A stretch of 64,000 nucleotides of DNA, from the IMG/VR virus record IMGVR_UViG_3300009314_000001. The stretch is one strand, 5' to 3'. Every line of letters begins with the position of its first letter. Position 1 is the stretch's first letter. This document shows positions 1 to 64,000 of this stretch, one piece after another. The notes under the pieces are model-generated. The model ran no database searches, was not told the origin of the DNA, and saw only the letters and a list, made by a program, of their open reading frames with translations. This DNA comes from a virus. Lineage: Duplodnaviria > Caudoviricetes. The position numbers were made by a program, and so were the translations under genes.

Positions 1-563
1 GATGCTCCTTTTCCGATATCCATGGCACTAATAATATTCCTACGTAGCCATGAGATAAATGAGGATCTCGATTCGTCATGCCCTTCTGCGAATGCTTCGC
101 TAAGTCCTAGTAAGCCATTACCGAATAGGTCTAGTACGAAGGTCAAGTCTTTGTCGCGACCTTTATTCCTTGCTATCATTCGGGCTAGCCGCCACATGGG
201 AGATCCACCCATATGTCCGTATGTTGGGCTTCTTGGGTGGTCTTTATGTGCGCTAGGACTTGGGTCACCTGAGTCATTATATAATAGGGATGGGTCACCG
301 GCGTAGGCGATGGTTATTTCGTCGGTTGTCCAGCGTGGGGCTGGACCATTTGGTTTGAATTCTGGGGGTGGATCGCTTCTACTGGTCCATTCACCCTTCC
401 ATAGTGGATTTGGTGTTAGTGGTCCTATAGTGTGATATAGGGCGTCTTCTGCGAATTGACGGTCATAGTCTGGGGAACCTGGATCTTTCCATGCGGTATA
501 ATTAGCACCTGATTCTATTAGTAGGGATAATTTATTCTGTAGCCTGTCAAGTATTGATGACAT
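1..563 (-). CDS. Partial (runs off window edge) sigma-70 region-2-like protein with N-terminal extension
   Basis: Hand translation: AGGAG RBS, ATG at 563, open to position 1. Contains MWRLARMIARNK..DLTFVLDLFGNGLLGLSEAF..SSFISWLRRNIISAM, which resembles sigma-70 regions 2.1-2.4. Absent from the ORF track. Confidence 0.55.
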   Translation of the reverse strand, partial: MSSILDRLQNKLSLLIESGANYTAWKDPGSPDYDRQFAEDALYHTIGPLTPNPLWKGEWTSRSDPPPEFKPNGPAPRWTTDEITIAYAGDPSLLYNDSGDPSPSAHKDHPRSPTYGHMGGSPMWRLARMIARNKGRDKDLTFVLDLFGNGLLGLSEAFAEGHDESRSSFISWLRRNIISAMDIGKGA

Positions 564-590
564 AGTGATTCTCCTAGATATTGCTATTAA

Positions 591-598
591 TATATTTG
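591..598 (-). promoter_or_regulatory. CAAANATA motif (putative late promoter)
   Basis: CAAATATA on the minus strand, 27 nt upstream of ATG 563. Confidence 0.45.
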
Positions 599-602
599 CG
601 GA

Positions 603-629
603 TTTAACCTATAAGATCTATTGGTAACA
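603..629 (+). promoter_or_regulatory. TTTAACN-N14-GTAACA motif (putative early promoter)
   Basis: tttaacc-tataagatctattg-gtaaca upstream of ORF 684. Confidence 0.6.
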
Positions 630-683
630 CCTTTACAGAGGTAATCAAGGCACACAGATGGAGATGTATTGCTATTCTAAATC

Positions 684-986
684 ATGAACTTCGACGCATT
701 TGAAATTGTCTCTATTGATAGAAGAAAAACCTTCGTAGAGGTTGTGTATAGGGATGATGGTGAGACGGAAGTTCCAGGAGCCGATTGTGTACTTATCGAA
801 GAAACCGCCCAATTGAAACTAAATTTGGGGCAACCAGCGGCGGCATTGTACGAAGATGTTGCTCGTGAGATCTCCTGGATAGATCAATTGGATGCCCATA
901 CTTTCAAAATGAGAGTCGATATTCACGATTGGGATTTTGACGATGGCGAATCACAAACGGAAGAGAAGCAGCAAACGGAGCGTTAG
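684..986 (+). CDS. Hypothetical protein
   Basis: 100-aa ORF downstream of a promoter motif. Confidence 0.55.
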   Translation: MNFDAFEIVSIDRRKTFVEVVYRDDGETEVPGADCVLIEETAQLKLNLGQPAAALYEDVAREISWIDQLDAHTFKMRVDIHDWDFDDGESQTEEKQQTER

Positions 987-1091
987 GTGCACTATCTGTA
1001 CTACCCATCGCTGGTTAGGTAACGCTAGGGAGCGATTCAAGAAAAAAGACGAACAAGAAATGCGGGACAAAGAAAGGCTTGAAGAAAGATC

Positions 1092-1337
1092 ATGCAACAT
1101 AAAGAATTAGGCGAACTTCTCCCAGAAGAAGGCCTCCAAGTAATTGCAGAATTTAAGGAGGAATTGGCCGCTGGTCAATATGATCGTATGGACTATTTAG
1201 ATGTCCATGCTGTGTTGCGTGCTCGGTTACGTCCGTTTCGCGAGTATTCCAGCGTCAGGGGAATGACTGATGAGGATTATTTCGTGCTTGTGATCCTCCA
1301 AGGATTGGGTGTGAAAGGCACGGAACAATTCATGTAG
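1092..1337 (+). CDS. Hypothetical protein
   Basis: 81-aa ORF; its TAG stop overlaps the first base of the following tRNA. Confidence 0.5.
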   Translation: MQHKELGELLPEEGLQVIAEFKEELAAGQYDRMDYLDVHAVLRARLRPFREYSSVRGMTDEDYFVLVILQGLGVKGTEQFM

Positions 1338-1408
1338 GGCCTATAGCACAACGGTTAGTGCGCCGGACTCATAATCCGTGGATGGGGGTTCGATTCCCTC
1401 TAGGCCCA
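1337..1408 (+). tRNA. tRNA with CAT anticodon (Ile2 or elongator Met)
   Basis: Acceptor GGGCCTA/TAGGCCC, loop CTCATAA, GGTTCGATTCC T-arm. The G1:C72 pair argues against an initiator. CCA is not encoded. Confidence 0.9.
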
Positions 1409-1410
1409 CT

Positions 1411-1596
1411 GCCGGAACGGTATGGCATTAAACTGTGTGGGAGGGTTGTTCGAGATAATCCGTGACCTTTTGATCACATAGGACCGTTCAACGGCTGTGG
1501 ATCTGATTACGAGACAAATACTGATCAGCCAATAGAAAAAGATCGGCATGCCAGTGTCAAAACAGATTAGTTCAACTCAAACTGGCCAGATCCACT
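1411..1596 (+). ncRNA. Candidate structured ncRNA between two tRNAs
   Basis: Stems gaacggt/accgttc, ctgtgtg/cacatag, gtggatctg/cagatccac, ctgatc/gatcgg, ccagt/actgg; no ORF in the track. Confidence 0.5.
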
Positions 1597-1598
1597 AC

Positions 1599-1673
1599 GC
1601 GCCGATGGTCTGATAAGGCAAGACAGCTCCTCTCGTTTAGGAGCGGACGTAGGTTCGAATCCTACTCGGTGCG
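1599..1673 (+). tRNA. Atypical tRNA: Glu-like body with a 9-nt anticodon loop
   Basis: Acceptor GCGCCGA/TCGGTGC, D-stem GTCT/AGAC, stem GCTCC/GGAGC around TCTCGTTTA, T-arm GTAGG-TTCGAAT-CCTAC, G73. Confidence 0.7.
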
Positions 1674-1676
1674 CTT

Positions 1677-2417
1677 ATGCAAACTCGAAGTATCAGACTA
1701 GTTAAACCAGATGATGGGGGATACCGCAAATACTGCAGATATCACTCACTGAGGAATGTAACTCTCCGCGAAAAATGCAAAACATCCAAAGTTCAAGAAT
1801 TATCAGGAGCGATGGAGAAGATCGCCAGGTTTTGGATATCAAGACATACATCAATTCTTGATGAGAGAATTCTTGGATACGAAGAGCGGGTGACGAAAGA
1901 CAGATGGATTTCAAGATATCGAGAAGTGGATGTGGTTCTTGGTGATGACAATCCTGAAACTTTTGTTGAAATCAAGTTCTCATCGAGGAATGCTGTCGCA
2001 GCTGCTACTTACAGAGCAAGAACACAAGTACACACAACATTAAAGGTAGCATGGAGGAAATGGGCTAGGTTACGAGCTTGTGTATTAGGAGTTGCTTTCA
2101 ATTACTATGAACGCGAGGTACGTGACCTTAACTATGTGGATCTGAACAAAACAATCGCTAAGTGTCCTGAAGGTCCTAGTACTAATATGGACCAATTTCC
2201 ATACGTAGTTGTCAATGCGAGACAATTATGGGAATTTGGTGTGAATCATGGGGTAATCAAGGAGAAATTTAATCTCTTCGATGAAGCTGTAACAGAAAAG
2301 CTCAGTGGAGAGAGTAAGAAGATAGGTAAACGACGAAGGGGTGATTACAAGCCCTATGAAACGGGGGATTTTGAAAAGACAGCTCTTCAGATTGCTCTTG
2401 AAGAGGCAGGGCATTGA
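1677..2417 (+). CDS. PD-(D/E)XK superfamily nuclease
   Basis: E..(REVDVV)..(FVEIKFS) catalytic motif arrangement. Confidence 0.6.
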   Translation: MQTRSIRLVKPDDGGYRKYCRYHSLRNVTLREKCKTSKVQELSGAMEKIARFWISRHTSILDERILGYEERVTKDRWISRYREVDVVLGDDNPETFVEIKFSSRNAVAAATYRARTQVHTTLKVAWRKWARLRACVLGVAFNYYEREVRDLNYVDLNKTIAKCPEGPSTNMDQFPYVVVNARQLWEFGVNHGVIKEKFNLFDEAVTEKLSGESKKIGKRRRGDYKPYETGDFEKTALQIALEEAGH

Positions 2418-2419
2418 AG

Positions 2420-2762
2420 TGAGGTGTTGGTCGAGATTCCATTGAAAACTCGACAACTGGCCTTAGTCTCGAACTGGGTTGGGAGCGTCACCTGCTTCCT
2501 AGGCTAGCATGGGGAAGTGGTGAGACTACCAGGAAGGCTGATACTGGACCGGGGATAGTGCTAATCATGTCGTTAGAGGGCGGGAGCGATAGTGCTTCTG
2601 CTAACCAGCCTAGAGCTGTCTAAGGATGAGTGTACTATTCGATAGCCGCAAGCGTTCAACCGGTGCGACACCTGCTGCAGTCCGGCTCATAACCGGTAGC
2701 TGAAAGTGGCGTGACAGCTAATGCTGCTTAGAGATGAGTAGTGGGAGAGACCGCCCATTTTT
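2420..2762 (+). ncRNA. Candidate large ornate ncRNA
   Basis: At least 7 complementary segments, a possible pseudoknot, an embedded CCGG-CTCATAA-CCGG anticodon-like arm and a terminal T-run. Confidence 0.5.
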
Positions 2763-3158
2763 AAATTGTAGTTTGCGACCAGCATGCAATTTACGATGGT
2801 GATTAGCACAGATGATTTCACAACCGTTTACTTCTTCCATCAACTTTTTGGAAGGGATGTTTCTGGAAACAAAATTAGCAATGCTGAATTCTTTCTTGTC
2901 GGGATCAGGATGATGGAAATCAAGAGCAATTGGGTCCGATTCATCACAATCCAAGATGCAACAGCCTTTTTGTTGCTTAAGATCACTTACGGCTTTGCGT
3001 TTTTGGTTTCGTCTTTTGTTGACGGCCTCTTTGTAAGACCTGGATCGACATCGTTTGCCTTGGCACGTTTTGCAGGCATAGCTATAACCTCTGCCGCGAG
3101 ACGAGTCTTTGTAGAACTCAGAAGGATCTTTGTCGGCTTTGCATTTTGAACATTTCAT
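2718..3158 (-). CDS. HNH (homing) endonuclease
   Basis: CxxC zinc finger, then LDFHHPDP...CEIICANHHRKLH. Probable start is MKCSKC at 3158. Confidence 0.8.
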   Translation of the reverse strand: MKCSKCKADKDPSEFYKDSSRGRGYSYACKTCQGKRCRSRSYKEAVNKRRNQKRKAVSDLKQQKGCCILDCDESDPIALDFHHPDPDKKEFSIANFVSRNIPSKKLMEEVNGCEIICANHHRKLHAGRKLQFKNGRSLPLLISKQH

Positions 3159-3196
3159 GGTGCGTGGGTCCTTTCCCCACACCATTTTTGACTGAA

Positions 3197-3272
3197 GATG
3201 GGTGATTAGGTCGCGGGCAGCGGCAGCGAGATTGCAACCCTCGCATTATCGGTTCGACTCCGACGCCCATCT
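3197..3272 (+). tRNA. trnC: tRNA-Cys(GCA), atypical D-arm region
   Basis: GATGGGT/GCCCATC acceptor, TTGCAAC loop, TTCGACT T-loop, U73. Confidence 0.75.
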
Positions 3273-3313
3273 CTTAATTTTATCGTGCAAACCTAATGTA
3301 GGAGGTTCGCACG

Positions 3314-3850
3314 ATGAGTAGTAACGAGTACATGGCTAGGTATATGGCAGATAGGTATCTGCGGCTCAAGATCCGAGCAATTGAATACAAAGGCGGTAAA
3401 TGTTCGAAATGTGGTTATAACAAGTGTTACGCTGCATTAGAATTTCATCACCGAGATCCAAAAGCAAAAGAATACAGTTGGACGCAACTTAGGAAATTCA
3501 GTTGGGAACGCGTTAAAACTGAGTTGGATAAATGCGATTTGATTTGTTCGAATTGCCATAAAGAAACACACTGGGATCCAGATCTTTTGGTTGCTGTTCT
3601 TCAGAGGCATGAAGATAGACAACCAAAACCGGACCAGAATTGTAAAGAATGTGGTGTTACTTTCAGAGGTCCTACGAGACAAGAATTTTGTGGTCATAAA
3701 TGTGCACAAAAGAATAAAGAGAAGATCAGTTGGCCACAAAACTTACCAGAATTAGTTGTTAAGAGTTCGAAAAGAGCTGTTGCGGCTCAGCTAGGAATCT
3801 CTGATAAAGCTGTTGCAAAACGGCTGCGAAATCATCATGTGCTCCAGTAG
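3314..3850 (+). CDS. HNH endonuclease with C-terminal Zn-finger/HTH
   Basis: GGKCSKCGY..ALEFHHRDP..KCDLICSNCHKETH; GGAGG RBS; the stop codon lies inside tRNA-Arg. Confidence 0.85.
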   Translation: MSSNEYMARYMADRYLRLKIRAIEYKGGKCSKCGYNKCYAALEFHHRDPKAKEYSWTQLRKFSWERVKTELDKCDLICSNCHKETHWDPDLLVAVLQRHEDRQPKPDQNCKECGVTFRGPTRQEFCGHKCAQKNKEKISWPQNLPELVVKSSKRAVAAQLGISDKAVAKRLRNHHVLQ

Positions 3851-3915
3851 CTCAGTTGGATAGTAGCAACGGTCTTCTAAACCGTAGGTCGCAGGTTCGA
3901 ATCCTGCCTGGAGTG
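3841..3915 (+). tRNA. trnR: tRNA-Arg(TCT)
   Basis: GCTCCAG/CTGGAGT acceptor, loop CTTCTAA, GGTTCGAATCC. Confidence 0.92.
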
Positions 3916-3919
3916 CCTT

Positions 3920-4006
3920 ATGAAATGGTTTGACATCCCACTAATACTGACGGGCTTACTAATCCTTGGTGTCTTTGGATTTGTACTTATTTTTCTGGTG
4001 ACATAA
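3920..4006 (+). CDS. Small hydrophobic peptide (28 aa)
   Basis: Hand translation MKWFDIPLILTGLLILGVFGFVLIFLVT; one TM-like segment. Confidence 0.35.
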   Translation: MKWFDIPLILTGLLILGVFGFVLIFLVT

Positions 4007-4173
4007 TGCGAAAAGACGATGCAAATCTTCGTGATTGGTGCAAACACTCCAGGAATTCTTCCCTGGGGAAGCGTGGCGTTAATCAGAAAAATCGCCGGAA
4101 GGTGAGAGAACATCTTCATCATGACAAAGTAGAATTAATTCGTGCTCCTCGCACGCAACAAAATAGAACTTAG
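4006..4173 (+). CDS. Small basic peptide (55 aa)
   Basis: TAATG overlap with the previous ORF; MRKDDANLRDWCKHSRNSS...; the stop overlaps the start of tRNA-Leu. Confidence 0.35.
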   Translation: MRKDDANLRDWCKHSRNSSLGKRGVNQKNRRKVREHLHHDKVELIRAPRTQQNRT

Positions 4174-4254
4174 GCCTTGTGGCGGAACTGGCAGACGCGC
4201 CTGGCTTAGGACCAGGTTCCCAAGGGAGTGCAGGTTCGAATCCTGTCAAGGCTA
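4173..4254 (+). tRNA. trnL: tRNA-Leu(TAG)
   Basis: GGCCTTG/CAAGGCT acceptor, CCTGG-CTTAGGA-CCAGG, long variable arm, A73. Confidence 0.93.
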
Positions 4255-4256
4255 CT

Positions 4257-4404
4257 AATCGAGTGCTTCGGCATGGTAAGGCTTCCGGTCCGTTTGGATG
4301 ACAGCAGCTTACACCGCCCGGTCCAGTCGAGATAAACCTTTAAGGTGAAGGCTCAATGGTGACCCTCCTCCCGTCCAGAACGGGAGAGAAAACCGGGCTC
4401 GATT
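4257..4404 (+). ncRNA. Candidate 148-nt multibranch ncRNA
   Basis: Closing aatcgag/ctcgatt, cUUCGg hairpin, gtaag/cttac, cccggt/accggg, ctcccgt/acgggag; followed by a T-run. Confidence 0.5.
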
Positions 4405-4444
4405 TTTGGTTTGATTCTGGCAACTGTTTACCTAACCGTTCGTG

Positions 4445-4452
4445 CAAACATA
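4445..4452 (+). promoter_or_regulatory. CAAANATA motif
   Basis: CAAACATA 20 nt upstream of ATG 4473. Confidence 0.4.
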
Positions 4453-4472
4453 GGTTTTAGGAGGTAGTTGTC

Positions 4473-5009
4473 ATGGGTATCAAATTTCAACTTAAACCGA
4501 TTGCACAGAAACTTCGTGACTTAGGCTTTTCAATAACGAAAATAGCGGAGGTTCTTGAATGTTCAAGGACTTACACTGGTCAGATACTAAAGTCTAGTGA
4601 GCCCGATATAGGTTCTGCGGTTGATGATATTTTGGGGCCGGAGGATCAAGAGTTTCTAAGGGTCAAAGCAGTCCATAGATGTATGGAGGTATTGAGTGGG
4701 CGTGGGTGGTTTTGTGCCGAAACTGATCCGAAATGTGTTTTTGATGTGTTGGCTTATAAAGATGGAAAAACCAGAAAGATACAAGTTAAAAGTTCAGCGA
4801 CAATAAAAGATGACACTGCGCCACAGTTTAATATTGGTAGGATCAGATTCAATACATCGCGGACTCAAAGAGATCGATACGTTGAAGGTGATTTTGACTA
4901 TTGGTTCTTTTATTATAAAAATGGTGATTGCTGGTTGATCCCATTTGATGAAGTACACGCAGTATCATCTGTGAGGATGATTGGATTCAACAAGTTTTAT
5001 GTAGGATAA
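4473..5009 (+). CDS. HTH + PD-(D/E)XK endonuclease (group I intron-associated type, free-standing)
   Basis: N-terminal GFSITKIAEVLECSRTY HTH; FDVLAYKDG..KIQVKS motif. Confidence 0.75.
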   Translation: MGIKFQLKPIAQKLRDLGFSITKIAEVLECSRTYTGQILKSSEPDIGSAVDDILGPEDQEFLRVKAVHRCMEVLSGRGWFCAETDPKCVFDVLAYKDGKTRKIQVKSSATIKDDTAPQFNIGRIRFNTSRTQRDRYVEGDFDYWFFYYKNGDCWLIPFDEVHAVSSVRMIGFNKFYVG

Positions 5010-5013
5010 TGAC

Positions 5014-5100
5014 GGAAGAGCAAGCCAATTGGCGGTGGCCGTTGATTTGAAATCAATTAGGAGTTAATGACTCGTGCAGGTTCGATTCCTGTCTCTTCCG
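5014..5100 (+). tRNA. trnS: tRNA-Ser(TGA)
   Basis: GGAAGAG/CTCTTCC acceptor, loop TTTGAAA, long variable arm, G73. Confidence 0.88.
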
Positions 5101-5133
5101 CTTCTGAGATCAGGATAGAATAAAGGGAAAATC

Positions 5134-5667
5134 ATGAAATGTTACGCTTGGATTCTGTTGGTTTTTGTACCCACATCAGCACTCGCTCAATTGGACACGT
5201 CTGGTCTCTCAGACGAACAAGAAGCTGAACTACAGCTTCAAATCGCAAAAATGAAAAACGACAAGCTCCCCGCCTCCGCCGAAGAAGCCGAAAAATGGGC
5301 CGCATGGGGAACAGGAATCGGAAAAGCTATCTCATCCACCGCCAGTGAACTCGGCGTCGCCGTTGACGAATTCTCATGTACGCCGGTCTGCCAGATCACA
5401 ATAGGTGTGATCGTCTACAAAGTCATCGGTAAAGACATACTACGAGCCCTCGCAGGCTTTACCCTATTCTTTGCAACTATCTTCGTATGGGTAAAATGGC
5501 TACGAAAACCATTCGTGAAGATTCAATACGACGGGGATGGTAAAGTGAAAAGTCGAGAATATCGTGCACCCGATAGTGACGCAGAATTAGCTATCTATTG
5601 GGTTCATAACTGGTTGACACTAATCGCAGGTATCCTAGCCTCATTCCTTGTCGCTTTTGCAGGATAA
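5134..5667 (+). CDS. Membrane protein with signal peptide
   Basis: N-terminal signal (..TSALAQ) and several hydrophobic segments. Confidence 0.65.
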   Translation: MKCYAWILLVFVPTSALAQLDTSGLSDEQEAELQLQIAKMKNDKLPASAEEAEKWAAWGTGIGKAISSTASELGVAVDEFSCTPVCQITIGVIVYKVIGKDILRALAGFTLFFATIFVWVKWLRKPFVKIQYDGDGKVKSREYRAPDSDAELAIYWVHNWLTLIAGILASFLVAFAG

Positions 5668-5669
5668 TC

Positions 5670-5954
5670 ATGGACGAAAAAATCCAAAAAATCCTAGACA
5701 ACGAAGTCGAATTCACTATACTAAGACGGCACGAGTCGAAGGGTATAGCAGTACTAGAGGTGGATTTTCCGAACTGTCCTCCACCGGTCAGGAGAAAGAT
5801 CTTAGTCTATAAAGGAAACGTACCGCCAGAAAATGCGGAAAGAATATTACCTCATTTCGGACATGAATCATCACCATGTGCTAGATTTAATCCCGATCAG
5901 AACGGTTGGGACAGAGCAATAAAATTTGCCACATTATTGATAAATGGTGGTTAA
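5670..5954 (+). CDS. Hypothetical protein
   Basis: 94-aa ORF, operonic spacing. Confidence 0.55.
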   Translation: MDEKIQKILDNEVEFTILRRHESKGIAVLEVDFPNCPPPVRRKILVYKGNVPPENAERILPHFGHESSPCARFNPDQNGWDRAIKFATLLINGG

Positions 5955-5958
5955 TAGA

Positions 5959-5985
5959 TTTAACTTCGAGAACCGGTTTGTCACA
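5959..5985 (+). promoter_or_regulatory. TTTAACN-N14-GTCACA variant
   Basis: tttaact-tcgagaaccggttt-gtcaca; abuts the start of tRNA-Leu. Confidence 0.4.
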
Positions 5986-6069
5986 GCCCCGTGGTGGAAA
6001 TGGTAGACACAGTGGACTTAAAATCCGCTGCTCATTTTGAGCGTGCAGGTTCGACTCCTGTCGGGGCTA
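5985..6069 (+). tRNA. trnL: tRNA-Leu(TAA)
   Basis: AGCCCCG/CGGGGCT acceptor, loop CTTAAAA, long variable arm, A73. Confidence 0.92.
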
Positions 6070-6080
6070 CTGGAGGAAAA

Positions 6081-6296
6081 ATGGCCAAACGAATCATCCC
6101 GCGAGAAGTAGTTATACAAGCCTGTAAGGACTTATACGCCAGAAATGAAAACGCTGGTACGTGGATCGATAGGAGAATCCCCGATAGTTGGTATAAAATA
6201 CGTGAGATATATGGATTCGACGACGACGATATGTGGGTAATGGTCGTCGAGGGAATCGTCAATAGAGAAGCAGTCAAACTAGTTGCAGAACAATGA
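6081..6296 (+). CDS. Hypothetical protein
   Basis: GGAGG RBS before ATG 6081 (the track start at 5991 lies inside the tRNA). Confidence 0.6.
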   Translation: MAKRIIPREVVIQACKDLYARNENAGTWIDRRIPDSWYKIREIYGFDDDDMWVMVVEGIVNREAVKLVAEQ

Positions 6297-6613
6297 TAAA
6301 ACCAACCCTCTGCCCATGCTGTGGAAACACAGAACTATACACTGGGCACTTAAGCTTCGATAAAATGGGAGTCCACTGTATTTCAGGTACAGAGGATGAT
6401 ACCACATACTGGCTCGTCAGACAAGGCAAGATCAAACCCAAAGACCTTCAAAGACCAGAATTCCAAGGTTGCGGTCTCAAACTTGGAGTTCCCCTACCTT
6501 CAGAATTCCCTGAGGACCTTGTTGGTGATCTGCCGCCAGACGAAGCCATGAGGAAACTAGAGGAATTGACTCTCGAGGAAGCAATCCGCCGCTGGAATAG
6601 GAGATCGCCGTGA
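6293..6613 (+). CDS. Lar-family (restriction alleviation)-like Zn-ribbon protein
   Basis: KPTLCPCCG at the N-terminus and EEAIRRWNRR at the C-terminus. Confidence 0.55.
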   Translation: MIKPTLCPCCGNTELYTGHLSFDKMGVHCISGTEDDTTYWLVRQGKIKPKDLQRPEFQGCGLKLGVPLPSEFPEDLVGDLPPDEAMRKLEELTLEEAIRRWNRRSP

Positions 6614-7755
6614 CCAAAAGTAGAATTTTTATCCCAAAAACATGTCGTGTCGGCTTTCAACATCGCAAAGACACTTTCACTGGCATGCTGGCGTACGTCA
6701 TCTACTACGACGCCCTCGGAAAAATCCGCAAGGAAAAGAGTTGGAAGGGCTGGTGCCACCTCCCAGGCTGTAAGCATCGAGTGTGGCAAGATGGGAAGAA
6801 TGAACAAGTCGACGGAATCGAACCACAAGACTTCGAGAACGTACCAACATCAGGATTTGTCCTCAATAAAGGCATCCGCCGATTCAACTGGTCTCATTTC
6901 GGTAGCGGACGTTCAATGATCCGCATCTACGACCCACGCGGATATGAATTCGAAGTCACCCCTGAGAACCTCATCGGACTTCTAATGCATACGGACTGCT
7001 CCCGCCGCGAGATACAAGGGGAACTCGTCTACGCGTGGCACGGAACTGAGCTCATGCTTTTACCGTGCAACAGCGAAGAGTATGAAGCGGCCAAGAATTT
7101 TACTCAGCTCCAAGCCAAGAAAGTCGGAGCCAGAGAACTCAAAGAAGGCCTCACGTACGTTACGAAAAGTGAGGAGCACCTTGTCTACGTCGGTCGACAC
7201 AAGTGGTTTGCACAAGGTGGCCGATATGAAGACAAGCCACGGAAGGGTGTGAAATGCCATATCTTCTGCGACCTTGAAGGTAAGAAATTCCGACCAATCA
7301 AAAGTGTGCCAAGTACTATTGCCGCCGTTGCGAATGACCAGCCTCATGATGAGATATCAAACTGGATCGACTCGTACTTGGCCTCGAAACCGGCCGCAGA
7401 GGTCGTCGAGTGGATCAAAAAGCCTTTGACGGACAAGGACTGGGATAGGAATTGGGACCACCACAATACTCGTCTCAATGTTTGCATGGATGGTACTAGC
7501 AATCGTGGAACTCCGGTATTTGTGGAGGTTTCTATTACACAGTATCAATATGGTCATGGGTACTATGGAAGAATGTGGAGCAAGCAACAGGCTCAAAAAG
7601 GTGATCTGGTATATCATACCGGTGCTGAGATAAGTCAAGATGGAACAATTCGCCATCATTACAGATGTAACGATGGCGGACGCGTGATCGATAAGAGTAA
7701 ATTCTTTAAACTTCAGGCCAAAATGTCAAACGGCCTAATCCTAGATTGGAGTTAG
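6610..7755 (+). CDS. Hypothetical phage protein (381 aa)
   Basis: Long ORF, 4-bp overlap with the upstream gene. Confidence 0.7.
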   Translation: MTKSRIFIPKTCRVGFQHRKDTFTGMLAYVIYYDALGKIRKEKSWKGWCHLPGCKHRVWQDGKNEQVDGIEPQDFENVPTSGFVLNKGIRRFNWSHFGSGRSMIRIYDPRGYEFEVTPENLIGLLMHTDCSRREIQGELVYAWHGTELMLLPCNSEEYEAAKNFTQLQAKKVGARELKEGLTYVTKSEEHLVYVGRHKWFAQGGRYEDKPRKGVKCHIFCDLEGKKFRPIKSVPSTIAAVANDQPHDEISNWIDSYLASKPAAEVVEWIKKPLTDKDWDRNWDHHNTRLNVCMDGTSNRGTPVFVEVSITQYQYGHGYYGRMWSKQQAQKGDLVYHTGAEISQDGTIRHHYRCNDGGRVIDKSKFFKLQAKMSNGLILDWS

Positions 7756-8205
7756 ATGATGGCAAAGAAAACCGAAACCGCCGACCAAAAAGTCCTCCGC
7801 TTGATGGGACTCGTCAAGGAACAACGCGCAGACATCGGAGCCCTCCAAAGGCCACGATGGAACACCACTTGCAGTCTTGACTTGCCTCAATTGCGACCCG
7901 AACGGATCAATCTGCAGGTCGAAAAGGACTTGTTCGTGCTCTCGTCCGCGATCGGCATCCTGGAACGTATGGCCGCCGATGCCAAGCGAGTAGGTAAAGA
8001 ACTTGAGACCGAGATCGAGCCGCGATGGAAGAACTTCACCATCGAGGAATGGGTGGAAGATTTGAAGCTCCGCATCAAGATCACCCAAATGGAAGCCAGA
8101 CGGCGGAAACTGAAGAAAATGGAATCCACCCTCGATACTCTCATGAGTCCTGAGCAGCGCCGCGAAATGGAGCTGGCAAAGATCGAGGAAGAATTGGATA
8201 TTTAG
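7756..8205 (+). CDS. Hypothetical coiled-coil protein
   Basis: 149-aa ORF abutting the upstream gene. Confidence 0.65.
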   Translation: MMAKKTETADQKVLRLMGLVKEQRADIGALQRPRWNTTCSLDLPQLRPERINLQVEKDLFVLSSAIGILERMAADAKRVGKELETEIEPRWKNFTIEEWVEDLKLRIKITQMEARRRKLKKMESTLDTLMSPEQRREMELAKIEEELDI

Positions 8206-8227
8206 CTCACATCCAAGAGGGTCTGTT

Positions 8228-8584
8228 ATGGATGATGAATACTTCGCCCTCACGAATGATGGTCAAATGACCATGCATCAGATGATCCAAGAACTGGAGC
8301 GAGATCGAGTCGCTCCAGTTATAACGACGGAGAGGGACGGTGTGACAGTCGTTCTTCTATTCAAAACTCCACGAATAATGGACAGATTCGTACAGCGGAA
8401 CTTTCCAAAGGGCTATATATTTGCTCATCTAAAAGTCGAACTTGAGGACTATACAACAATCTTCGACAATGGATGGGATATAGAACGCCTATCGTTCCCT
8501 AGAAAAATGCCCTGTGAAGTATCAATCCTAGAATTAAATCGAAAGGTCGAAGTAAGAAAGCCTAGTTCCGAATGGTCTATCTAA
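8228..8584 (+). CDS. Hypothetical protein
   Basis: 118-aa ORF with GAGG upstream. Confidence 0.55.
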   Translation: MDDEYFALTNDGQMTMHQMIQELERDRVAPVITTERDGVTVVLLFKTPRIMDRFVQRNFPKGYIFAHLKVELEDYTTIFDNGWDIERLSFPRKMPCEVSILELNRKVEVRKPSSEWSI

Positions 8585-9465
8585 GGATGCTAGAGCAATT
8601 CCAATCAACCGGCAAAGAAGAAGGCCGGGAACACATGGAAGGTATGATTCATGTCAATCTAGTCCTACCTGATATCCACAATCCAAATACTCCTCAAAAA
8701 GTCCTAGATATTGATCTCGTAATAGTTGATTCTGATATTACCCCAAGCGAAAGAATGGATGGTTGGGCAATATTGGTTGGACGTATTGCTACCTGGGATT
8801 CTGCTCTATGGAAAATCGCAGAAGTACAACCACTAGAAAACGGAAAATCATGCCTTCTCTGCATAGATAGGATACCAATGCCGAAGCAACAACCAATCCT
8901 TAAAGAACACGCCATCGTCGGAATCCATGAGATAATACCAGCAGAAAAAACACATTTCTGGGATCCAGATCTCGGTTGTATGAGAACGATCGTAATGAGG
9001 TGTGCTCGTAAATGGCAAATACAGCCTATAAAGGGTGATTGGTATAGAATTCCAGCAACTCACGCTATAACTCTATCAAAAGCGACATGGGGTGAGAACT
9101 TCAAAGCACTTTATATCGATTACAGAAAGGAATTTAATCACTCAACATGCACATATGAAATGGTCCGACGTGTTATCGGTACTGACTTTTCTGACCCAAA
9201 CCAAGAAGCTGCTATAGCCATCTGGGTGAAAAGAGCATATCTCGGCAGATATCCTGGGTCATTATTTATCTGCACTGGTGACGAATTATATAGTGGTCTT
9301 ACCTGGACTGATGTTGTTGGGCCGAAGCATGGCAAAGCATCTAGATTCTATAGGACTCATAGGAATCGGATGGTGATATTTGCTAACAAGCGACCTCAGG
9401 AAGAACTAGAGATGATGAAAGAGCTGTTTGATAAGGAACAGCCTAAAGTTGCTTATAAGATGTAA
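8572..9465 (+). CDS. Hypothetical protein
   Basis: 297-aa ORF. Confidence 0.55.
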   Translation: MVYLRMLEQFQSTGKEEGREHMEGMIHVNLVLPDIHNPNTPQKVLDIDLVIVDSDITPSERMDGWAILVGRIATWDSALWKIAEVQPLENGKSCLLCIDRIPMPKQQPILKEHAIVGIHEIIPAEKTHFWDPDLGCMRTIVMRCARKWQIQPIKGDWYRIPATHAITLSKATWGENFKALYIDYRKEFNHSTCTYEMVRRVIGTDFSDPNQEAAIAIWVKRAYLGRYPGSLFICTGDELYSGLTWTDVVGPKHGKASRFYRTHRNRMVIFANKRPQEELEMMKELFDKEQPKVAYKM

Positions 9466-10732
9466 GTCCTGAGATTTGCACTCTACCACTAAAATCTACA
9501 AGGCCTGTACCACATATTCTATCATGTTTTCTGTGACATTTGTTGTGGCCAATCTGAGTAATATCGTGTTTTGTTGTTGTTATAGATTTCCAGAATTCTT
9601 CCATATCATCATTTAAATGAATATCATCCAATAATAACAAACCTCTATAGTGATTTTTTACTAGATAATCGTATACTTGTTTTTCAAATTCGCCTGTGTG
9701 CTCGGTGTCTACGAATACTAAATCAGCGTCTAATAATTCCTCTTCTTCTCCTATCTCAAATATATTTCCGATTCGTCTTTCTACGTTTGATAGCTCTCTT
9801 AAATTGAACACATCTACAACATCATATGTCAGCACTCTGTTTGTTTTATTAGTCGATAGTGCTAATGCACTGAATCCTGCCTGAGTGCCAAGTTCTACTA
9901 TTTTACCATTATGTATTTGACTGGCTAGGTATGTTAGAAGTGGATAGTGACTATTGTTGATTCTATGATGTGGTACGCGTTTTGTTTTTATATGTGCTTC
10001 AAGTTTACGTGCAGCTTTTCTTCTAAATTCATAAATTGCACTAAGTCTAATAACTATCTCTGTCTCTGATTTTAATACTCTAATATCATTCGTTATTGTT
10101 TGTATTTTTCGTCGCATAAGAGATGGTAGATTTATTGTTGTATAATCGAAATCTCTAAGTTGAAAACATACTAGATTAGCCATATATGGATCATTACCTG
10201 TGTATATTGTGCCAGCAAGTGCGTCGATACCGCGACCTATCACAATGAACACAGCATCTCTATACTTTTTCATTCTATGTAGCAGAGCTTGTTGTGCATG
10301 ACCGATCCCAATTAGAAATATTTTGCTAGAGCTATTTCTTAGTTGCTCTCCCATTGATAACCCCATTTCTCTGGTTTTCAGTACCAGATTAGGATGTGCT
10401 CCATTATTCCATATTGTGATTTTGGTGTTAGTATCTTTTTTGTATTTTGCTAATATTTCACAGATTTCGAGATATTGTGGGTGTAAGGTTGGTTCTCCAC
10501 CACTGACACCTATCTTTCTCCATCTATGGTTTAGTTCTACAGATTCATTAATTAATTGTTTAATTGCTTCTAATGATATATCACCTATTATAGGTGCTTG
10601 TGGACATAATGCGGCACAATTTGGACATGCTACATTACATCTATAAGTTATAGCAAGTTCTAACTTTGTTAATGATGGGCACCAAATAATTTTAGTGGCT
10701 TTGGGGCTTCCGACTTGTCTGTAGACTGGCAT
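9443..10732 (-). CDS. Radical SAM N-terminus fused to a class I SAM methyltransferase
   Basis: CNVACPNC (CxxxCxxC) and GVSGGEPTLHP; C-terminal IVELGTQAGFS, DLVFVDTEH, LLLLDDI. Confidence 0.7.
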   Translation of the reverse strand: MPVYRQVGSPKATKIIWCPSLTKLELAITYRCNVACPNCAALCPQAPIIGDISLEAIKQLINESVELNHRWRKIGVSGGEPTLHPQYLEICEILAKYKKDTNTKITIWNNGAHPNLVLKTREMGLSMGEQLRNSSSKIFLIGIGHAQQALLHRMKKYRDAVFIVIGRGIDALAGTIYTGNDPYMANLVCFQLRDFDYTTINLPSLMRRKIQTITNDIRVLKSETEIVIRLSAIYEFRRKAARKLEAHIKTKRVPHHRINNSHYPLLTYLASQIHNGKIVELGTQAGFSALALSTNKTNRVLTYDVVDVFNLRELSNVERRIGNIFEIGEEEELLDADLVFVDTEHTGEFEKQVYDYLVKNHYRGLLLLDDIHLNDDMEEFWKSITTTKHDITQIGHNKCHRKHDRICGTGLVDFSGRVQISGLTSYKQL

Positions 10733-11387
10733 GTATAGATTTCACTAGTTTTAGTTGTGATTTCGATAATCCGCAATCGTTTATTTCAATTCCAGTTGTA
10801 TCTTTTGCTAAATGTAATTTACAACATAATTCTGGACTATCAATAGCAATACTCTTTAGACCTGTTGATACCATTCTTTTAAATAGCTCTCGTTCTTCGC
10901 AGGTATCTGTATCTGGATAATCTATATTAACTGGTCTGGTGAATACCATTGTGTTGAGTATTGCACCAGTATTATTAGTCTGAATTCTTGCCCGCCCAGA
11001 TACAAAACTGTATGATAATGTACTGGATAGTGCGCAAATATGCACACCTTCCTTAGCCATAGCAGCTACTTGAGACTGTAATCTATCTGGTGCGTGCCAG
11101 TAATCAGGGTCAAATTGAGCTAGAATTTGGCCGTTAGTGGCAGAAATACCATAATTCCTAGCCATTCCCGCCGAAAATTCTACTGGGGTGTCGACAAGGA
11201 AGACATTTTCTTCAGCCATGATATTTAGATCACTGGCTGAAAATTGGTTTGGTGCATTATTGACTACTACTAGCTCTTTATTTGGATAAGTTTGAGCCCT
11301 GAAGCAGTCTATACACAAGATTACATCTGTGATTTTGACACGGCCAGCTAGTAGTATAGCTGAAAGCAGAGGGTATTGATCGTCCAT
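10692..11387 (-). CDS. Glycosyltransferase family 2-like
   Basis: AQTYPNKELVVVNN, MARNYGI, AQFDPDYW (DxD-like). Confidence 0.7.
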   Translation of the reverse strand: MDDQYPLLSAILLAGRVKITDVILCIDCFRAQTYPNKELVVVNNAPNQFSASDLNIMAEENVFLVDTPVEFSAGMARNYGISATNGQILAQFDPDYWHAPDRLQSQVAAMAKEGVHICALSSTLSYSFVSGRARIQTNNTGAILNTMVFTRPVNIDYPDTDTCEERELFKRMVSTGLKSIAIDSPELCCKLHLAKDTTGIEINDCGLSKSQLKLVKSIHASLQTSRKPQSH

Positions 11388-11397
11388 GCCTTATTTA

Positions 11398-11405
11398 CAA
11401 AAATA
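11398..11405 (+). promoter_or_regulatory. CAAANATA motif
   Basis: CAAAAATA upstream of ATG 11420. Confidence 0.4.
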
Positions 11406-11419
11406 GGTTGGAGATAACT

Positions 11420-11908
11420 ATGCCATATTATGGAATGAGAGATAGAAGACACTATCGGGAAGGAACTAAGACCTTCTCTCGAGAAATCGCATTGTCTGGG
11501 GGAGGCGTATATGATGTAGAACTTGAAGATAAGACCCACGATTGGTTCTTGGACGATGAAGATGTTGATTACGAAGATCCATTCCTCGATTGTTTGCAGC
11601 CACTTGGTTCGATAATGAGGCAACACGGTTTAACAGATGCTGAGATAGTGATTGAATATAAAGTGGAGGGATATACTGAAGAGCCTTCTGATTATAGATT
11701 ACCAACAGAAAGTGAAACTTGGGAAGAGATGAGTGAATATTATATCTATGATCATCCGAGGAAAATAAAAATCCCAGAAAAAATAGCTGAAGCGATTGCA
11801 GGAGCATACGCTAGTGAAATAGAAGAACTAGAAATCGAAGAGTCAACTATAGCAAAAATTGGGCAGAATATTACTGAAGATCCGGACGAGCATATGGACT
11901 TACTGTAA
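11420..11908 (+). CDS. Acidic hypothetical protein
   Basis: GGAG RBS before ATG 11420. Confidence 0.6.
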   Translation: MPYYGMRDRRHYREGTKTFSREIALSGGGVYDVELEDKTHDWFLDDEDVDYEDPFLDCLQPLGSIMRQHGLTDAEIVIEYKVEGYTEEPSDYRLPTESETWEEMSEYYIYDHPRKIKIPEKIAEAIAGAYASEIEELEIEESTIAKIGQNITEDPDEHMDLL

Positions 11909-13771
11909 GGGCTCGCCATAGAGTACTTCATCGCTATATTTTGCGATTTGAGCTTCGGTGCCTTGCTGTTGTAGTATCTCTTCAAGATCTGGCCAAGGTC
12001 CGATAATATCTCTGGAATAGGCAATAGCTTGATCTATATCAGATAATATTAAATTCTCTAATTCTGGTATCTCACCGACTCTAGTGGCATGTCTTACAGC
12101 TTGCGCTGGTGTTTTTATTTCTACCTCCGCATCAGTCTCGGGTGTTCTACCGAAGTATTTTTCGTAGGCTTTTGCAGATCTTTGCTCTTGTCCTATAAGT
12201 CGTTCTGCTTCTGGCCATCCTTCTTTTCTTGATTTTGTAGCTCTAGCCCACCCAAATGCTAATCGTGGCATATTTGATTCTAAAACGGCCTCATCTATTT
12301 CTGGAGGCATTACAGGATTCTTCCCGAAGAGGTTGCCAACCATCTGTACATATCGTATAATCTGATGTAATGATTCTTTTACCTTTTCTGCTGGTAGAGG
12401 ATTTCCACGGTAACCATTTATGACCCAATTAGCATTTTGAATTGCTATATTTTCACCTAATTTAGTCAATGATTCTATATCATTGTCTTTGACAGGATTT
12501 TTAATTGGAGCATTCAGATATGTATTTGATCCGTCTGTCCATGATTTTGCAATTATTGTATAGTAATTCATGAACTCCTTCATAGAAACCCTTATATCAG
12601 GATTACGGAGTCTAGCTTCTATTTCTGGTACTCTACCATGGAGTCTAACAAATTCTTCATATGGCCATCCGGCGGAAGGTTCGTTAGCAGTTGCTATTAT
12701 TGCTTTTCGACCTTCTGGCCATTTTTCGAAATTAGGCCAGTCACCTGTCAATTTAGCTAGATTTCTAATATATTCAGGATTGCGTAGTGCTATTTCTTTC
12801 GCATGTGGTGTCTCGAGTTTCTTCTGTATTTCTGGAGTAGTTATTTGTTGTTCTAGAAATTGGCTGAAATCACCAGCGGAGAAGTATATTTCGCCGCCGT
12901 GGCGTGTGACTAAAGAACCTAATAGTAATTGTATATATTCATCTTGATTTGCTTCGAAATATCTTTTAACAAAGTCTTCTGCGGCTGGTCCTGTTTTTCG
13001 TCTATTTTGAACATTCTTTAGTTCTTTGCTGCCTATGTTTAATAATGCAAATACTCTATTATTTAGAAGTACTAGTAATATGGGTGATCTCTTAGAATAA
13101 CTTCTGAAATTGCCCTCATATTTCACACACCATCCATAGTCTTGCAAGGCTTTATGTTGTAATCTTCCATTGTCTTTGTTTATATCTCCATCTATCCATT
13201 TATCGATGTGGTATACTTTCCATGGGCCATCATGAAATACTAATGGAAACCCATATCCTGCTTCACCGTAGAAATCACCGACCGCACCTTCTTCTTGGAA
13301 TGGTTCCAAAGCCGATAAGACGTCTTCCCAAGTCTTCAGTTGATCTGGTTGTATATGAAGTCCCTGTTGCCTAGCTACGTTGAGTCTTTTGAGGTTTTCG
13401 CGAACGATTTCAATATCCTCTGGCATAGTCACGGGAGCATGGGCACTATATGCCTGTGGATCTAACCACCATCTTAGGATGTGTTTAGCAAATGGTGCTT
13501 TGGATCTATCAAGAGGTTTTTTCTTCTTTTGATCTTTAGCGAATCTAGGATCCGCCTTTAGAGCCCATTCTACGGCTTTCTTAGGCCACTCCTTAACGGA
13601 CCGTATTCCAGCATTGCGAAAATGCTCACCTATTCTATAATACGACATATTAGCAGTACTAAGTGGAGCGTCCGGTTCTGGCAAGTATTCTTTGACTTGG
13701 GCAATAAGGTGTGGAATTAGTGCTTCCACATTCTCAACTATTACTCCACTTTTGATAGTTGTTAATCGCAT
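11900..13771 (-). CDS. Large hypothetical protein, possibly virion-associated; PcfJ-like GWCV motif
   Basis: 623-aa ORF; YGWCVKYEGNFRSY segment; late-type motif upstream. Confidence 0.6.
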   Translation of the reverse strand: MRLTTIKSGVIVENVEALIPHLIAQVKEYLPEPDAPLSTANMSYYRIGEHFRNAGIRSVKEWPKKAVEWALKADPRFAKDQKKKKPLDRSKAPFAKHILRWWLDPQAYSAHAPVTMPEDIEIVRENLKRLNVARQQGLHIQPDQLKTWEDVLSALEPFQEEGAVGDFYGEAGYGFPLVFHDGPWKVYHIDKWIDGDINKDNGRLQHKALQDYGWCVKYEGNFRSYSKRSPILLVLLNNRVFALLNIGSKELKNVQNRRKTGPAAEDFVKRYFEANQDEYIQLLLGSLVTRHGGEIYFSAGDFSQFLEQQITTPEIQKKLETPHAKEIALRNPEYIRNLAKLTGDWPNFEKWPEGRKAIIATANEPSAGWPYEEFVRLHGRVPEIEARLRNPDIRVSMKEFMNYYTIIAKSWTDGSNTYLNAPIKNPVKDNDIESLTKLGENIAIQNANWVINGYRGNPLPAEKVKESLHQIIRYVQMVGNLFGKNPVMPPEIDEAVLESNMPRLAFGWARATKSRKEGWPEAERLIGQEQRSAKAYEKYFGRTPETDAEVEIKTPAQAVRHATRVGEIPELENLILSDIDQAIAYSRDIIGPWPDLEEILQQQGTEAQIAKYSDEVLYGEPLQ

Positions 13772-13787
13772 TTTTATCCCTCTTTAC

Positions 13788-13795
13788 TATCTTTG
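13788..13795 (-). promoter_or_regulatory. CAAANATA motif
   Basis: CAAAGATA 16 nt upstream of ATG 13771. Confidence 0.4.
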
Positions 13796-13800
13796 CAGCA

Positions 13801-13827
13801 TTTAACCCTCGAGAATATTTTGTAACA
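13801..13827 (+). promoter_or_regulatory. TTTAACN-N14-GTAACA motif
   Basis: tttaacc-ctcgagaatatttt-gtaaca, 7 nt before ATG 13835. Confidence 0.65.
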
Positions 13828-13834
13828 ATTAGTT

Positions 13835-14194
13835 ATGAAAAAGTGTCATCACGATAGTACAAAATATGACAACCCATTTTATATCGCTATGCGAGGAATC
13901 GCAGCGGAAATCCGTGCATATGTAGTACCGCCGCGCAAAACTCCTAAATTTACCGTCACTATATATGGAGTGAATGAATCTCATGTCACTCTAGTTATAA
14001 AGCGGAAATACGGAAGACCGCTAAACAAGAAATTCCAAATCAAGGAATCAGATATGATTATTAAGCTAATCCACCAATACCAACCAGATGGTGATACGGA
14101 ATGTAGACTCTCGGTGGATCTAGCTGCCCCAGATTCTATTGATAGAATCGTAGAATGGTTAATTAAGCGAGCTACAGAAGTTCGCGTTTGTTAG
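13835..14194 (+). CDS. Hypothetical protein (DLxxP-SID family)
   Basis: C-terminal SVDLAAPDSIDRI. Confidence 0.6.
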   Translation: MKKCHHDSTKYDNPFYIAMRGIAAEIRAYVVPPRKTPKFTVTIYGVNESHVTLVIKRKYGRPLNKKFQIKESDMIIKLIHQYQPDGDTECRLSVDLAAPDSIDRIVEWLIKRATEVRVC

Positions 14195-15264
14195 ACTGTT
14201 TTCCACTCTACAGGGTGAGGCTCGAAACCATCTAAATCAGGCATGTACGCATAAGCGTAGCTAAATATTCTTCTTTGGACGTCCGAGAATTTGGTGACCC
14301 AAGCACCCTCTGGTTGTTGGCCCCATAGATGTGAAGGCCAATTAGTGAGTCTGACCCAGCTTGGACCCCAAGTTTGATCCCAAATGCAGACGAAATCATT
14401 ACTTGAGATAGTCTTGCCGGTGGTATCTTTATACCAGTCTCTGAATTCGTCCGTGTCGTCGTAACCAATACAATTCTGAGCGTGGGCACCAATCCTGCGA
14501 GTACCACCGACCGGATCACCATTGGTCCCGGTAGTATTGCTACCAGTATGGAGAACTCCGCCATTGTGAAGGGTATCCCTGACAGCATCGGCATCAGGAC
14601 TGTCCAGGTAGCTGACGGTCTCGAACAAATTCTTGCTTGTCTCCGCAATCAAGTCATCCGGTGGACCACCACGGCACCAATTATTACCGTAGTACTCGTC
14701 GGTGTCTTCTTCGGAGAAATCATACTTGCCATCACAGTATGGTTTCATCAGTTGGAGGCCAAGTTTCAACACAGCATTCGCGGCTTGGGATAGTGAAGAT
14801 CCTTGTCTACAATGTCCACGAGTGCTATACCAGACTGTGCCGTGTCTTTCTATCCAAGCCTCTTCGTGACCAAGTCCTAGGATTCTGGTGGCCATGCATT
14901 GGCTTACACCTTCGGACATAGATGCGAATGTACAATTACCATATTCCTGTGCGAAGACGAATGCACGAGGACTTATTCGCATGGCGTAGTTGAAGTTGAC
15001 GGCTCTTTTGCCTTTACCACTGGCCAATTGTGCATGTTCACTGAATGTGGCGTATTTTGCCATTTCCATGAATTGGGCATGTTCGGCTTGTTCGATTTTT
15101 CTTGCCCAATCCGGTTGATCATTGTCGTCGATGAAGCACCCAACAAATCCTTGTTGGTAAGCGTTGAGTAGTCTACGGGCGTCACCTTCTGCCGGTTCAG
15201 CGGCGGCAGCAGATATGAAGTTTTCCAGCCTGTTGTGATCTGGGACTGAGTATTTTTCGGTCAT
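14191..15264 (-). CDS. Papain-like (C1) cysteine peptidase
   Basis: QEYGNCTFAS (Q..C), GAHAQNCIGYDD (H), WDQTWG (NSWG equivalent). Confidence 0.75.
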   Translation of the reverse strand: MTEKYSVPDHNRLENFISAAAAEPAEGDARRLLNAYQQGFVGCFIDDNDQPDWARKIEQAEHAQFMEMAKYATFSEHAQLASGKGKRAVNFNYAMRISPRAFVFAQEYGNCTFASMSEGVSQCMATRILGLGHEEAWIERHGTVWYSTRGHCRQGSSLSQAANAVLKLGLQLMKPYCDGKYDFSEEDTDEYYGNNWCRGGPPDDLIAETSKNLFETVSYLDSPDADAVRDTLHNGGVLHTGSNTTGTNGDPVGGTRRIGAHAQNCIGYDDTDEFRDWYKDTTGKTISSNDFVCIWDQTWGPSWVRLTNWPSHLWGQQPEGAWVTKFSDVQRRIFSYAYAYMPDLDGFEPHPVEWKTV

Positions 15265-15272
15265 GTCACCCT

Positions 15273-16484
15273 CTATTCGTTGGGCCAGGCCAATCGTAGA
15301 CCTTTGGCTGATTCCTCGTAGGCTTTTGCACGCCCGTAGATTGTTTTCTCGATCTTACCATCGGCTTCGAGCTTGCCTAGCTCTTCGCCATATTTAATGC
15401 TGAATTGTTCCCAAGCACTGGCTCTGGAGCCTAGTGCTGCTCTATTGAGTTTGACTAGTTCAGAGACACCGGCTTCTGCTGTAGCGATTGGTTCAACGCC
15501 TGCTGGTGGTACTGCTTCTTTTGATGCATTATGCCGTTTTGCTATTTCGTCGTAATTGACTGCTAGCTTCTCGGCTTCGGATTTTTTGGTGGAGCCGGTT
15601 ACGAGTCCTTCTGCCAGATTCTTGACGAGGGTGGCGATATCGCTGGCTGGTGGCCCATCGGTTACTATTACTTTGGTTGATCCTATTGCAGATCCTGATG
15701 TGCAAGTGATGGTGAATTCACCGGATGATGCGGTGGCTGAATAAGTAGCTCGAGTATCGTCTACTTTTTCGATCATTCCGCCACCTTCTGAAACCGACCA
15801 AGTGGATCCGGTTAATGAGAATGGACTACCGAATTGGTCCATTCCGGTCGCAGTATATGGAATTGTTCCGCCGATTTGAGTTGTGGTATTTTGTGGGCTT
15901 ATTTTAATAGTTGTGAGTGTCGGATTTGGTCCAGGGTCTCCGCCTACCGTGATGCGGTGATATACTATTTCGACTGGGTTGCTTTGCCAAGCTAGGATTA
16001 CAACGTATATTCCTAGTTGGTTACCAACGAACTTTAGATTGTAATCATATTTTGTTGGTGGTACTGGCATTTCGATATAGGGGGTAATAGTATATGTCCC
16101 CTCTGATGGAGCACTTACATCGGTATTCAGGGTACCACTATATGCCCATGAAAAGGCCTCGGTGACTTTTGCGTTAGGGTCTAATGGTGGCAGGCCCTTG
16201 ACGACTAGAATGATGGATTCACCGATTGCGGCGGTGTCTGGCCCTTCTATGGTGAGTTGAATTGGGTCAGGATCGGATGGTCTTATGGCTTCGGGTTTTG
16301 CTTCTGGCTTTAGGGCTTCTGGTTTCTCGAGTGCTTCGACGCTTTTCTTTAGGCGATCGAGAGCCCCCTCAGGTTCTGGTTGGGCTTCTTGTGCGGTGAT
16401 ATTACCACAACCCATAATGTAGAGCGTTAGTAACAGCCCTACACAGACAGACATTCTACGTTGGATAAGGTGCTGTACCATCAT
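15273..16484 (-). CDS. Putative lipoprotein with an Ig-like segment
   Basis: Hydrophobic signal ending IMGC; TLTTIKISPQNTTTQIGGTIPYTATG resembles a bacterial Ig-like repeat. Confidence 0.6.
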   Translation of the reverse strand: MMVQHLIQRRMSVCVGLLLTLYIMGCGNITAQEAQPEPEGALDRLKKSVEALEKPEALKPEAKPEAIRPSDPDPIQLTIEGPDTAAIGESIILVVKGLPPLDPNAKVTEAFSWAYSGTLNTDVSAPSEGTYTITPYIEMPVPPTKYDYNLKFVGNQLGIYVVILAWQSNPVEIVYHRITVGGDPGPNPTLTTIKISPQNTTTQIGGTIPYTATGMDQFGSPFSLTGSTWSVSEGGGMIEKVDDTRATYSATASSGEFTITCTSGSAIGSTKVIVTDGPPASDIATLVKNLAEGLVTGSTKKSEAEKLAVNYDEIAKRHNASKEAVPPAGVEPIATAEAGVSELVKLNRAALGSRASAWEQFSIKYGEELGKLEADGKIEKTIYGRAKAYEESAKGLRLAWPNE

Positions 16485-16505
16485 CTTGATCCTGTTAGCT
16501 AGAAT

Positions 16506-16832
16506 TTATTCGTCAAATAGCTCGTCTAGGAGCTTCATCGCCCATTTGAGGATCAATAGCCAGGGCACAGAGGCGTGGGCCACAACCGCGTTACTCTTGT
16601 GAGCTTCGACAAGCTTCTCAAGTTCGGCAACGGCGTCGAATTCGGCTTGAGCGGATACGTAGGCACTGCCAGCTTCTGGATGGCCAATAATGATCCCCAT
16701 GGCAAATCCTTGGATGTGCCATAGGTCATTCGCGAATACCTCTTTCTGGTCGCCGATTTGGCCGCCGCGAATGATCTCGATAACTTCGACTACTTCTGCG
16801 ATCGGGAACTCTGTGGGATAAGGGGTCGTCAT
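16506..16832 (-). CDS. Small protein with amphipathic C-terminus
   Basis: AAGGAG RBS; ends VPWLLILKWAMKLLDELFDE. Confidence 0.65.
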   Translation of the reverse strand: MTTPYPTEFPIAEVVEVIEIIRGGQIGDQKEVFANDLWHIQGFAMGIIIGHPEAGSAYVSAQAEFDAVAELEKLVEAHKSNAVVAHASVPWLLILKWAMKLLDELFDE

Positions 16833-16849
16833 CTCAGTCTCCTTTGTGG

Positions 16850-16857
16850 TATGTTTG
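16850..16857 (-). promoter_or_regulatory. CAAANATA motif
   Basis: CAAACATA 17 nt upstream of ATG 16832. Confidence 0.45.
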
Positions 16858-16945
16858 CAAACCCGAACTGAGTTATATACTATCGAACACTACTTAATGA
16901 ACCAGGCAAATCTAAAAATGAATTCCTCTAACAAGGACTGCTCAA

Positions 16946-17350
16946 ATGTCAAAGCATGTACGGGATATCGCCACACTCATGGAAATGGGTGATATGGGTG
17001 GCTTAGATAATGATTTCGCACCAGCAGCTGGTACCACCGAGGTGAGTATGGAAATAATGCCTGGTGACCCAGAAATGCAAGAGCAGGACGTAGAATGTGA
17101 GGAATCATTCAAACCCGAAGAAATCAACATGGCTAGGGATCTTATAGCCATGGTTGGTAGTGCTGATAGAGTACGAGAACTTATAGATAAAGTCGACGAT
17201 GCTATGGAAGTCTTCGACCAATCTGATGAAAACGATGCCGAAACAATAGATATGATCGCTGGATTAATGCCGTCGATCGCTGATATGCCTACTATGACCG
17301 GTCCATTGACAATTGGTACTCTGGCTAAGAGCTTTGATCCAAATCAGTAA
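16946..17350 (+). CDS. Acidic hypothetical protein
   Basis: 134-aa ORF; GCAAATCTA variant motif at 16906-16914. Confidence 0.6.
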   Translation: MSKHVRDIATLMEMGDMGGLDNDFAPAAGTTEVSMEIMPGDPEMQEQDVECEESFKPEEINMARDLIAMVGSADRVRELIDKVDDAMEVFDQSDENDAETIDMIAGLMPSIADMPTMTGPLTIGTLAKSFDPNQ

Positions 17351-17384
17351 ATGTCATATTTCACCAAGCAATTAAGTCAGGTTC

Positions 17385-18203
17385 TCAATGAGGCTGGCCG
17401 AGAAGGTGAGATCTAGATAAAACTTTCATACTATCAGACCGCAATCTACTCTCACCCCAGCACGAACAGCATTCCTTTAGCGATATCATTTCTATAGCAT
17501 AACCCATTCTATATATTACTCCTGTAAATTCGTACTCTCCATCCCTCCTTTGTTGTTTATGTCCATCAGAATCGATTATTATTTTCTTGTCGTGATGTGG
17601 CAATTTTCCATGTTTATCATGCACTTGTTTCAATATACTACTAGTTGTTGCACCAATACCGCCAGCGGCGAATACCATGTGTGAATGGATCTTGCCGGTA
17701 CGGGCCTTCCTTTTAAGGTGGTAGTCTCGCACATTTCTTCTAACTATTGCTACGAATCCAATATTGGCAAATTCTGGTGGTGATAGAGTATTTAGTTGTA
17801 ACACGGCTGCCTTAAAATAATCATCCGTAATCATAACATGATCATCTTCAATAAAGAAGAAATACTTATATTCCTGGCCAAATTGCTCATAAGCATAATT
17901 ATAAGCACCGTACGACATACCAATATTTTCTCTGTCTACGACTCTGACTACTCCTCTGGCTGTTTTTCTACCGTCTAATGAGTGGAGATAATTATAGCAT
18001 TCTTCTAGCTTTTGTCCATCCGACACTTTATCATCTTCATATGGAACATTATTAATATAAACAGTATCTGTGTCTACGCCTGGATCAATCCTTTGTTCAT
18101 AGTGCCATGATCTTTTAAGAGCCCTCAGACACTCTGCTGCGTCTCGTGGTGGTTTTCTTCTGTCACCAAAATAGGTTGTAATTATTTTAATATGTTCTTT
18201 CAT
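17385..18203 (-). CDS. GT-A-fold glycosyltransferase-like protein
   Basis: RENIGMSYGAYNYA and YFFFIEDDHV motifs. Confidence 0.55.
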   Translation of the reverse strand: MKEHIKIITTYFGDRRKPPRDAAECLRALKRSWHYEQRIDPGVDTDTVYINNVPYEDDKVSDGQKLEECYNYLHSLDGRKTARGVVRVVDRENIGMSYGAYNYAYEQFGQEYKYFFFIEDDHVMITDDYFKAAVLQLNTLSPPEFANIGFVAIVRRNVRDYHLKRKARTGKIHSHMVFAAGGIGATTSSILKQVHDKHGKLPHHDKKIIIDSDGHKQQRRDGEYEFTGVIYRMGYAIEMISLKECCSCWGESRLRSDSMKVLSRSHLLGQPH

Positions 18204-18216
18204 TTCTCTAGTCCCT

Positions 18217-18224
18217 CAAATATA
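18217..18224 (+). promoter_or_regulatory. CAAANATA motif
   Basis: CAAATATA upstream of ATG 18271. Confidence 0.4.
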
Positions 18225-18270
18225 CGTAAGGAAGCAGGTAGATAGTATATTTAAGTCGGCGAGAGTAGAA

Positions 18271-19569
18271 ATGGTAGAGCCAAAGCTGACTAGAATAGTA
18301 AAATTTGTTGATGATTGGTGTCGCACGAGTGGAATACCATATGACATAGTGCACGATGAAGCCAATCTTCAAGGGGTAATGATCTTTAGAAGAGACGTCA
18401 ATACCCTCAATAAATTGTTGGAATCAGTATCACCTCTTGTCGAAGAGAATGATATTTATGTCCAGACTCGCCGAGTGAGAGGTGGACATATAATTGCTTT
18501 CTCTCTTGAAGCTATAACTGAATCTACCATCGATCGAATTATCAGCGAAAGGGAGTCCAAGATGTCATTCGCAGCTCGAATAGACCATGCATTTGACGAA
18601 ATACCTCCAGTTGTAGAAGATGAAGTCGTAGAAGAGCAAGAGGTCGACCTTGAAGCCTCTGCTAGAAAAATAGTTGCTGAAACCAATTTGGCGACTACCT
18701 CTGCGACAGGTGGTATGGAAAGATCCAACCAAACAACTAGGCAAAGGCAGAAGTATACACAACAAGATACCTACGGTGGAGTAGAGCACCCAGCATCACC
18801 AAAATCAAACGAAGGTGATAAGAAAAAGGTGAAATCGGAAGGCGGTAAAGGAGTAGAAAAAGGTGCGACCAAACACCCATCACTTGGCCCTGCATCAAGA
18901 CGATTATCATTTGAATCGAAAGTAAGTTCCGCTCTAGGCGTAGAACACACAGCAAGGCCTGATGGTTTTAGAAAACAACTCCATGAAACCCTACAAGGAA
19001 TGGCCACCAAAACAGGTGCCCAACCAAACGACCTATTCGATCGCTTCGCCCACGCCCTCACAGTCCTTAGTACACAATTGGACCCCACCGGTACTGAACC
19101 ACCTCTGCACCAACAATTGAAACAGCAGGGCATTAACTGGATGAAATCTGATGATGGTATCAGCCTCATCATGTATGTCGTAAATGCTGCTACCAAAGCA
19201 AAACAACCGATCGCTAGGATTACTGCTGAGACTTTGGAAAACTCGAACGATTTTAAAACGCAATTGAATAATATGCTTGATTTTGCCCATGGTAATGCTC
19301 CTGGTACTACTGAGCAACAACGTGAGCAAATTAGGAATCAGGAGAAAGCTACTCAAGACGTCGCAAATGCTGTTGTTCCCCAAGAACAGGGTGAAGTTGA
19401 GCAACAAATGCAGCAACCGACAGCTGGCCAACAAGCAGCAACTACAGCTGCTTCACCTAAATCGACGGCTGCTCCAACGGATGTACGGTATCAAAATGGT
19501 GTTAACCAGGTTGCAACAGACCCTCATGGTAGATTAACCACACGGCGTGGTGTCCAACAACGGGTGTAA
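18271..19569 (+). CDS. Hypothetical, probably virion-associated protein
   Basis: 432-aa ORF heading a late operon; Q-rich tail. Confidence 0.65.
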   Translation: MVEPKLTRIVKFVDDWCRTSGIPYDIVHDEANLQGVMIFRRDVNTLNKLLESVSPLVEENDIYVQTRRVRGGHIIAFSLEAITESTIDRIISERESKMSFAARIDHAFDEIPPVVEDEVVEEQEVDLEASARKIVAETNLATTSATGGMERSNQTTRQRQKYTQQDTYGGVEHPASPKSNEGDKKKVKSEGGKGVEKGATKHPSLGPASRRLSFESKVSSALGVEHTARPDGFRKQLHETLQGMATKTGAQPNDLFDRFAHALTVLSTQLDPTGTEPPLHQQLKQQGINWMKSDDGISLIMYVVNAATKAKQPIARITAETLENSNDFKTQLNNMLDFAHGNAPGTTEQQREQIRNQEKATQDVANAVVPQEQGEVEQQMQQPTAGQQAATTAASPKSTAAPTDVRYQNGVNQVATDPHGRLTTRRGVQQRV

Positions 19570-19588
19570 ATAGGGTCGAGGTAATAAT

Positions 19589-20224
19589 ATGCTACCTGAT
19601 GGCAGAATCAGATTCCCAGCGCTCGCTGTAGACTTTAACAACGATGTTGGTCTTAGCGGTAGCAACCATGATAATTATCCGCCAGCTGGTGGTCAGGCTA
19701 GATATGACCATATGCGGATGGTTATTATTGGTCTATTGAGCCAACAGGCATCGTATGACGAACCGACTGAGTATCGTGATGGTACGCCATGGTTTGACCT
19801 GAACGAAGGCATCTTAAAGATCCGATTCAATGGTACTTGGACACCATTCTCGCAAGTCATATCTGTAGCACAGGATGCAACAGGTGCGAGTACGAAAACA
19901 CTAGCTCAATTTTATTCTGAACTTAGCGCTGCTCTTGTTAATTTATCGCCGGAAATCGTCTATAGTGGTTCTGCTTCTGTTGATGGTGTCACATCAATAC
20001 CAATCCCTACTTCTTTAAGGGGTAATGTCTACGATAATTCTAGACCATTTGTCCATATCAACGGATTGTTAGTAGACCCTCGTAATACAACTATTGCACC
20101 AGGTGTTACGCCGACAACAATTGCATTATCTGGGGTGACGATGAATGCTGGTGATACGTTTACCGTTTTGATTAGACGTATCCCAGATTCTACTTTCTAC
20201 ACGGCAACGGTAACAGCCACTTGA
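19589..20224 (+). CDS. Putative virion structural protein
   Basis: Beta-rich, T/G/P-rich composition; operonic. Confidence 0.55.
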   Translation: MLPDGRIRFPALAVDFNNDVGLSGSNHDNYPPAGGQARYDHMRMVIIGLLSQQASYDEPTEYRDGTPWFDLNEGILKIRFNGTWTPFSQVISVAQDATGASTKTLAQFYSELSAALVNLSPEIVYSGSASVDGVTSIPIPTSLRGNVYDNSRPFVHINGLLVDPRNTTIAPGVTPTTIALSGVTMNAGDTFTVLIRRIPDSTFYTATVTAT

Positions 20225-20234
20225 GAACAAAAAG

Positions 20235-21281
20235 ATGAAAAGCATAATCCTCCCAGAAGGCTATTCCCACAAGCGATACGAAGGCGAAGTAGAGCTGGAA
20301 ATTCGCGACAGGAATGGTCGTGTCTTACGTAAGATTCGTGAACCTAATATAATTAAGATCTTCGCCAAAGAGATCTTTTCGCATAGATTACCATATAGTA
20401 AGGTATGGGACCCGAATGCCAGTGGTGGTGCTGGTGACTGGGTAACACACGACATAGATCTAGACGAATTTGCAGCTAAGTATATTGTATTTGGAGCATC
20501 ATTTGATGCTAGTGGTAATCCGCTAGACGCCGATGACACCAGATTTTACACCGCTGACGCAATTACTGGTGGTTCCACACCTATCACACTCGGGACAGGT
20601 GCAGAATATGACGGCGGCCTGGTAAACGCCATACCAATCTCAGAACCAACAAGGCCTATCAAGAGGATTGAACGCGTTTTCTTCGAGCCCAGTTATCAAC
20701 CTGCCGGTACACCACTTCTTCAAGCCGATGTCAGAGCCATTAACAACATTGTAGTCCTTGAGACGACATTGAGGAAAGCAGAGTACAATGGTTTTGGTCT
20801 TACTTCCAGTGACTTCTTTACTCTCACTGAAGTAGCACTTGTTGGGGCGGCAGAAGTCGGAGCAGTCGGTGCTTGTGAGTGCGATCCAAGGGATATTTTC
20901 TTGACTGGCGAAACTGACGGCAGTCCTCAGCTTGCTAATGCTACTGGAACTGCTACTATCACCTTAGATTCTGGCGTTGGTGATGTTGACGTGATCAGTG
21001 AAGGTGATCAAGTCAAGATTGTTGATCCAAATACTACTGCAGCTGCCGATAGTATTCTTGAACAGTTGAATCCTTACTATTTGGTAGTGAATAAAGCTTT
21101 GGGCGGTAGCGATATTACCCTTGATAGAACTCCTGTTACGGATGAGAATGTTGCACTTACTGGTGCTGTAGGTGTGTTCAAGGACGGTTTTAGGATTTTC
21201 TCACATAGAATTTTGAGTACGCCAGTAAAGAAATCTGAGGATTTCGAGATTGTAGTACGCTGGCGGATTATCTTGAATTAG
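20235..21281 (+). CDS. Putative tail collar/baseplate protein
   Basis: FTLTEVALV...FSHRILSTPVKKSEDFEIVVRWRI resembles tail-collar fibre-type proteins. Confidence 0.55.
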   Translation: MKSIILPEGYSHKRYEGEVELEIRDRNGRVLRKIREPNIIKIFAKEIFSHRLPYSKVWDPNASGGAGDWVTHDIDLDEFAAKYIVFGASFDASGNPLDADDTRFYTADAITGGSTPITLGTGAEYDGGLVNAIPISEPTRPIKRIERVFFEPSYQPAGTPLLQADVRAINNIVVLETTLRKAEYNGFGLTSSDFFTLTEVALVGAAEVGAVGACECDPRDIFLTGETDGSPQLANATGTATITLDSGVGDVDVISEGDQVKIVDPNTTAAADSILEQLNPYYLVVNKALGGSDITLDRTPVTDENVALTGAVGVFKDGFRIFSHRILSTPVKKSEDFEIVVRWRIILN

Positions 21282-21291
21282 AGTCGACAAA

Positions 21292-21638
21292 ATGCGATTG
21301 CGATTAATAAATGAAGCTTGGGGTAAAGGAAGACCTAGTTCGCACTTTCAACCGGGTGTGGGATGGATAGCCCCGAGTATCTGAAAATACAGAAACAAAA
21401 ACTTCTCGACAAGAAAGGCTATAGCGGTCGTCATTTCGACCCATTAAGTAGACGATCACAAAAACTAAAATGGATGACCCAATTATCTGCTGCACAACAT
21501 GGTATACCGCATCAATACTGGGATAAAGCAATGGGTATATACATCCAAAACGATAAATATAGTGCAGACGAAAGAGGACTCAAAAGATTCCTTAATGATG
21601 TCAAACGAGCACTAGAAATGAGAACGGCAGGACAGTGA
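21292..21638 (+). CDS. Hypothetical protein, apparently frameshifted near 21364
   Basis: MRLRLINEAWG..GVGW (ATG 21292) continues as DSPEYLKIQ in the -1 frame. Confidence 0.45.
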
Positions 21639-22576
21639 GACTTTCTGACGCTCATATCGCCAGCATAGAAGAATCACGCTTAGCCCTCGAAGCCATACCA
21701 ATCCTCGAAAATGGCGAAGGGCCAAGATGGAAATTTCGCTACGATAATTGGGCTCATGATCCATCCCCCGATATCCTACTGTTAGGCGCTTATCAACATC
21801 CAAACACTGGCAACAATCTAGTAGGAGGAATTAACCTACACTATCTCCAACCTAAACAACGAGACAAATTAGCAAAGCATCTACCACAAATAATGTCTGC
21901 CGGAGACAACTTGCAAGCCAGATACCGAGCTGGAGAATTCCTAGTCCCCGAAGTCTTCCAGAATTACTATAGAACATATAATGCTACCTATATAAGAGGT
22001 GTCCAACGTGACACAATGTACCCGAAATATGGCTACATGAAAGCGGCTAAACAATGGCTCAAAAAGAAACTCGCAGGCTTCCTCAAGACCAAAAAACAGC
22101 GACAGAAAGAAGCAGAGCCAAAATATCCACAAGACCTCGAACAAATGCAGGATAGGCTCGACAAAGTCGTTGCTCAACTTCAGCAACAACCACCACCGGA
22201 AGAACCACCAGATACTCCTGAAATGAAAGCGGCTCGCGATGCCTTCCAGCAATACGAACGAGAAAAAACCCTTCAAGATATAGAACGACGTGAAGATATG
22301 CCATTGAGGCAAGCTAAACAGGACGTCAAACAAGGAGAAGAACTAAAACCAGAGAAACCAGAAGTAGGCCCAGAACTAAAAAGAAGACTCGAGCGAGCCA
22401 GCCGAGAAACACAACAAGAATTGAATGACCCCAGCAACAGAATAGATATGGGTGAAGAGGATGAAGATATAGTAGACCACATGGAAGAATCTGTCTCCTA
22501 TTACTCACCAGTGGCTGGGCACTACATTATAGAAGATGTCAGAATACCTCGAAGAGCTGCTAGAGCTAAGAGCTGA
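21635..22576 (+). CDS. T4 gp2-like DNA end protector with C-terminal coiled extension
   Basis: VGGINLHYLQPKQR motif and YYRTYNATYI. Confidence 0.55.
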   Translation: MRLSDAHIASIEESRLALEAIPILENGEGPRWKFRYDNWAHDPSPDILLLGAYQHPNTGNNLVGGINLHYLQPKQRDKLAKHLPQIMSAGDNLQARYRAGEFLVPEVFQNYYRTYNATYIRGVQRDTMYPKYGYMKAAKQWLKKKLAGFLKTKKQRQKEAEPKYPQDLEQMQDRLDKVVAQLQQQPPPEEPPDTPEMKAARDAFQQYEREKTLQDIERREDMPLRQAKQDVKQGEELKPEKPEVGPELKRRLERASRETQQELNDPSNRIDMGEEDEDIVDHMEESVSYYSPVAGHYIIEDVRIPRRAARAKS

Positions 22577-24188
22577 ATTCAATCGCATAGATTTATCAGA
22601 TCAGAAATCTGTGCGCCAATGGTTCGACTCTCATCAGCATTTATCCCGTAATGATCTAGCACAAATAGCAGGAAAATCCAAATACTGGGTAGCGAAACTA
22701 GCAAAATTTGCAGGTCTAAAACAAGCAACACCAAAAAATACACCACCTCCACATAGACGAAAAATAATCCATATAGAAGTACCAGAAAATTGGGATAGAG
22801 AGTGGTTAGAAAAAACCTTACAACTACATGGTTTTAGAGCTATAGCCACGGCCACCGGTTTACATAGAACAACAATCCTAAAGAAAATCAAGAAATGGGG
22901 CATAAAATTCCCTACACGTACAAAACACCCATGTAGAAATAAAAGATGGGTATACGACCACTACGTAGTCAAGGGATTGAGCCAAAGACAATGTGCTGAG
23001 CTAGCCGGAATCTCACCACAAACCTTTTCTAATTGGCTCAATGAATTCCTCATCCCAATAAGAAGATACGGCTGTTATATCCCATTATTCTGGGTGAGAA
23101 AGCTTATTTATGACTTAGAAAGACTAGATGTAGTAAGCAAAGTAGATTATCGCCCAAACAAAGAAAATCAAATCCATGTGAAATTCAAACACAGCAGATG
23201 GGAAACATATTATCCAAACCGAAAAGGATCAAAAAGAAGATATTCACATAATATAGTACGAGCAGACGGCCGCCTAAAAAAGATACCAAGCATTGTATAC
23301 CAATACGAATCAGATATAACTGGTACTAATCAATATTCGGCACATATAGTAATAAGCCGCAAGCAATGGACTGAAGCAAGCCTCCTAGAACAACGCATCG
23401 CCATCCACCGATTCTGCCTGAGAATAGTAGAAAGAGGTTGGGTCTGGCCAACACATCCCACAAAAGTAATCGAAGAAGATTTCAAGGCGGCCCAAAAAGA
23501 AATAGAATCTAGTTACTTCAAAAAAGGGAAATTCACAATATATGGTACACTAGGCTGCAAACCACCAACATGTAGAAAATTACTAGAGCACTTTTTCGAC
23601 CTAAGTGAATTATGGGAAATCCTTCAGAACCCAAAAACCACACTAGCAATACTCAATAAATTAGGATCTCTCAAGATTCCGTTTGATACCCATAATATGC
23701 TACGAGTACTAATCACAAATAAAATGGGTATGAAAACACAAGAAGGCTATCTAGAAACACCAGTCAAGATGCCAGACCCAATGGTATACGTGTATATCTT
23801 TAAACGATTGAGTATTAGCGGGAGAGTACTTGATCTCACACCGGGACATGGCTCAAAAGCAGTTGCTGCTGGTATAGCAGGAGTCCAATATCATACTAAA
23901 CAAGACCCAATAATACAACAAGCAATTGATCTTGGGTTTGGCGATTTTGTTGGTCTTGATTATGGTGCATATGACGGTTCTATGGTTGACTGGACTATTT
24001 GTGATAATAATTTCGTAAGTACTACAGATATTTCACAGGTCGCAACAATTTTACATAACACAAGGAATCTATTAATATTCGTGCGATCTAAAGACAGAAA
24101 AAGTGTACAAGCGAGATTGAAACCAAAAGCGGTAATACCTATCAAGACAGGATATTCTCAAAAGATCGATTACTTGTTCCTGTATTGA
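22536..24188 (+). CDS. Multi-HTH protein with degenerate methyltransferase-like C-terminus
   Basis: Three HTH-like segments; RVLDLTPGHGS motif I; no SPPY/DPPY. Confidence 0.55.
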   Translation: MSEYLEELLELRAEFNRIDLSDQKSVRQWFDSHQHLSRNDLAQIAGKSKYWVAKLAKFAGLKQATPKNTPPPHRRKIIHIEVPENWDREWLEKTLQLHGFRAIATATGLHRTTILKKIKKWGIKFPTRTKHPCRNKRWVYDHYVVKGLSQRQCAELAGISPQTFSNWLNEFLIPIRRYGCYIPLFWVRKLIYDLERLDVVSKVDYRPNKENQIHVKFKHSRWETYYPNRKGSKRRYSHNIVRADGRLKKIPSIVYQYESDITGTNQYSAHIVISRKQWTEASLLEQRIAIHRFCLRIVERGWVWPTHPTKVIEEDFKAAQKEIESSYFKKGKFTIYGTLGCKPPTCRKLLEHFFDLSELWEILQNPKTTLAILNKLGSLKIPFDTHNMLRVLITNKMGMKTQEGYLETPVKMPDPMVYVYIFKRLSISGRVLDLTPGHGSKAVAAGIAGVQYHTKQDPIIQQAIDLGFGDFVGLDYGAYDGSMVDWTICDNNFVSTTDISQVATILHNTRNLLIFVRSKDRKSVQARLKPKAVIPIKTGYSQKIDYLFLY

Positions 24189-24225
24189 CGTTGATTCTAT
24201 ATCTGGCGTAATGGTATTATCACGC

Positions 24226-24233
24226 CAAACATA
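24226..24233 (+). promoter_or_regulatory. CAAANATA motif
   Basis: CAAACATA upstream of ATG 24264. Confidence 0.4.
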
Positions 24234-24263
24234 CTGTAGATATTACAAAAAGGGGATTTGTCT

Positions 24264-26750
24264 ATGGCCGTCACTAGCATTCCTGCCCATACAACATTAG
24301 TAGATGAGCAATTCATTCAAGTAGAAGGGCCTGACCAACTCACAACTGGTTATCAATTCGATAGCCAGCAACGCGCCTTATACTTCAAAGAATCGCAAGT
24401 CCTATTCCCGAGCTTCCATGGCACATCCCATATCGCAGAAGATCCAGTACCAAGTGCTACCTGCGATACACCCGGCTTGATGTCATCTGACGACAAGTGC
24501 AAACTTGACGCAATGCTTCAAACAAGACTAGGGGTGGTAGGATTCCAAGGCGGTGGCTTCCCAGATGATGGTGGCTGGCTACAAGGGGATATTATCCTAG
24601 CAGCTGGCACCGAATTCATCAGCCTGGAACGCATCGGAAACGTAGTCAGATTCACCGTCGATAGTCCCATTCCTCTTAATTGTGCCTGCGAAGAATGTAA
24701 TCAGATATTCTGGGTACAAGATGAAACAGACATAGCATCCATCAGGCCTCCCACGTGTGGTGGTAAACTACCGGGAGTAAATGCCTATGGTGAGATGAAA
24801 GTCTATATGTTCCCAGAGTCAACACTTGTTGACCCAAATGACGCATCCGCCGTTCTCAATAACAAGGGTGATTATCCATCACTCGTGTTTAAGAGATATG
24901 ATGATACAATAGTACCTGGTGCAGCCGAATACGAATGTGTTCTAAAACGAGACAGCGAGAACAGAACTGTCACAGAGATCGGGTGGGCTTTCACACCAGG
25001 TGCAACAGGTGTTCCAGAACTAGTCTATTTCCTGGGCAAAGACGACGATGGCAATCAAATCAGATTCGACGTCGAACCACAATCAACACCTGGACTACTT
25101 GGATCAATCCTCTATAAGGGCCACCTAATCACAAAGAAAATGGGGTGTGTTGTTGATTATACAGCAACTATTCTCAGCACCAATCAATACACACTAAAAG
25201 AATGGGACGTAGACGCCGCAGAAGCCCTTGGTGATGCCTTTACAGCAACCAACGCCTGGCAATATAATAATCCGGAAAATGCAAAAACCGGAGCAAATCC
25301 ACAATCTATGATTTTGGATTCCTCAATTGACTTATTACCAATAGGTACACTAGTCGACATTTGGTCCTTTAAAGTCGGCGAAGTATCTGGAGAACCCATA
25401 CTACGACATTACTTCTCACAAAGACCAACATTCAATCCTAATAATGCTTGGGCATGGGTCGGTTGTTTACAATTTGGAGATATTGTCACAGCACGTGAAG
25501 AAGTAATGCCAGGTCCTGGTAGCGAGGATCGAGAAGCCTCTGTCGACGTTTCAGCAATCAGAAATATAGAAAGAAATTTGTGGGGCATTACTGGGTATGA
25601 TGACCCTATAATGAGTTTCGATATTGCTCAACTTGCTGGAACAGCCGGTGCTGATCTTAATATGCAACATAGAGCTATGATCGACACGACTCTACCAGGA
25701 CTCAAGGTTGAAACAAGTCCGTCAGCAGTGGATGACTTCAGCGAACGGCCGGTTTGGGTTTGGAACAGAAAAGCAGCGTGTAATTGGTTATTGCGAACTG
25801 ATATCGGACGGCCAGATAGTTCTGATTTCGTCCCATTTGATATCGCTTTACGGGCTGATATTGATGAGAACGTCAACAGGTATTTGCGTGTGATAGGTAC
25901 TGGTACTATTGACGGTCTACATTACGTGAGAGTTTGCGGGGCAGATTTCCATGACTTGCCACCATTCGGTGCTGTTAGGGTACTGACTTCAGGAAATGAG
26001 AATGAGATCTTCAATTATACTAGAAAATTCATGTACCCAACGATGCCACTCGCAGAACCCACAGTAGGTACGGAACCAACTGGCGGTTGGGAATACACTC
26101 TTGATTGTAATTCAATAGTACTGACTGGTGATGCAAGTTCTAATGTGCCTTATCCAGGTGCGGCGGGTGATATAGTAGAACTGCTTCACCAAGAATACTC
26201 ATGCCCGATAGTAAGATGCGAATTCTCCTACAATCCATCAACTGGATTAGTAGAATTACAATTTAAAGTAGGCACGCTTGATATGGGCGAGGCTTACGAA
26301 GAGGATTTAAGTGACGATATAGATGATTACGTACGTGGGCTTGAGGCTGGGTACGCTGTCAGTGCTGTCTACTCACAAGCTGGCCCGTACACTGGTGTTG
26401 GCACACAACCTGATTCATCTCCAGAAGGATTTGTTGTCCTTGATGGCGGTGCCCAATTGGGAGGTGAACAAAGCGAATACTGGAATAGACTAGAAATAAT
26501 GCTGAGAGATGACCAGGTATGGATTTGGTGGAACCAATTATTGATTCCGCCGAATGCTAGCCTAAGTGCTGCATTGCCCACTCCGGTTGATGTTAGCACA
26601 CCTTATTTCCCAATTACGCAAAATGTGAATAAACTTAATGGGAAGATAGGTTTAAGATTGTGGCCTGGTGCTAAAGTACGCCGACTAGACCTAAGAACTC
26701 AGTTGAATACGTTTAATGAATTTGCTTATGGTCAGTTGGAAGTTACTTAA
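24264..26750 (+). CDS. Large putative virion (tail/fibre) protein
   Basis: About 828 aa, acidic and beta-rich; ATCDTPGLMSSDDKCKLD motif shared with the 42458 and 44896 genes. Confidence 0.65.
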   Translation: MAVTSIPAHTTLVDEQFIQVEGPDQLTTGYQFDSQQRALYFKESQVLFPSFHGTSHIAEDPVPSATCDTPGLMSSDDKCKLDAMLQTRLGVVGFQGGGFPDDGGWLQGDIILAAGTEFISLERIGNVVRFTVDSPIPLNCACEECNQIFWVQDETDIASIRPPTCGGKLPGVNAYGEMKVYMFPESTLVDPNDASAVLNNKGDYPSLVFKRYDDTIVPGAAEYECVLKRDSENRTVTEIGWAFTPGATGVPELVYFLGKDDDGNQIRFDVEPQSTPGLLGSILYKGHLITKKMGCVVDYTATILSTNQYTLKEWDVDAAEALGDAFTATNAWQYNNPENAKTGANPQSMILDSSIDLLPIGTLVDIWSFKVGEVSGEPILRHYFSQRPTFNPNNAWAWVGCLQFGDIVTAREEVMPGPGSEDREASVDVSAIRNIERNLWGITGYDDPIMSFDIAQLAGTAGADLNMQHRAMIDTTLPGLKVETSPSAVDDFSERPVWVWNRKAACNWLLRTDIGRPDSSDFVPFDIALRADIDENVNRYLRVIGTGTIDGLHYVRVCGADFHDLPPFGAVRVLTSGNENEIFNYTRKFMYPTMPLAEPTVGTEPTGGWEYTLDCNSIVLTGDASSNVPYPGAAGDIVELLHQEYSCPIVRCEFSYNPSTGLVELQFKVGTLDMGEAYEEDLSDDIDDYVRGLEAGYAVSAVYSQAGPYTGVGTQPDSSPEGFVVLDGGAQLGGEQSEYWNRLEIMLRDDQVWIWWNQLLIPPNASLSAALPTPVDVSTPYFPITQNVNKLNGKIGLRLWPGAKVRRLDLRTQLNTFNEFAYGQLEVT

Positions 26751-26979
26751 TACTTTCGCAGGCTCCACGGCATCGTTCTAGTAATAAATCACAGAATGCT
26801 GGATTTTCTATATCATTCAATATACCACCTTTAACATTGGGACGATACCAGAATCCAGGCCGTCTGCCGCAAGATGTATCACCCCTGTCAGCGACTATCA
26901 TACCATCTTCTAAAATTCTCATAATATGTCTGCCCAATACATTATCCTTTTCATCGATAATTCGCATTGAGCCGTCCAC
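26743..26979 (-). CDS. Hypothetical protein (5' end uncertain)
   Basis: Frame stays open upstream to about 27110 without a start codon. Confidence 0.35.
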   Translation of the reverse strand: MDGSMRIIDEKDNVLGRHIMRILEDGMIVADRGDTSCGRRPGFWYRPNVKGGILNDIENPAFCDLLLERCRGACESIK

Positions 26980-27052
26980 ACCTACACGAACGGTAGTAGA
27001 ATCAAGAGCGGCGATGTAAACAATCGGCCCATTTTTAGGATCATCAGTTAAT

Positions 27053-27184
27053 TCATCTTCTCTTTGTCCAAGAATGGCCCACCCAACACGGATCGCTGAT
27101 CCGCATGGTTGGCTGGGTCAACTCGAACATGCCCAACGGCACTTCGGTTTGGCCCAACTCGGTTTTGGTCCTGGTCGTCATCAT
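27053..27184 (-). pseudogene. Truncated GC-rich ORF (43 aa)
   Basis: AAGGAG RBS; MMTTRTKTELGQTEVPLGMFELTQPTMRISDPCW, then ends just beyond the GC boundary. Confidence 0.4.
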
Positions 27185-27198
27185 TGTTCTCCTTGTGT

Positions 27199-27576
27199 TT
27201 AGAATCCGCGTTCCAGAATCTTGCCCACCTCGTACTGCAACGTGCGGAGTGTACCGATCGGCACATCGGCCAACCCATCGGCCACACCTCGCAGATACGA
27301 AGCAACCTCGGCCACTAGCTTAACCCTGTTCTCCTCTTTCCACCTCGCCTCCTTCTCTTTGGCGGCGAGTGTGGTCGGCGTGTCCTTGATGTACACTCCA
27401 ACCCCGCGTCCGGTGTCCACCATCCGGGCACGATAACCCTCCTCGCGGAACTTGGCGGCCCGCTCTTTGGCCTCGTCCCGTTGGTAGTACCGCACCCAAT
27501 GCCCCGAGAACACGTAACCGTCGTCCCGTGCCTTCCGCTCGGCGTAGTTGTAACCGCTTACACTTCGGCGTCCCAT
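27199..27576 (-). CDS. GC-rich hypothetical protein
   Basis: Internal AAGGAG RBS before ATG 27576, within track ORF 27199..28020. Confidence 0.6.
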   Translation of the reverse strand: MGRRSVSGYNYAERKARDDGYVFSGHWVRYYQRDEAKERAAKFREEGYRARMVDTGRGVGVYIKDTPTTLAAKEKEARWKEENRVKLVAEVASYLRGVADGLADVPIGTLRTLQYEVGKILERGF

Positions 27577-27592
27577 GTCTCGCTCCTTGTTG

Positions 27593-27748
27593 TCAGTAGT
27601 CCACGTGTAAAATGTCTTGGAGATCGAGTTGATCCTGCCAACGTTTGGCTTGTTCCAGTGCGTACCGCGATCGATACCTGCCACGGTACTCGCGTTCCCG
27701 CATCGTACGGCCGGTGATGCCGACCAACCGCACAACGCCGGTTTCCAC
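27593..27748 (-). CDS. GC-rich small hypothetical protein
   Basis: GAGG RBS and GTG 27748; METGVVRLVGITGRTMRERE... Confidence 0.4.
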   Translation of the reverse strand: METGVVRLVGITGRTMREREYRGRYRSRYALEQAKRWQDQLDLQDILHVDY

Positions 27749-27976
27749 GTTAACCTCGGCGTAACTCGCTTCCAAGGAAATGTCAGAACAATTGCACCAC
27801 TCCAATCATCTTTTTCATTAGAGACAAATTGAACTGATCGTAGTGGAATACCTCGCTTCACAAAGTTTTCGGCAATCATGGCGGCAAGACATATAGTCCC
27901 CTGATGTACGCCTTCAAGCATAAAGCTCAATGGTGAATCTTCACTGAAAAGTGCTGACACATCAGTATCGCGTGGA

Positions 27977-28435
27977 TTATTCATTAAGAACTCCAAATGT
28001 ATATCTTTCGTCCAGTTCATACTCTATTGCTTGTTTCATAATTATATCAGCTGGTGTTCCGTGTGTATTTCTCTCGATACAATTTTTCACATCAGCCACG
28101 GTTAGTGGAACACAAGCAATTACTTCAACGCTGTAGCCCATAAGATCGGCTACTTTGGCGTATCGCTCCCATTCCCAGAGATGAATATTAGTATTGTCGA
28201 CTATTATTAAATCTACTTGCTTCTCCAACGCCTCCAGAAAGCGCATGAAACAATCATTGTGAGCCTGAGGGATTTTCTTGACGTCGAAATCATACTCTCC
28301 ACCGCTGGTGGTAAAGTATTGATCGGCACTCACAATAACACCTTCTGTGCCAGTGGCGAGATTCCTGGCAAGGATTTCTTGGGCTTTGTGTGATTTACCA
28401 CTGCCAGATGGTCCTCGCATTATGACTACTTTCAT
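27977..28435 (-). CDS. P-loop kinase (AAA_33 / N4BP2-like polynucleotide kinase)
   Basis: IMRGPSGSGKS, VSADQYF, IIVDNTN. Confidence 0.8.
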   Translation of the reverse strand: MKVVIMRGPSGSGKSHKAQEILARNLATGTEGVIVSADQYFTTSGGEYDFDVKKIPQAHNDCFMRFLEALEKQVDLIIVDNTNIHLWEWERYAKVADLMGYSVEVIACVPLTVADVKNCIERNTHGTPADIIMKQAIEYELDERYTFGVLNE

Positions 28436-28677
28436 TCTCCAGGCTCCGGTTCCGGTTCGGGTTTGTAAGTCCAAATCAGCCACAATGGACCAATAATTAG
28501 CTTCTCGCCAGTCTTCTCATCAACGGCAATCATTCTGACAAAAGCGGCATAAGCAATTACTATATACTTCCATATCCCACAGTCCGCAAGCATAATTACA
28601 AGGAATATAAAGAAGGCTTGAGCCATCAGGAAGGAAATAAATCCTCTCGTCGTGTCTTTCAGTTCTGAGTATTTCAT
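28432..28677 (-). CDS. Small membrane protein
   Basis: GGAGG RBS before MKYSELKD; hydrophobic segments. Confidence 0.55.
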   Translation of the reverse strand: MKYSELKDTTRGFISFLMAQAFFIFLVIMLADCGIWKYIVIAYAAFVRMIAVDEKTGEKLIIGPLWLIWTYKPEPEPEPGE

Positions 28678-28734
28678 GTTACCTCCATAATACATTATCA
28701 CTAACGGAATATGGGTTGGTAAATTACATAGAAA

Positions 28735-28742
28735 CAAATATA
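28735..28742 (+). promoter_or_regulatory. CAAANATA motif
   Basis: CAAATATA 22 nt upstream of ATG 28765. Confidence 0.45.
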
Positions 28743-28764
28743 CTATAACAAAGGAGATTACCTC

Positions 28765-29205
28765 ATGGCTAGAGATCCGTTTTCTGTACTCCGAGTCTTA
28801 GCAGGCAGCGACCCGAAGGTTTTTGCCGAAGAAATCAAAAGATTCGGATTGAAAGTGGTCGGTTTCAAAAGTACTGACCCCCTAAAAACCAGGGTGCAAT
28901 CTGAATCTGTCGCTGCTATCGCGTCAACAATAACAGAAGACGTAGACACAGATAAAGATCTCCATCCTGCCACCGTCCGAGCAATGCAAATAGCCGAGGA
29001 CTACGGCTATATTGTGAAAGTGCTCGAGGAGATGTTTGGTGATGAGGACGATGAAGGTGCTGTAGCAACTAAGCCAGCAGTCGCCCCACCCAAACCAAAA
29101 CCAAAACCTGGGACGGCTCCGCCAAAAGAAAGACCTAAGAGGCGGCAGCCCTGGAATCCTCCGAGACCCGCAGAAGAACCGACTCCAAAGGCTTGCAGAG
29201 GATGA
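28765..29205 (+). CDS. Hypothetical protein with Pro/Lys-rich tail
   Basis: AAGGAG RBS; 146 aa. Confidence 0.65.
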   Translation: MARDPFSVLRVLAGSDPKVFAEEIKRFGLKVVGFKSTDPLKTRVQSESVAAIASTITEDVDTDKDLHPATVRAMQIAEDYGYIVKVLEEMFGDEDDEGAVATKPAVAPPKPKPKPGTAPPKERPKRRQPWNPPRPAEEPTPKACRG

Positions 29206-30602
29206 ATAGGAATCAGGTCCTAGAAATAGCGGGTCTAATCACGGAAGATCCGCAAATCTTTACACTCCTCCTCGAAACCTACGAGGAAGGAGCACATCCT
29301 AGTATTCGCGACTTCTGGTCCAATATTAGGCGGTCTCAGCATCCATTTTCTGCTCACCCTCTACTAGCCATGTATGGGGCAGAATCAGCTGAAAAAGCCT
29401 ATGGACACACCGTAGAGCAACTCCAACGAACCTTCCCAGAACTCGAAGGAGTACCGCCACAACAAATAATGCAAGCAGCTCCACAGCTAGCTATGCAAGT
29501 ATTTCAACAAATCGCAAGAATGGAAGCACCACACCGACAACAACTAGAAGAACTCGCAAAGAACTTGGTGAGTAGAATCTGGGGTGTACCAACAGAGATA
29601 CTAGACGCGAAACTGGGTCCTCCAGAAATGCCAGAAATGGAAGAGGACGATTTCGATTTCGACATGGACGATGACGACGACGATTTCGAATTCGAAATGC
29701 CAGAAATGGATGTCGAACAGCACCCGATTGATAGAGAGCAAGTGAACAAACGAATCACAATGAATGCTCTCACTCAAGGTGCAGCAGTCCATAATATGGC
29801 AACAATTCACCATGCCGCTGCTGATCAACTTCAAGAAATTGATCCTCAATTACTCCAAGCATACGGTAAATTCGCAAGCGGTTCCACTCACATGTATTGG
29901 CTAATGGACTTTGCCAATATGACGAGGGAAATGCTATCTCATTCCACAGTAGGAACCACTCGTGTAACCTATGGGGAAGAGGAAGACGAAGGAGAATTCC
30001 AAGAACTTGGTGGGGAAGAAGAAATGGGGGAAGAAGCAGGCCCCATGCCCACAATAATAGCAAGAGCAATAAATTTCCCAGTCCTCGTCCAAGAACTAGT
30101 AAAAGGTGTGATGGAATTATTATCGCATCATGGACTAGAAGGTCTAAGCAAACAACAATTACAAGGAATTTACCAAGAAGCCGATAGATTAGAAGACGAG
30201 CCCTGGCTCATCCAAGTTGGTCCACATCTCTGGCGATCATTCCTCAAGATCGTACCCCCAGGACACAGCTTAGCTGAAATTATGGCGAGTCTCGCAACAA
30301 AAGAACCACAGTATATTCATAATCTACTATCTGAAACCATAGAAGCAGTTCATAGAGATGAAGATCCTACAGGCCCTCGAGAAGCATTAGCCCAAATGAT
30401 GCAAGAACTAGAAGAGCAGGGTGCGGCCGATTTCGATGAAGAAGATTATGGAGAGATCGGGTACGAGGATTACGAAGAAGCCTACGAAGATCCTGAGGGC
30501 GGTTACGAAGATCCTGAAGGCGACTACGACGAAGGTGGTTTAGGATACGAAGGCGAAGAAGACGAAGAAGACGAAAATTGGGATCTTGGCGAGCCCTGGT
30601 AA
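29193..30602 (+). CDS. Acidic hypothetical, possibly head-associated protein
   Basis: 469 aa; D/E-rich tracts. Confidence 0.7.
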   Translation: MQRMNRNQVLEIAGLITEDPQIFTLLLETYEEGAHPSIRDFWSNIRRSQHPFSAHPLLAMYGAESAEKAYGHTVEQLQRTFPELEGVPPQQIMQAAPQLAMQVFQQIARMEAPHRQQLEELAKNLVSRIWGVPTEILDAKLGPPEMPEMEEDDFDFDMDDDDDDFEFEMPEMDVEQHPIDREQVNKRITMNALTQGAAVHNMATIHHAAADQLQEIDPQLLQAYGKFASGSTHMYWLMDFANMTREMLSHSTVGTTRVTYGEEEDEGEFQELGGEEEMGEEAGPMPTIIARAINFPVLVQELVKGVMELLSHHGLEGLSKQQLQGIYQEADRLEDEPWLIQVGPHLWRSFLKIVPPGHSLAEIMASLATKEPQYIHNLLSETIEAVHRDEDPTGPREALAQMMQELEEQGAADFDEEDYGEIGYEDYEEAYEDPEGGYEDPEGDYDEGGLGYEGEEDEEDENWDLGEPW

Positions 30603-30609
30603 CTAGGGT

Positions 30610-30996
30610 ATGCCAGTAGCAGCCACCTTCGAATTCTCTAATGAAGCTCGTAGTATCTGGGACGATGTCACAGAGCAAGCCAACGAGCAATTCTACATCA
30701 AGATAGCCCGCCGTTGTCGTAAGCAATTCAAAAGGGATGATTATCCTATCCCACCATTTGCTATGGCGGGTATCGAAGCCCATATGATAATCAAGCACCG
30801 TGGGCTTGCTGCATATGGTTGCAAATGGGTACTATTTGAGAATGATATAGAAGTTCAACAAGGTACTACAGATATTGACGGGATTAACACAGGTATTAAA
30901 ATAGCATTACCATATATCACTAAGATATATCGGCTTGAAATTAACAACAAGCCTATTCCTCGTCACAAAATACCAAATGACGAACACTCAGCTTAA
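30610..30996 (+). CDS. Hypothetical protein
   Basis: 128-aa ORF, operonic. Confidence 0.55.
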   Translation: MPVAATFEFSNEARSIWDDVTEQANEQFYIKIARRCRKQFKRDDYPIPPFAMAGIEAHMIIKHRGLAAYGCKWVLFENDIEVQQGTTDIDGINTGIKIALPYITKIYRLEINNKPIPRHKIPNDEHSA

Positions 30997-31369
30997 GGAC
31001 TATATCTATCGGTGCTTGTTTGACGAGTTAGCTAGACTCGCCAATATACCCGGTGCCGTATGGTCTAGAACTTTGCTTCAAGGATGTACAAACCCATATA
31101 CAAATGAAACAATAACATACCAAATAAGACTGTTGGTACGAGGAGAACTAATCCTAGTCAATATAGGATCAAAGAACGAGAAGAATATTGTGGATTTTGA
31201 TGATGGGTTTCCCAATATGATCTGGGTCACTATGCGGCAAGAATCGCATATATTTCCATTTGATCCACGTGAACCCAACTTTGGCGGAGTAGAAGAAAGA
31301 ATAGCAACCACAATTATGGAGTTCTACGAGAAGTGGATATCGAACGAGCCATCAAACAGCACATCCTAG
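30977..31369 (+). CDS. Hypothetical protein (DxxP family-like)
   Basis: Probable start MTNTQLKD. Confidence 0.5.
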   Translation: MTNTQLKDYIYRCLFDELARLANIPGAVWSRTLLQGCTNPYTNETITYQIRLLVRGELILVNIGSKNEKNIVDFDDGFPNMIWVTMRQESHIFPFDPREPNFGGVEERIATTIMEFYEKWISNEPSNSTS

Positions 31370-31764
31370 ACGGGCTCTTCGACCCTGATACGCAAGTTCC
31401 CTTTGTATGTGAAATTGTAGAAGAGATCCCTACCGGCTACACGTGCCTAGCTACCAAACAACCACCAGCATATACACAATATAAAGATTCTTCATATACG
31501 GATTATCGCGGCGCAATCCTGGTAAATGTACCGGATGTCTGGTACAAAATTCTAATCACTGTCCAAGAAGGTAATAACGGCTACGAAGTAGACGTTCTTG
31601 CGTCAGAACCGCTCAAACACAGAGCGCGCGTCCTTGTCGCTACCGTGGATGCTGCTGACCCAGATTTCAGCAGCATCCAAGAGAAAATCAGAGAAGCCAT
31701 CAAGTACATCAAGGATATCGTAGCCACGTACTCAAATGGTCTTCAAGCACTCCAAGAGCCCTAA
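31333..31764 (+). CDS. Hypothetical protein (DxxDP family)
   Basis: C-terminal TVDAADPDFSSI. Confidence 0.55.
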   Translation: MDIERAIKQHILDGLFDPDTQVPFVCEIVEEIPTGYTCLATKQPPAYTQYKDSSYTDYRGAILVNVPDVWYKILITVQEGNNGYEVDVLASEPLKHRARVLVATVDAADPDFSSIQEKIREAIKYIKDIVATYSNGLQALQEP

Positions 31765-32444
31765 CCCAGGACATCATGAGTGTTGACGAAGAATCGTTCG
31801 CCGACCCGATAAGTATCGTTGTGGTCTTCTTGTCGTTGGATGATCCAATCGTTGACAACACCGAATTGGAAATTCAAGATATACTGTTCTTGTGGTTCCG
31901 GATAGCCGATACAGGCTGGATTAATCCCAGCATCCTCAAGAACAGAGGCTGGAACGACGCGACGATCACCCCAGCCTTCTTTACGATCGGTGTTATAATT
32001 AGGACAAGACCAACCCTTAGCAGGCCCAAACTCGAAGCCACAATCTTCAGTGACTTGAAAACCATTGCGCTCTGCTTCCGGTTTAGGAGTCCAAGTGGTC
32101 CAACCGTCTTCATCGGTGTCGGTTAGAGTATATTGGTCGGTGAGTTTTTGCTTGGTTTGCTGCCAAACGTCATTATCGCAGCCCCAACAAATGAAAACGT
32201 TCCGACCTAACGTTTGAGCACCTTCAAGCGTGCTCAACAACATCTTCTCGAAAACCGATTGCTCACTATCGGTTTTATCAAGAATTGTGTTGATTGGGCG
32301 AGCTTTGATGGGTTTCGTCTTTTTGACTCGCCTGTACGAGAGCCCTTGAACGTTAGCCAAGGGATGCAACTCGAGCGGCAAATCCTTCAATAGCTCATTG
32401 TTCCCTGTAACAGTTTTAGCAATTGATCCTAATGTAAGTTCCAT
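31761..32444 (-). CDS. Hypothetical protein
   Basis: 227-aa ORF. Confidence 0.5.
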   Translation of the reverse strand: MELTLGSIAKTVTGNNELLKDLPLELHPLANVQGLSYRRVKKTKPIKARPINTILDKTDSEQSVFEKMLLSTLEGAQTLGRNVFICWGCDNDVWQQTKQKLTDQYTLTDTDEDGWTTWTPKPEAERNGFQVTEDCGFEFGPAKGWSCPNYNTDRKEGWGDRRVVPASVLEDAGINPACIGYPEPQEQYILNFQFGVVNDWIIQRQEDHNDTYRVGERFFVNTHDVLG

Positions 32445-32592
32445 CGATGCACCTTCCCGATGCTAGGTTCACCGACTTACTGATCACCTTCTTAACTCAG
32501 CTCTCAGAAGCTTTCCGACATCCTTGCCTTTTAATTCAGTAAGGATTGCCGCCTCGGTTCTTTATAAATACATCGAACTGAGCGACATATTT

Positions 32593-33060
32593 CTAAACAA
32601 GATCTATCAAGGATTCTAATAGACGAATCCTAGCTTCTATTGGTTGCCCGCTGCCTTTTCTGACAGTCCTAAATACAAGTGAATCGAATGTGCCTTTAAG
32701 ATTAGGGGCACCATATGTACCATCATTAAAATCATATCCCCAGAATAATTCTATCTCACCAGTCTCGGAACTGCCCAATCCGGTTTCTTTGATAGTCCTC
32801 ATATCTTTTTGTAGTCTTGTTTGTACTGCTTGTCGAAGTTTGAGGAATACTTCTCTAGCTCCATCTATTGGTTCTTTGGGTGTATGAATTACGTGTCTGC
32901 CAGATTTTAGAAGACCCAGAGGCTCTAGTACATTCCTAGCTTTTGCCATTATTAGATTACTGAAGGCCTTGAGTTTCAGTTCAAGAATGATACGGTTCGA
33001 GTGTTCTTGGTCGTGCCAAGTTTCTATAATCATTCCTTCAGCGATATATCTAAGTTTCAT
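32593..33060 (-). CDS. Hypothetical, possibly head-packaged protein
   Basis: N-terminus MKLRYIAEG; CAAAAATA 4 nt upstream. Confidence 0.6.
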   Translation of the reverse strand: MKLRYIAEGMIIETWHDQEHSNRIILELKLKAFSNLIMAKARNVLEPLGLLKSGRHVIHTPKEPIDGAREVFLKLRQAVQTRLQKDMRTIKETGLGSSETGEIELFWGYDFNDGTYGAPNLKGTFDSLVFRTVRKGSGQPIEARIRLLESLIDLV

Positions 33061-33064
33061 ATGT

Positions 33065-33072
33065 TATTTTTG
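33065..33072 (-). promoter_or_regulatory. CAAANATA motif
   Basis: CAAAAATA 4 nt before ATG 33060. Confidence 0.4.
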
Positions 33073-33213
33073 CTAGGGCGACGAGATATATCTCCGAGCT
33101 TCTCCTTTAGCTTCCCTCGCACTCTGAGACCAGATGAGGTACAGAGGCCGTACTTAAAGAAAAACTCAGGAAAATGCCTTCCGTGGCTTCCGAGAATGCA
33201 TAAAGGGGTTTTT

Positions 33214-33879
33214 ATGTCAAAGATTTTCGGTATCGGACTTCCGAACACAGCTACAACATCGTTAGCCCATGCATTACGAAAATTAGGCTATATATGTTTA
33301 CATAATTCACCACAATGGCGTACTAAGATTTACCATGGTACTGTAAAACAACCTTACAGAGCACCGGAAGGTATGGAAGAATGGGATGCTATAACAAATT
33401 TTGGGGAATGGTTCTTTCCACAACTAGATTATGAGTATCCTAATTCCAAATTCATACTAACGCTACGACCTATAGAAGATTGGTTAAAATCAATCGAGAA
33501 ACTATTAACAAGATTCCAATTACGACTGATGGAACACAATAGAGCCCAACGAGCTGCAATCGAAATATTTGGTACCGGCGGATACCATGAGCATCGTTTA
33601 AGATATGTCTATGAACACCACAAAAAGTCAGTCATAGATTATTTCGAAGATACATCTCAATTGTTAATATTTAGTGAACCTTTTGGCTGGGAAGATTTAT
33701 GTTCTTTTCTAGATAAACCAATACCTGATATTCCATATCCATGGAAACATAGACAAAAATCTGTAGAACAACTGCTGAAAGAAAGCGAAGAACGCACGGG
33801 TTGGGTACCAAAATCTTGCACTCCTCAGAAAAAACGCTCTGTCAAATATAGAGAGGTTTCACCACAGGGTGGTGATTAA
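33214..33879 (+). CDS. Sulfotransferase-family protein
   Basis: KIFGIGLPNTATTSL (5'-PSB-like), YPNSKFILTLRPIEDWLKS, GWEDLCSFL. Confidence 0.75.
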   Translation: MSKIFGIGLPNTATTSLAHALRKLGYICLHNSPQWRTKIYHGTVKQPYRAPEGMEEWDAITNFGEWFFPQLDYEYPNSKFILTLRPIEDWLKSIEKLLTRFQLRLMEHNRAQRAAIEIFGTGGYHEHRLRYVYEHHKKSVIDYFEDTSQLLIFSEPFGWEDLCSFLDKPIPDIPYPWKHRQKSVEQLLKESEERTGWVPKSCTPQKKRSVKYREVSPQGGD

Positions 33880-33914
33880 TTTTTCACTTTGGTTTGCTTT
33901 GGAGGTACCAAGCT

Positions 33915-34724
33915 ATGTTAGGTTCCATGCACACTTCTGACGTGCGCCGCTTCATCCCCCGCCTAGTTCACATCGGCGAAGCTCCGATCCAACGGAAGCA
34001 TTACAAAGATGCTCAAGGTGAACCAGGCAAACCTATAGATCTACTCGAGGATGCTGAGTACACCGTAAAAATACTCACATATCCACGCTTTAAACTTGAC
34101 TGGGGTCCAGTAGACCAATATAAGAAAGACAAATATCTACAATGGGTCAAAGACAACTGGGAAGACCACCTAACACCAAGAACTCCAGATACATTACCGA
34201 AGTCTTGGGATGACGAAATAAAATCTCTCACTTTCACTATAAGTAGCAACTATCATCACGGGATAAACCATTTCTCCCGTCTATTTGTATCAGAGTATAC
34301 CACTGAATATCGCTTTGATACAATAATTCGAGATCATTGCTTTGCAGTCGCTAGAGAAGCCATGAATGCGGCATTATATCTCCTAGCCGACTGCATCTAT
34401 GACGAAGAAAAGCAAAGTTGGGCGAGAGGTAAAAGAAAATGGGTACGTCAAATCCTAATGACTTACAAATTTTGGAGACTTCTCACCGGTCGTGGTAATG
34501 CTTGGTTCTACAGCGGTATACCAGAAATAGAAAGAACTCTTAAGGATGGATATTTAGTCAAAGGCGGTGTCGAATCATCAGACTATGCTGAAACAGTCCA
34601 GCTATACAGCAAAGTCCTAACGGACATTCGTGGGTGGGAAGAGCAACAAGAAAAGTTCTGGGCTTTTACTGCTGGCCCAAAGATTGAAGATACAGGAGAA
34701 AGTCCCGATAAGAAAGAGACGTAA
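33915..34724 (+). CDS. Hypothetical protein
   Basis: GGAGG RBS before ATG 33915. Confidence 0.6.
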   Translation: MLGSMHTSDVRRFIPRLVHIGEAPIQRKHYKDAQGEPGKPIDLLEDAEYTVKILTYPRFKLDWGPVDQYKKDKYLQWVKDNWEDHLTPRTPDTLPKSWDDEIKSLTFTISSNYHHGINHFSRLFVSEYTTEYRFDTIIRDHCFAVAREAMNAALYLLADCIYDEEKQSWARGKRKWVRQILMTYKFWRLLTGRGNAWFYSGIPEIERTLKDGYLVKGGVESSDYAETVQLYSKVLTDIRGWEEQQEKFWAFTAGPKIEDTGESPDKKET

Positions 34725-34989
34725 CTTTCTGAATTACTTTCTGAAGTTTGTTGTTGTATTTTGCCAAGACGTCTTCAGCACTTGGCTCTTCCTGGTGCAT
34801 CATAGCCGGGTTGTGAGTATAGACGGTTCTTAGTGTGGTTACACCATCTATTGTTGAATTCGTCTTGTGCATTACTTGTACTTGGATGAGTGGTAATTCG
34901 CTTGTTGGCGAATTCATTATACCAAGTACACGAACGATAGCCTCTGGCGGTGCATCCGCCAGAGTGAAGTCTTTTGTGAACCAGATCAT
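34666..34989 (-). CDS. Hypothetical protein
   Basis: Probable start MIWFTKDF. Confidence 0.45.
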   Translation of the reverse strand: MIWFTKDFTLADAPPEAIVRVLGIMNSPTSELPLIQVQVMHKTNSTIDGVTTLRTVYTHNPAMMHQEEPSAEDVLAKYNNKLQKVIQKVTSLSYRDFLLYLQSLGQQ

Positions 34990-34997
34990 CGTATGAT

Positions 34998-35288
34998 CTA
35001 ACGCTTCTTGGTAGTCCTGCGTATCGTGTTGTTTGATTCTACCATATAAGTAACTACTTGTTCGAACTTCTCGAAAGCGTCGAACATTGCATCCATAACA
35101 GCGTGTTTGGATGTAACTTTTACCACCTTTGGTAGTATCGTTCCACCTTTTGTTGTGTTCACACAATCCCGAGCAATTTGCTCTGCTTCTTCGGGATCGT
35201 CGCCGAGCCCACCAAAGAAAACACCTTGAAGCGTAATCTCATCCTTGTCTGTTTGAATTTTGGCGTAAGCTACCACGAATTTTTCCAT
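34998..35288 (-). CDS. Hypothetical protein
   Basis: Probable start MEKFVVAY. Confidence 0.55.
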   Translation of the reverse strand: MEKFVVAYAKIQTDKDEITLQGVFFGGLGDDPEEAEQIARDCVNTTKGGTILPKVVKVTSKHAVMDAMFDAFEKFEQVVTYMVESNNTIRRTTKKR

Positions 35289-35356
35289 GGTCCTTGTCCC
35301 TGTTCCCCTTCGTTCCATCAAAGTGCATCCGGTCGTCACTGGTCTCTCCTTTTTGA

Positions 35357-35818
35357 CTAATCGCCAGATGATCCAAAACCACTTTCTCCTCTTTGATTAT
35401 AACATGAGCTGAAGTCTTCTACTAGTCTGAATTCAGCATCATATTGCTTGTGAAGGATTATTTGAGCTATCCTATCGCCTTTTGCGACTTGGTACGGCTC
35501 ATCATTAACATTAACAAGAGACACAACTACCTCACCCGTATATGTAGCGTCGATAATACCTCGATTAGGGAATATTCCACGCATCCAAAGACCGGATCGG
35601 CCTTCGATAGTATAATAAAAACCCGGTGGGGCAGAAATTAATATACCTGTTTTGACGATCGTAGCCGTATTAGGTGTGAGTTCCTTATTTTCGATCGAAT
35701 AGATATCGTACCCACAATCAGTCTCACGCTTACGAAAAGGTAATTTGGCATCAGGATGAATAAACTTTACCTCCAACCTGACTACCGAGAGATGTGTAGG
35801 AATTGATGTTGCTATCAT
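35357..35818 (-). CDS. dut: Trimeric dUTPase
   Basis: GYDI, GRSGL, GIIDATYTGE, GDRIAQ, RGESGFGSSG motifs. Confidence 0.95.
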   Translation of the reverse strand: MIATSIPTHLSVVRLEVKFIHPDAKLPFRKRETDCGYDIYSIENKELTPNTATIVKTGILISAPPGFYYTIEGRSGLWMRGIFPNRGIIDATYTGEVVVSLVNVNDEPYQVAKGDRIAQIILHKQYDAEFRLVEDFSSCYNQRGESGFGSSGD

Positions 35819-36098
35819 GATAGAGTATCCTTACTGGCGATATACAGCCTACAATCACGAATTCCAAGTCGTAGAGGGTTTGATTACTGGCAAGACCTTC
35901 CCTAGCATAGCCCTGAAACTTAGACAGGAGGGGCTATCAGTAATCCGAGCTGATAGAATTAGCCCCTCCCAATACAGAGCTGGAATGCAAGTATCCAAGA
36001 TGAAACACCTAATAAAGCCAAAAGACACAAAACAAAGGTCCGGCTGTCCAATACGTAGGTTGTTCTCTTGGCTAATTTCGCCATTTCTTAAACGGTGA
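35817..36098 (+). CDS. Small protein resembling the N-terminal module of PilC/GspF
   Basis: YWRYTAYNHEFQVVEGLITGKTFPSIALKLRQEGLSVI. Confidence 0.45.
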   Translation: MIEYPYWRYTAYNHEFQVVEGLITGKTFPSIALKLRQEGLSVIRADRISPSQYRAGMQVSKMKHLIKPKDTKQRSGCPIRRLFSWLISPFLKR

Positions 36099-36798
36099 AA
36101 CGCTCCCTCTCAGATAGCACCCGAACTAAATCACCAACTACAAATTCGACTACTTGTTCCTGTGGTACGGAAGCATCCACATAAACAATATTATCAAGTG
36201 CCACACACCTATTAACCAACATCAAGACTTCTGGAGGAGCAGTAGCTAATCCATCATAAATCTTAGCCACCTTTCTATGATAATCGTGGCCAAGTTTATC
36301 ATACCTATCCTTTTTTCTCCCATCATCTTGAACTCTCGCCATTGCCTCCTCAACCCGACAACTAAAAATATATAATCTATCCGCAAGAGGAGGTACAACA
36401 AGACTATATAATCTACCAATCTCTTCTAGAGGAAGACCATCAGCACAACCAAAAGCAAGTCCACTAATATAAGAACTTCTATCGGCGAACACTACTTTCT
36501 TAGCCTCGAGCGACGGCTCCAGAATCGACTTGATAAATGATACAGTATCGGCTAGATATAGTACTTGCCTAGATAAATGATCTATTTCAATATTCGGATC
36601 AATTTCCTCAGGGTGTCTGATCAATTGTCTTATATGCTTACCGAGTGGAGTACTACCTGGATTATGAGTATTGACAATTTCAAGTTCCGGTGCAACCCCC
36701 GACAATCTCTTAGCTAACTCCTCAGAAGCTTTTAGCATAGTGCTAGTTTTACCACAACCATCGATACCCTCAAAGATCGCATATAATCCTCTTTTCAT
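36088..36798 (-). CDS. tmk: Thymidylate kinase
   Basis: FEGIDGCGKTS P-loop, VFADRSSYIS. Confidence 0.9.
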   Translation of the reverse strand: MKRGLYAIFEGIDGCGKTSTMLKASEELAKRLSGVAPELEIVNTHNPGSTPLGKHIRQLIRHPEEIDPNIEIDHLSRQVLYLADTVSFIKSILEPSLEAKKVVFADRSSYISGLAFGCADGLPLEEIGRLYSLVVPPLADRLYIFSCRVEEAMARVQDDGRKKDRYDKLGHDYHRKVAKIYDGLATAPPEVLMLVNRCVALDNIVYVDASVPQEQVVEFVVGDLVRVLSERERFTV

Positions 36799-36807
36799 TT
36801 CTTCTCC

Positions 36808-37272
36808 TCATCTTCGTGGGTTTTTAGGGATACACAAAAGTTTGTGATTTTCCCATTCAGTCTCAAGAAAACAATTCTCTGCCTTTACGGCCTTCAATAC
36901 ATTTACAAATTTTCTTGCCTGGCCAGCTGCACGCCATATTGCTTTTTCATAATTGCTTAGTGATCTAGTCTTCATTGGTCTAGTGCCTTGCCTGTATAAT
37001 CGTAGTGCTTTCTTATCGGAGCACTTTCTACAGACTTTTATCTCTCCCACCATTCTCCTTCGGAGTTTACCAGCAAGCCGCCACAAATCTCGTTCAAGCA
37101 CTTTGGCTTTTTCTACCGCATCACCGCTTGTGATAAAATAATCACGCGGATCCACATGTTCCGCCTTTATTTTGAAATCCTTTGGGTTTACGAATTCAAC
37201 GTGCTCCAATATTATTAGTTCATATACGGAAGCAACGACGTCATCACCAATTTTAGGATAATCGTCTGGCAT
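36808..37272 (-). CDS. Hypothetical protein
   Basis: 154-aa ORF, operonic. Confidence 0.55.
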   Translation of the reverse strand: MPDDYPKIGDDVVASVYELIILEHVEFVNPKDFKIKAEHVDPRDYFITSGDAVEKAKVLERDLWRLAGKLRRRMVGEIKVCRKCSDKKALRLYRQGTRPMKTRSLSNYEKAIWRAAGQARKFVNVLKAVKAENCFLETEWENHKLLCIPKNPRR

Positions 37273-37579
37273 TATTAAGCTCTCGTAGAAATTCTATAAT
37301 AATGCCCCAATCACCTCTGATCGGGACATAGACAAAACCACTGGATTTCACTGTCAATTCAAATTCCTTCGCCAATCTATCTACGCGTAATTCCCCATTA
37401 GTGGACTTACAAGAGAATTTTATAGTTATAGCCAGATCGTTATCTTCAACGTTGATTATACTATATCCGAATTGCTCGACGGCATTACATATATAGTCTA
37501 AAACCACATCTGTGATTTTATATCTAATATCAAAGAGAGCACTAGAGATAGGTTCTGGAAGCATACCCTTCAAATACAA
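37253..37579 (-). CDS. Hypothetical protein
   Basis: 108-aa ORF. Confidence 0.5.
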   Translation of the reverse strand: MYLKGMLPEPISSALFDIRYKITDVVLDYICNAVEQFGYSIINVEDNDLAITIKFSCKSTNGELRVDRLAKEFELTVKSSGFVYVPIRGDWGIIIEFLRELNNARRLS

Positions 37580-37581
37580 CG

Positions 37582-37606
37582 AGAGCCGCCAAAAATTGGC
37601 GGCTCT
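37582..37606 (-). terminator. Hairpin (possible terminator)
   Basis: agagccgccaa-aaa-ttggcggctct, 11-bp stem downstream of the 37646 gene. Confidence 0.55.
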
Positions 37607-37645
37607 ACGTTGCTTGAAGAGGTTTTGGACGTGACTTACGCTCGC

Positions 37646-37864
37646 TTAGTCCCCAACATCGGGATATTTCCTTTTTACCGCTGCCCGCACTTTTTTCTTC
37701 TCGGCAGGGCTCCCATGCTGTGAAACACGCGATAAAGCATTTCTAGCATGGGATTTATCGTGGATTGGGTATCTTCTCTCACCAGGAAAAACAAAAGAAG
37801 AATCATCAAGATTCTTACGAGCCTTAGTCGTGAGCTTCTTTTCGACTATTTGTCTGAGGCGCAT
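37646..37864 (-). CDS. Small basic DUF6582-like protein
   Basis: LTTKARKNL..SFVFPGERRYPIHDKSHARNALSR..YP. Confidence 0.65.
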   Translation of the reverse strand: MRLRQIVEKKLTTKARKNLDDSSFVFPGERRYPIHDKSHARNALSRVSQHGSPAEKKKVRAAVKRKYPDVGD

Positions 37865-37865
37865 C

Positions 37866-40655
37866 TTACCGTCTTGGCCTAGGCTTCATGCCCTCCCGGC
37901 GCTTCTTTTCAGCACCAACCCCGTGCGACATACGTGAATAGTCTTGACTTTCTGGAGAGAAAGGCACGTTGGCATTCAACTTTTGCATCGGCTTTTCACG
38001 TCTGCGGCCTTTCACGGCCATTTCTGCACCTTCATCGTCAGGAAGGTATGGGCCTTCTTCGACCCGTACAGCAGAGCCCCAATTGTGACGCAACACTCGA
38101 CAAGTATGACCTTCCGCTACCATATTATTAGCAAAAGCCTCAGCGTGTCGACCAAACCGGAACAAAGCCTTGTTGCCTTCTGAGAGTGGCATTCGCCCCC
38201 TGACAGGAATCATCGGTACGCGATGCGTCAATCGTACATTCTTACCTTCCATGAAGTACGCTTCCAGAACAACCCGCCTAACAGGATGCATCTGCAGCAA
38301 TTCCTCCACATCAGCAAGAGCTTCCGACAATTGCCTTCGAGGACTCGTACGATTCACTGAGCCATCTCTCTCCTTGACAAGACAGGTAAATGCAATACCG
38401 AATTTCCCTCTCAAGCTACCAGCAGCTTCCGTCAAGGACTTACGAACGTGTTTTGCTAACCTTGAGACGTTCTCCTTAACCGTTGCTGGTGCTTTCTTCT
38501 CAGTACCGTCAATCGTTGGTGTTCCCTCAAGATTATTCTTCTGACTCTTACCAAGGGGTTCACCTAATTCTTTACCATCATCAGGACCTGGTTGATCCTT
38601 TTCGGCCAAGAAGTGTGAGGGATTATTTGGTCCACCACCGGCTCCACCGATTTGTGTGCCACCCATCTTCTCCATGGCGTTAGCCTTGGTATCACTTCCG
38701 AGTGTAAGAGCTTCGGATAGTGGCTGGAAGGTGGGGAATTTGTTCATCAATTGCTGGAGGGACGCCTGTACTTTACTTGGAGCACGTCGAGGATTGACAT
38801 TACCAGCATAGTATTGCCAGGATTTTGTCAGGGCCTCGCCGATTGATTGTGTACCGGCACCTTGGTTGCGACCAATAATGTTTCTGGCGGAAACCAGGAA
38901 TTCGCGGATGGATTTGTGATTTCGTGGGCTGAAGACGCGAGATTCTTCGAGTTCGGATTCTTCGCCCTCTTCGTCGAATAGACCCAGTTCATCGAAATCA
39001 TCCGGTGCACTATAGGTATCTTCTGGGCCTAGAGGAGGGCCACCCATCTCATCCATCTCGGCTTCATAGTCCATGGATGCGTCGATATCTTCTTCAGTGT
39101 CAAATCCAGGACTTGGGCCGCCCATACCCATATCCGATGGAATACCCTCTTCTCCTCCCATAAAGCCTAATTGCCCACCACATTCTGGGCAAGTATCTTC
39201 TTCTGGGCCAAGATAACCACATTCTGGGCATTCGTCAAAAGCACTTCCGTGCATGCCAAAATGCCCAGGACCGGTCATAGCGTCCATACCGCGAGAAGCA
39301 CCAAGACGTTCACCATATTCTGGGTCAAGATCTGGATCACCACCGTAGACATCTGGTTCGGCACCAATATCCATACCGAATGGGTCACCTCCTGCTCCAA
39401 ATTCACCGAATCCAGCGTCTTCTTCTCTGTCGAGAGTACTACCTCTTATAGCCTCTATACCAGGTTCTCTCTCCTGGAGTTCAGAGAAGGTTCGTCCAAA
39501 AGGGCGTTCCCGGCCCTCCGAGCAGCCGGATTCCCATGGCTTGCAGCCACTGTCATTACCGCCGCCATCGTCATCATCGTCGTCGGAACCGCCATCATCG
39601 GAACCGCTATCGTCGGAACCGCTATCATCAGAACCACTTTCCCACGGCTTACCACCGCCAGAACCACCAGAATCACCACCGCCGGAGTCGTCTCCGTCAT
39701 CGCCCTCGTCGCTATCACCGTCCCATGATCCACCATTTATTGGTGGTGCAGCACCGGGAAATGGTTTACCTTCGGCTAACGGCGTAGGCACCCAATAAAT
39801 GCCATTTGCATCTTCACCCTCGTAGAAGATGAATTCTCTATTCTCACGCATGAGCTGCAAGATAGAGGTCACATCCAGGTGATAATCAGCACCATGGGCT
39901 GCACAAAGCCTCTCGAAATCCTCGAGACAAACCGCTTCGGTCTCTCGTGCATACGAATCGAAGAGGCCTTGAAGATTCACATCCTCATCAATAAGCTTAC
40001 CAAATAGTTCAGGACTCCAACTTTCATTGGGTTGACCCATTTGTGGAGGACTGGTACCAGTAATTGGTCCATCCGTTGGCATTTTCTGCGGCGTGCCAGC
40101 GTTGTCCATTTCATCTTGGGCTGAACCGCCCTGAAGAGTACCACCATCTGACCAGCGATTGCCTTCGAAGGGCTCGGCTACACCGCTACCGGTGTTCTTT
40201 GCCTCGTCTGGCCAGTTGTGGCCCATCTCTTCTTGGTGACCATCTTTGGGATCACCAACTGAACTTTCGTGGCTTCCCTGTGGGCCGCTGCAAACTCCGT
40301 CATCGTTGACGTCGCTCATTGCGGGGGTGTCTTTGTGATCTCTCACCCATTCTTTGCCTTGGTTGGACGTAGCGGTATCATAGGCACCAACTTTGTCCTT
40401 TTTTGGTTTTCTTTCGGCAACACCGTCACCAGTCGGACTTGGCATCTGGTAGTCGCCAGGATCGTATTCCCCACCACTGAATTTGGGGTCCCACTCTCTG
40501 ATGACAGGTTGTCTTCTAGTCATTGTTTTCTCCGATACGTCGTTAACGCCGTTAGCGTCCTCATCCTCGTCTTCTTCATCCGTGATATCATAAGGCCCCG
40601 GCGTAATTGCTATTGCTCCGGTGCCGGTAAATGATTCAAACCACGAGTATTTCAT
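37866..40655 (-). CDS. 929-aa acidic low-complexity protein (putative head core/scaffold)
   Basis: G/D/S/E-rich tracts and several LxEA/LxEG motifs; late motif upstream. Confidence 0.65.
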   Translation of the reverse strand: MKYSWFESFTGTGAIAITPGPYDITDEEDEDEDANGVNDVSEKTMTRRQPVIREWDPKFSGGEYDPGDYQMPSPTGDGVAERKPKKDKVGAYDTATSNQGKEWVRDHKDTPAMSDVNDDGVCSGPQGSHESSVGDPKDGHQEEMGHNWPDEAKNTGSGVAEPFEGNRWSDGGTLQGGSAQDEMDNAGTPQKMPTDGPITGTSPPQMGQPNESWSPELFGKLIDEDVNLQGLFDSYARETEAVCLEDFERLCAAHGADYHLDVTSILQLMRENREFIFYEGEDANGIYWVPTPLAEGKPFPGAAPPINGGSWDGDSDEGDDGDDSGGGDSGGSGGGKPWESGSDDSGSDDSGSDDGGSDDDDDDGGGNDSGCKPWESGCSEGRERPFGRTFSELQEREPGIEAIRGSTLDREEDAGFGEFGAGGDPFGMDIGAEPDVYGGDPDLDPEYGERLGASRGMDAMTGPGHFGMHGSAFDECPECGYLGPEEDTCPECGGQLGFMGGEEGIPSDMGMGGPSPGFDTEEDIDASMDYEAEMDEMGGPPLGPEDTYSAPDDFDELGLFDEEGEESELEESRVFSPRNHKSIREFLVSARNIIGRNQGAGTQSIGEALTKSWQYYAGNVNPRRAPSKVQASLQQLMNKFPTFQPLSEALTLGSDTKANAMEKMGGTQIGGAGGGPNNPSHFLAEKDQPGPDDGKELGEPLGKSQKNNLEGTPTIDGTEKKAPATVKENVSRLAKHVRKSLTEAAGSLRGKFGIAFTCLVKERDGSVNRTSPRRQLSEALADVEELLQMHPVRRVVLEAYFMEGKNVRLTHRVPMIPVRGRMPLSEGNKALFRFGRHAEAFANNMVAEGHTCRVLRHNWGSAVRVEEGPYLPDDEGAEMAVKGRRREKPMQKLNANVPFSPESQDYSRMSHGVGAEKKRREGMKPRPRR

Positions 40656-40667
40656 TTTAACCTATAG

Positions 40668-40675
40668 TATTTTTG
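40668..40675 (-). promoter_or_regulatory. CAAANATA motif
   Basis: CAAAAATA 12 nt upstream of ATG 40655. Confidence 0.45.
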
Positions 40676-40709
40676 CCTAACTTCAGGAATCTCCACATAA
40701 GTCAAACCC

Positions 40710-40717
40710 CAAAAATA
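40710..40717 (+). promoter_or_regulatory. CAAANATA motif
   Basis: CAAAAATA 5 nt upstream of ATG 40723. Confidence 0.4.
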
Positions 40718-40722
40718 AATTT

Positions 40723-41544
40723 ATGCGAATAGGACTGCTGACACAACGTTCTCAGAATATAGGCGATGATATCCAAAACTTCGCTACCTCTAGATTATTA
40801 CCAAGAATCGATTGCCTAGTCAATAGGGATAATTACGCTGTTTCAGCCATTACTGATAACAAGGACGCAGAAATACTATTAGTAATGGCTGCCTGGCATA
40901 AATTTAATCCACATATCTGGCCACCACCCGACAATATAATTCCCATATTTGTAGGAACACACCTATCCGACCAAAATGACGCCTATCTTTGGATGATCAA
41001 TCGTAAATCATATTTCAAAAAGTACGAACCAATAGGTTGTAGAGATTACCACACTGTCAAGGCACTTCAATCTGCAGGTATCGAAGCATATTTTAGTGGT
41101 TGTGCAACTCTAACATTAGATGATTATCGTGCTTCAACCAAAAAGCCTAGGATACCTCTTTGCCTAGCAGAAATGAAAAATGATCATGGTAGAAGTATAC
41201 GTGCTCATGCCAAGAATTCCAAGATCGTCAGAACCACGCATTACCTAAAAAGAAAAGATGTTTCCTGGAAAAAACGAATTAAATTAGCCAAAAAATTATT
41301 GGGAATCTACTACAGGTCATCTATTGTCATAACTACCAGGTTGCACGCATATCTACCGGCAATCGCATTTGGTAATACAGCTATCTTAGTCGGTGAACTA
41401 AATGTCAGAACTGCAGATTATATAAAAACATTTGACCGCCAAGAATTGTCAAGGAGGTTTAGAACAGCTCTATCTAAAGCTCTTGCAGACCATGGTGTTC
41501 TAGATAATCAATCAGTTCATCGAACCGATCTTCAGAATGAGTAG
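40723..41544 (+). CDS. Polysaccharide pyruvyl transferase family protein
   Basis: QNIGDDIQ, IGCRDYHT, YFSGCATL, ITTRLH. Confidence 0.75.
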   Translation: MRIGLLTQRSQNIGDDIQNFATSRLLPRIDCLVNRDNYAVSAITDNKDAEILLVMAAWHKFNPHIWPPPDNIIPIFVGTHLSDQNDAYLWMINRKSYFKKYEPIGCRDYHTVKALQSAGIEAYFSGCATLTLDDYRASTKKPRIPLCLAEMKNDHGRSIRAHAKNSKIVRTTHYLKRKDVSWKKRIKLAKKLLGIYYRSSIVITTRLHAYLPAIAFGNTAILVGELNVRTADYIKTFDRQELSRRFRTALSKALADHGVLDNQSVHRTDLQNE

Positions 41545-41977
41545 CACCATAATCTATTCCATCACCACGAGTGCGTCTAATTTGACCAGGACGGTCATTT
41601 CCTCTAGCAGTAGCATTCGCCATATATTTAGACTTAGCACGAGACCGTTCAGGCCCATCAGAGACTCGTGGCGTACTGCCGGTCATATTATTGGGTGAAT
41701 CCTCGTCGGTATCCCCACTAGATCGCACTAATTGTGGAATATGGTCTCTCTGGTGCTCCTGTTGTTCAGGAGACATAGCCGGAGAGGGACCACCGAATTC
41801 CATCCCCTCCCAGAAATCTATCTCCTCATTCAACTCCTCACAAAGCTCGTTAAGAGTTGCCTCATCATCAACTACTTGCTCTTCATCGCCAGTAGGATTT
41901 AATCTAGTATAGACACCATCACGCCTTTCGAATTCTTCATCATCGTCAGGCGATACTACCGGCATATCTTTAGCCAT
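41474..41977 (-). CDS. Acidic hypothetical protein
   Basis: 167-aa ORF. Confidence 0.55.
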   Translation of the reverse strand: MAKDMPVVSPDDDEEFERRDGVYTRLNPTGDEEQVVDDEATLNELCEELNEEIDFWEGMEFGGPSPAMSPEQQEHQRDHIPQLVRSSGDTDEDSPNNMTGSTPRVSDGPERSRAKSKYMANATARGNDRPGQIRRTRGDGIDYGATHSEDRFDELIDYLEHHGLQEL

Positions 41978-42458
41978 TTTTGTGTCTCACTAATATCCAA
42001 TTATCCTTAGGAATTTGATCAATTACTTGTCGATCATCTTCCGTTAAGTATTCTATATATGCCACTCGACCAACAATTAAGTAGTCATATTTAATTTTGT
42101 CCGAAATAAATTCTTTAATTCTCGACAATAATTGTCCCTTAGGTGCTGATATAGTACAACGACGCGGAAAAGTCAATAAACCAGAGTTAAAATAACGATC
42201 CAAAACATCAGAAGTCGACTCCACCTTAATAACCTGTGGGTAATGCTGCTGCAAGAATTTGGCAAGTTCATCAGAACCACCAAAATCCTCTATTGCGTCA
42301 AGCACCTCCATCATTAACTTCTGATTACTACCACAACCATGAGATTCTCTCAAATCCTTCATGAATGCAGTATACAAGGCCTTATTATACTCATAAAGCC
42401 ATGTCTGCCATGTGGGTGATGTAGCAAGATCACAAAATCTACCAGTTCGTAGTTGCAT
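41970..42458 (-). CDS. Hypothetical protein
   Basis: 162-aa ORF, operonic overlap. Confidence 0.55.
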   Translation of the reverse strand: MQLRTGRFCDLATSPTWQTWLYEYNKALYTAFMKDLRESHGCGSNQKLMMEVLDAIEDFGGSDELAKFLQQHYPQVIKVESTSDVLDRYFNSGLLTFPRRCTISAPKGQLLSRIKEFISDKIKYDYLIVGRVAYIEYLTEDDRQVIDQIPKDNWILVRHKNG

Positions 42459-44914
42459 TATCCCACCGGAAATAGGACAATATCCATTTGATACATTAGA
42501 TGTCGGTGCCCAGCCGGATTACCCTTAGCGTTTGTGTATTCTTGATCTCTAATAATAGAAATTACCGTATCACTCAGTTCTTTATCGTATTTGAATAAGA
42601 TATCTTGTGATGATGATAATGGTGCAAACGTCTTACCATCTAACGTAGGCCATGCAAATGCTGGATATCCAATCTCTGATAACTGTTCTATGCAAGGAGT
42701 ATCTTCCTTTTCACCACCTCCACAAGAAGTATCATCACCAATCGATCTTTTGACAACTATATAATTCTGTCCGGCTATATTGATAATGACACCACAACAC
42801 TTACCACTCTCCCACCCCCGCTTATACCATGCAAAATGTCTAGCATTCATTCTGCATATTAGTTCTTCCTCTTCCTCTTCTTTCTTCACATTCCTCACAT
42901 AAGCGGATTTTGTAGGTTTAGCCTTCAGCTCAATTTCCGCTTCTTTAGTAAAATCAACAATCACGGAACCGGATACATTAGCTGTCGGAATCATATGAAA
43001 GAAGCCACCAACTTCTCCACCATCATGCTCGAATGATAAAGTAAGACCCTCATATGCTGATTTTGCAGCTATCAAACTATCGAATTTACCTTTATTAAGG
43101 AATCTTACTTGTTTATTTTCACCCCCCTCGACATAACTCAAAGCAAGATCCGCAAAGTGTCTTCCGTTGATTTGTGCACCAAAAGTACGCAACGTAGCGA
43201 CATACTTGCCCTTATCCAAGTTAATAATTGCAGAATTAGTCGCAGAGACATTCAACAATGGATCTATTTCAATAATCTGGTCTGATGTGACCAATTCCCT
43301 AACAGCTGAAGCGGCAGAAGCAGACGGTGGACAAGAGAGCGTAAGTTCCCATGCCGTATCTGGTAGTGGACCATAAACATCAACTGTAGCAGAAGTAGTA
43401 GCTGAAGTCTTATTGAATGTCATCGAGCCACTTCCAGTACCCTGAATTGTCTCTGCTGGGTACCCACGACTAGCCAATTCCGAATTCAATTGACTTTGAT
43501 AAGATGACCTACCCCTATATCCAGTATCAATAACTACTGCACCATCAAACGTAACCACGAACTTATCTGGTACATTATAAGCCTGATAATTCAAAGTAAT
43601 TGTACCAGTACCAGCACCAAGAGCAACAGTAATTGTTCGCGGAAAAACTTGGGCACCACTATACGTCACCGGCTGGGCACAAACACAATTAACTCCAGTA
43701 CATGGAGTCCCAGGTGGCGGAGGAGGTGGCGGAGGCGGAGGAGGTGGAGGTGGCGGAGGAGGTGGTACATCACAAACCTCTTCATATCCTGGCGGCCACA
43801 AAGCAGTACTCTGCTTAAACCTTTGTTGCCAACTAGACGGATCCCTCTCGTGAATGCTAATCCCCTGCGGAAGTGCTTGTGCAGCCGTACTCTCCATATG
43901 GCGACGAAGATGATTACTCTTCGTCTTTGAAATACAATTCTCTAGGGCACAACACAATGCTGCCTTCTGTTCATCAAAAAGGTCAGACATTGTTTGTATC
44001 CAGAATTCTACTATGTCCTCATAACCCTGCTTTAATCTAGCAACTTCAGTTAGAAATTGCGTACGTATAGCTTCGATTATTATATCAACATCTATATAAT
44101 ATATAGTTTGCGGCGTACCAACAACACTTTCTACAGCCAAAACCCAACTACTCTCCTGTTGTTTCACATTAAATAAACTAGTTGATGCATCAGCCTTACC
44201 GACCACTTGTCTATCAAATTGCAAAGTATACTTTGTCGGATCCTCAGCGTCCTGTACTGCCTCAACAGAAGTTAATGCTGTCTTTAGGCCACGTTTCGCC
44301 TTAGCCTGTATTGGCTCTGGCTGAAGATCTAGATTACATTCTGGTGCAAGCCCCTGTTCACCTTGGTCTCCCTGAGGACCTGCTAATATTTCATTCTCAC
44401 CAGGCTCACCAGTTTCGCCCTTTAATCCTTTTGGTCCTACTGGTCCTTCGACTATTAACTGACCACGCCTTCTTAGTTCTGCTACTAGATTTGGTATATT
44501 AACAGTGAAATCAAAACCGTAAGTATGCTGATGAATATGAAATGGATGTGATTCACTTATCGTGGCCCCAGTCGAATCAACATTCCTGATATCAACATTA
44601 CCATCTACATCGATAAATCTATTATCACCATATAATCCAATAGTTCCTTTTATGTATGCCCCAAGACAATCATTACCAATAATTGTTGAATCTGGTGGTG
44701 GAATAACTAACCTATTCAGTTTTTGCAGGTCAGTAGCCGACATCGCACCGTCAGCTTCATTAGTAACCAAGGGCAATATCATATTGCCAGATGCGATCTT
44801 AACCCAAGAATTTATAGTAGCATCATACTTATACAATATCCCCGGCCTTAATTCAAATATCATATCATGGGTAGGATCAGCCGGGAATCGCGTAATCAAG
44901 CTCTTGTCCTCCAC
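42458..44914 (-). CDS. Fibre-like virion protein with collagen-like and polyproline segments
   Basis: GPVGPKGLKGETGEPGE (Gly-X-Y), 18 consecutive Pro. Confidence 0.7.
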   Translation of the reverse strand: MEDKSLITRFPADPTHDMIFELRPGILYKYDATINSWVKIASGNMILPLVTNEADGAMSATDLQKLNRLVIPPPDSTIIGNDCLGAYIKGTIGLYGDNRFIDVDGNVDIRNVDSTGATISESHPFHIHQHTYGFDFTVNIPNLVAELRRRGQLIVEGPVGPKGLKGETGEPGENEILAGPQGDQGEQGLAPECNLDLQPEPIQAKAKRGLKTALTSVEAVQDAEDPTKYTLQFDRQVVGKADASTSLFNVKQQESSWVLAVESVVGTPQTIYYIDVDIIIEAIRTQFLTEVARLKQGYEDIVEFWIQTMSDLFDEQKAALCCALENCISKTKSNHLRRHMESTAAQALPQGISIHERDPSSWQQRFKQSTALWPPGYEEVCDVPPPPPPPPPPPPPPPPPPGTPCTGVNCVCAQPVTYSGAQVFPRTITVALGAGTGTITLNYQAYNVPDKFVVTFDGAVVIDTGYRGRSSYQSQLNSELASRGYPAETIQGTGSGSMTFNKTSATTSATVDVYGPLPDTAWELTLSCPPSASAASAVRELVTSDQIIEIDPLLNVSATNSAIINLDKGKYVATLRTFGAQINGRHFADLALSYVEGGENKQVRFLNKGKFDSLIAAKSAYEGLTLSFEHDGGEVGGFFHMIPTANVSGSVIVDFTKEAEIELKAKPTKSAYVRNVKKEEEEEELICRMNARHFAWYKRGWESGKCCGVIINIAGQNYIVVKRSIGDDTSCGGGEKEDTPCIEQLSEIGYPAFAWPTLDGKTFAPLSSSQDILFKYDKELSDTVISIIRDQEYTNAKGNPAGHRHLMYQMDIVLFPVG
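43712..43765 (-). repeat. (CCN)18 polyproline tract
   Basis: 18 NGG triplets on the + strand. Confidence 0.9.
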
Positions 44915-46146
44915 TCTCTGGCACCCATAGTAAATCTAGAGACTTCTCTATTGCCAACTATAGCACGAGCATCTGATGCTATAGAAGGACTAGTAGGACT
45001 ACACGGATTAGTAAATGTAATACAATATTCCATGGCTGGCAAATTAAATTCACACATCGCCAACTCATGAGCTAGGTCTGATAAAATACGACGTGCTTTA
45101 TCATCAATCTCTTCGATATATTCTTTTACTTGTTTACCCCATGCCTCATCGATCTTAGTCAGTCGTTTTTTGTATTCCTCGACAATATCGGTAACAAAAT
45201 CCGATAATGACATAGTACCATTAAAACCAACAGGTTCACCATCCCTATCATTGGAACCCTTGGCAAGCCTCAATAATTGTAAATCTAATGTTGTTTCATC
45301 GCCACGAGGCTGCACTAATGTCCATCCATCAAGCCTTGTTACGTCACAAACAGCTACATCCGGGTCTTCTGGATATACGAGTGACCTACTTAATGGGAGT
45401 GCTAGGACTTTATCTGCTGGTCTGTCTTCTGGGATATCAAGTTTGGCTTTTGTCGATATTAGTTTACATCCATGTCCATCATTATCCATCAATTTCAAGT
45501 CTACTATTGCATCTTCAGCAATTCCACTAATATCTCTATATGAAATTCCAGTAAGTTCGCATAATACTCCTATACTAGTGCCTTGTTCACCCTGTTGACC
45601 CTGCGGCCCATCACTGAAGCCATGTTCTCCTTGAAGTCCTTTATATCCTGTCTCTCCCCTATCTCCTGTTGGGCCTGGAAGATCTATTATTAGAGTATCA
45701 AGCCATAAATCTTTTGGCTTAAATAATAATCCAGGTGGGTCTTCAGTTGGAGCAGCACAGAAAACAGTCTGATCAGCACATTCTTCTGATTTCTGTCTTG
45801 TCGTGCCAACACAAATTATGTCTAAGCTCTCACTACGTAATTCTATTGGCCCTTGAATTACACCGTCAGGATTTGTATCAGTACTTAATAATTGTTTGGG
45901 GTCTACAATAATTCCAAAGCCACCACCAACAGCAGGGATTGAGTCCAAGGCTTTTTTATCCTGCCTGGACATGTATCCATATTCTTCGTTTGTTGCCAGT
46001 GGGATACTATCTACGGTACCTCCACGTTCCCATAGGAATATCTTGCTATTATAGACCCAGCGCACGAATTCACTGTCTACAAAGACTTGGCCATCCGTAG
46101 GGATCGCTGGGAAAACAGATGATCTGCCTGGTTTTGGTAGCGCCAT
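44896..46146 (-). CDS. Fibre-like virion protein, paralogue of 42458..44914
   Basis: Similar N-terminus (FPAIPTDGQ / FPADPTHDM) and a Gly-X-Y segment. Confidence 0.7.
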   Translation of the reverse strand: MALPKPGRSSVFPAIPTDGQVFVDSEFVRWVYNSKIFLWERGGTVDSIPLATNEEYGYMSRQDKKALDSIPAVGGGFGIIVDPKQLLSTDTNPDGVIQGPIELRSESLDIICVGTTRQKSEECADQTVFCAAPTEDPPGLLFKPKDLWLDTLIIDLPGPTGDRGETGYKGLQGEHGFSDGPQGQQGEQGTSIGVLCELTGISYRDISGIAEDAIVDLKLMDNDGHGCKLISTKAKLDIPEDRPADKVLALPLSRSLVYPEDPDVAVCDVTRLDGWTLVQPRGDETTLDLQLLRLAKGSNDRDGEPVGFNGTMSLSDFVTDIVEEYKKRLTKIDEAWGKQVKEYIEEIDDKARRILSDLAHELAMCEFNLPAMEYCITFTNPCSPTSPSIASDARAIVGNREVSRFTMGAREWRTRA

Positions 46147-46233
46147 AGATATATATATCTAACGAGACTAATTTTACTACTTGTAGATTTGCACTTTCAA
46201 AACTACGTTAGGCCCACACATAGGAGATCCATA

Positions 46234-47715
46234 ATGCCTGATACCCAAGCAATCCAAGAAGCGAATGACACTCGCCTACACAAAATGGCTAACGTTGTTG
46301 GAACTGCAATAGGTGAAAAATTCGTAAATGGCGAACCTACTGGTAATCCGGCAGTGCTAGTGTTCGTGCAGAAGAAATTCTCCAAGAGAGGAGTTTTCAG
46401 CAAATTCTCTGCAGACGAAATGATACCAGACGAACTAGACGGCGTACCAACTGATGTAATAGAAGTTGGACATATCGTCAAGCAAGCCGGATTCAAAAGC
46501 AAAGTACGACCATTACAACCTGGATACAGTTGTGGGCACGGGGGAATTACAGCCGGTACTATCGGAGGATTCTTCCGCGATAAAGACGGCGACCTGGTCA
46601 TGCTATCAAACAATCATGTCGTAGCGGACGAGAATAAAGCAAAAAAAGGCGACCCAATATTTCAACCTGGTCCAACCGATAATCACTCCAATAAGAATTT
46701 CAGAGGATGGCCTGATCCAGTTGCTAAACTACCATATTTCGCAACACTGAAGCGATATGTAAGACTCAAGGGTTCTGGCAATAGACAAGATTCAGGAATC
46801 TGTAAAGTCCACCCAAAAATCCTCAAGGAAGGACTCATAGATTATGTATATCCTGTGGTCAATAAGAGATTACAAGGATGGGAACATCCAAACGTCGGAG
46901 AACAAGTACAGAAATGTGGTAGAACTACGGGGTATACCACTGGCAGGATAATTGGGCAAAACGCCAGCTTCTCAGTAGGCTACGATTTCGGTGTAGCCAG
47001 GTTTAAGAACTGTATAGTACTATCAGCTATGAGTAGGGGCGGCGATTCTGGCAGTGTTATAGCCGATTTGGATATGAATGCCGTAGGATTATTATTTGCC
47101 GGATCTACAAAGGTAACACTCGCCAATCCTATCGGATTAGTCAAGGCTCATTACGGCTTGGAGTTAGTCACAAGCAAAGTGGATGAACCTGAGGTACAAT
47201 TCGGAGGAAGAACGTGGGATGTCTTCAGGGGGTCAGGTACTCTACGATCACAAGGTGGTCAACTTCATATCTCGAACAAGGCACATAATTTCTGTTATGC
47301 CGAATGCGATATCGACAAGTTCAAAACTATTTCGTGCGTAGTCAATAGTGGTTCTGATAAAGGAGTTACTTGGGGGCCTGGACTACTAGTGAAATGGGCA
47401 AATGGATTTGTAAAAGTCAATGTACGATATAATAGGAGTTTTGGTGGTTTCGTTAACGAACAGCGAGTAGGCGGAATAGGAAATACGAAACCAAATACTG
47501 ATTATCCTATGAGAATAGTCAAGAATCAAAACACGATAAAGGGAGAAGTGTTCTCGAACTCGAAATGGCTCAAAGTACTAGAAGTCCCAACCTCAGTATT
47601 TCCTGGGCCAGTAGATGTTGTGAGAATTGGTAAGATCGGGAGTAATGGTGGGGGAAACAACTCAAAGAGTGGTAAGGTAGGGAGTTGCCAAGTAAAGGAC
47701 TTCAAGGTAACCTAG
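46234..47715 (+). CDS. Trypsin/chymotrypsin-like serine protease with pro-region
   Basis: AGTIG, LSNNHV (His), QD, GGDSGS (Ser); AGGAG RBS. Confidence 0.85.
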   Translation: MPDTQAIQEANDTRLHKMANVVGTAIGEKFVNGEPTGNPAVLVFVQKKFSKRGVFSKFSADEMIPDELDGVPTDVIEVGHIVKQAGFKSKVRPLQPGYSCGHGGITAGTIGGFFRDKDGDLVMLSNNHVVADENKAKKGDPIFQPGPTDNHSNKNFRGWPDPVAKLPYFATLKRYVRLKGSGNRQDSGICKVHPKILKEGLIDYVYPVVNKRLQGWEHPNVGEQVQKCGRTTGYTTGRIIGQNASFSVGYDFGVARFKNCIVLSAMSRGGDSGSVIADLDMNAVGLLFAGSTKVTLANPIGLVKAHYGLELVTSKVDEPEVQFGGRTWDVFRGSGTLRSQGGQLHISNKAHNFCYAECDIDKFKTISCVVNSGSDKGVTWGPGLLVKWANGFVKVNVRYNRSFGGFVNEQRVGGIGNTKPNTDYPMRIVKNQNTIKGEVFSNSKWLKVLEVPTSVFPGPVDVVRIGKIGSNGGGNNSKSGKVGSCQVKDFKVT

Positions 47716-47897
47716 TATTCCTCGTCGTCCTCATCGTCCCATTCTTCGTCATCATCGTCGTCCCAATCCCAATCGTCATCGTCGTCGTCCTCTTCCCATT
47801 CATCAAATTCATCGTCATCTTCATCCCAGGAATTATAGGTCGTCACCGTCGTCGGCCTCAATTCCTCTGGAAGATGGCGTGGAGACTTCATGGACAT
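47712..47897 (-). CDS. Small protein with extreme acidic/Trp tail
   Basis: WDEDDDEFDEWEEDDDDDDWDWDDDDDEEWDDEDDEEY. Confidence 0.55.
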   Translation of the reverse strand: MSMKSPRHLPEELRPTTVTTYNSWDEDDDEFDEWEEDDDDDDWDWDDDDDEEWDDEDDEEY

Positions 47898-48051
47898 TGG
47901 TCAAATTCCTTAATTGATGTCCAAGGGCTAAAAGAGCGGTATTTTCAGTACTCGTATCAAGAATAAGAGCACCAAGTGCCTCTCCAAGTTTCCTCTCAAG
48001 CCGAATGAATATACGGTCATCAATTTCGAACGCAGGTAAGTCGTCTGACAT
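47833..48051 (-). CDS. Hypothetical protein
   Basis: 72-aa ORF. Confidence 0.5.
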   Translation of the reverse strand: MSDDLPAFEIDDRIFIRLERKLGEALGALILDTSTENTALLALGHQLRNLTNVHEVSTPSSRGIEADDGDDL

Positions 48052-48095
48052 GATAATTCCAGTCTTATAAAAATTGCTGGAATTATCTTTTACTA

Positions 48096-48845
48096 TTACT
48101 GACCATCAAATACATGCTTCTCATAGTTGCAATTATAACACAATACTTGAAAACCATTTGGATATCCTTCAGCACGAAGCCATTTGTAAATTGATTTGGT
48201 CAACTTCGCACGATGCCGCACACCACTACCTTCAACATGATCTATGGTCAAAAATTCTATAATTTCCTCAGAACAGCTCGCACATTGAGGTGTACCGCTG
48301 CTATAACGTTCCAGTACTTCAAAACGAATCCTATACGCATATCGTTTATATCTTGTATCAAGAACTCGTTCGAAATTTGGTGAATGAGGGCATAGACCAA
48401 AGCGCCTACCAGAATTACAATTTAAACAAAGAGTTTGAAAACCGTCAGGATATTCATTTTTCTTAAGCCAAGCATATATCCTAGCCCCACCACCTCTACC
48501 ACCAAGGTCATTTCTGCGATGCCTAGCACCATCGCCATTAATATGATCAATAGTTAGAGCTCGCGTCTCGTCACAACACACACAAGCAACTATATCACCG
48601 GCAGAATATCGCAAGAGGGCTTCTTGTTTATATTGATTGTATCGTCGCTTATCATTATTACGCTTAATTTCAGTACAATGCATACACCGCTGTTGGCCCT
48701 CAGCAACAGGGCGAATTTGACAATTACGACACATACCAATAGCAATAGCTGCTTTTGTTCTACATCTACGACAATAATCTTTGTAATACTGATGACCGTT
48801 GGAGTGTCGTTCTATTGGCCGACTGCATTCTTGGCAAACGTGCAT
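48096..48845 (-). CDS. Endonuclease with tandem HNH-like domains
   Basis: Two copies of C..C..LTIDH..G.G..WL....YP.GFQ.LC.NCN. Confidence 0.8.
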   Translation of the reverse strand: MHVCQECSRPIERHSNGHQYYKDYCRRCRTKAAIAIGMCRNCQIRPVAEGQQRCMHCTEIKRNNDKRRYNQYKQEALLRYSAGDIVACVCCDETRALTIDHINGDGARHRRNDLGGRGGGARIYAWLKKNEYPDGFQTLCLNCNSGRRFGLCPHSPNFERVLDTRYKRYAYRIRFEVLERYSSGTPQCASCSEEIIEFLTIDHVEGSGVRHRAKLTKSIYKWLRAEGYPNGFQVLCYNCNYEKHVFDGQ

Positions 48846-48864
48846 TCGTTCTCCTCCGACACAC

Positions 48865-48872
48865 TATTTTTG
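48865..48872 (-). promoter_or_regulatory. CAAANATA motif
   Basis: CAAAAATA 19 nt upstream of ATG 48845. Confidence 0.4.
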
Positions 48873-48910
48873 CCGAAGAAGAACGAAAAGTAAGCGACTA
48901 AGATGGGGGG

Positions 48911-50266
48911 TTATTCAGTAACCCGCATGCGGACTTGGTGGCCCCAACCAGGGCCGTCAGTGTCCGGCGTAGTAATAACTGTAATCATCGGGAATGGCTT
49001 TGGCTCAGCCCAATTGCAGTAACCATCCGTCAGCATTACTTGGCAATCGGCAACCTGATTGTTATCACACAACCACTCAACCGGAGCAGCCATATCCGTA
49101 CCACCACGACCGTGAACCTCGAACTTCTTCCAGTCGCCACGACGATACATCGCGAAGCCCTGGAAAGCGTGATCCCACTGCAGAACCATTACCTTCGCCC
49201 TGCTAGCGATCATATCGATTTCAGCGAAGAACTGCTCAAGTTCTCGGCTTCCGATTGATCCGGAAGTATCGATAATTACACAGACATTAGCTGCGGCGTG
49301 ACGGCTGATACCCGGCATACCGAACCAGTCTCGTCGGCGATTTCGACGGCTGTAAGTCTTTCGCTGGTTTCCGACATGCTTGCCGAAATAATGTCGGAGT
49401 AATTCCCGCCAACGGATCACAGGCTTATTCAAGGCCTTGATGGCTTCGACCAGATGCCCAGGAGTATGTCCTTGGCACTTTTCGGAGGCCTGAACGACCA
49501 TATCCTTGACCACTTGTCGTGCCTCGTCTTCTGAGACGTCGGACTGATTCCAGATTGAGTGGTCGTCGATGGCTTGTCCGGAGACTCCACCGAAACTGTA
49601 ACCGTCGCCGGATTGGCCACATTGTGGGCATGCATTTGGATCTGGTTGGCCGCCTCCGCCGCCACCACCTTTCTGCTTACCCTTGCCGCCCTTGCCTTTA
49701 CCTTTACCGCTCATAGGGCGACCGCAATTCCCACAGCAATTACCACCCTTCTTCTCGAGCTTGGCGTAGTAATGCTCGGAGGTCTCGTCCTTGGGCCAGT
49801 CGTCAGGAATCCAGCAGATTTGTCCCTTGTGCGGGATAATCACTTCGTTGGTGGAAGGATCGGTGTAGCCGATTCGCGGAGCAGTACGAGGACCGTTTAC
49901 GGTCATATCTGCTGCGACGTTCCAGGCTTCTGGATTCCGGTGGCCAATTCGTACGCAGTGAACGCGAACGATATGCTCGATTTCGTGCTGGATAACAGCG
50001 AAGAGTTCCTCGATTGTGAGGGAATCTACAAATGGTGGATACCAAAGGCACTGGATATCGCATCCATTGATGATACGGACGCCCATCGTTCTCTTCTCTT
50101 CCTGCAACCATGGCATCCCACTTGGGATCCAGGTCATGCTCATTGCAATATGACCGTACCAGGGCTCGCGCGTCATTAGACGGCAGCGGGCGTTCATAAC
50201 CTTGTCGAGGATCGGCTGATCCACAGTCATCTTCGACGAGTTCATTGCAACCATGTTGAGCGCCAT
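48911..50266 (-). CDS. vWA-like domain protein with N-terminal HExxH metallopeptidase-like domain (DUF2201 type)
   Basis: QHEIEHI, WNVAADM, IIDTSGSI (MIDAS), GRGGTD, LTDGY. Confidence 0.85.
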   Translation of the reverse strand: MALNMVAMNSSKMTVDQPILDKVMNARCRLMTREPWYGHIAMSMTWIPSGMPWLQEEKRTMGVRIINGCDIQCLWYPPFVDSLTIEELFAVIQHEIEHIVRVHCVRIGHRNPEAWNVAADMTVNGPRTAPRIGYTDPSTNEVIIPHKGQICWIPDDWPKDETSEHYYAKLEKKGGNCCGNCGRPMSGKGKGKGGKGKQKGGGGGGGQPDPNACPQCGQSGDGYSFGGVSGQAIDDHSIWNQSDVSEDEARQVVKDMVVQASEKCQGHTPGHLVEAIKALNKPVIRWRELLRHYFGKHVGNQRKTYSRRNRRRDWFGMPGISRHAAANVCVIIDTSGSIGSRELEQFFAEIDMIASRAKVMVLQWDHAFQGFAMYRRGDWKKFEVHGRGGTDMAAPVEWLCDNNQVADCQVMLTDGYCNWAEPKPFPMITVITTPDTDGPGWGHQVRMRVTE

Positions 50267-50304
50267 CCTATTCCTCCCGTAAAAGGTGTTTTGTGGTACC
50301 CACC

Positions 50305-50332
50305 TGTTACAAAGAGGAATCCATAGGTTAAA
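50305..50332 (-). promoter_or_regulatory. TTTAACN-N15-GTAACA motif
   Basis: tttaacc-tatggattcctcttt-gtaaca upstream of the vWA gene. Confidence 0.6.
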
Positions 50333-50358
50333 TTCTTAGAATGCCTTCCTTAACATAT

Positions 50359-50574
50359 TTAATACACCAGTACTACACCAGTACAACATTTTTCAATTGA
50401 TTTCGGGTCGGCTAGATCAACGGAGAATTCATATCGGGTTGATTTCGTCTCTACGCCTCGTGGTAATTCAGGTAAATTAGATTTCCTATCTATACTCACT
50501 TCCATACATGGGTTCTGTGGGTGTATAATATTACACTTTACTACCCCATTAGCCACGAGAACATGAACCTTCAT
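50359..50574 (-). CDS. Hypothetical protein (DLADP family; start uncertain)
   Basis: C-terminal FSVDLADPKSIEK. Confidence 0.45.
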   Translation of the reverse strand: MKVHVLVANGVVKCNIIHPQNPCMEVSIDRKSNLPELPRGVETKSTRYEFSVDLADPKSIEKCCTGVVLVY

Positions 50575-50681
50575 AGTATATGCACCACTTGTGACAGCAA
50601 ATTCATTGGTCGGTAATGCCGTGCCTTGAACCACAAAAGGTTCAACTTCTACGATTTTCCATACCAGAGGCAGTTTTGGTA

Positions 50682-50870
50682 ATGACAAATAGAGATGCCT
50701 ACCTCGACTGGAAGGCGGACTTCTTCGGTGCCTGGAACGAAGAGCGCGAAAAGATCCAGAACCAAGCACCGAATCAACTACCGATCTGGTGCGATCACGA
50801 AAACAATATCTGGATCAACATGAAAACTATGCAACAGATGAATCACTGCTACTACGGGGATGAGGGATGA
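50682..50870 (+). CDS. Small hypothetical protein
   Basis: Probable start MTNRDAYL. Confidence 0.45.
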   Translation: MTNRDAYLDWKADFFGAWNEEREKIQNQAPNQLPIWCDHENNIWINMKTMQQMNHCYYGDEG

Positions 50871-51052
50871 AATACATGATCTACCACGACGGCTCATGGA
50901 GCGATGGAGAACTCCAGAGAATGGCTAAAGGCGAGATGATTGATCGAAACGGAAAACGGTATGCCGTTTGTCGTGATTGTAATAGGGTAATCAGAATAGA
51001 TAGGCCGTTCTTTGGTTCAATTCATGTCTGCTCGGTAGAAGATGAAGATTGA
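50867..51052 (+). CDS. Small putative Zn-binding protein
   Basis: CRDC..HVC; GAGG RBS; ATGA overlap. Confidence 0.5.
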   Translation: MKYMIYHDGSWSDGELQRMAKGEMIDRNGKRYAVCRDCNRVIRIDRPFFGSIHVCSVEDED

Positions 51053-51873
51053 TCTGAGCACATATCAGCACTAGCAAGCATTTTACCCACATCGAGTGGT
51101 TCGCATGCCTCCATAAAGTCAAATAATTTCTCAAATTGGTCTTTTCTTGATTTGATAATATCAATTTGTTTTTGGATCTCCATGCGGCTTGCCATAGCTG
51201 GCAGAACTGGTATGTCAACATCAGCATAGCGTAATAGCCCATTTATCTTATGCGAGCTTCCGCCGATAGAAACAAATGGACACCTAGCCTTGCAAGCCGC
51301 ATGTACTTCATGGAATCTTGCGGTCACAAAAATCTCACAATTCCGCAAAATACCTATCATCTTCCCCCAACTATCTCTCTTAATGTTTATTCGTACATCT
51401 CCTTCAATCCCAGGTTTATTTTGCCTAAGATTACCAATAGCGAGACCATACTGCTGATCGTACTTCCTTTCCTTGAATTCAGACCAATAACTCAAATCTA
51501 TATGTATATCAGCATGAATCCGGTATGTGTTCGCTAATTCTGTTTGGCTTAGAATTTCTCTGACTGAAATATATTTAGTTCTGGAAAGAGTTCTAAGAAT
51601 TCTTTTGGTTGGTGGATTCGTATCCCACACAGTGTTTATCAAATATGTTGGTATCCCTAACTTCTGAAACCTACGTAAGAGCTTCATCTTACGCTGAAAC
51701 GTACTAGAATTGTGATGCATCGATCCTTCGCCGTTAACAATTAAAGCATCAACTTTTCCAACTCCGTCATATACAGTATGCCCACTATCTCTAATCTGTT
51801 TACACAAACATCTGTAAACTTGCTTGCACCCATGATGATATCTGCTATGATTACCGGCTATCCTCACGATCAT
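51022..51873 (-). CDS. Polysaccharide pyruvyl transferase-like protein
   Basis: IVNGEGSMHH, ISVREILS, VTARFH. Confidence 0.65.
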   Translation of the reverse strand: MIVRIAGNHSRYHHGCKQVYRCLCKQIRDSGHTVYDGVGKVDALIVNGEGSMHHNSSTFQRKMKLLRRFQKLGIPTYLINTVWDTNPPTKRILRTLSRTKYISVREILSQTELANTYRIHADIHIDLSYWSEFKERKYDQQYGLAIGNLRQNKPGIEGDVRINIKRDSWGKMIGILRNCEIFVTARFHEVHAACKARCPFVSIGGSSHKINGLLRYADVDIPVLPAMASRMEIQKQIDIIKSRKDQFEKLFDFMEACEPLDVGKMLASADMCSDQSSSSTEQT

Positions 51874-51940
51874 AGAATTACCCCAAATACATCATTGAAC
51901 CTGAACACTACGTATGTATTGAAATACCTAAGGAGAAAAC

Positions 51941-52741
51941 ATGCCAAGAAGTCCTCTCAAATACCACGGTGGCAAATCATACCTAGCAACTCGTATTCTA
52001 GCTTTGATGCCGCCACACATACATTATGTAGAACCTTATTTTGGTGGTGGTTCAGTTCTGCTTAGAAAAGATCCAGCCAAGACATCAGAAGTTGTAAATG
52101 ATATAGACCTCGATCTTACTAACTTCTGGCGAGTCTTACAGAACCCAGCTACATTCGAAGAATTCAAACGACGGATAGACGCTACCCCATTCTCCCAAGT
52201 AGAATGGGCAGAGGCCGCACCAACAGCACCGCAGCAATATCTAGATGTGGACGCCGCGATCTATTTCTTCATCAGATGCCGCCAATCACTATCAGGTAGA
52301 GGTGTCAATTTTGCCCCTGTTTCTAAGACTCGCACACGCCGAGGCATGAATGAGCAATGTTCAGCTTGGATCAACACTGTTGAAGGTCTCCCAGAAGTAC
52401 ACGCTCGTCTCCAGCGAGTATTCATTTATCACGATGATGCTGTAGTAATCATAAAGAAGAATGATAGCGTACAGACTTTATTCTACCTTGACCCAACATA
52501 TCCCCAAGGATGTGTGGCGACACAAGGAGTTTACCGATTTCAAATGTCAGACGAGCAACACATGGAAATGCTCGCAGCAATATGTAATCTAAAAGGAAAG
52601 GTAATACTATCCAGTTACCCAAATAAGATGTATGATACTGTATTGAAGGGCTGGAAGGTGAAGAACTTCGATTTGCCGAATAATGCTGCTGGAGGCAAAT
52701 CGAAGAGAAGGATGACTGAAAGAGTTTATATGAATTATTAA
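51941..52741 (+). CDS. dam: DNA adenine methyltransferase (Dam/D12 class)
   Basis: LKYHGGK, YVEPYFGGGSV, VNDID, FYLDPTY (variant DPPY). Confidence 0.85.
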   Translation: MPRSPLKYHGGKSYLATRILALMPPHIHYVEPYFGGGSVLLRKDPAKTSEVVNDIDLDLTNFWRVLQNPATFEEFKRRIDATPFSQVEWAEAAPTAPQQYLDVDAAIYFFIRCRQSLSGRGVNFAPVSKTRTRRGMNEQCSAWINTVEGLPEVHARLQRVFIYHDDAVVIIKKNDSVQTLFYLDPTYPQGCVATQGVYRFQMSDEQHMEMLAAICNLKGKVILSSYPNKMYDTVLKGWKVKNFDLPNNAAGGKSKRRMTERVYMNY

Positions 52742-53979
52742 ATATTACAAGTGCCTTCCATTACAGATATTTTCCTATCTTCTATAAGCTTTCTAACGTA
52801 CTGTCTTTCCCACCCAAAATGATGTTTTCTTCTCGGTTTAGAGTACCTACTCCTTGTCTTGAAGAAATCAAAACCAGCAATAGTTACGTCTAGACCAAGA
52901 AAAGCAGCAATAGCTCGAGTGCCAGCACTAGCACTAATTACAGGACAATCGATTGCTGCACTAGCTCGTTGTTTGCTTGTTGGCCACGGATGTATTTTAT
53001 ATGCTTCTTGTGGTTTACGTCTTCGCAATGTCCTAACAACACTCCCCCCTGCAGTGATGAGATGCTTATAACCAATAGCTTCCCATTCTCGAACTCTAGC
53101 AGATTTAATTAAGCTGCTATTAACGGCCCATATATCACACCTATTGGTTCCGCCTTCATGTTCCCGATGATATCTATTGATTCTAACAACAGTATAATCA
53201 TCGAGCGATTTCCCAGTCCAATCTACTCTGGCATTACCAACTATTAATATCTTCTTGTGGTCGCAGAGTTTCAGTAACCCACGATTATGAATGGGGTGTG
53301 TGTCGAAAGTATACCCAAAAGTTTCCACGTCTCGACTATACCATTTTCCAATTAATTCTTTAGTTTTTTCACTAAGTTGACTGATATAATCAGTATTTGC
53401 GCTTTTATTAATATGAGGCAATTGTATGGGTATGCCTATCATTCTGCTAATATACTCAGTATATTCATCTAATCTTTCATAGTAACCGATCAATGGCTTA
53501 TATCGCAAATCTGGAAGAATATCTTGCTCGAAATAATGTATCTGAGGGTCAAATGGAGGCCTTCTAAGAGTTGCAATAGCCCATTGTTTTTGACAATTTA
53601 ATCTTCTGGCAAAACGATTTATGTCTCCTTTCCGAATTCTCCCTCTTCGCCACTTCCTCTTTGTTGACCCAATTATATAATGGTAGGCCGACGCAAATCT
53701 GTCCCAAGGATTTCTAACAAAGCCGAAAATGAAATAATCAGAAATATCAATAATGCCAAGATGATGTAATTTACAGATATTTTGCAAACTTAAATGCCGC
53801 ATCTTACCTCTCTGCGTCTCAAAACAGGTCGGGATACTGGAATGTTTGGAACGTAGAGCTCTGTTTAGCGCTAGACAGAAGTCGGGCCGGACATATTCTT
53901 CTAATGCGGCCTCAAAACTGAATCCAGCAGTTTTAGGATTATGAATAAATATAAATTTTTTAGAGGTACTTATTATCAT
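52738..53979 (-). CDS. Sulfotransferase (family 2) fused to a GT29/sialyltransferase-like domain
   Basis: FIHNPKTAG, FVRNPWDRFASAY; then IVGNA, VVRIN, SAGTRAI, AGFDF. Confidence 0.7.
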   Translation of the reverse strand: MIISTSKKFIFIHNPKTAGFSFEAALEEYVRPDFCLALNRALRSKHSSIPTCFETQRGKMRHLSLQNICKLHHLGIIDISDYFIFGFVRNPWDRFASAYHYIIGSTKRKWRRGRIRKGDINRFARRLNCQKQWAIATLRRPPFDPQIHYFEQDILPDLRYKPLIGYYERLDEYTEYISRMIGIPIQLPHINKSANTDYISQLSEKTKELIGKWYSRDVETFGYTFDTHPIHNRGLLKLCDHKKILIVGNARVDWTGKSLDDYTVVRINRYHREHEGGTNRCDIWAVNSSLIKSARVREWEAIGYKHLITAGGSVVRTLRRRKPQEAYKIHPWPTSKQRASAAIDCPVISASAGTRAIAAFLGLDVTIAGFDFFKTRSRYSKPRRKHHFGWERQYVRKLIEDRKISVMEGTCNI

Positions 53980-54734
53980 ATATTAGCCTTATATTTCCTA
54001 GATATCCTCCTGAAATTCTCATAATCAAGATCGGTTAGTGCACCTATAGTGGTCTCGGGAGCCCTCAGCATTTCTGCAATAATATATTTGAACACTTTAT
54101 AAATTATTGGTGTCGAACGCAATATAGTACTAACTCTTCTAAGCAACTTTATCGGCATATCTCCCGGCGATGTGAATGACTGCTGTCCAGACCAAAAGGC
54201 GGGCCTTGAGTTGCGAATGCTCGGATGTACTTTCCATCTGCGCCTTGAATATGGTGATAATTCACTTGCTCTCTTCTTGCGAAACTCCCAACCCTCCTCA
54301 GTACTAGACATTCTGTTTTGTACCATTACCTCCCAACTAGCTGGTAATATAGCGATCATTGCATTTCTGCTTTCTAATGGATCGGCATGGTCAATATATG
54401 TTGTTAAGATAGAAACTAACCATCTAGTACTACAAAAACTGATCCAAAACTCGTATTTAGATTCAAACAATTCTTTAAAATATAACCAATCTTCTCTTAA
54501 GAGCTCTGGCGGCCTACTTGATCTACGCAGTCTGGCAACTAATCTTTTTAGTAGAATTGCGACACATGGTGCGTCATTAACCAATTTATCCAATGGTATA
54601 TCAACAAATTGGTCATTCTTGTCTTTACGAAGATGTTGTGAAAAGCATGCTCGACAGGTTTCATCGTCAGTCAAGTTTCTATTACAAACTAATTCAGGGC
54701 GAGCTCGAGGATTATCTTCTGCTATATAACCCAT
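53976..54734 (-). CDS. Hypothetical protein
   Basis: 252-aa ORF, operonic. Confidence 0.55.
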   Translation of the reverse strand: MGYIAEDNPRARPELVCNRNLTDDETCRACFSQHLRKDKNDQFVDIPLDKLVNDAPCVAILLKRLVARLRRSSRPPELLREDWLYFKELFESKYEFWISFCSTRWLVSILTTYIDHADPLESRNAMIAILPASWEVMVQNRMSSTEEGWEFRKKRASELSPYSRRRWKVHPSIRNSRPAFWSGQQSFTSPGDMPIKLLRRVSTILRSTPIIYKVFKYIIAEMLRAPETTIGALTDLDYENFRRISRKYKANI

Positions 54735-54762
54735 AGAAATCTCCTAGATATGGAATATTAAA

Positions 54763-55626
54763 ATGCTCAAAATAGTCGCCTATCATCGCAGCCATCACAG
54801 CAAAAAGATCGCTATGGATATCCTATTGAGTAAATTTGTTACTGGTCTAAAAAGACAAAAGAACATCGATATCATCGAAGATATATACCCAAAACCAAAA
54901 CACAAACAAATAAAAAGAAAAGGGGATATAGCAGTTATCTGGGGAGGATTCAATCTAGAAAGAATAAAACGATTATACCCCAGATTCATAGTTGTTGAAC
55001 GAGCTTATGTTGGTAATAGATTCGAATGGACGTCCGCAGGATACGACGGCCTAAACGGCAGAGCAGATTTTTGCATCGACGACCAAATGCCCAGCGACAG
55101 ATGGGAAAGACACCACCAAGATTGCATGCAAGAATGGGATACCAGCGGTAACTATATATTATTAGTCGGACAGAAACAGAACGATATAGCCGTCCGCCAC
55201 ATCAAATTCAGCCGATGGATTGAAAAGACCAGATCCTTTCTTGATCATTATAATATACCAACAATTTATAGACCCCACCCAGGATTACGCAAATCCGAAG
55301 ACTTCGACAAATATATGGAAGTCTGTGGAGATGGACTAAACTCAGACCTATATCAAGTCCTGAAACAAGCAAAATATGTAATAACCTTCAACAGCAATAC
55401 TGGAGTGCTTGCAGTCCTAGCCGGTACACCAACTATTGCTATTGACGAGGGCTCGATGGTTTACGGTCTTGTGCAGAATGACATCGAAAGTGTTATTGGA
55501 CCACCACATACCCCAGACAGAACCCAATGGGCACATAACATAGCTTATTGCCAATGGTCCCCAGAAGAACTAGAAAATGGTGATTTCTGGGAATTATTAA
55601 AGAGAGGAGCTACAGAATGCAATTAG
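54763..55626 (+). CDS. Capsule-biosynthesis (KpsS/KpsC-like) GT-B-type protein
   Basis: LLVGQKQND, YRPHP, ITFNSNTGVLAVLAGTP, LAY/IAYCQW-type tail. Confidence 0.6.
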   Translation: MLKIVAYHRSHHSKKIAMDILLSKFVTGLKRQKNIDIIEDIYPKPKHKQIKRKGDIAVIWGGFNLERIKRLYPRFIVVERAYVGNRFEWTSAGYDGLNGRADFCIDDQMPSDRWERHHQDCMQEWDTSGNYILLVGQKQNDIAVRHIKFSRWIEKTRSFLDHYNIPTIYRPHPGLRKSEDFDKYMEVCGDGLNSDLYQVLKQAKYVITFNSNTGVLAVLAGTPTIAIDEGSMVYGLVQNDIESVIGPPHTPDRTQWAHNIAYCQWSPEELENGDFWELLKRGATECN

Positions 55627-56504
55627 GTATAGAAGTAACCAGCCGCTGTAACTTACAATGTTCAATGTGTGGCTGGCCATCAATGACACGCCCAAAGAAA
55701 GACATGGAATTCTCGCTCTTTTGTAAGATAATTGACGATATCAAAAGCAGTAAAGGAAAACACGGAATCCAGCAATTACACTTCGCCGGTGAACCCTTGC
55801 TTGCCAATAGATTCGATGAAATGCTCGAGTATTTGCGCGAGCATGATATGCGTGTTGGTAATAGCTTCTCAACAAATTGTATACTATTAACACCAGAGCG
55901 AACAGATAGATTATTAGACGCTGGTTTCATAGAAGTACACAGACGGACTAAAAATGTACGACTCTGCATCGATTCGCTAGATGAAGAAGTATATGATAAA
56001 TTAAGAGTCGGCGGAAAATTAGATGTAGCAATAGAAAACGCATTATACTTCATTAGTAAGACGAAAGGTAAGCTACGCGGGCTTAAGATTCAACGGATCG
56101 TAACAGATATCAATGTTGGAGAATTAGTAGAGCGATATCGCAAATTGTTTAAAATCCCAGTAAGATCCCAATTTTGTGGCAGGCATCAAGACAAAAGCCG
56201 CGATCTCAGAGTACGCAAACACGAAGAGGACATACGCCCAAGCTGCGACCAAATATTTAGCAAGACAATGTGGGTTGCCCAAAGTGGGCTGGTTACAGCA
56301 TGCTGTCTTGATATGGATATGACTATGACATACGGTGATCTAAGCAAGCAAACAATTAAGGAAGCGTTAAAATCCAAAGCTCGCAAAGAACAAAAAAGAC
56401 AATTCAAGGCAGGCGAATACGATAAACTAACAGTATGTTCAACATGTATAGGTAATGAATGCACCCTAACACGCTATGAAAAAGATAAAAAAGCTATGAA
56501 GTAG
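55617..56504 (+). CDS. Radical SAM/SPASM-domain protein
   Basis: CNLQCSMC, FAGEPLL, STN; C-terminal C..CC..CSTC. Confidence 0.85.
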   Translation: MQLGIEVTSRCNLQCSMCGWPSMTRPKKDMEFSLFCKIIDDIKSSKGKHGIQQLHFAGEPLLANRFDEMLEYLREHDMRVGNSFSTNCILLTPERTDRLLDAGFIEVHRRTKNVRLCIDSLDEEVYDKLRVGGKLDVAIENALYFISKTKGKLRGLKIQRIVTDINVGELVERYRKLFKIPVRSQFCGRHQDKSRDLRVRKHEEDIRPSCDQIFSKTMWVAQSGLVTACCLDMDMTMTYGDLSKQTIKEALKSKARKEQKRQFKAGEYDKLTVCSTCIGNECTLTRYEKDKKAMK

Positions 56505-56703
56505 GCCTTTTAAGACTGTCCTTCATATATTCATTATCTGGGTCTGCCATTTGCAGTTCCAGGGTGCTGTCCCCAATATCAACCATAGCACCTACGCGCG
56601 ATTTTTCGGTACTACAGCGGACACAAGTTATAGTCGTAGGTAATACCTTTAACCGCGCTTTTGGTATTGCTTTACCGCAGATTTGGCATTTCTTATCATC
56701 CAC
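56494..56703 (-). CDS. TraR/DksA C4-type zinc-finger protein
   Basis: C-x2-C-x17-C-x2-C (CQICGKAIPKARLKVLPTTITCVRC); RBS before GTG 56703. Confidence 0.75.
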   Translation of the reverse strand: MDDKKCQICGKAIPKARLKVLPTTITCVRCSTEKSRVGAMVDIGDSTLELQMADPDNEYMKDSLKRPTS

Positions 56704-56760
56704 GCTACCTCTCCTGTTACTAAGATACATAATTTACTTTCTCCAATTTAAAGTATTTGA

Positions 56761-56787
56761 TTTAACATAGTAGTTCCGACAGTAACA
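56761..56787 (+). promoter_or_regulatory. TTTAACN-N14-GTAACA motif
   Basis: tttaaca-tagtagttccgaca-gtaaca followed by AAGGAG and ATG 56803. Confidence 0.65.
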
Positions 56788-56802
56788 TATAAGGAGTATA
56801 GT

Positions 56803-56940
56803 ATGATTTGGGAATGTGAACCAGGAAGACTAACTGAACTGTTCGATAAAGTGCAAACCAGCGACGAAGTAGCTATGGATGGTAACATCCTAATAGTCCT
56901 CAACCCATTGTGGGGCTATATATCTTCTAACTTCCCATAA
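56803..56940 (+). CDS. 45-aa peptide
   Basis: Promoter motif, AAGGAG and MIWECEPGRLTELFDK...; below the track length cutoff. Confidence 0.5.
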   Translation: MIWECEPGRLTELFDKVQTSDEVAMDGNILIVLNPLWGYISSNFP

Positions 56941-57012
56941 TATCTCTTCAGCTATTTCAGATTCGAGGCTTCGAGCTTTATCCATCGCTTCTTGAATACC
57001 AGGAGGTATCAT
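56890..57012 (-). CDS. 40-aa peptide
   Basis: ATGA overlap with the upstream gene; MIPPGIQEAMDKARSL... Confidence 0.4.
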   Translation of the reverse strand: MIPPGIQEAMDKARSLESEIAEEILWEVRRYIAPQWVEDY

Positions 57013-57386
57013 CTCAAGTCCTTCATAACACTTTTCACATATTCTACGAGATTCTGTGGGAAGACTGGATCGGCTAGAACAAACGCGATATCTCCTTTAT
57101 TCTCATTTGGGTTTGCTACATGTCTTGTAACAGATGCTTCACCATCATGAATAAAAATAGCCATAGTATCCAGAAATGTCATGCCCTCAAAGACTTTTTC
57201 TGAATCCGCACTACCTTTCTGATGAAAGTCGATCTGAACCATTGCATGCGGATGTACCGACACCTTATATTGAATCCACGGACTTTCCTTGAGAGCAATC
57301 TCTATTTCCTCAGCAATCCCTTGAGCAATAAGCAGCTCTGGATTTACCGATGCACCGATATTACGAAGGTGCGTTACCCAAGTCAT
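57009..57386 (-). CDS. Hypothetical protein (DP family)
   Basis: C-terminal FVLADPVFPQNL. Confidence 0.55.
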   Translation of the reverse strand: MTWVTHLRNIGASVNPELLIAQGIAEEIEIALKESPWIQYKVSVHPHAMVQIDFHQKGSADSEKVFEGMTFLDTMAIFIHDGEASVTRHVANPNENKGDIAFVLADPVFPQNLVEYVKSVMKDLR

Positions 57387-57967
57387 TAGAATGGAATCTC
57401 GTCATCTAAGCTGGTTTTCTTCTGGCGAATATCACGCTCGACAGTAGTTACGAGACTAACAGCCCTAGCAAGGCTTTTCTTCATATTATCCAATTCATCT
57501 TCAACCAACGTCCAATCGTCAGGATTTACGCCAGAACCACTATCACGAAGAGCTGTCATTAAGTCTTCAATTTCTCTGATCTTAACGAATAATTTGATCC
57601 TTTCATAGACAGCATCAATGCTCTTAGGATCATTAAACTCAAATTGCATGCTCATCGACGTATGAGCACCATCCTCGCCATAATATATAATCAAATGATC
57701 TGAATAATACTCAATCTGAAAGAAATCTGTAGTTCCATCAGCATTTTCACCATATGACAAAACATCAGGATAATCATCTTTTTCATGATCGTGAATATGA
57801 ACAAGATGCGATTCAAGTCCTATATTTTGGCCCCATCCATTAGTAAACAGAGGATCTTCACTCCAACTACGCTGGATTATCATCGCATCAAAAGCTCTTG
57901 TGTTATGCCAGAGCTTTGGGACATCTTCTTCATGTTTTTGCATAGTCATGCTCCGCCGAACCGCCAT
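57386..57967 (-). CDS. Hypothetical protein (DP family)
   Basis: FEFNDPKSIDAV; ends DDEIPF. Confidence 0.55.
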   Translation of the reverse strand: MAVRRSMTMQKHEEDVPKLWHNTRAFDAMIIQRSWSEDPLFTNGWGQNIGLESHLVHIHDHEKDDYPDVLSYGENADGTTDFFQIEYYSDHLIIYYGEDGAHTSMSMQFEFNDPKSIDAVYERIKLFVKIREIEDLMTALRDSGSGVNPDDWTLVEDELDNMKKSLARAVSLVTTVERDIRQKKTSLDDEIPF

Positions 57968-58274
57968 GAATTACTCTCGTGATTACAGCAAGAATCCTGT
58001 CAATGCTATTGGGAGCCATTAGATCAATACGGCGACTCGCAAAGTCTGTACTCATCCTATCATCTTTTTCTCGCTTTATATTCTTCGCACACCACATAAT
58101 TTCTATTTGGACGTCTTCCACCATATAGAGCGTTACGTCATGATCTTCCAGCATCAACACGGTCTCTGTGCTAGCAGCAGGACTCGCTCTATACACTCTA
58201 GCAGCAACGCCTTGTTTCTCTAATTCATCAACAAGACCTTCAAAGAGAGCGAGTAGTATATCCTGCTCTGACAT
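57930..58274 (-). CDS. Hypothetical protein (DP family)
   Basis: IDLMAPNSIDRI. Confidence 0.55.
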   Translation of the reverse strand: MSEQDILLALFEGLVDELEKQGVAARVYRASPAASTETVLMLEDHDVTLYMVEDVQIEIMWCAKNIKREKDDRMSTDFASRRIDLMAPNSIDRILAVITRVIHGGSAEHDYAKT

Positions 58275-58777
58275 TATCGTGCGAACTTCACCATGTTGAC
58301 TGGAACATAGTTAGTTTCTTCGGCAGACAAATGCCGATACTTCTCTGGGTCGTACCACGGCATTCTTTCGTGTGCTCTGTGGTCGTTGGTGTGCCAGTGG
58401 CCATGTACGTTGACCCTGACACCATCAGGCCAATTCTCCTGTGGCCTATGGCTCAACAGAACATCACCAATCTGTAAGGACTCAAAAGCACCGTCGAAAC
58501 CATGCCTCATGTACCACATAGGTGACTTGTGATCATGATTTCCCATCGTCAAGAACTTGCGGCGGCACTCTATGCCGTCGAGTATTCCCTTGAGTTCTGG
58601 ATAGCGATAGAAAATAACATCCCCAAGATGTACAAGGACATCTTGGGCCGCAATTAAATAACACATGTTCCTAATAAGGAGTTCGTTATAGTTCTCAGGC
58701 CTATAACGATTCTTTATAAGTTCGTCGTGGAAGAAGTGGGTGTCGGCTATTAGCCAGTAGATGCTTGCTCTTGGCAT
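58274..58777 (-). CDS. Calcineurin-like metallophosphoesterase
   Basis: ADTHF, HLGDV, GNHD, LSH, HGHWH. Confidence 0.88.
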   Translation of the reverse strand: MPRASIYWLIADTHFFHDELIKNRYRPENYNELLIRNMCYLIAAQDVLVHLGDVIFYRYPELKGILDGIECRRKFLTMGNHDHKSPMWYMRHGFDGAFESLQIGDVLLSHRPQENWPDGVRVNVHGHWHTNDHRAHERMPWYDPEKYRHLSAEETNYVPVNMVKFAR

Positions 58778-59205
58778 TGTTTCTTTCTCCTCAATTCTCT
58801 ATTATAATGCTTCCAGCTTTTGTCGTGTGCAAAGCGAAAGCAAAAATTAGCATTCCTTGCGGCGATCTTCACCAATTCTATAAAGTTGTCAGGAAAATCA
58901 GGACAACAGTATTGGAAATCATATGTTGTAAATTCAAGCCGACGATTTACCATAGCATTCACTGTCTTCAATGCTAATGATATATGATCGACCTCGACTG
59001 TAAATGTCCCGAATTGTTGCCACGCACCACCTGAACACGGCGATACAAAACACGTATAACTGTCTCTCTTTTTAGGGATGCCAGAAGATCTAGTCGTGTC
59101 AACGCGTAACCACGTTGTATGACCACCACGTGCTATACCAACATCAGTAGAAGTATCGATAGGCAGTATTTCACAAAGTCCGTTAATAACAGCGTCGGTG
59201 ATCAT
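58750..59205 (-). CDS. Hypothetical protein
   Basis: 151-aa ORF. Confidence 0.5.
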   Translation of the reverse strand: MITDAVINGLCEILPIDTSTDVGIARGGHTTWLRVDTTRSSGIPKKRDSYTCFVSPCSGGAWQQFGTFTVEVDHISLALKTVNAMVNRRLEFTTYDFQYCCPDFPDNFIELVKIAARNANFCFRFAHDKSWKHYNRELRRKKQCQEQASTG

Positions 59206-59519
59206 GCGTCTTTCGGAGTGTGTTCTTCACACCATACCCCACTTTCGGTTTTGGCAACAGGATCTTTATCGCATTCTTCGTGAGAACAAGCATTCAGTTT
59301 TTTGATCAGAGCATCAATGCAGGCTTCGGTCGAATGATCTTCACCATCAGTTCCGGCAAGCCACTCTACGAATTCTTGACACAACTTGTCTGTAAACCTA
59401 TCAATTAGGATTGGCTTTTCAGATCGTTCGTTGACAAGTGATGCAATTTCGGTACGGGTAAGGCTGACACCGGCTGTAAAAAGACCGATTGATGCTAGCT
59501 TCGATTGTGGTTTACTCAT
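59202..59519 (-). CDS. Hypothetical protein
   Basis: Probable start MSKPQSKL. Confidence 0.5.
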   Translation of the reverse strand: MSKPQSKLASIGLFTAGVSLTRTEIASLVNERSEKPILIDRFTDKLCQEFVEWLAGTDGEDHSTEACIDALIKKLNACSHEECDKDPVAKTESGVWCEEHTPKDA

Positions 59520-59538
59520 TTGTATTCCCCTAAAAACA

Positions 59539-59576
59539 GAGGGGGCACCCAGGTGCATCCACCCGAGCGCCCCCTC
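59539..59576 (-). terminator. Probable intrinsic terminator after the AAA gene
   Basis: gagggggc/gccccctc stem followed by TGTTTTT on the minus strand. Confidence 0.55.
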
Positions 59577-59599
59577 GTCACCACAAACACAACACTCTT

Positions 59600-60943
59600 T
59601 TACGAATCGGTGCCGACCGTTCCCCAGGAAACCCTGGACAAGGCCTTTTGCAGTTCCGGACGCTCGGTGAGTCGGTCCACGAACGTCTTTTTCTTTGTCT
59701 TCGACTGCTTGTTGAACTTCGAGATCATGTTCGCCAAGCGAGGATTCGAGATCACGGCCGCTCGTGCCTTCTCCTGGTGGTCCTTCGGGTTGTTCCCGCT
59801 AACCAGGGCACGGCAGAAAGCGACAACCACGTCCTTGTCGTTCGCGTGGTGAACCATGAAGCTCGCGAAATCCAAGCAAACGTCGGCGACTTCGTCCTTC
59901 TCGATCGTGTTCTTGCAGAACGACACCAAACCCCACATCAAGCCGGTCAGTTGGTTGCGATCCAGCTTCTGCAGTTGCTTCTCGTAAGCCGCAACACCAC
60001 GCGACATCAGATCACGCGGCTTCACCGGGCAGGAGTATCGCGAGAAGGCCTGAGCGAGTTCTCGACCGATCAGCCCCGAGTAAACCTCGAACGCGGCGCT
60101 CTGCGAGAAATCACCATCACGGTGTGCCTTCTGGATTTTCGCGATCATTTCCCAGGATCGTCTCGAGGGTTGCACCGAGAATCCAAGCTCGCCAGCGATG
60201 TCGCCGTCCAGGTGCTTAGTGTTCTGCGAAGCGAATTCGATCACTTCCGCAGCGTCACCGCCGTGGACATCGGACATGTAGTTGACCCATTCCTCCAAAG
60301 TCGTCTCACCAGCGGACAGCGTGATGTGGCAGAAACGGTCGAGGAAGGCCGGATCGTTGAATCCGGTAACCATATAGCCTTCCATGAAGTTTCCGGCCGC
60401 TACCACACACCACCCCGGCGGCAGAACGTACTGGCCAACGCGGCGGTCCAAGACCAACTGGAAGATAGCCTGCAGGACATCATCCTGGGCTCTGTTGACC
60501 TCGTCGATAAAGAGGATGCCACGCTGGAAGTGAGGCTGCAGCTGCTGCAACCTCTCGAAGTACTGGCGCTGCTCTTCAAGACCAGCCTTTGTCAGCCGTT
60601 TCTGGATTTCGGTGGGGATATCTACCTTCGCACCGTCGCCGCCTTTGATCCCCAAGAGTTCGGCCAATTCTACGGTGATTTGCTCTTGGTCCTTGTCGCC
60701 TAGCGGCATATCGGCGGGTGGTAGATAATGCGTTCTGCGATCTTCGCCCTTCGCTGGCAAACCGCGAATGTCGGACGCTTCCAACTGCGAGCATCGCAAG
60801 TCGATAAAACCCCAACCGTTCTCAGCGGCCAATTGTTGGACCAAACTGGACTTGCCGAGACCTCGATGGCCCCAGATGAATGGGGTCACGTCGCCTGCCC
60901 GGCAGAGCAGGACCGACTCCTTAATGACACTGATTTTCGCCAT
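59600..60943 (-). CDS. MoxR-like AAA+ ATPase
   Basis: WGHRGLGKS (Walker A), ILFIDE (Walker B), VAAGN, AFLDRF, SRRSW; GAGGAG RBS. Confidence 0.88.
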   Translation of the reverse strand: MAKISVIKESVLLCRAGDVTPFIWGHRGLGKSSLVQQLAAENGWGFIDLRCSQLEASDIRGLPAKGEDRRTHYLPPADMPLGDKDQEQITVELAELLGIKGGDGAKVDIPTEIQKRLTKAGLEEQRQYFERLQQLQPHFQRGILFIDEVNRAQDDVLQAIFQLVLDRRVGQYVLPPGWCVVAAGNFMEGYMVTGFNDPAFLDRFCHITLSAGETTLEEWVNYMSDVHGGDAAEVIEFASQNTKHLDGDIAGELGFSVQPSRRSWEMIAKIQKAHRDGDFSQSAAFEVYSGLIGRELAQAFSRYSCPVKPRDLMSRGVAAYEKQLQKLDRNQLTGLMWGLVSFCKNTIEKDEVADVCLDFASFMVHHANDKDVVVAFCRALVSGNNPKDHQEKARAAVISNPRLANMISKFNKQSKTKKKTFVDRLTERPELQKALSRVSWGTVGTDS

Positions 60944-60996
60944 TTTCTAACTCCTCAGTTTGTGGTGACAAACAACATTTATTCCTTCCGACTTAT

Positions 60997-61023
60997 TGTT
61001 ACAAATCTGTATCGGAAGTTAAA
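60997..61023 (-). promoter_or_regulatory. TTTAACN-N14-GTAACA motif
   Basis: tttaact-tccgatacagattt-gtaaca upstream of the AAA gene. Confidence 0.65.
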
Positions 61024-61529
61024 TTCGAGAAATCGAACTCTGGTATATCATTCGCATTGATTTCATATATGACGTCAAAGTGTAGACCTGATTCATCCTC
61101 TGTAGGCCATCCAAGACTCACAACCAATTCTTGAAGTGCAGGTACCGTAAATCGAAATGGCACCCAAAATTTATCCCTCCACCAAATTATAGAAGGACCA
61201 CCCCTGAATCCATCGGACGTCATACCAGGCGTTATACACAATAATACATCAGAACTTGGCACAGATAATCTATCCAACTTACCATCAAATAACACCCCAA
61301 TAGCACTCATGGTACCGCCATCCTTCGCATATGTCGTATACGTCCCCATCATACGGCATCTAACAGCGAGATCGGCTGTGGCAAGTACTGAAAACACCAT
61401 GAAGCCTCCAGAATCGGCTGCACTAAAGGTATTATCCTCGTACCGCCCACCCTCTATATCAAGATGCTTGGTATCTTTAGCACTCCAGTTGGGATAGGAG
61501 TTCTTCGGCATCAGGCACTTCGACTTCAT
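60999..61529 (-). CDS. Hypothetical protein (WRDKFW family)
   Basis: IIWWRDKFWV. Confidence 0.55.
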   Translation of the reverse strand: MKSKCLMPKNSYPNWSAKDTKHLDIEGGRYEDNTFSAADSGGFMVFSVLATADLAVRCRMMGTYTTYAKDGGTMSAIGVLFDGKLDRLSVPSSDVLLCITPGMTSDGFRGGPSIIWWRDKFWVPFRFTVPALQELVVSLGWPTEDESGLHFDVIYEINANDIPEFDFSNLTSDTDL

Positions 61530-62148
61530 AGAAGAGATAACCCTTGTTCTTGTAGTATTCCACGCTAAGGCCGTCGACGGCTTTCACCCAGAATTTGTCC
61601 TGCCAGAACCATAATTCCGGAGATTGTGAATCAACTGTTCCTCTCCTGGTGAGAGCAATTGCCGTTCCGACGATCGCGGCGACATCATGAGTCGGATCAT
61701 TAAGATCCACAACACCACGAATACGGACCTGGACCATTTCACCATCATTGGTGTCAACAGCCTTGTCCAAAATATCAAGGTGATGGAACACCGGTTTATT
61801 ATTAGGACGCAGCTTCCACTGAAGAGGTTCGCTTAGATTCTTTCGCTTGAACGCTGTGAGCTTTCTCATGTGAATATCCAACCTTCTCTCAATTATTTCT
61901 CGACCCTCATCAAGTGAGTCACAAAGTCCAGAACCAAGACAAAAATCACCCCTACTACGATTACTACCAATATCCCATTTGAATTGTTCCCCAGGACCGT
62001 CCCGGTAAACCGTAGCGATAGCATCAGCATCGGTATCATCGACATCGATCAGCCACGTGAAGTCCTCACTGAGGCCTCCAGATTCTAGGCTGGCGTCACA
62101 AGTCCAATGATCTTCCCATGCTAATCTTCTCATACTATACTGTCTCAT
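61477..62148 (-). CDS. Hypothetical protein (WRDKFW family)
   Basis: LWFWQDKFWV. Confidence 0.55.
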   Translation of the reverse strand: MRQYSMRRLAWEDHWTCDASLESGGLSEDFTWLIDVDDTDADAIATVYRDGPGEQFKWDIGSNRSRGDFCLGSGLCDSLDEGREIIERRLDIHMRKLTAFKRKNLSEPLQWKLRPNNKPVFHHLDILDKAVDTNDGEMVQVRIRGVVDLNDPTHDVAAIVGTAIALTRRGTVDSQSPELWFWQDKFWVKAVDGLSVEYYKNKGYLFYEVEVPDAEELLSQLEC

Positions 62149-62158
62149 ACTATACTGT
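62129..62158. repeat. 15-bp tandem duplication
   Basis: ctcatactatactgt x2. Confidence 0.85.
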
Positions 62159-62183
62159 TACGAACAATTATTGTTTAGTTAAT
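62156..62183 (-). promoter_or_regulatory. ATTAACT-N15-GTAACA motif
   Basis: attaact-aaacaataattgttc-gtaaca, 7 nt before ATG 62148. Confidence 0.5.
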
Positions 62184-62548
62184 TCCACCCTAAAGATAGA
62201 AGTTTTATTCCTCTTTCGGAGGACTTTTTTGATCCATTCATCTAGTATGTCAAAGGCGTTTGGATTTACCAAGTCAATTTCAGTAGTCCCAACGAGTTCT
62301 TCATTAGTTGCCCCACGTTTGATTTTTCTCCAGCATGTTACCTTCATAATTGAAGTATAAGCCAGCTTGTCGTTACCTAAACTAATATGAATTCTCCGGT
62401 TCTTATAAGTAATCACTACACAATATTCTTTACTGCTGAGAGTCTCAGCAACTCGTACGGTGAATTTACGAGCCCATCGACCTTGTTGTTCTCTAGCGAT
62501 ATTGAAATGGTAAGCAATAGCTCTAATTATTTCTTCATTCTCGTTCAT
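62168..62548 (-). CDS. Hypothetical protein (DP family)
   Basis: EIDLVNPNAFDIL. Confidence 0.55.
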   Translation of the reverse strand: MNENEEIIRAIAYHFNIAREQQGRWARKFTVRVAETLSSKEYCVVITYKNRRIHISLGNDKLAYTSIMKVTCWRKIKRGATNEELVGTTEIDLVNPNAFDILDEWIKKVLRKRNKTSIFRVELTKQ

Positions 62549-62550
62549 GA

Positions 62551-63258
62551 TTATTTGGTCACAAACAAACTTGGAAAAGTAAAATCATATCCATATTTCT
62601 CAAAATCAATAGCATATATTTCAGCAACATCCGCACGTAATTGATCATCATAGAACAAGTTATATGATGGACAGAGCATTGGGCGGAATGGGTAAGGTTT
62701 ATCTGCAACACATTCAGTAAGTTCTGGGTCCAACGTACTTCTATTAAATTCTATATTCGGGATCCCCTCAGCTGAATATGAAGTACCAGCCGCTTTATTC
62801 AAAGCATCTAATGCTTGTTGGAGCCCATCTTCAAGCTGACATACTATCAGATTAGGAAATTCACATTCGAATAATTTGAATTGAGGTGCAAGATGTGGAT
62901 CATCTACCAATTCTATATGTTGCTTCATCAGGAAAATAAATTGCCGAAATGTCTCACACTTAATCTTACTCAATTCACTAGACCAACGATCTACAAGTCG
63001 ACTATGAAAAAATGAAGAAACAGCCCGCAAAAATGGATTACGTACAACTTTCAGAATCGGAAGTTCGATATCATCTTGAGTAAAGGGATATTGTGGGTTA
63101 TGAACATGGGCTCTATAATTATGTGGCCATATAGAGAAACGCAAAGCATCACGAAGCAGCCCCATCTCCTTGAGAAAAGCACATAAGACAGCAGTACAAC
63201 CAGATTTATGATTAACAGCAAATAAAGTATTATGAATATGATCTTTAAAAATGTCCAT
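62551..63258 (-). CDS. Sulfotransferase (family 2)-like protein
   Basis: VNHKSGCT, VVRNPFLRAVSSF, DPHLAPQ, IYAIDFEKYGY. Confidence 0.7.
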   Translation of the reverse strand: MDIFKDHIHNTLFAVNHKSGCTAVLCAFLKEMGLLRDALRFSIWPHNYRAHVHNPQYPFTQDDIELPILKVVRNPFLRAVSSFFHSRLVDRWSSELSKIKCETFRQFIFLMKQHIELVDDPHLAPQFKLFECEFPNLIVCQLEDGLQQALDALNKAAGTSYSAEGIPNIEFNRSTLDPELTECVADKPYPFRPMLCPSYNLFYDDQLRADVAEIYAIDFEKYGYDFTFPSLFVTK

Positions 63259-63614
63259 TATGCATCCCCAACGTAGTAAATAGATCTAATATATGGTCGC
63301 CGAGTCCCAGATGACTTCCTACCAGGGCGTGTTATAGAAAACCATTTCCTAGCCGCCTTTACATCATAGCAATCTGTAGGCATCGGGATTCTACTATGAC
63401 GAGCTGTACAAACGTCCCACATTTTTAGCATTTTCCGGACTTTAACTTCCTCTTTTAATGTTTCAGTATTACCCAATAATTTTACGAGGTCCTGCCTGGC
63501 CATCCTGTCCAATTCAATTTCTGCGAATAATTTATCACGCCACAAGTAATGTCTTACCCCCGCCTTATGATACACACAGAGTGGTTCAACTCCAGGATCG
63601 TTTAAGTCCGTCAA
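63258..63614 (-). CDS. Hypothetical protein
   Basis: 118-aa ORF; YLWRDKLF. Confidence 0.5.
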   Translation of the reverse strand: MTDLNDPGVEPLCVYHKAGVRHYLWRDKLFAEIELDRMARQDLVKLLGNTETLKEEVKVRKMLKMWDVCTARHSRIPMPTDCYDVKAARKWFSITRPGRKSSGTRRPYIRSIYYVGDA

Positions 63615-63615
63615 T

Positions 63616-63942
63616 TCAAATTCTAGAAGAACGATTAATCTCCTGCCGTCTAATAGCCGCTGGAACTATGCTCTCATGTAGGGTGGCTTGCGACCAATCA
63701 AAAATGATTATGAAATGCAGGTCAGGTTCGATAAGAAGGTTATTACCAGAGACATTACCTATCTGATAACGATTGTCATGAGCAAATGTCATCGTCTTTA
63801 ACAGCTTGCCCATCATCCAAGCACTAGTACGAAGGTCAACGCGTAACGAATCCTTCCAGAGCTTGACCACTGGAATAGCAGAACTCACTTTCACAATATC
63901 CCGAAGGCCAATAATACTGACTTGTCTACCACCTTTCAACAT
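63616..63942 (-). CDS. Hypothetical protein
   Basis: 108-aa ORF; may extend upstream. Confidence 0.45.
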   Translation of the reverse strand: MLKGGRQVSIIGLRDIVKVSSAIPVVKLWKDSLRVDLRTSAWMMGKLLKTMTFAHDNRYQIGNVSGNNLLIEPDLHFIIIFDWSQATLHESIVPAAIRRQEINRSSRI

Positions 63943-64000
63943 AAAGGTATCCCAGATCTTAGAAAAGCCAAGCTCGTAATTGAGGCGTTTATCCGTGCCT

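Follow-up and report, generated by a model that had tools for sequence, protein, structure and literature searches.

The left end of the 64,000-nucleotide stretch of phage DNA analysed here (the window) raises the question of whether a gene that exits its edge encodes a sigma-like factor that is produced late in infection, carried in the virion and delivered to the next host. Large phages that lack a polymerase of their own must take over host transcription, and the known solutions are sigma factors produced after infection or enzymes packaged in the particle. The analysis described below leads us to favour, tentatively and with less than even confidence, a protein derived from sigma domain 2 that would be made late, loaded into the head and ejected with the DNA.

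The initial annotation described a minus-strand ORF with an AGGAG site running off the window edge, and the coordinates of both features bear this description out. Specifically, the ORF occupies window positions 3..563(-) and comprises 187 codons from ATG 563 to an open 3' end off the left edge, while the ribosome-binding site AGGAG lies at 571..575(-), 7 nt 5' of the start codon. The ORF is missing from default ORF lists only because it exits the window edge. The peptide that had been quoted from it is likewise present, but the positions assigned to that peptide, 21-197, are those of nucleotides, which encode residues 123-181. Retrieval of the full gene, suggested at the time as a check, was accomplished by means of the identical contig Ga0171657_1000251 (JGI; locus L001), which matches window positions 1-700 at 100% identity. 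The complete gene is located at L001:6893-9880(-) and consists of 995 codons specifying the protein designated P0002. Window 3-563(-) is a genuine 5' gene fragment, covering aa 1-187 of 995, and the remainder lies to the left of the window at L001:6893-9317(-). The retrieved product is not sigma-sized: at 995 aa, it exceeds an ordinary sigma factor three- to fivefold.

When 1.8 billion representatives were searched exhaustively, the 187-aa fragment returned 58 proteins, 43 of them below 1e-30, and a word-indexed search with the same fragment returned 48. All members of the resulting sigma-like family are uncultured, unnamed and devoid of Pfam domains, and full-length relatives are mostly 550-950 aa in length. 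A 30-member alignment reveals conserved blocks at approximately aa 20-330 and aa 545-720, with variable segments between and after them; in the copy of the window phage, aa 733-794 additionally form a DUF3008-like module, beyond which a private extension reaches residue 995, and the ESM Atlas contains no usable match for this C-terminal extension (aa 795-995). Among cultured phages, megablast with window positions 1-3000 yielded no match, the conserved blocks were found in none by megablast, PHROGs or tblastn, and the tblastn match is confined to the DUF3008-like module, in hypothetical proteins of T4-like cyanophages. Pfam and PHROGs searches with both the fragment and the full protein detected nothing beyond that same module. 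The module itself (P0002 aa 733-794; L001 about 7499-7684) is rich in Lys and common to many T4-like cyanophage hypotheticals, and in many other family members its place is taken by another C-terminal module, also Lys-rich (GWKGT...NPYALAWSM...PHYKD). The presence of different modules at the same place suggests that these Lys-rich C-terminal modules are swapped. No paper mentioning DUF3008 was found in the literature.

An AlphaFold2 model covers aa 1-730, with pLDDT >90 in the conserved blocks. Within the window-encoded part, aa 35-116 (216..461(-)) form a Pro/Trp-rich, highly conserved segment (pLDDT ~94) in which a helix is followed by a long ordered loop. The helix, aa 35-43, is placed like sigma region 1.2 by structural alignment, and residues Y33, R35, Q36, A38 and E39 are invariant within the 30-member alignment. 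This segment is succeeded by a three-helix domain resembling sigma-70 regions 2.1-2.4, aa 116-187 (3..218(-)), which extends to approximately aa 194 outside the window.

The resemblance to sigma-70 region 2, on which the initial annotation was founded, is corroborated by Pfam, PDB profile, hhalign, ESM Atlas and VIA comparisons, each of which remains below curated threshold. Pfam Sigma70_r2, for which the curated threshold is 24 bits, produces weak matches in 11 of 30 family members scanned singly (best whole-protein E 9e-4); in P0009, aa 115-165 align with profile positions 7-55 at 12.3 bits. The window protein itself gives no match to Sigma70_r2 even at E<=10, and none of the sigma-like family members tested reaches the curated threshold. 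When all PDB sequences were searched, a profile of aa 110-200 placed SigH (3mzy) at the top with an E (0.77) that is not significant, and a profile of the whole alignment returned cytochrome b562 alone (E 0.48), which was taken as noise. The hhalign comparison with an alignment of E. coli RpoD, RpoS, RpoH, FliA and RpoE gives a probability of 69.5% (E 4e-5; 59 columns, from region 2.1 to region 2.4), and a probability of 61% (E 8e-5; range 59-62 columns) once three ordinary sigma genes of the relatives are added. In the register of this alignment, the invariant residues D145 and G150, together with the conserved residues N149, L154, F169 and Y/W172, fall on signature positions of sigma 2.2/2.3; the positions equivalent to W433/W434 are not kept in the family.

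Structure-based comparisons converge on the same domain. For aa 105-200, Sigma70_r2 is present in 81 of the 100 nearest named clusters of the ESM Atlas, and aa 116-200 are covered by each of the ten structural alignments (TM 0.58-0.65), nine of which are to sigma-70-type clusters. Similarly, VIA structural alignment of the AlphaFold2 model against 48,161 PDB representatives places sigma rows among the top 50. These rows span Z 5.4-6.4, scores that are middling for helical proteins, and include SigB (8x6g_H; Z 6.4, rmsd 2.2, 19% identity), an RpoS fragment comprising r1.2+r2 (5h6x_B; Z 6.1, 89/96 residues, over model residues 34..322) and the N-terminal domain of SigE (8b3z_A). Taken together, five concordant tests, sub-threshold individually, make it very probable from sequence and modelled structure that aa 116-194 are homologous to sigma domain 2.

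The likeness to the sigma-2 domain of sigma-70 factors, especially those of groups 3/4 (SigH, SigB, ECF-type), consists of three helices aligning with 2.1-2.4, retention of the D-L-x-x-N/E-G-x-I-x-L (2.2) and F-I/S-S/T-Y/W (2.3) positions, a preceding helix placed like 1.2 and a long 1.2-2.1 insert, as in primary sigmas. In contrast to sigma-70, the phage protein is 995 aa in length (550-950 in relatives), falls below every curated threshold, has no demonstrable region 3 or 4, and adds an N-terminal leader, a second family-specific domain and the swappable Lys-rich C-terminal modules. Sigma regions 1.2 and 2 clamp onto the beta-prime coiled coil of RNAP and read and melt the -10 element. Derivation of the N-terminal domain from sigma-70 regions 1.2/2 thus suggests a factor that binds host RNAP.

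A sigma-70 region 4, the other hallmark for which the full protein had been proposed to be searched, was not found by hhalign, Foldseek or the ESM Atlas, and the second conserved block offers HTH-like hints alone. Folded by itself, aa 540-730 gives a confident model (pLDDT 89, pTM 0.82) for which Foldseek against the PDB returns no match at E<=0.001 and the best VIA score is Z 5.9. Among the VIA rows is a weak alignment (Z 5.0, rmsd 1.5, 62 aa) with residues 199-261 of 9n9q_C, an HTH-like C-terminal extension of a Cas12f-associated sigma-E (domain identity: bioRxiv 10.1101/2025.06.10.658880), and a weaker one (Z 3.5) with region 4 of sigma-28; in both, the same set of aa 540-730 helices is aligned to HTH-type units. 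The hhalign comparison of an aa 540-730 profile with sigma alignments yielded nothing significant (probability <1%), the best non-significant stretch (probability 0.6%) falling on the first helix of region 4.2, and an ESM Atlas search with the second conserved block returned no region 4 match.

The identity of the phage that carries this gene was approached by walking along the identical 290-kb contig Ga0117909_1000009 (289,811 bp), which carries the same genes and overlaps the window tail with 4732/4732 identical bases. Located on it, ~15-25 kb beyond the right end of the window, are Portal_T4, a 1007-aa gene, Peptidase_S77 (L129:6728-7447), a 241-aa scaffold-like gene and Gp23, and by its gene content the window phage belongs among the T4-type marine jumbo phages. 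Marine, lake, sediment and soil metagenomes all contain the capsid gene of this lineage; in a metagenome scan with the lineage gp23, the window's own contig was not among the best 80. Between the portal and prohead protease genes, ~19-23 kb beyond the window's right end, lie the 1007-aa gene (L129:3705-6728) and a 185-aa gene whose product starts MRINE (L129:3088-3645). In T4 this position belongs to the prohead-core genes gp67 and gp68, and both genes are, by analogy, candidates for large internal head proteins. A 337-aa gene beside gp23 (L129:10001-11014, ~14-15 kb past the window's right end) encodes several Cys-x-x-Cys pairs, has a faint Zn_Ribbon_TF match, and is possibly a transcription factor.

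A scan of viral contigs with the single protein found no relatives, and an alignment-based scan of viral contigs placed relatives on four T4-type contigs of 408, 354, 176 and 146 kb. Peptidase_S77 and Gp23 are present in all four, and RNA_pol_Rpb2_6 is detectable in none of them. The jumbo phages designated 'group 2' are characterized by a gp23-type capsid, the lack of an RNAP of their own and the possession of phage sigma factors (PMC7824862), a pattern that the four relatives match in their predicted gene complement.

In the relatives, the sigma-like gene is located 35-53 kb from the head module, and the gene order is glycosyltransferase, sigma-like gene, and then genes of ~310 (~313), ~550 and ~830 aa. 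In the window, the glycosyltransferase is found at 10692-11387(-) and the counterparts of the ~310/550/830-aa genes at 21635-26750(+); as the glycosyltransferase and the three downstream genes are now elsewhere, the sigma-like locus appears to have been rearranged in the window phage. About 10-20 kb of other genes are inserted or rearranged between the sigma-like gene and the neighbours that it has in the relatives. A 452-aa reverse transcriptase (RVT_1; L001:5549-6907(+)), preceded by imperfect 38-nt direct repeats at L001:5286-5323 and 5440-5477, converges on the sigma-like gene, sharing 15 nt with its 3' end. No reverse transcriptase adjoins the sigma-like gene in the relatives, so that this arrangement is specific to the window phage. 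The idea that the sigma-like gene is the target of a diversity-generating retroelement (DGR) involving this reverse transcriptase was rejected, as no template/variable repeat was found in L001:1-10300.

Whether the protein is likely to be produced late is addressed by the sequences upstream of its gene. The box CAAATATA, at 591..598(-) and 28 nt 5' of the ATG, is a lineage-wide, -10-type promoter-like element and candidate late promoter. In the window as a whole the motif CAAANATA is not enriched (18 copies, 14 expected). Eleven window copies lie 5-40 nt 5' of same-strand starts, usually with a Shine-Dalgarno sequence between (window 591-598, 4445, 11398, 13788, 16850, 24226, 28735, 33065, 40668, 40710 and 48865). 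All four relatives, in which the protein is 38-45% identical, have CAAANATA 25-35 nt 5' of the sigma-like gene. Among upstream 8-mers of the 354-kb relative, G003, the two commonest forms of the motif, CAAATATA and CAAAAATA, rank second and third by enrichment (7.9-fold), and 30 of 97 motif copies fall within the intergenic 5% of the genome.

The claim that this upstream motif is common to structural genes holds to the extent that it precedes the scaffold/capsid unit in both G003 and the window phage. In the former, CAAANATA lies ahead of the scaffold/MCP unit, one copy is situated 12 nt before one tail-tube ORF, and looser CAAANNTA forms are found ahead of the sheath gene and another tube ORF; in the latter, CAAATATA lies 43 nt 5' of the scaffold-like gene preceding gp23 (L129, start 7520). 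PHROG annotation of ten CAAANATA-preceded genes in G003 supplied no structural names, and several genes behind the motif, including a nuclease-like and a protease-like gene, are not obviously structural. The late promoter of T4 is a lone -10-type TATAAATA box that is read by gp55, and CAAANATA fits, by analogy, a lone -10-type late promoter of this kind. Late expression of the sigma-like gene is plausible, since the motif upstream of it also precedes the scaffold/capsid unit; given that several CAAANATA genes are not obviously structural, the term 'late' is used here as a reading of promoter sharing.

A second promoter-like element at this locus, the divergent bipartite motif reported in the initial annotation, is indeed present beside the gene as TTTAAC-N15-GTAACA at 603..629(+), where it faces away from the sigma-like gene and toward a plus-strand gene at 684. 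With spacers of 12-16 nt (TTTAAC-N12-16-GTAACA), five copies occur in the window where 0.05 are expected. The proposal that TTTAAC-N14-GTAACA is the target promoter of the sigma-like protein fared less well: adjacency is its sole support, and G003, itself a carrier of the sigma-like gene, shows no enrichment of the motif (one copy, 0.4 expected), making the link between the two weak. Both complete relatives also encode ordinary sigma genes, three of which were aligned and show regions 2 and 4, and such factors are better candidates for readers of the bipartite promoter.

Packaging, as opposed to late production, is suggested by the N-terminus of the protein. The N-terminal helix encoded by codons 1-17 (513..563(-)) terminates in L-I-E, which makes it a candidate capsid-targeting leader with a putative gp21-type cleavage site. 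The L-I-E motif noted from the window is confirmed at residues 15-17, and the AlphaFold2 model has a helix at residues 2-17 followed by pLDDT <50 at 17-20. Among family sequences with an intact N-terminus, 66 of 70 possess [LIMVF]-x-E at positions 12-19, almost always in the form [L/I]-x-E with N, S, D or E as the next residue. The T4 gp21 protease cleaves at the consensus L/I-x-E. In the gp23 of the window phage the T4-like maturation position reads I-L-E|D, and that of the relatives has I-F/L-E|D just before the conserved mature N-terminus; these sites suggest that the specificity of the prohead protease has probably been retained.

An HMM of the 17-aa leader, applied to 7,638 candidate N-termini of G003 (354 kb) and the window, recovered the family member itself alone. 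The notion of the leader as a shared address tag was rejected, since no other ORF of G003 or the window has it, and in this respect the leader is not a shared tag like the CTS of the T4 internal proteins. Conservation of the leader could simply be part of the fold. A shorter and different leader, M[KR]L..I.E (e.g. MKLRYIAE), is found on small genes, in five ORFs of G003 and two of the window; as a control, it occurs at 1/2007 internal Met positions in G003 and 0/357 in the window. Genes starting with it lie at window 32593-33060(-) and 37646-37864(-) and at G003 102861, 117884, 181389 and 216168, and CAAANATA precedes four of the seven ORFs. These genes seem to resemble T4-style internal head proteins with a capsid-targeting leader, a tag that the predicted N-terminus of the sigma-like protein does not share.

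A late-type motif upstream, combined with a leader ending in a head-protease cut site, makes head loading and injection plausible, and both T4 internal proteins and foreign proteins have been shown to enter the head via a capsid-targeting sequence (PMC3012670). According to the mechanism that we propose, the sigma-like protein would be made late from the CAAANATA promoter, loaded into the prohead via its N-terminal leader, trimmed after Glu17 by the Peptidase_S77 of the phage, and ejected into the next host together with the DNA, where it would capture or redirect host RNAP before any phage gene is expressed. We infer RNAP binding, late timing, cleavage, packaging and ejection from the features described above. 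Counting against this reading are several observations: no sigma test reaches a curated threshold and no region 4 was found; the leader is unshared, and in the relatives 35-53 kb separate the gene from the head module; and no cultured relative was found. Literature searches retrieved no report of a virion-packaged sigma factor.

Packaging and injection nonetheless stands as the leading reading, and its nearest rival, which we regard as possible but rather doubtful, is a sigma-derived RNAP-binding factor that remains unpackaged and acts where it is made, the N-terminal helix having a function of its own. Such a factor might, for example, confer auxiliary or very-late specificity, or might compete with host sigma and displace it late in infection. 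The region 2 evidence fits this rival equally well, as do a leader unique to the sigma-like family and a gene located outside the head module, and it is in keeping with the known presence of several sigma factors in T4-type jumbo phages that lack an RNAP (PMC7824862). It leaves unexplained, however, the [L/I]-x-E and flexible linker conserved in 66 of 70 members, the phages of which possess a protease of that specificity; moreover, a factor devoted to late transcription is not normally located behind a late-type motif itself.

Improbable, in our estimation, is an internal head or scaffold-core protein in which a helical domain merely resembles sigma region 2 and which has no role in transcription. 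Such a protein would account for the sub-threshold nature of every sigma signal, for the outcome of Foldseek with the whole 730-aa model (no match in the PDB at E<=0.001) and for the lack of any sigma-like feature in aa 186-995, and three-helix units are common; yet independent methods single out one stretch of 60-80 residues in a common register, the 2.2/2.3 signature positions are kept, and the highest sequence identities in the VIA list are those to sigma chains (17-19%). Similarly improbable is a counterpart of T4 gp55, that is, a region-2-only sigma that reads a -10-only CAAANATA with positive feedback from its own promoter: a sigma-2-like module alone is recognizable in the protein, CAAANATA, near start codons, has the behaviour of a lone -10-type box and T4 gp55 reads the lone TATAAATA box, but the sigma-like protein is 3-5 times the size of gp55 (~185 aa), which is neither solely late-controlled nor equipped with a head-targeting leader, both complete relatives encode smaller sigma-type genes, some of them above the Sigma70_r2 cut-off, and first expression would need another promoter, none of which was identified.

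The favoured reading, that of a packaged and injected factor, can be compared with known phage systems in which proteins travel with the genome. With T4 IPI-III and Alt, which are characterized by a CTS, gp21 cleavage and ejection with the DNA, the sigma-like protein shares an N-terminal peptide ending in hydrophobic-x-Glu, and the window phage possesses Peptidase_S77, a gp23-type capsid, a T4-type portal and the late-type motif. T4 Alt, moreover, is an example of an injected protein with host RNAP as its target. Differences from the T4 internal proteins include a leader of 17 aa rather than 10 that is not common to other proteins of the phage, and the nature of the cargo, which here would be a putative sigma-like RNAP binder, whereas in T4 it is a nuclease inhibitor or an ADP-ribosyltransferase. 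The virion RNAPs of N4-like, phiKZ-like and crAss-like phages are similar in that transcription machinery is carried in the particle for immediate reading of early genes; unlike those phages, which package a polymerase, the phage described here would send a specificity or RNAP-binding subunit alone, with host RNAP doing the work.

Even without packaging, this undescribed family, the conserved domains of which have no Pfam or PHROG assignment, shows the extent to which sigma domain 2 can diverge while built into a protein of ~600-1000 residues. A bolder and, on present evidence, rather unlikely proposition is that T4-type jumbo phages of marine and fresh waters load members of a family of giant sigma-derived proteins into their heads by means of an N-terminal leader that the protease removes, and that these proteins, injected with the DNA, reprogram host RNAP at genome entry as a ready-made specificity subunit of the phage. 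If true, this would add a third route to the packaging of polymerases (N4, phiKZ, crAss) and that of RNAP-modifying enzymes (T4 Alt). A packaged sigma-like subunit would, if its existence is borne out, constitute a new strategy for the take-over of host transcription, and would explain how such phages may use non-host promoters from the first minute of infection.

Follow-up and report, generated by a model that had tools for sequence, protein, structure and literature searches.

An orphan non-coding RNA with a tRNA-Met anticodon-arm look-alike in the tRNA cluster of a marine jumbo phage

The tRNA cluster of an uncultivated marine jumbo phage harbours a stable RNA that is not a tRNA and is a member of no known family. 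It very probably exists as a discrete, abundant, non-coding species of about 315 nt, and the strongest above-chance evidence for it is its expression, seen in seawater metatranscriptomes as two contigs that fall within a gap between genes. A hairpin near its 3' end reproduces, letter for letter, the arm that bears the anticodon in a true phage tRNA-Met(CAU). Positions below are those of the window, by which we mean the whole stretch of DNA analysed (64,000 nt).

Expression and genomic setting

Public sequencing runs were screened with words sampled from positions 2300-2900. Matches came from a marine DNA run, from three seawater metatranscriptomes belonging to the study of that run, and from one DNA run of another study. 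Other runs (salt lake, sediment and others) contained 4% of the sampled words, a level that is uninformative on habitat. Four runs, two of them RNA runs, were aligned to positions 1-9000 of the window. RNA contig X2 covers 2423-2734 at a depth of 6.5 with 0 mismatches, plus 6 unmatched letters at its start, and RNA contig X3 covers 2476-2734 at a depth of 12.5, again with 0 mismatches. The two contigs share the end at 2734. Within the first 9 kb no further RNA contig matches the phage, and the one remaining contig of the RNA runs is a foreign tRNA-Arg-like piece. The DNA runs gave scattered pieces across the whole 9 kb at a depth of about 3. The remaining metatranscriptome of that study, a third RNA run, contained 34% of the words sampled. 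The RNA runs belong to one study and were selected for containing 2300-2900, and their contigs show neither the strand nor the true ends of the molecule.

The confinement of both contigs to a non-coding gap points to a discrete RNA rather than to DNA contamination or uniform transcription. The gap permits at most about 345 nt, and the contig limits coincide both with it and with the ends of the predicted fold (helix start at 2418, end of the last hairpin at 2729). We place the RNA on the + strand with high confidence, on the basis of the folding asymmetry described below, an excess of G over C (100 versus 69) and a hairpin with a T-run at 2740-2762 that is present on this strand only. No spliced joint was found in the RNA contigs. 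A circular RNA was rejected for want of a joint as well, although such contigs could also come from a circle. An earlier note on this DNA, made from the letters, had proposed a non-coding RNA in the phage tRNA cluster, and an expressed, discrete species is indeed found there. It had also suggested that the RNA might be continuous with 1411-1596. This part found no support: that stretch yielded no contig in the two RNA runs, and a covariance model built on the RNA has no second match in the window. The gene-free stretch 4257-4404 of the tRNA cluster likewise yielded no contig, but with runs chosen for 2300-2900 the missing contigs reveal little about the expression of either stretch.

A coding gene was ruled out. 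Within 2418-2717 the + strand has no ORF of at least 40 aa with a start codon, and the longest open stretch, of 66 codons, lacks a start codon and has no PHROG match. The template of a diversity-generating retroelement (DGR), or another repeat, was likewise ruled out, the RNA having no second copy in the window. The GC content of the RNA region is 53%, compared with 44% for the window, and lies 9-11 points above that of its flanks.

The window is phage-like, and the stretch is identical on JGI contigs from three samples and unchanged in the second SRA study. The identical JGI copies, together with a neighbouring 381-aa protein recorded on contigs of up to 340,278 bp, identify the source as an uncultivated marine jumbo phage. 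Six tRNA genes (ARAGORN, Rfam) form a cluster at 1337-6070 that is interspersed with two HNH genes. The surroundings of the RNA are as follows.

1337-1409, + strand: tRNA-Met(CAT) gene (ARAGORN/Rfam), upstream of the RNA in the same orientation
1411-1596 region: spacer of 186 nt between tRNA-Met and tRNA-Thr
1599-1674, + strand: tRNA-Thr(CGT) gene (ARAGORN/Rfam), upstream of the RNA
1677-2417, + strand: orphan ORF of 246 aa, a weak PD-(D/E)XK-type nuclease (weak Pfam UPF0102/DUF234 matches)
2417-2734, + strand (by deduction): the RNA as seen in the metatranscriptomes, about 312-318 nt (contigs X2 and X3; folding)
2718-3185, - strand: HNH homing-endonuclease gene, convergent to the RNA (PHROG 2255, E 9e-27)
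3314-3850, + strand: second HNH endonuclease gene
4473-5009: PDDEXK_5 nuclease gene

The RNA fills the gap between the 246-aa ORF, at whose stop codon it starts, and the convergent HNH gene. The final ~15 codons of the latter enter the 3' end of the RNA and its terminator, an overlap of 17 nt with the end of the ORF, or 45 nt counting the terminator; the conserved part of the HNH protein stops near residue 140.

No homologue of the 246-aa nuclease was found among 5.8 billion proteins, and its single-sequence AlphaFold model was unusable (pLDDT 31). The DNA unitigs of the best-matching run break at 1676 and 2419, which are the borders of this ORF. Its gene probably entered the stretch between tRNA-Thr and the RNA as a mobile insertion; the earlier note had already proposed an insertion with a nuclease, and the unitig breaks fit this idea. 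They suggest a presence/absence polymorphism of a homing-endonuclease cassette in the population, and in phages without the insertion the RNA would lie directly after tRNA-Thr.

Several other features of the neighbourhood deserve mention in their own right. The public gene call of the JGI contigs opposite the HNH match (2718-3185, - strand) is a 117-aa ORF at 2784-3149 (+), probably a shadow ORF; a deposited shadow ORF would explain why the HNH protein is absent from the protein collection. Between the two HNH genes, a tRNA-like element at 3196-3272 (+) scores 26.8 bits (E 0.015) with the Rfam tRNA-Sec model and 17 bits with the Tymo tRNA-like model, and is called tRNA-Cys(GCA) by ARAGORN at the 90% threshold only. 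With a good T-arm, a 7-bp acceptor stem and an odd D region, it could be a tRNA that is unusual or has degenerated. A reverse-transcriptase gene (Pfam RVT_1; L003 1-981) lies about 2.4-3.4 kb before the first base of the window, just upstream of a 995-aa protein that starts at window position 563. Its product of 452 aa runs off the locus. It could belong to a DGR or another retroelement, and has no sequence link to the RNA.

Predicted fold and the anticodon-arm look-alike

All of the motifs that the earlier note had listed are present in the sequence, namely the helices gtcgag 2430/ctcgac 2449, tagtctc 2464/gagacta 2522, gcttcc 2494/ggaagt 2513, gatagtgc 2554/gtactatt 2632, gggcgg 2578/ccgccc 2751 and tagctg 2697/cagcta 2715, the complementary pair aggctg 2535/cagcct 2606, CCGG-CTCATAA-CCGG at 2682-2696 and the T-run at 2757-2762. 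About 14 complements of 6 bp are expected by chance in 340 nt (57,000 position pairs x 4^-6), and since a single complement of this length is not above chance, the fold was tested as a whole. Segment 2415-2765 has a minimum free energy (MFE) of -126.6 kcal/mol on the + strand (z -2.1) versus -98.2 kcal/mol on the - strand (z -1.0); for 2417-2734 the values are -116.5 kcal/mol (z -1.6) and -86.9 kcal/mol (z -0.4), respectively. The GC-corrected stability on the + strand ranks 54th among 1202 segments across the window, which is suggestive rather than exceptional. The clearest signal comes from the domain 2548-2664, with -43.8 kcal/mol on the + strand (z -2.59; 3 of 200 shuffles equally stable) and -22.4 kcal/mol on the - strand (z +1.43). 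The predicted elements, all on the + strand, are given below with pair probabilities (P) from the Boltzmann ensemble of 2417-2734.

2418-2429, + strand: predicted closing helix, 5' strand, pairing with 2666-2676 (P 0.85-0.93); its start is the 5' end of the RNA contig
2430-2454, + strand: first hairpin, GUCGAG/CUCGAC (P 0.99)
2465-2531, + strand: alternative fold read from the letters, a 7-bp acceptor-like stem (2465-2471/2521-2527) followed by ACCA (2528-2531)
2548-2664, + strand: central three-way-junction domain, the best-supported structure (helices P 0.82-1.00)
2666-2676, + strand: predicted closing helix, 3' strand
2678-2702, + strand: hairpin with the tRNA-Met(CAU) anticodon-arm look-alike (P 0.90-0.99)
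2704-2729, + strand: 3'-terminal hairpin of 9 bp (P 0.93); the RNA contigs stop 5 nt later
2740-2762, + strand: terminator-like hairpin and T-run (z -2.5), outside the RNA contigs

The last of these hairpins is probably the end of the primary transcript. Among the helices proposed earlier, those at 2430/2449 (P 0.99), 2494/2513 (P 0.64) and 2554/2632 (P 1.00) are strongly supported in the ensemble, whereas those at 2464/2522, 2578/2751 and 2697/2715 lose to better local partners. The long-range helix 2578/2751 also finds no support because the contigs end at 2734 and 2578-2587 is locally paired (P 0.99). The proposed pseudoknot is complementary at 2535-2540/2606-2611, but 2606-2609 is locally paired (P 0.98). 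Nor is the description of the RNA as ornate borne out, with an overall z of only about -2 and a sequence from which no covariation is obtainable. The sole population variant seen, 2681 T>C, turns the U.G pair 2681-2699 into C-G. The structure rests on thermodynamics and on this U.G-to-C-G variant, since no homologue, and hence no covariation, was found.

When the RNA was compared with jumbo-phage relatives by BLAST, only query positions 265-283 were matched. The matching letters lie in locus L085, within an authentic tRNA-Met (1474-1550) whose anticodon arm they form. Hairpin 2681-2697 and this arm have the same 16 letters, the match extending over 16-17 nt, so that the CAU anticodon-arm mimic noticed earlier is letter for letter that of a true phage tRNA-Met. 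The arm consists of a 4-bp CCGG stem, the loop CUCAUAA and a pyrimidine mismatch at the 27-43 position. In the RNA the stem is predicted to be 4 bp longer, past a 2-nt bulge, and the 2681 T>C variant falls in this extension, with the pair kept. A second tRNA-like trait is the 7-bp stem followed by ACCA at 2465-2531, within a thermodynamically poorly determined subdomain (2455-2547, z -0.2) that matches no tRNA model.

Homologue searches and known RNA families

Homologues were sought at several levels and none was found: not by blastn of 2400-2780 against 50,697 phage records; not by exact 21-mers in IMG/VR and JGI metagenome contigs; not by BLAST and a covariance model of the MFE structure in 50 whole jumbo-phage records that share the 381-aa protein family; not by BLAST alone in one further record of that family; and not by BLAST and covariance model in the three closest records found via an ATPase (best 68% identity). 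The closest relative among the records searched is a 354-kb one from a sister sample, 98% complete and with the 68% identity in its ATPase; neither BLAST nor the covariance model detected the RNA in it. Over 1.67 Mb of related loci the covariance model matched only the RNA itself, and there are no paralogues within the window; built from a single sequence, this model is weak, and distant structural homologues may escape it. No related RNA was seen in the tRNA regions of genomes G001 and G052. The protein neighbours are themselves divergent, the best relatives of the 381-aa protein among 5.8 billion proteins having 58% identity, with no tRNA cluster kept adjacent, and those of the HNH protein about 50% or less. 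As things stand, the RNA appears to be lineage-specific, judging from these sequence comparisons.

In the closest relative, a gene-free stretch of about 330 nt lies beside tRNA-Arg (G052:C1:259929-260259; L116/L117). It has 53% GC, folds with -123.9 kcal/mol on the + strand versus -88.4 on the - strand and contains repeated pieces resembling tRNA 3' halves, and its sequence is unrelated to our RNA. This stretch, in a like habitat, may encode an orphan RNA of its own.

A cmscan against all 4227 Rfam 15 families returned only tRNAs at the gathering score. At E<=10 nothing relevant was reported, either on 2.1 kb or on the 371-nt stretch 2405-2775 alone. The Rfam models include GOLLD, ROOL, OLE, HEARO, group I and group II introns and small ribozymes, as well as RNase P RNA, 6S RNA, Y RNAs, RF00023 and all tmRNA forms. 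With these models included, the empty result indicates that the RNA is not a GOLLD, ROOL or OLE RNA, an intron, a tmRNA, an RNase P RNA or a Y RNA. The novelty claimed in the earlier note therefore stands, in that Rfam 15 has no matching family, and the search against GOLLD, ROOL, OLE and group I models that it had put forward as a check gave no relevant match at E<=10.

Individual candidates were rejected on further grounds. GOLLD, ROOL and OLE are roughly 580-800 nt long with many conserved helices; no model matched and the RNA contigs span 312 nt. The habitat of such RNAs, in phages near tRNA genes, is found here too, a setting that is typical of them but not defining. A tRNA is excluded by the absence of an RF00005 match in 2405-2775 at E<=10 and of an ARAGORN call, only the anticodon arm being tRNA-like. 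For a Y RNA or YrlA acting with Ro60 there is no Rfam match, and the flanking ORFs tested have no TROVE or vWA family matches. A group I intron lacks an Rfam match and a contig joint, and the RNA is bordered by an intact ORF on one side and by an HNH gene in antisense orientation on the other.

Among known systems, T4 RNAC and RNAD (species 1 and 2) are encoded with the phage tRNA genes and measure about 120-140 nt. Our RNA resembles them in being a non-coding, discrete, non-tRNA species amid phage tRNA genes, a likeness of functional kind and not of sequence or homology. It differs in its length of ~315 nt, in its exact copy of an anticodon arm and in its position between two homing-endonuclease genes. 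The T4 RNAs are stable and abundant, and their function is still unknown (PMC9697503). With tRNA-Met(CAU) itself the RNA shares the 16-nt anticodon arm and an operon that contains true tRNAs, but it has no cloverleaf and no T or D arm, and can neither be charged nor decode. GOLLD and ROOL are large, abundant, phage-borne RNAs of widespread families, often adjoining tRNA genes, and their function is unknown. The kinship with them suggested by the earlier note was not supported, as the RNA has no covariance-model match, is about half their size or less and has no relatives that we could find. Finally, the RNA is like tmRNA (SsrA) in its length, its site in a phage tRNA cluster and a resume-like frame with its stop in a hairpin loop, and unlike it in having neither a tRNA-like domain nor an Rfam match, in its atypical tag and in the predicted pairing of the frame. 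Phage P1 has a weak RF00023 match and a clear ANDxxxxVAA tag, and the RNA has neither.

Transcription, possible role and alternatives

The motif TTAAC-N14-17-GTMACA, for which shuffles predict 0.25 copies, is present 8 times in the window and is probably a phage-specific promoter. Its copies are located as follows.

604-629, + strand: promoter-like motif, nearest copy upstream of the RNA and candidate operon promoter
5960-5985, 13802-13827, 30941-30967 and 56762-56787: further copies
50305-50331, 60997-61022 and 62156-62182, - strand: further copies

The copy at 5960 adjoins tRNA-Leu(TAA); none adjoins the RNA itself. Downstream of 604-629 the order is two small ORFs, tRNA-Met, the spacer, tRNA-Thr, the nuclease ORF and the RNA.

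Taken overall, the best explanation, which we hold tentatively, is a discrete RNA processed from the operon that acts as a mimic or decoy of part of a tRNA. Transcription of the tRNA operon would start from the motif at 604, read through tRNA-Met, tRNA-Thr and the nuclease gene and stop at the terminator at 2740-2762; the RNA would then be excised from this transcript at about 2417-2423 and 2734, with 3' processing assumed. The closing helix 2418-2429/2666-2676 and the 3' hairpin 2704-2729 would shield the ends so that the RNA survives. Acting in trans, it would present the tRNA-Met(CAU) arm, and perhaps the acceptor-like ACCA minihelix, on a large scaffold, and the arm would bind or titrate a host or phage protein such as a tRNA-targeting defence nuclease, a modification enzyme or MetRS. 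Its role would be the non-translating counterpart of the protection proposed for phage tRNAs. Phage tRNAs have been proposed or shown to counter tRNA-cleaving defences, and the decoy logic follows this work (PMC10264068, PMC11555353). This trans-acting mechanism, drawn by analogy, we regard as doubtful, and it is unlikely that the RNA is the first dedicated phage decoy with a tRNA-Met(CAU) arm, absorbing an immune nuclease or capturing a factor that recognises initiator or Met-tRNA. The missing homologues and covariation, the absence of the RNA from the closest relative, the modest z-scores, RNA runs that come from one study and were selected for this stretch, an arm match of only 16-17 nt and the position of the terminator hairpin outside the contigs all count against this best explanation.

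A functionless by-product is possible too and is nearly as likely as the mimic or decoy mechanism, although on its own it remains rather improbable: the RNA would be the RNase-resistant 3' end of the tRNA/nuclease transcript, derived from a lineage-specific spacer or from decayed older tRNA-like genes. An orphan that is absent from the nearest relative, has modest folding z-scores and is flanked by two mobile endonuclease genes, in a zone of high sequence turnover, would be expected on these terms, and the arm could have been left over from a tRNA-Met gene. Against this stand the GC content of 9-11 points over the flanks, the strong strand specificity of the central domain, the neat agreement of fold closure with the contig ends and the identity of the sequence in three JGI samples and the second SRA study. 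A relative or mimic of tmRNA, providing a tag template with the tRNA-like half missing or degenerate and disturbing or replacing host ribosome rescue, is very unlikely, even though a resume context like that of E. coli, AUAGCC|GCA, is present at 2648 and opens a frame of 14 codons, with its UAA stop inside the CUCAUAA loop of the hairpin. Read past this stop, the frame continues as far as GCU AAU GCU GCU UAG (ANAA-stop) at 2731, which leaves 3 nt to the end of the contigs. Of the 50 distant relatives, 8-10 possess canonical tmRNA genes that are about as long (RF00023, 47-151 bits), and P1, checked here, has an ANDDLMMVAA-stop frame. However, the chance of such tag-like endings is estimated at a few per cent, the first tag is atypical, ending in SGS, and most of the putative tag frame is predicted to be paired. 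The stretch 2417-2765 has no T-loop, and neither a G3:U70 acceptor stem nor a 3' ACCA end is present, the sole stem followed by ACCA (2465-2471/2521-2527) being internal, with U-A as its third pair. Nor did the RNA, searched alone, give an RF00023 signal at E<=10; ARAGORN reported no tmRNA at its default and called the RNA at the 60% threshold only, where it made six overlapping calls on both strands of the 2.1 kb.

Chances fainter still attach to the two readings that assign the RNA an architectural or a local regulatory part. A self-assembling ornate RNA like GOLLD, ROOL or raiA, forming a homo-oligomeric scaffold or cage, would suit the phage habitat beside tRNA genes and the very high abundance, and the complementarity of 2535-2540 to 2606-2611 could provide a kissing or pseudoknot contact; opposed to it are the local pairing of 2606-2609 noted above, a length of ~315 nt that is half that of ROOL or less, and the lack of an Rfam match and of conservation. 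GOLLD, ROOL and OLE form RNA-only multimers (PMC12286853). Similarly slim is the prospect of a regulator of the mobile neighbours, either antisense to the 3' end of the HNH mRNA or a cis element for the nuclease mRNA. The RNA does cover the end of the HNH ORF to the extent given above and begins at the stop codon of the nuclease ORF, yet the overlap is restricted to the non-conserved HNH tail, some 300 nt of additional structure would be unnecessary and the nuclease looks like a later insertion. Least credible of all, to the point of being negligible, is a self-splicing intron or other ribozyme tied to the homing endonucleases. A structured phage RNA of ~300 nt flanked by endonuclease genes would be in keeping with it, but no Rfam model of this kind (group I, group II and small-ribozyme models) was matched, no exons are split, as the upstream ORF has its own stop and the downstream + frame is the HNH shadow, and no spliced joint occurs in the contigs.

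The survey of relatives also bears on tmRNA annotation. Loci L095, L096, L098, L099 and L101 (genomes G019, G014, G046, G005 and G049) contain tmRNA genes of 87-151 bits that default ARAGORN missed; it recovered 3 of the 8 full-length tmRNAs of the relatives. Jumbo-phage tmRNA genes are likely to be under-annotated.

The orphan status of the RNA restricts what computation can teach about it, and, were it a mere processing remnant, it would illustrate that abundance in a metatranscriptome does not imply function. What we describe is a compact RNA of a giant phage, visible in ocean metatranscriptomes and equipped with a recognisable handle, the exact anticodon arm of tRNA-Met. If it does act as a mimic or decoy, it would represent a new route by which phages manipulate tRNA-centred host defences or translation, and, should the decoy reading be true, phage tRNA counter-defence would extend to non-translating RNA sponges.
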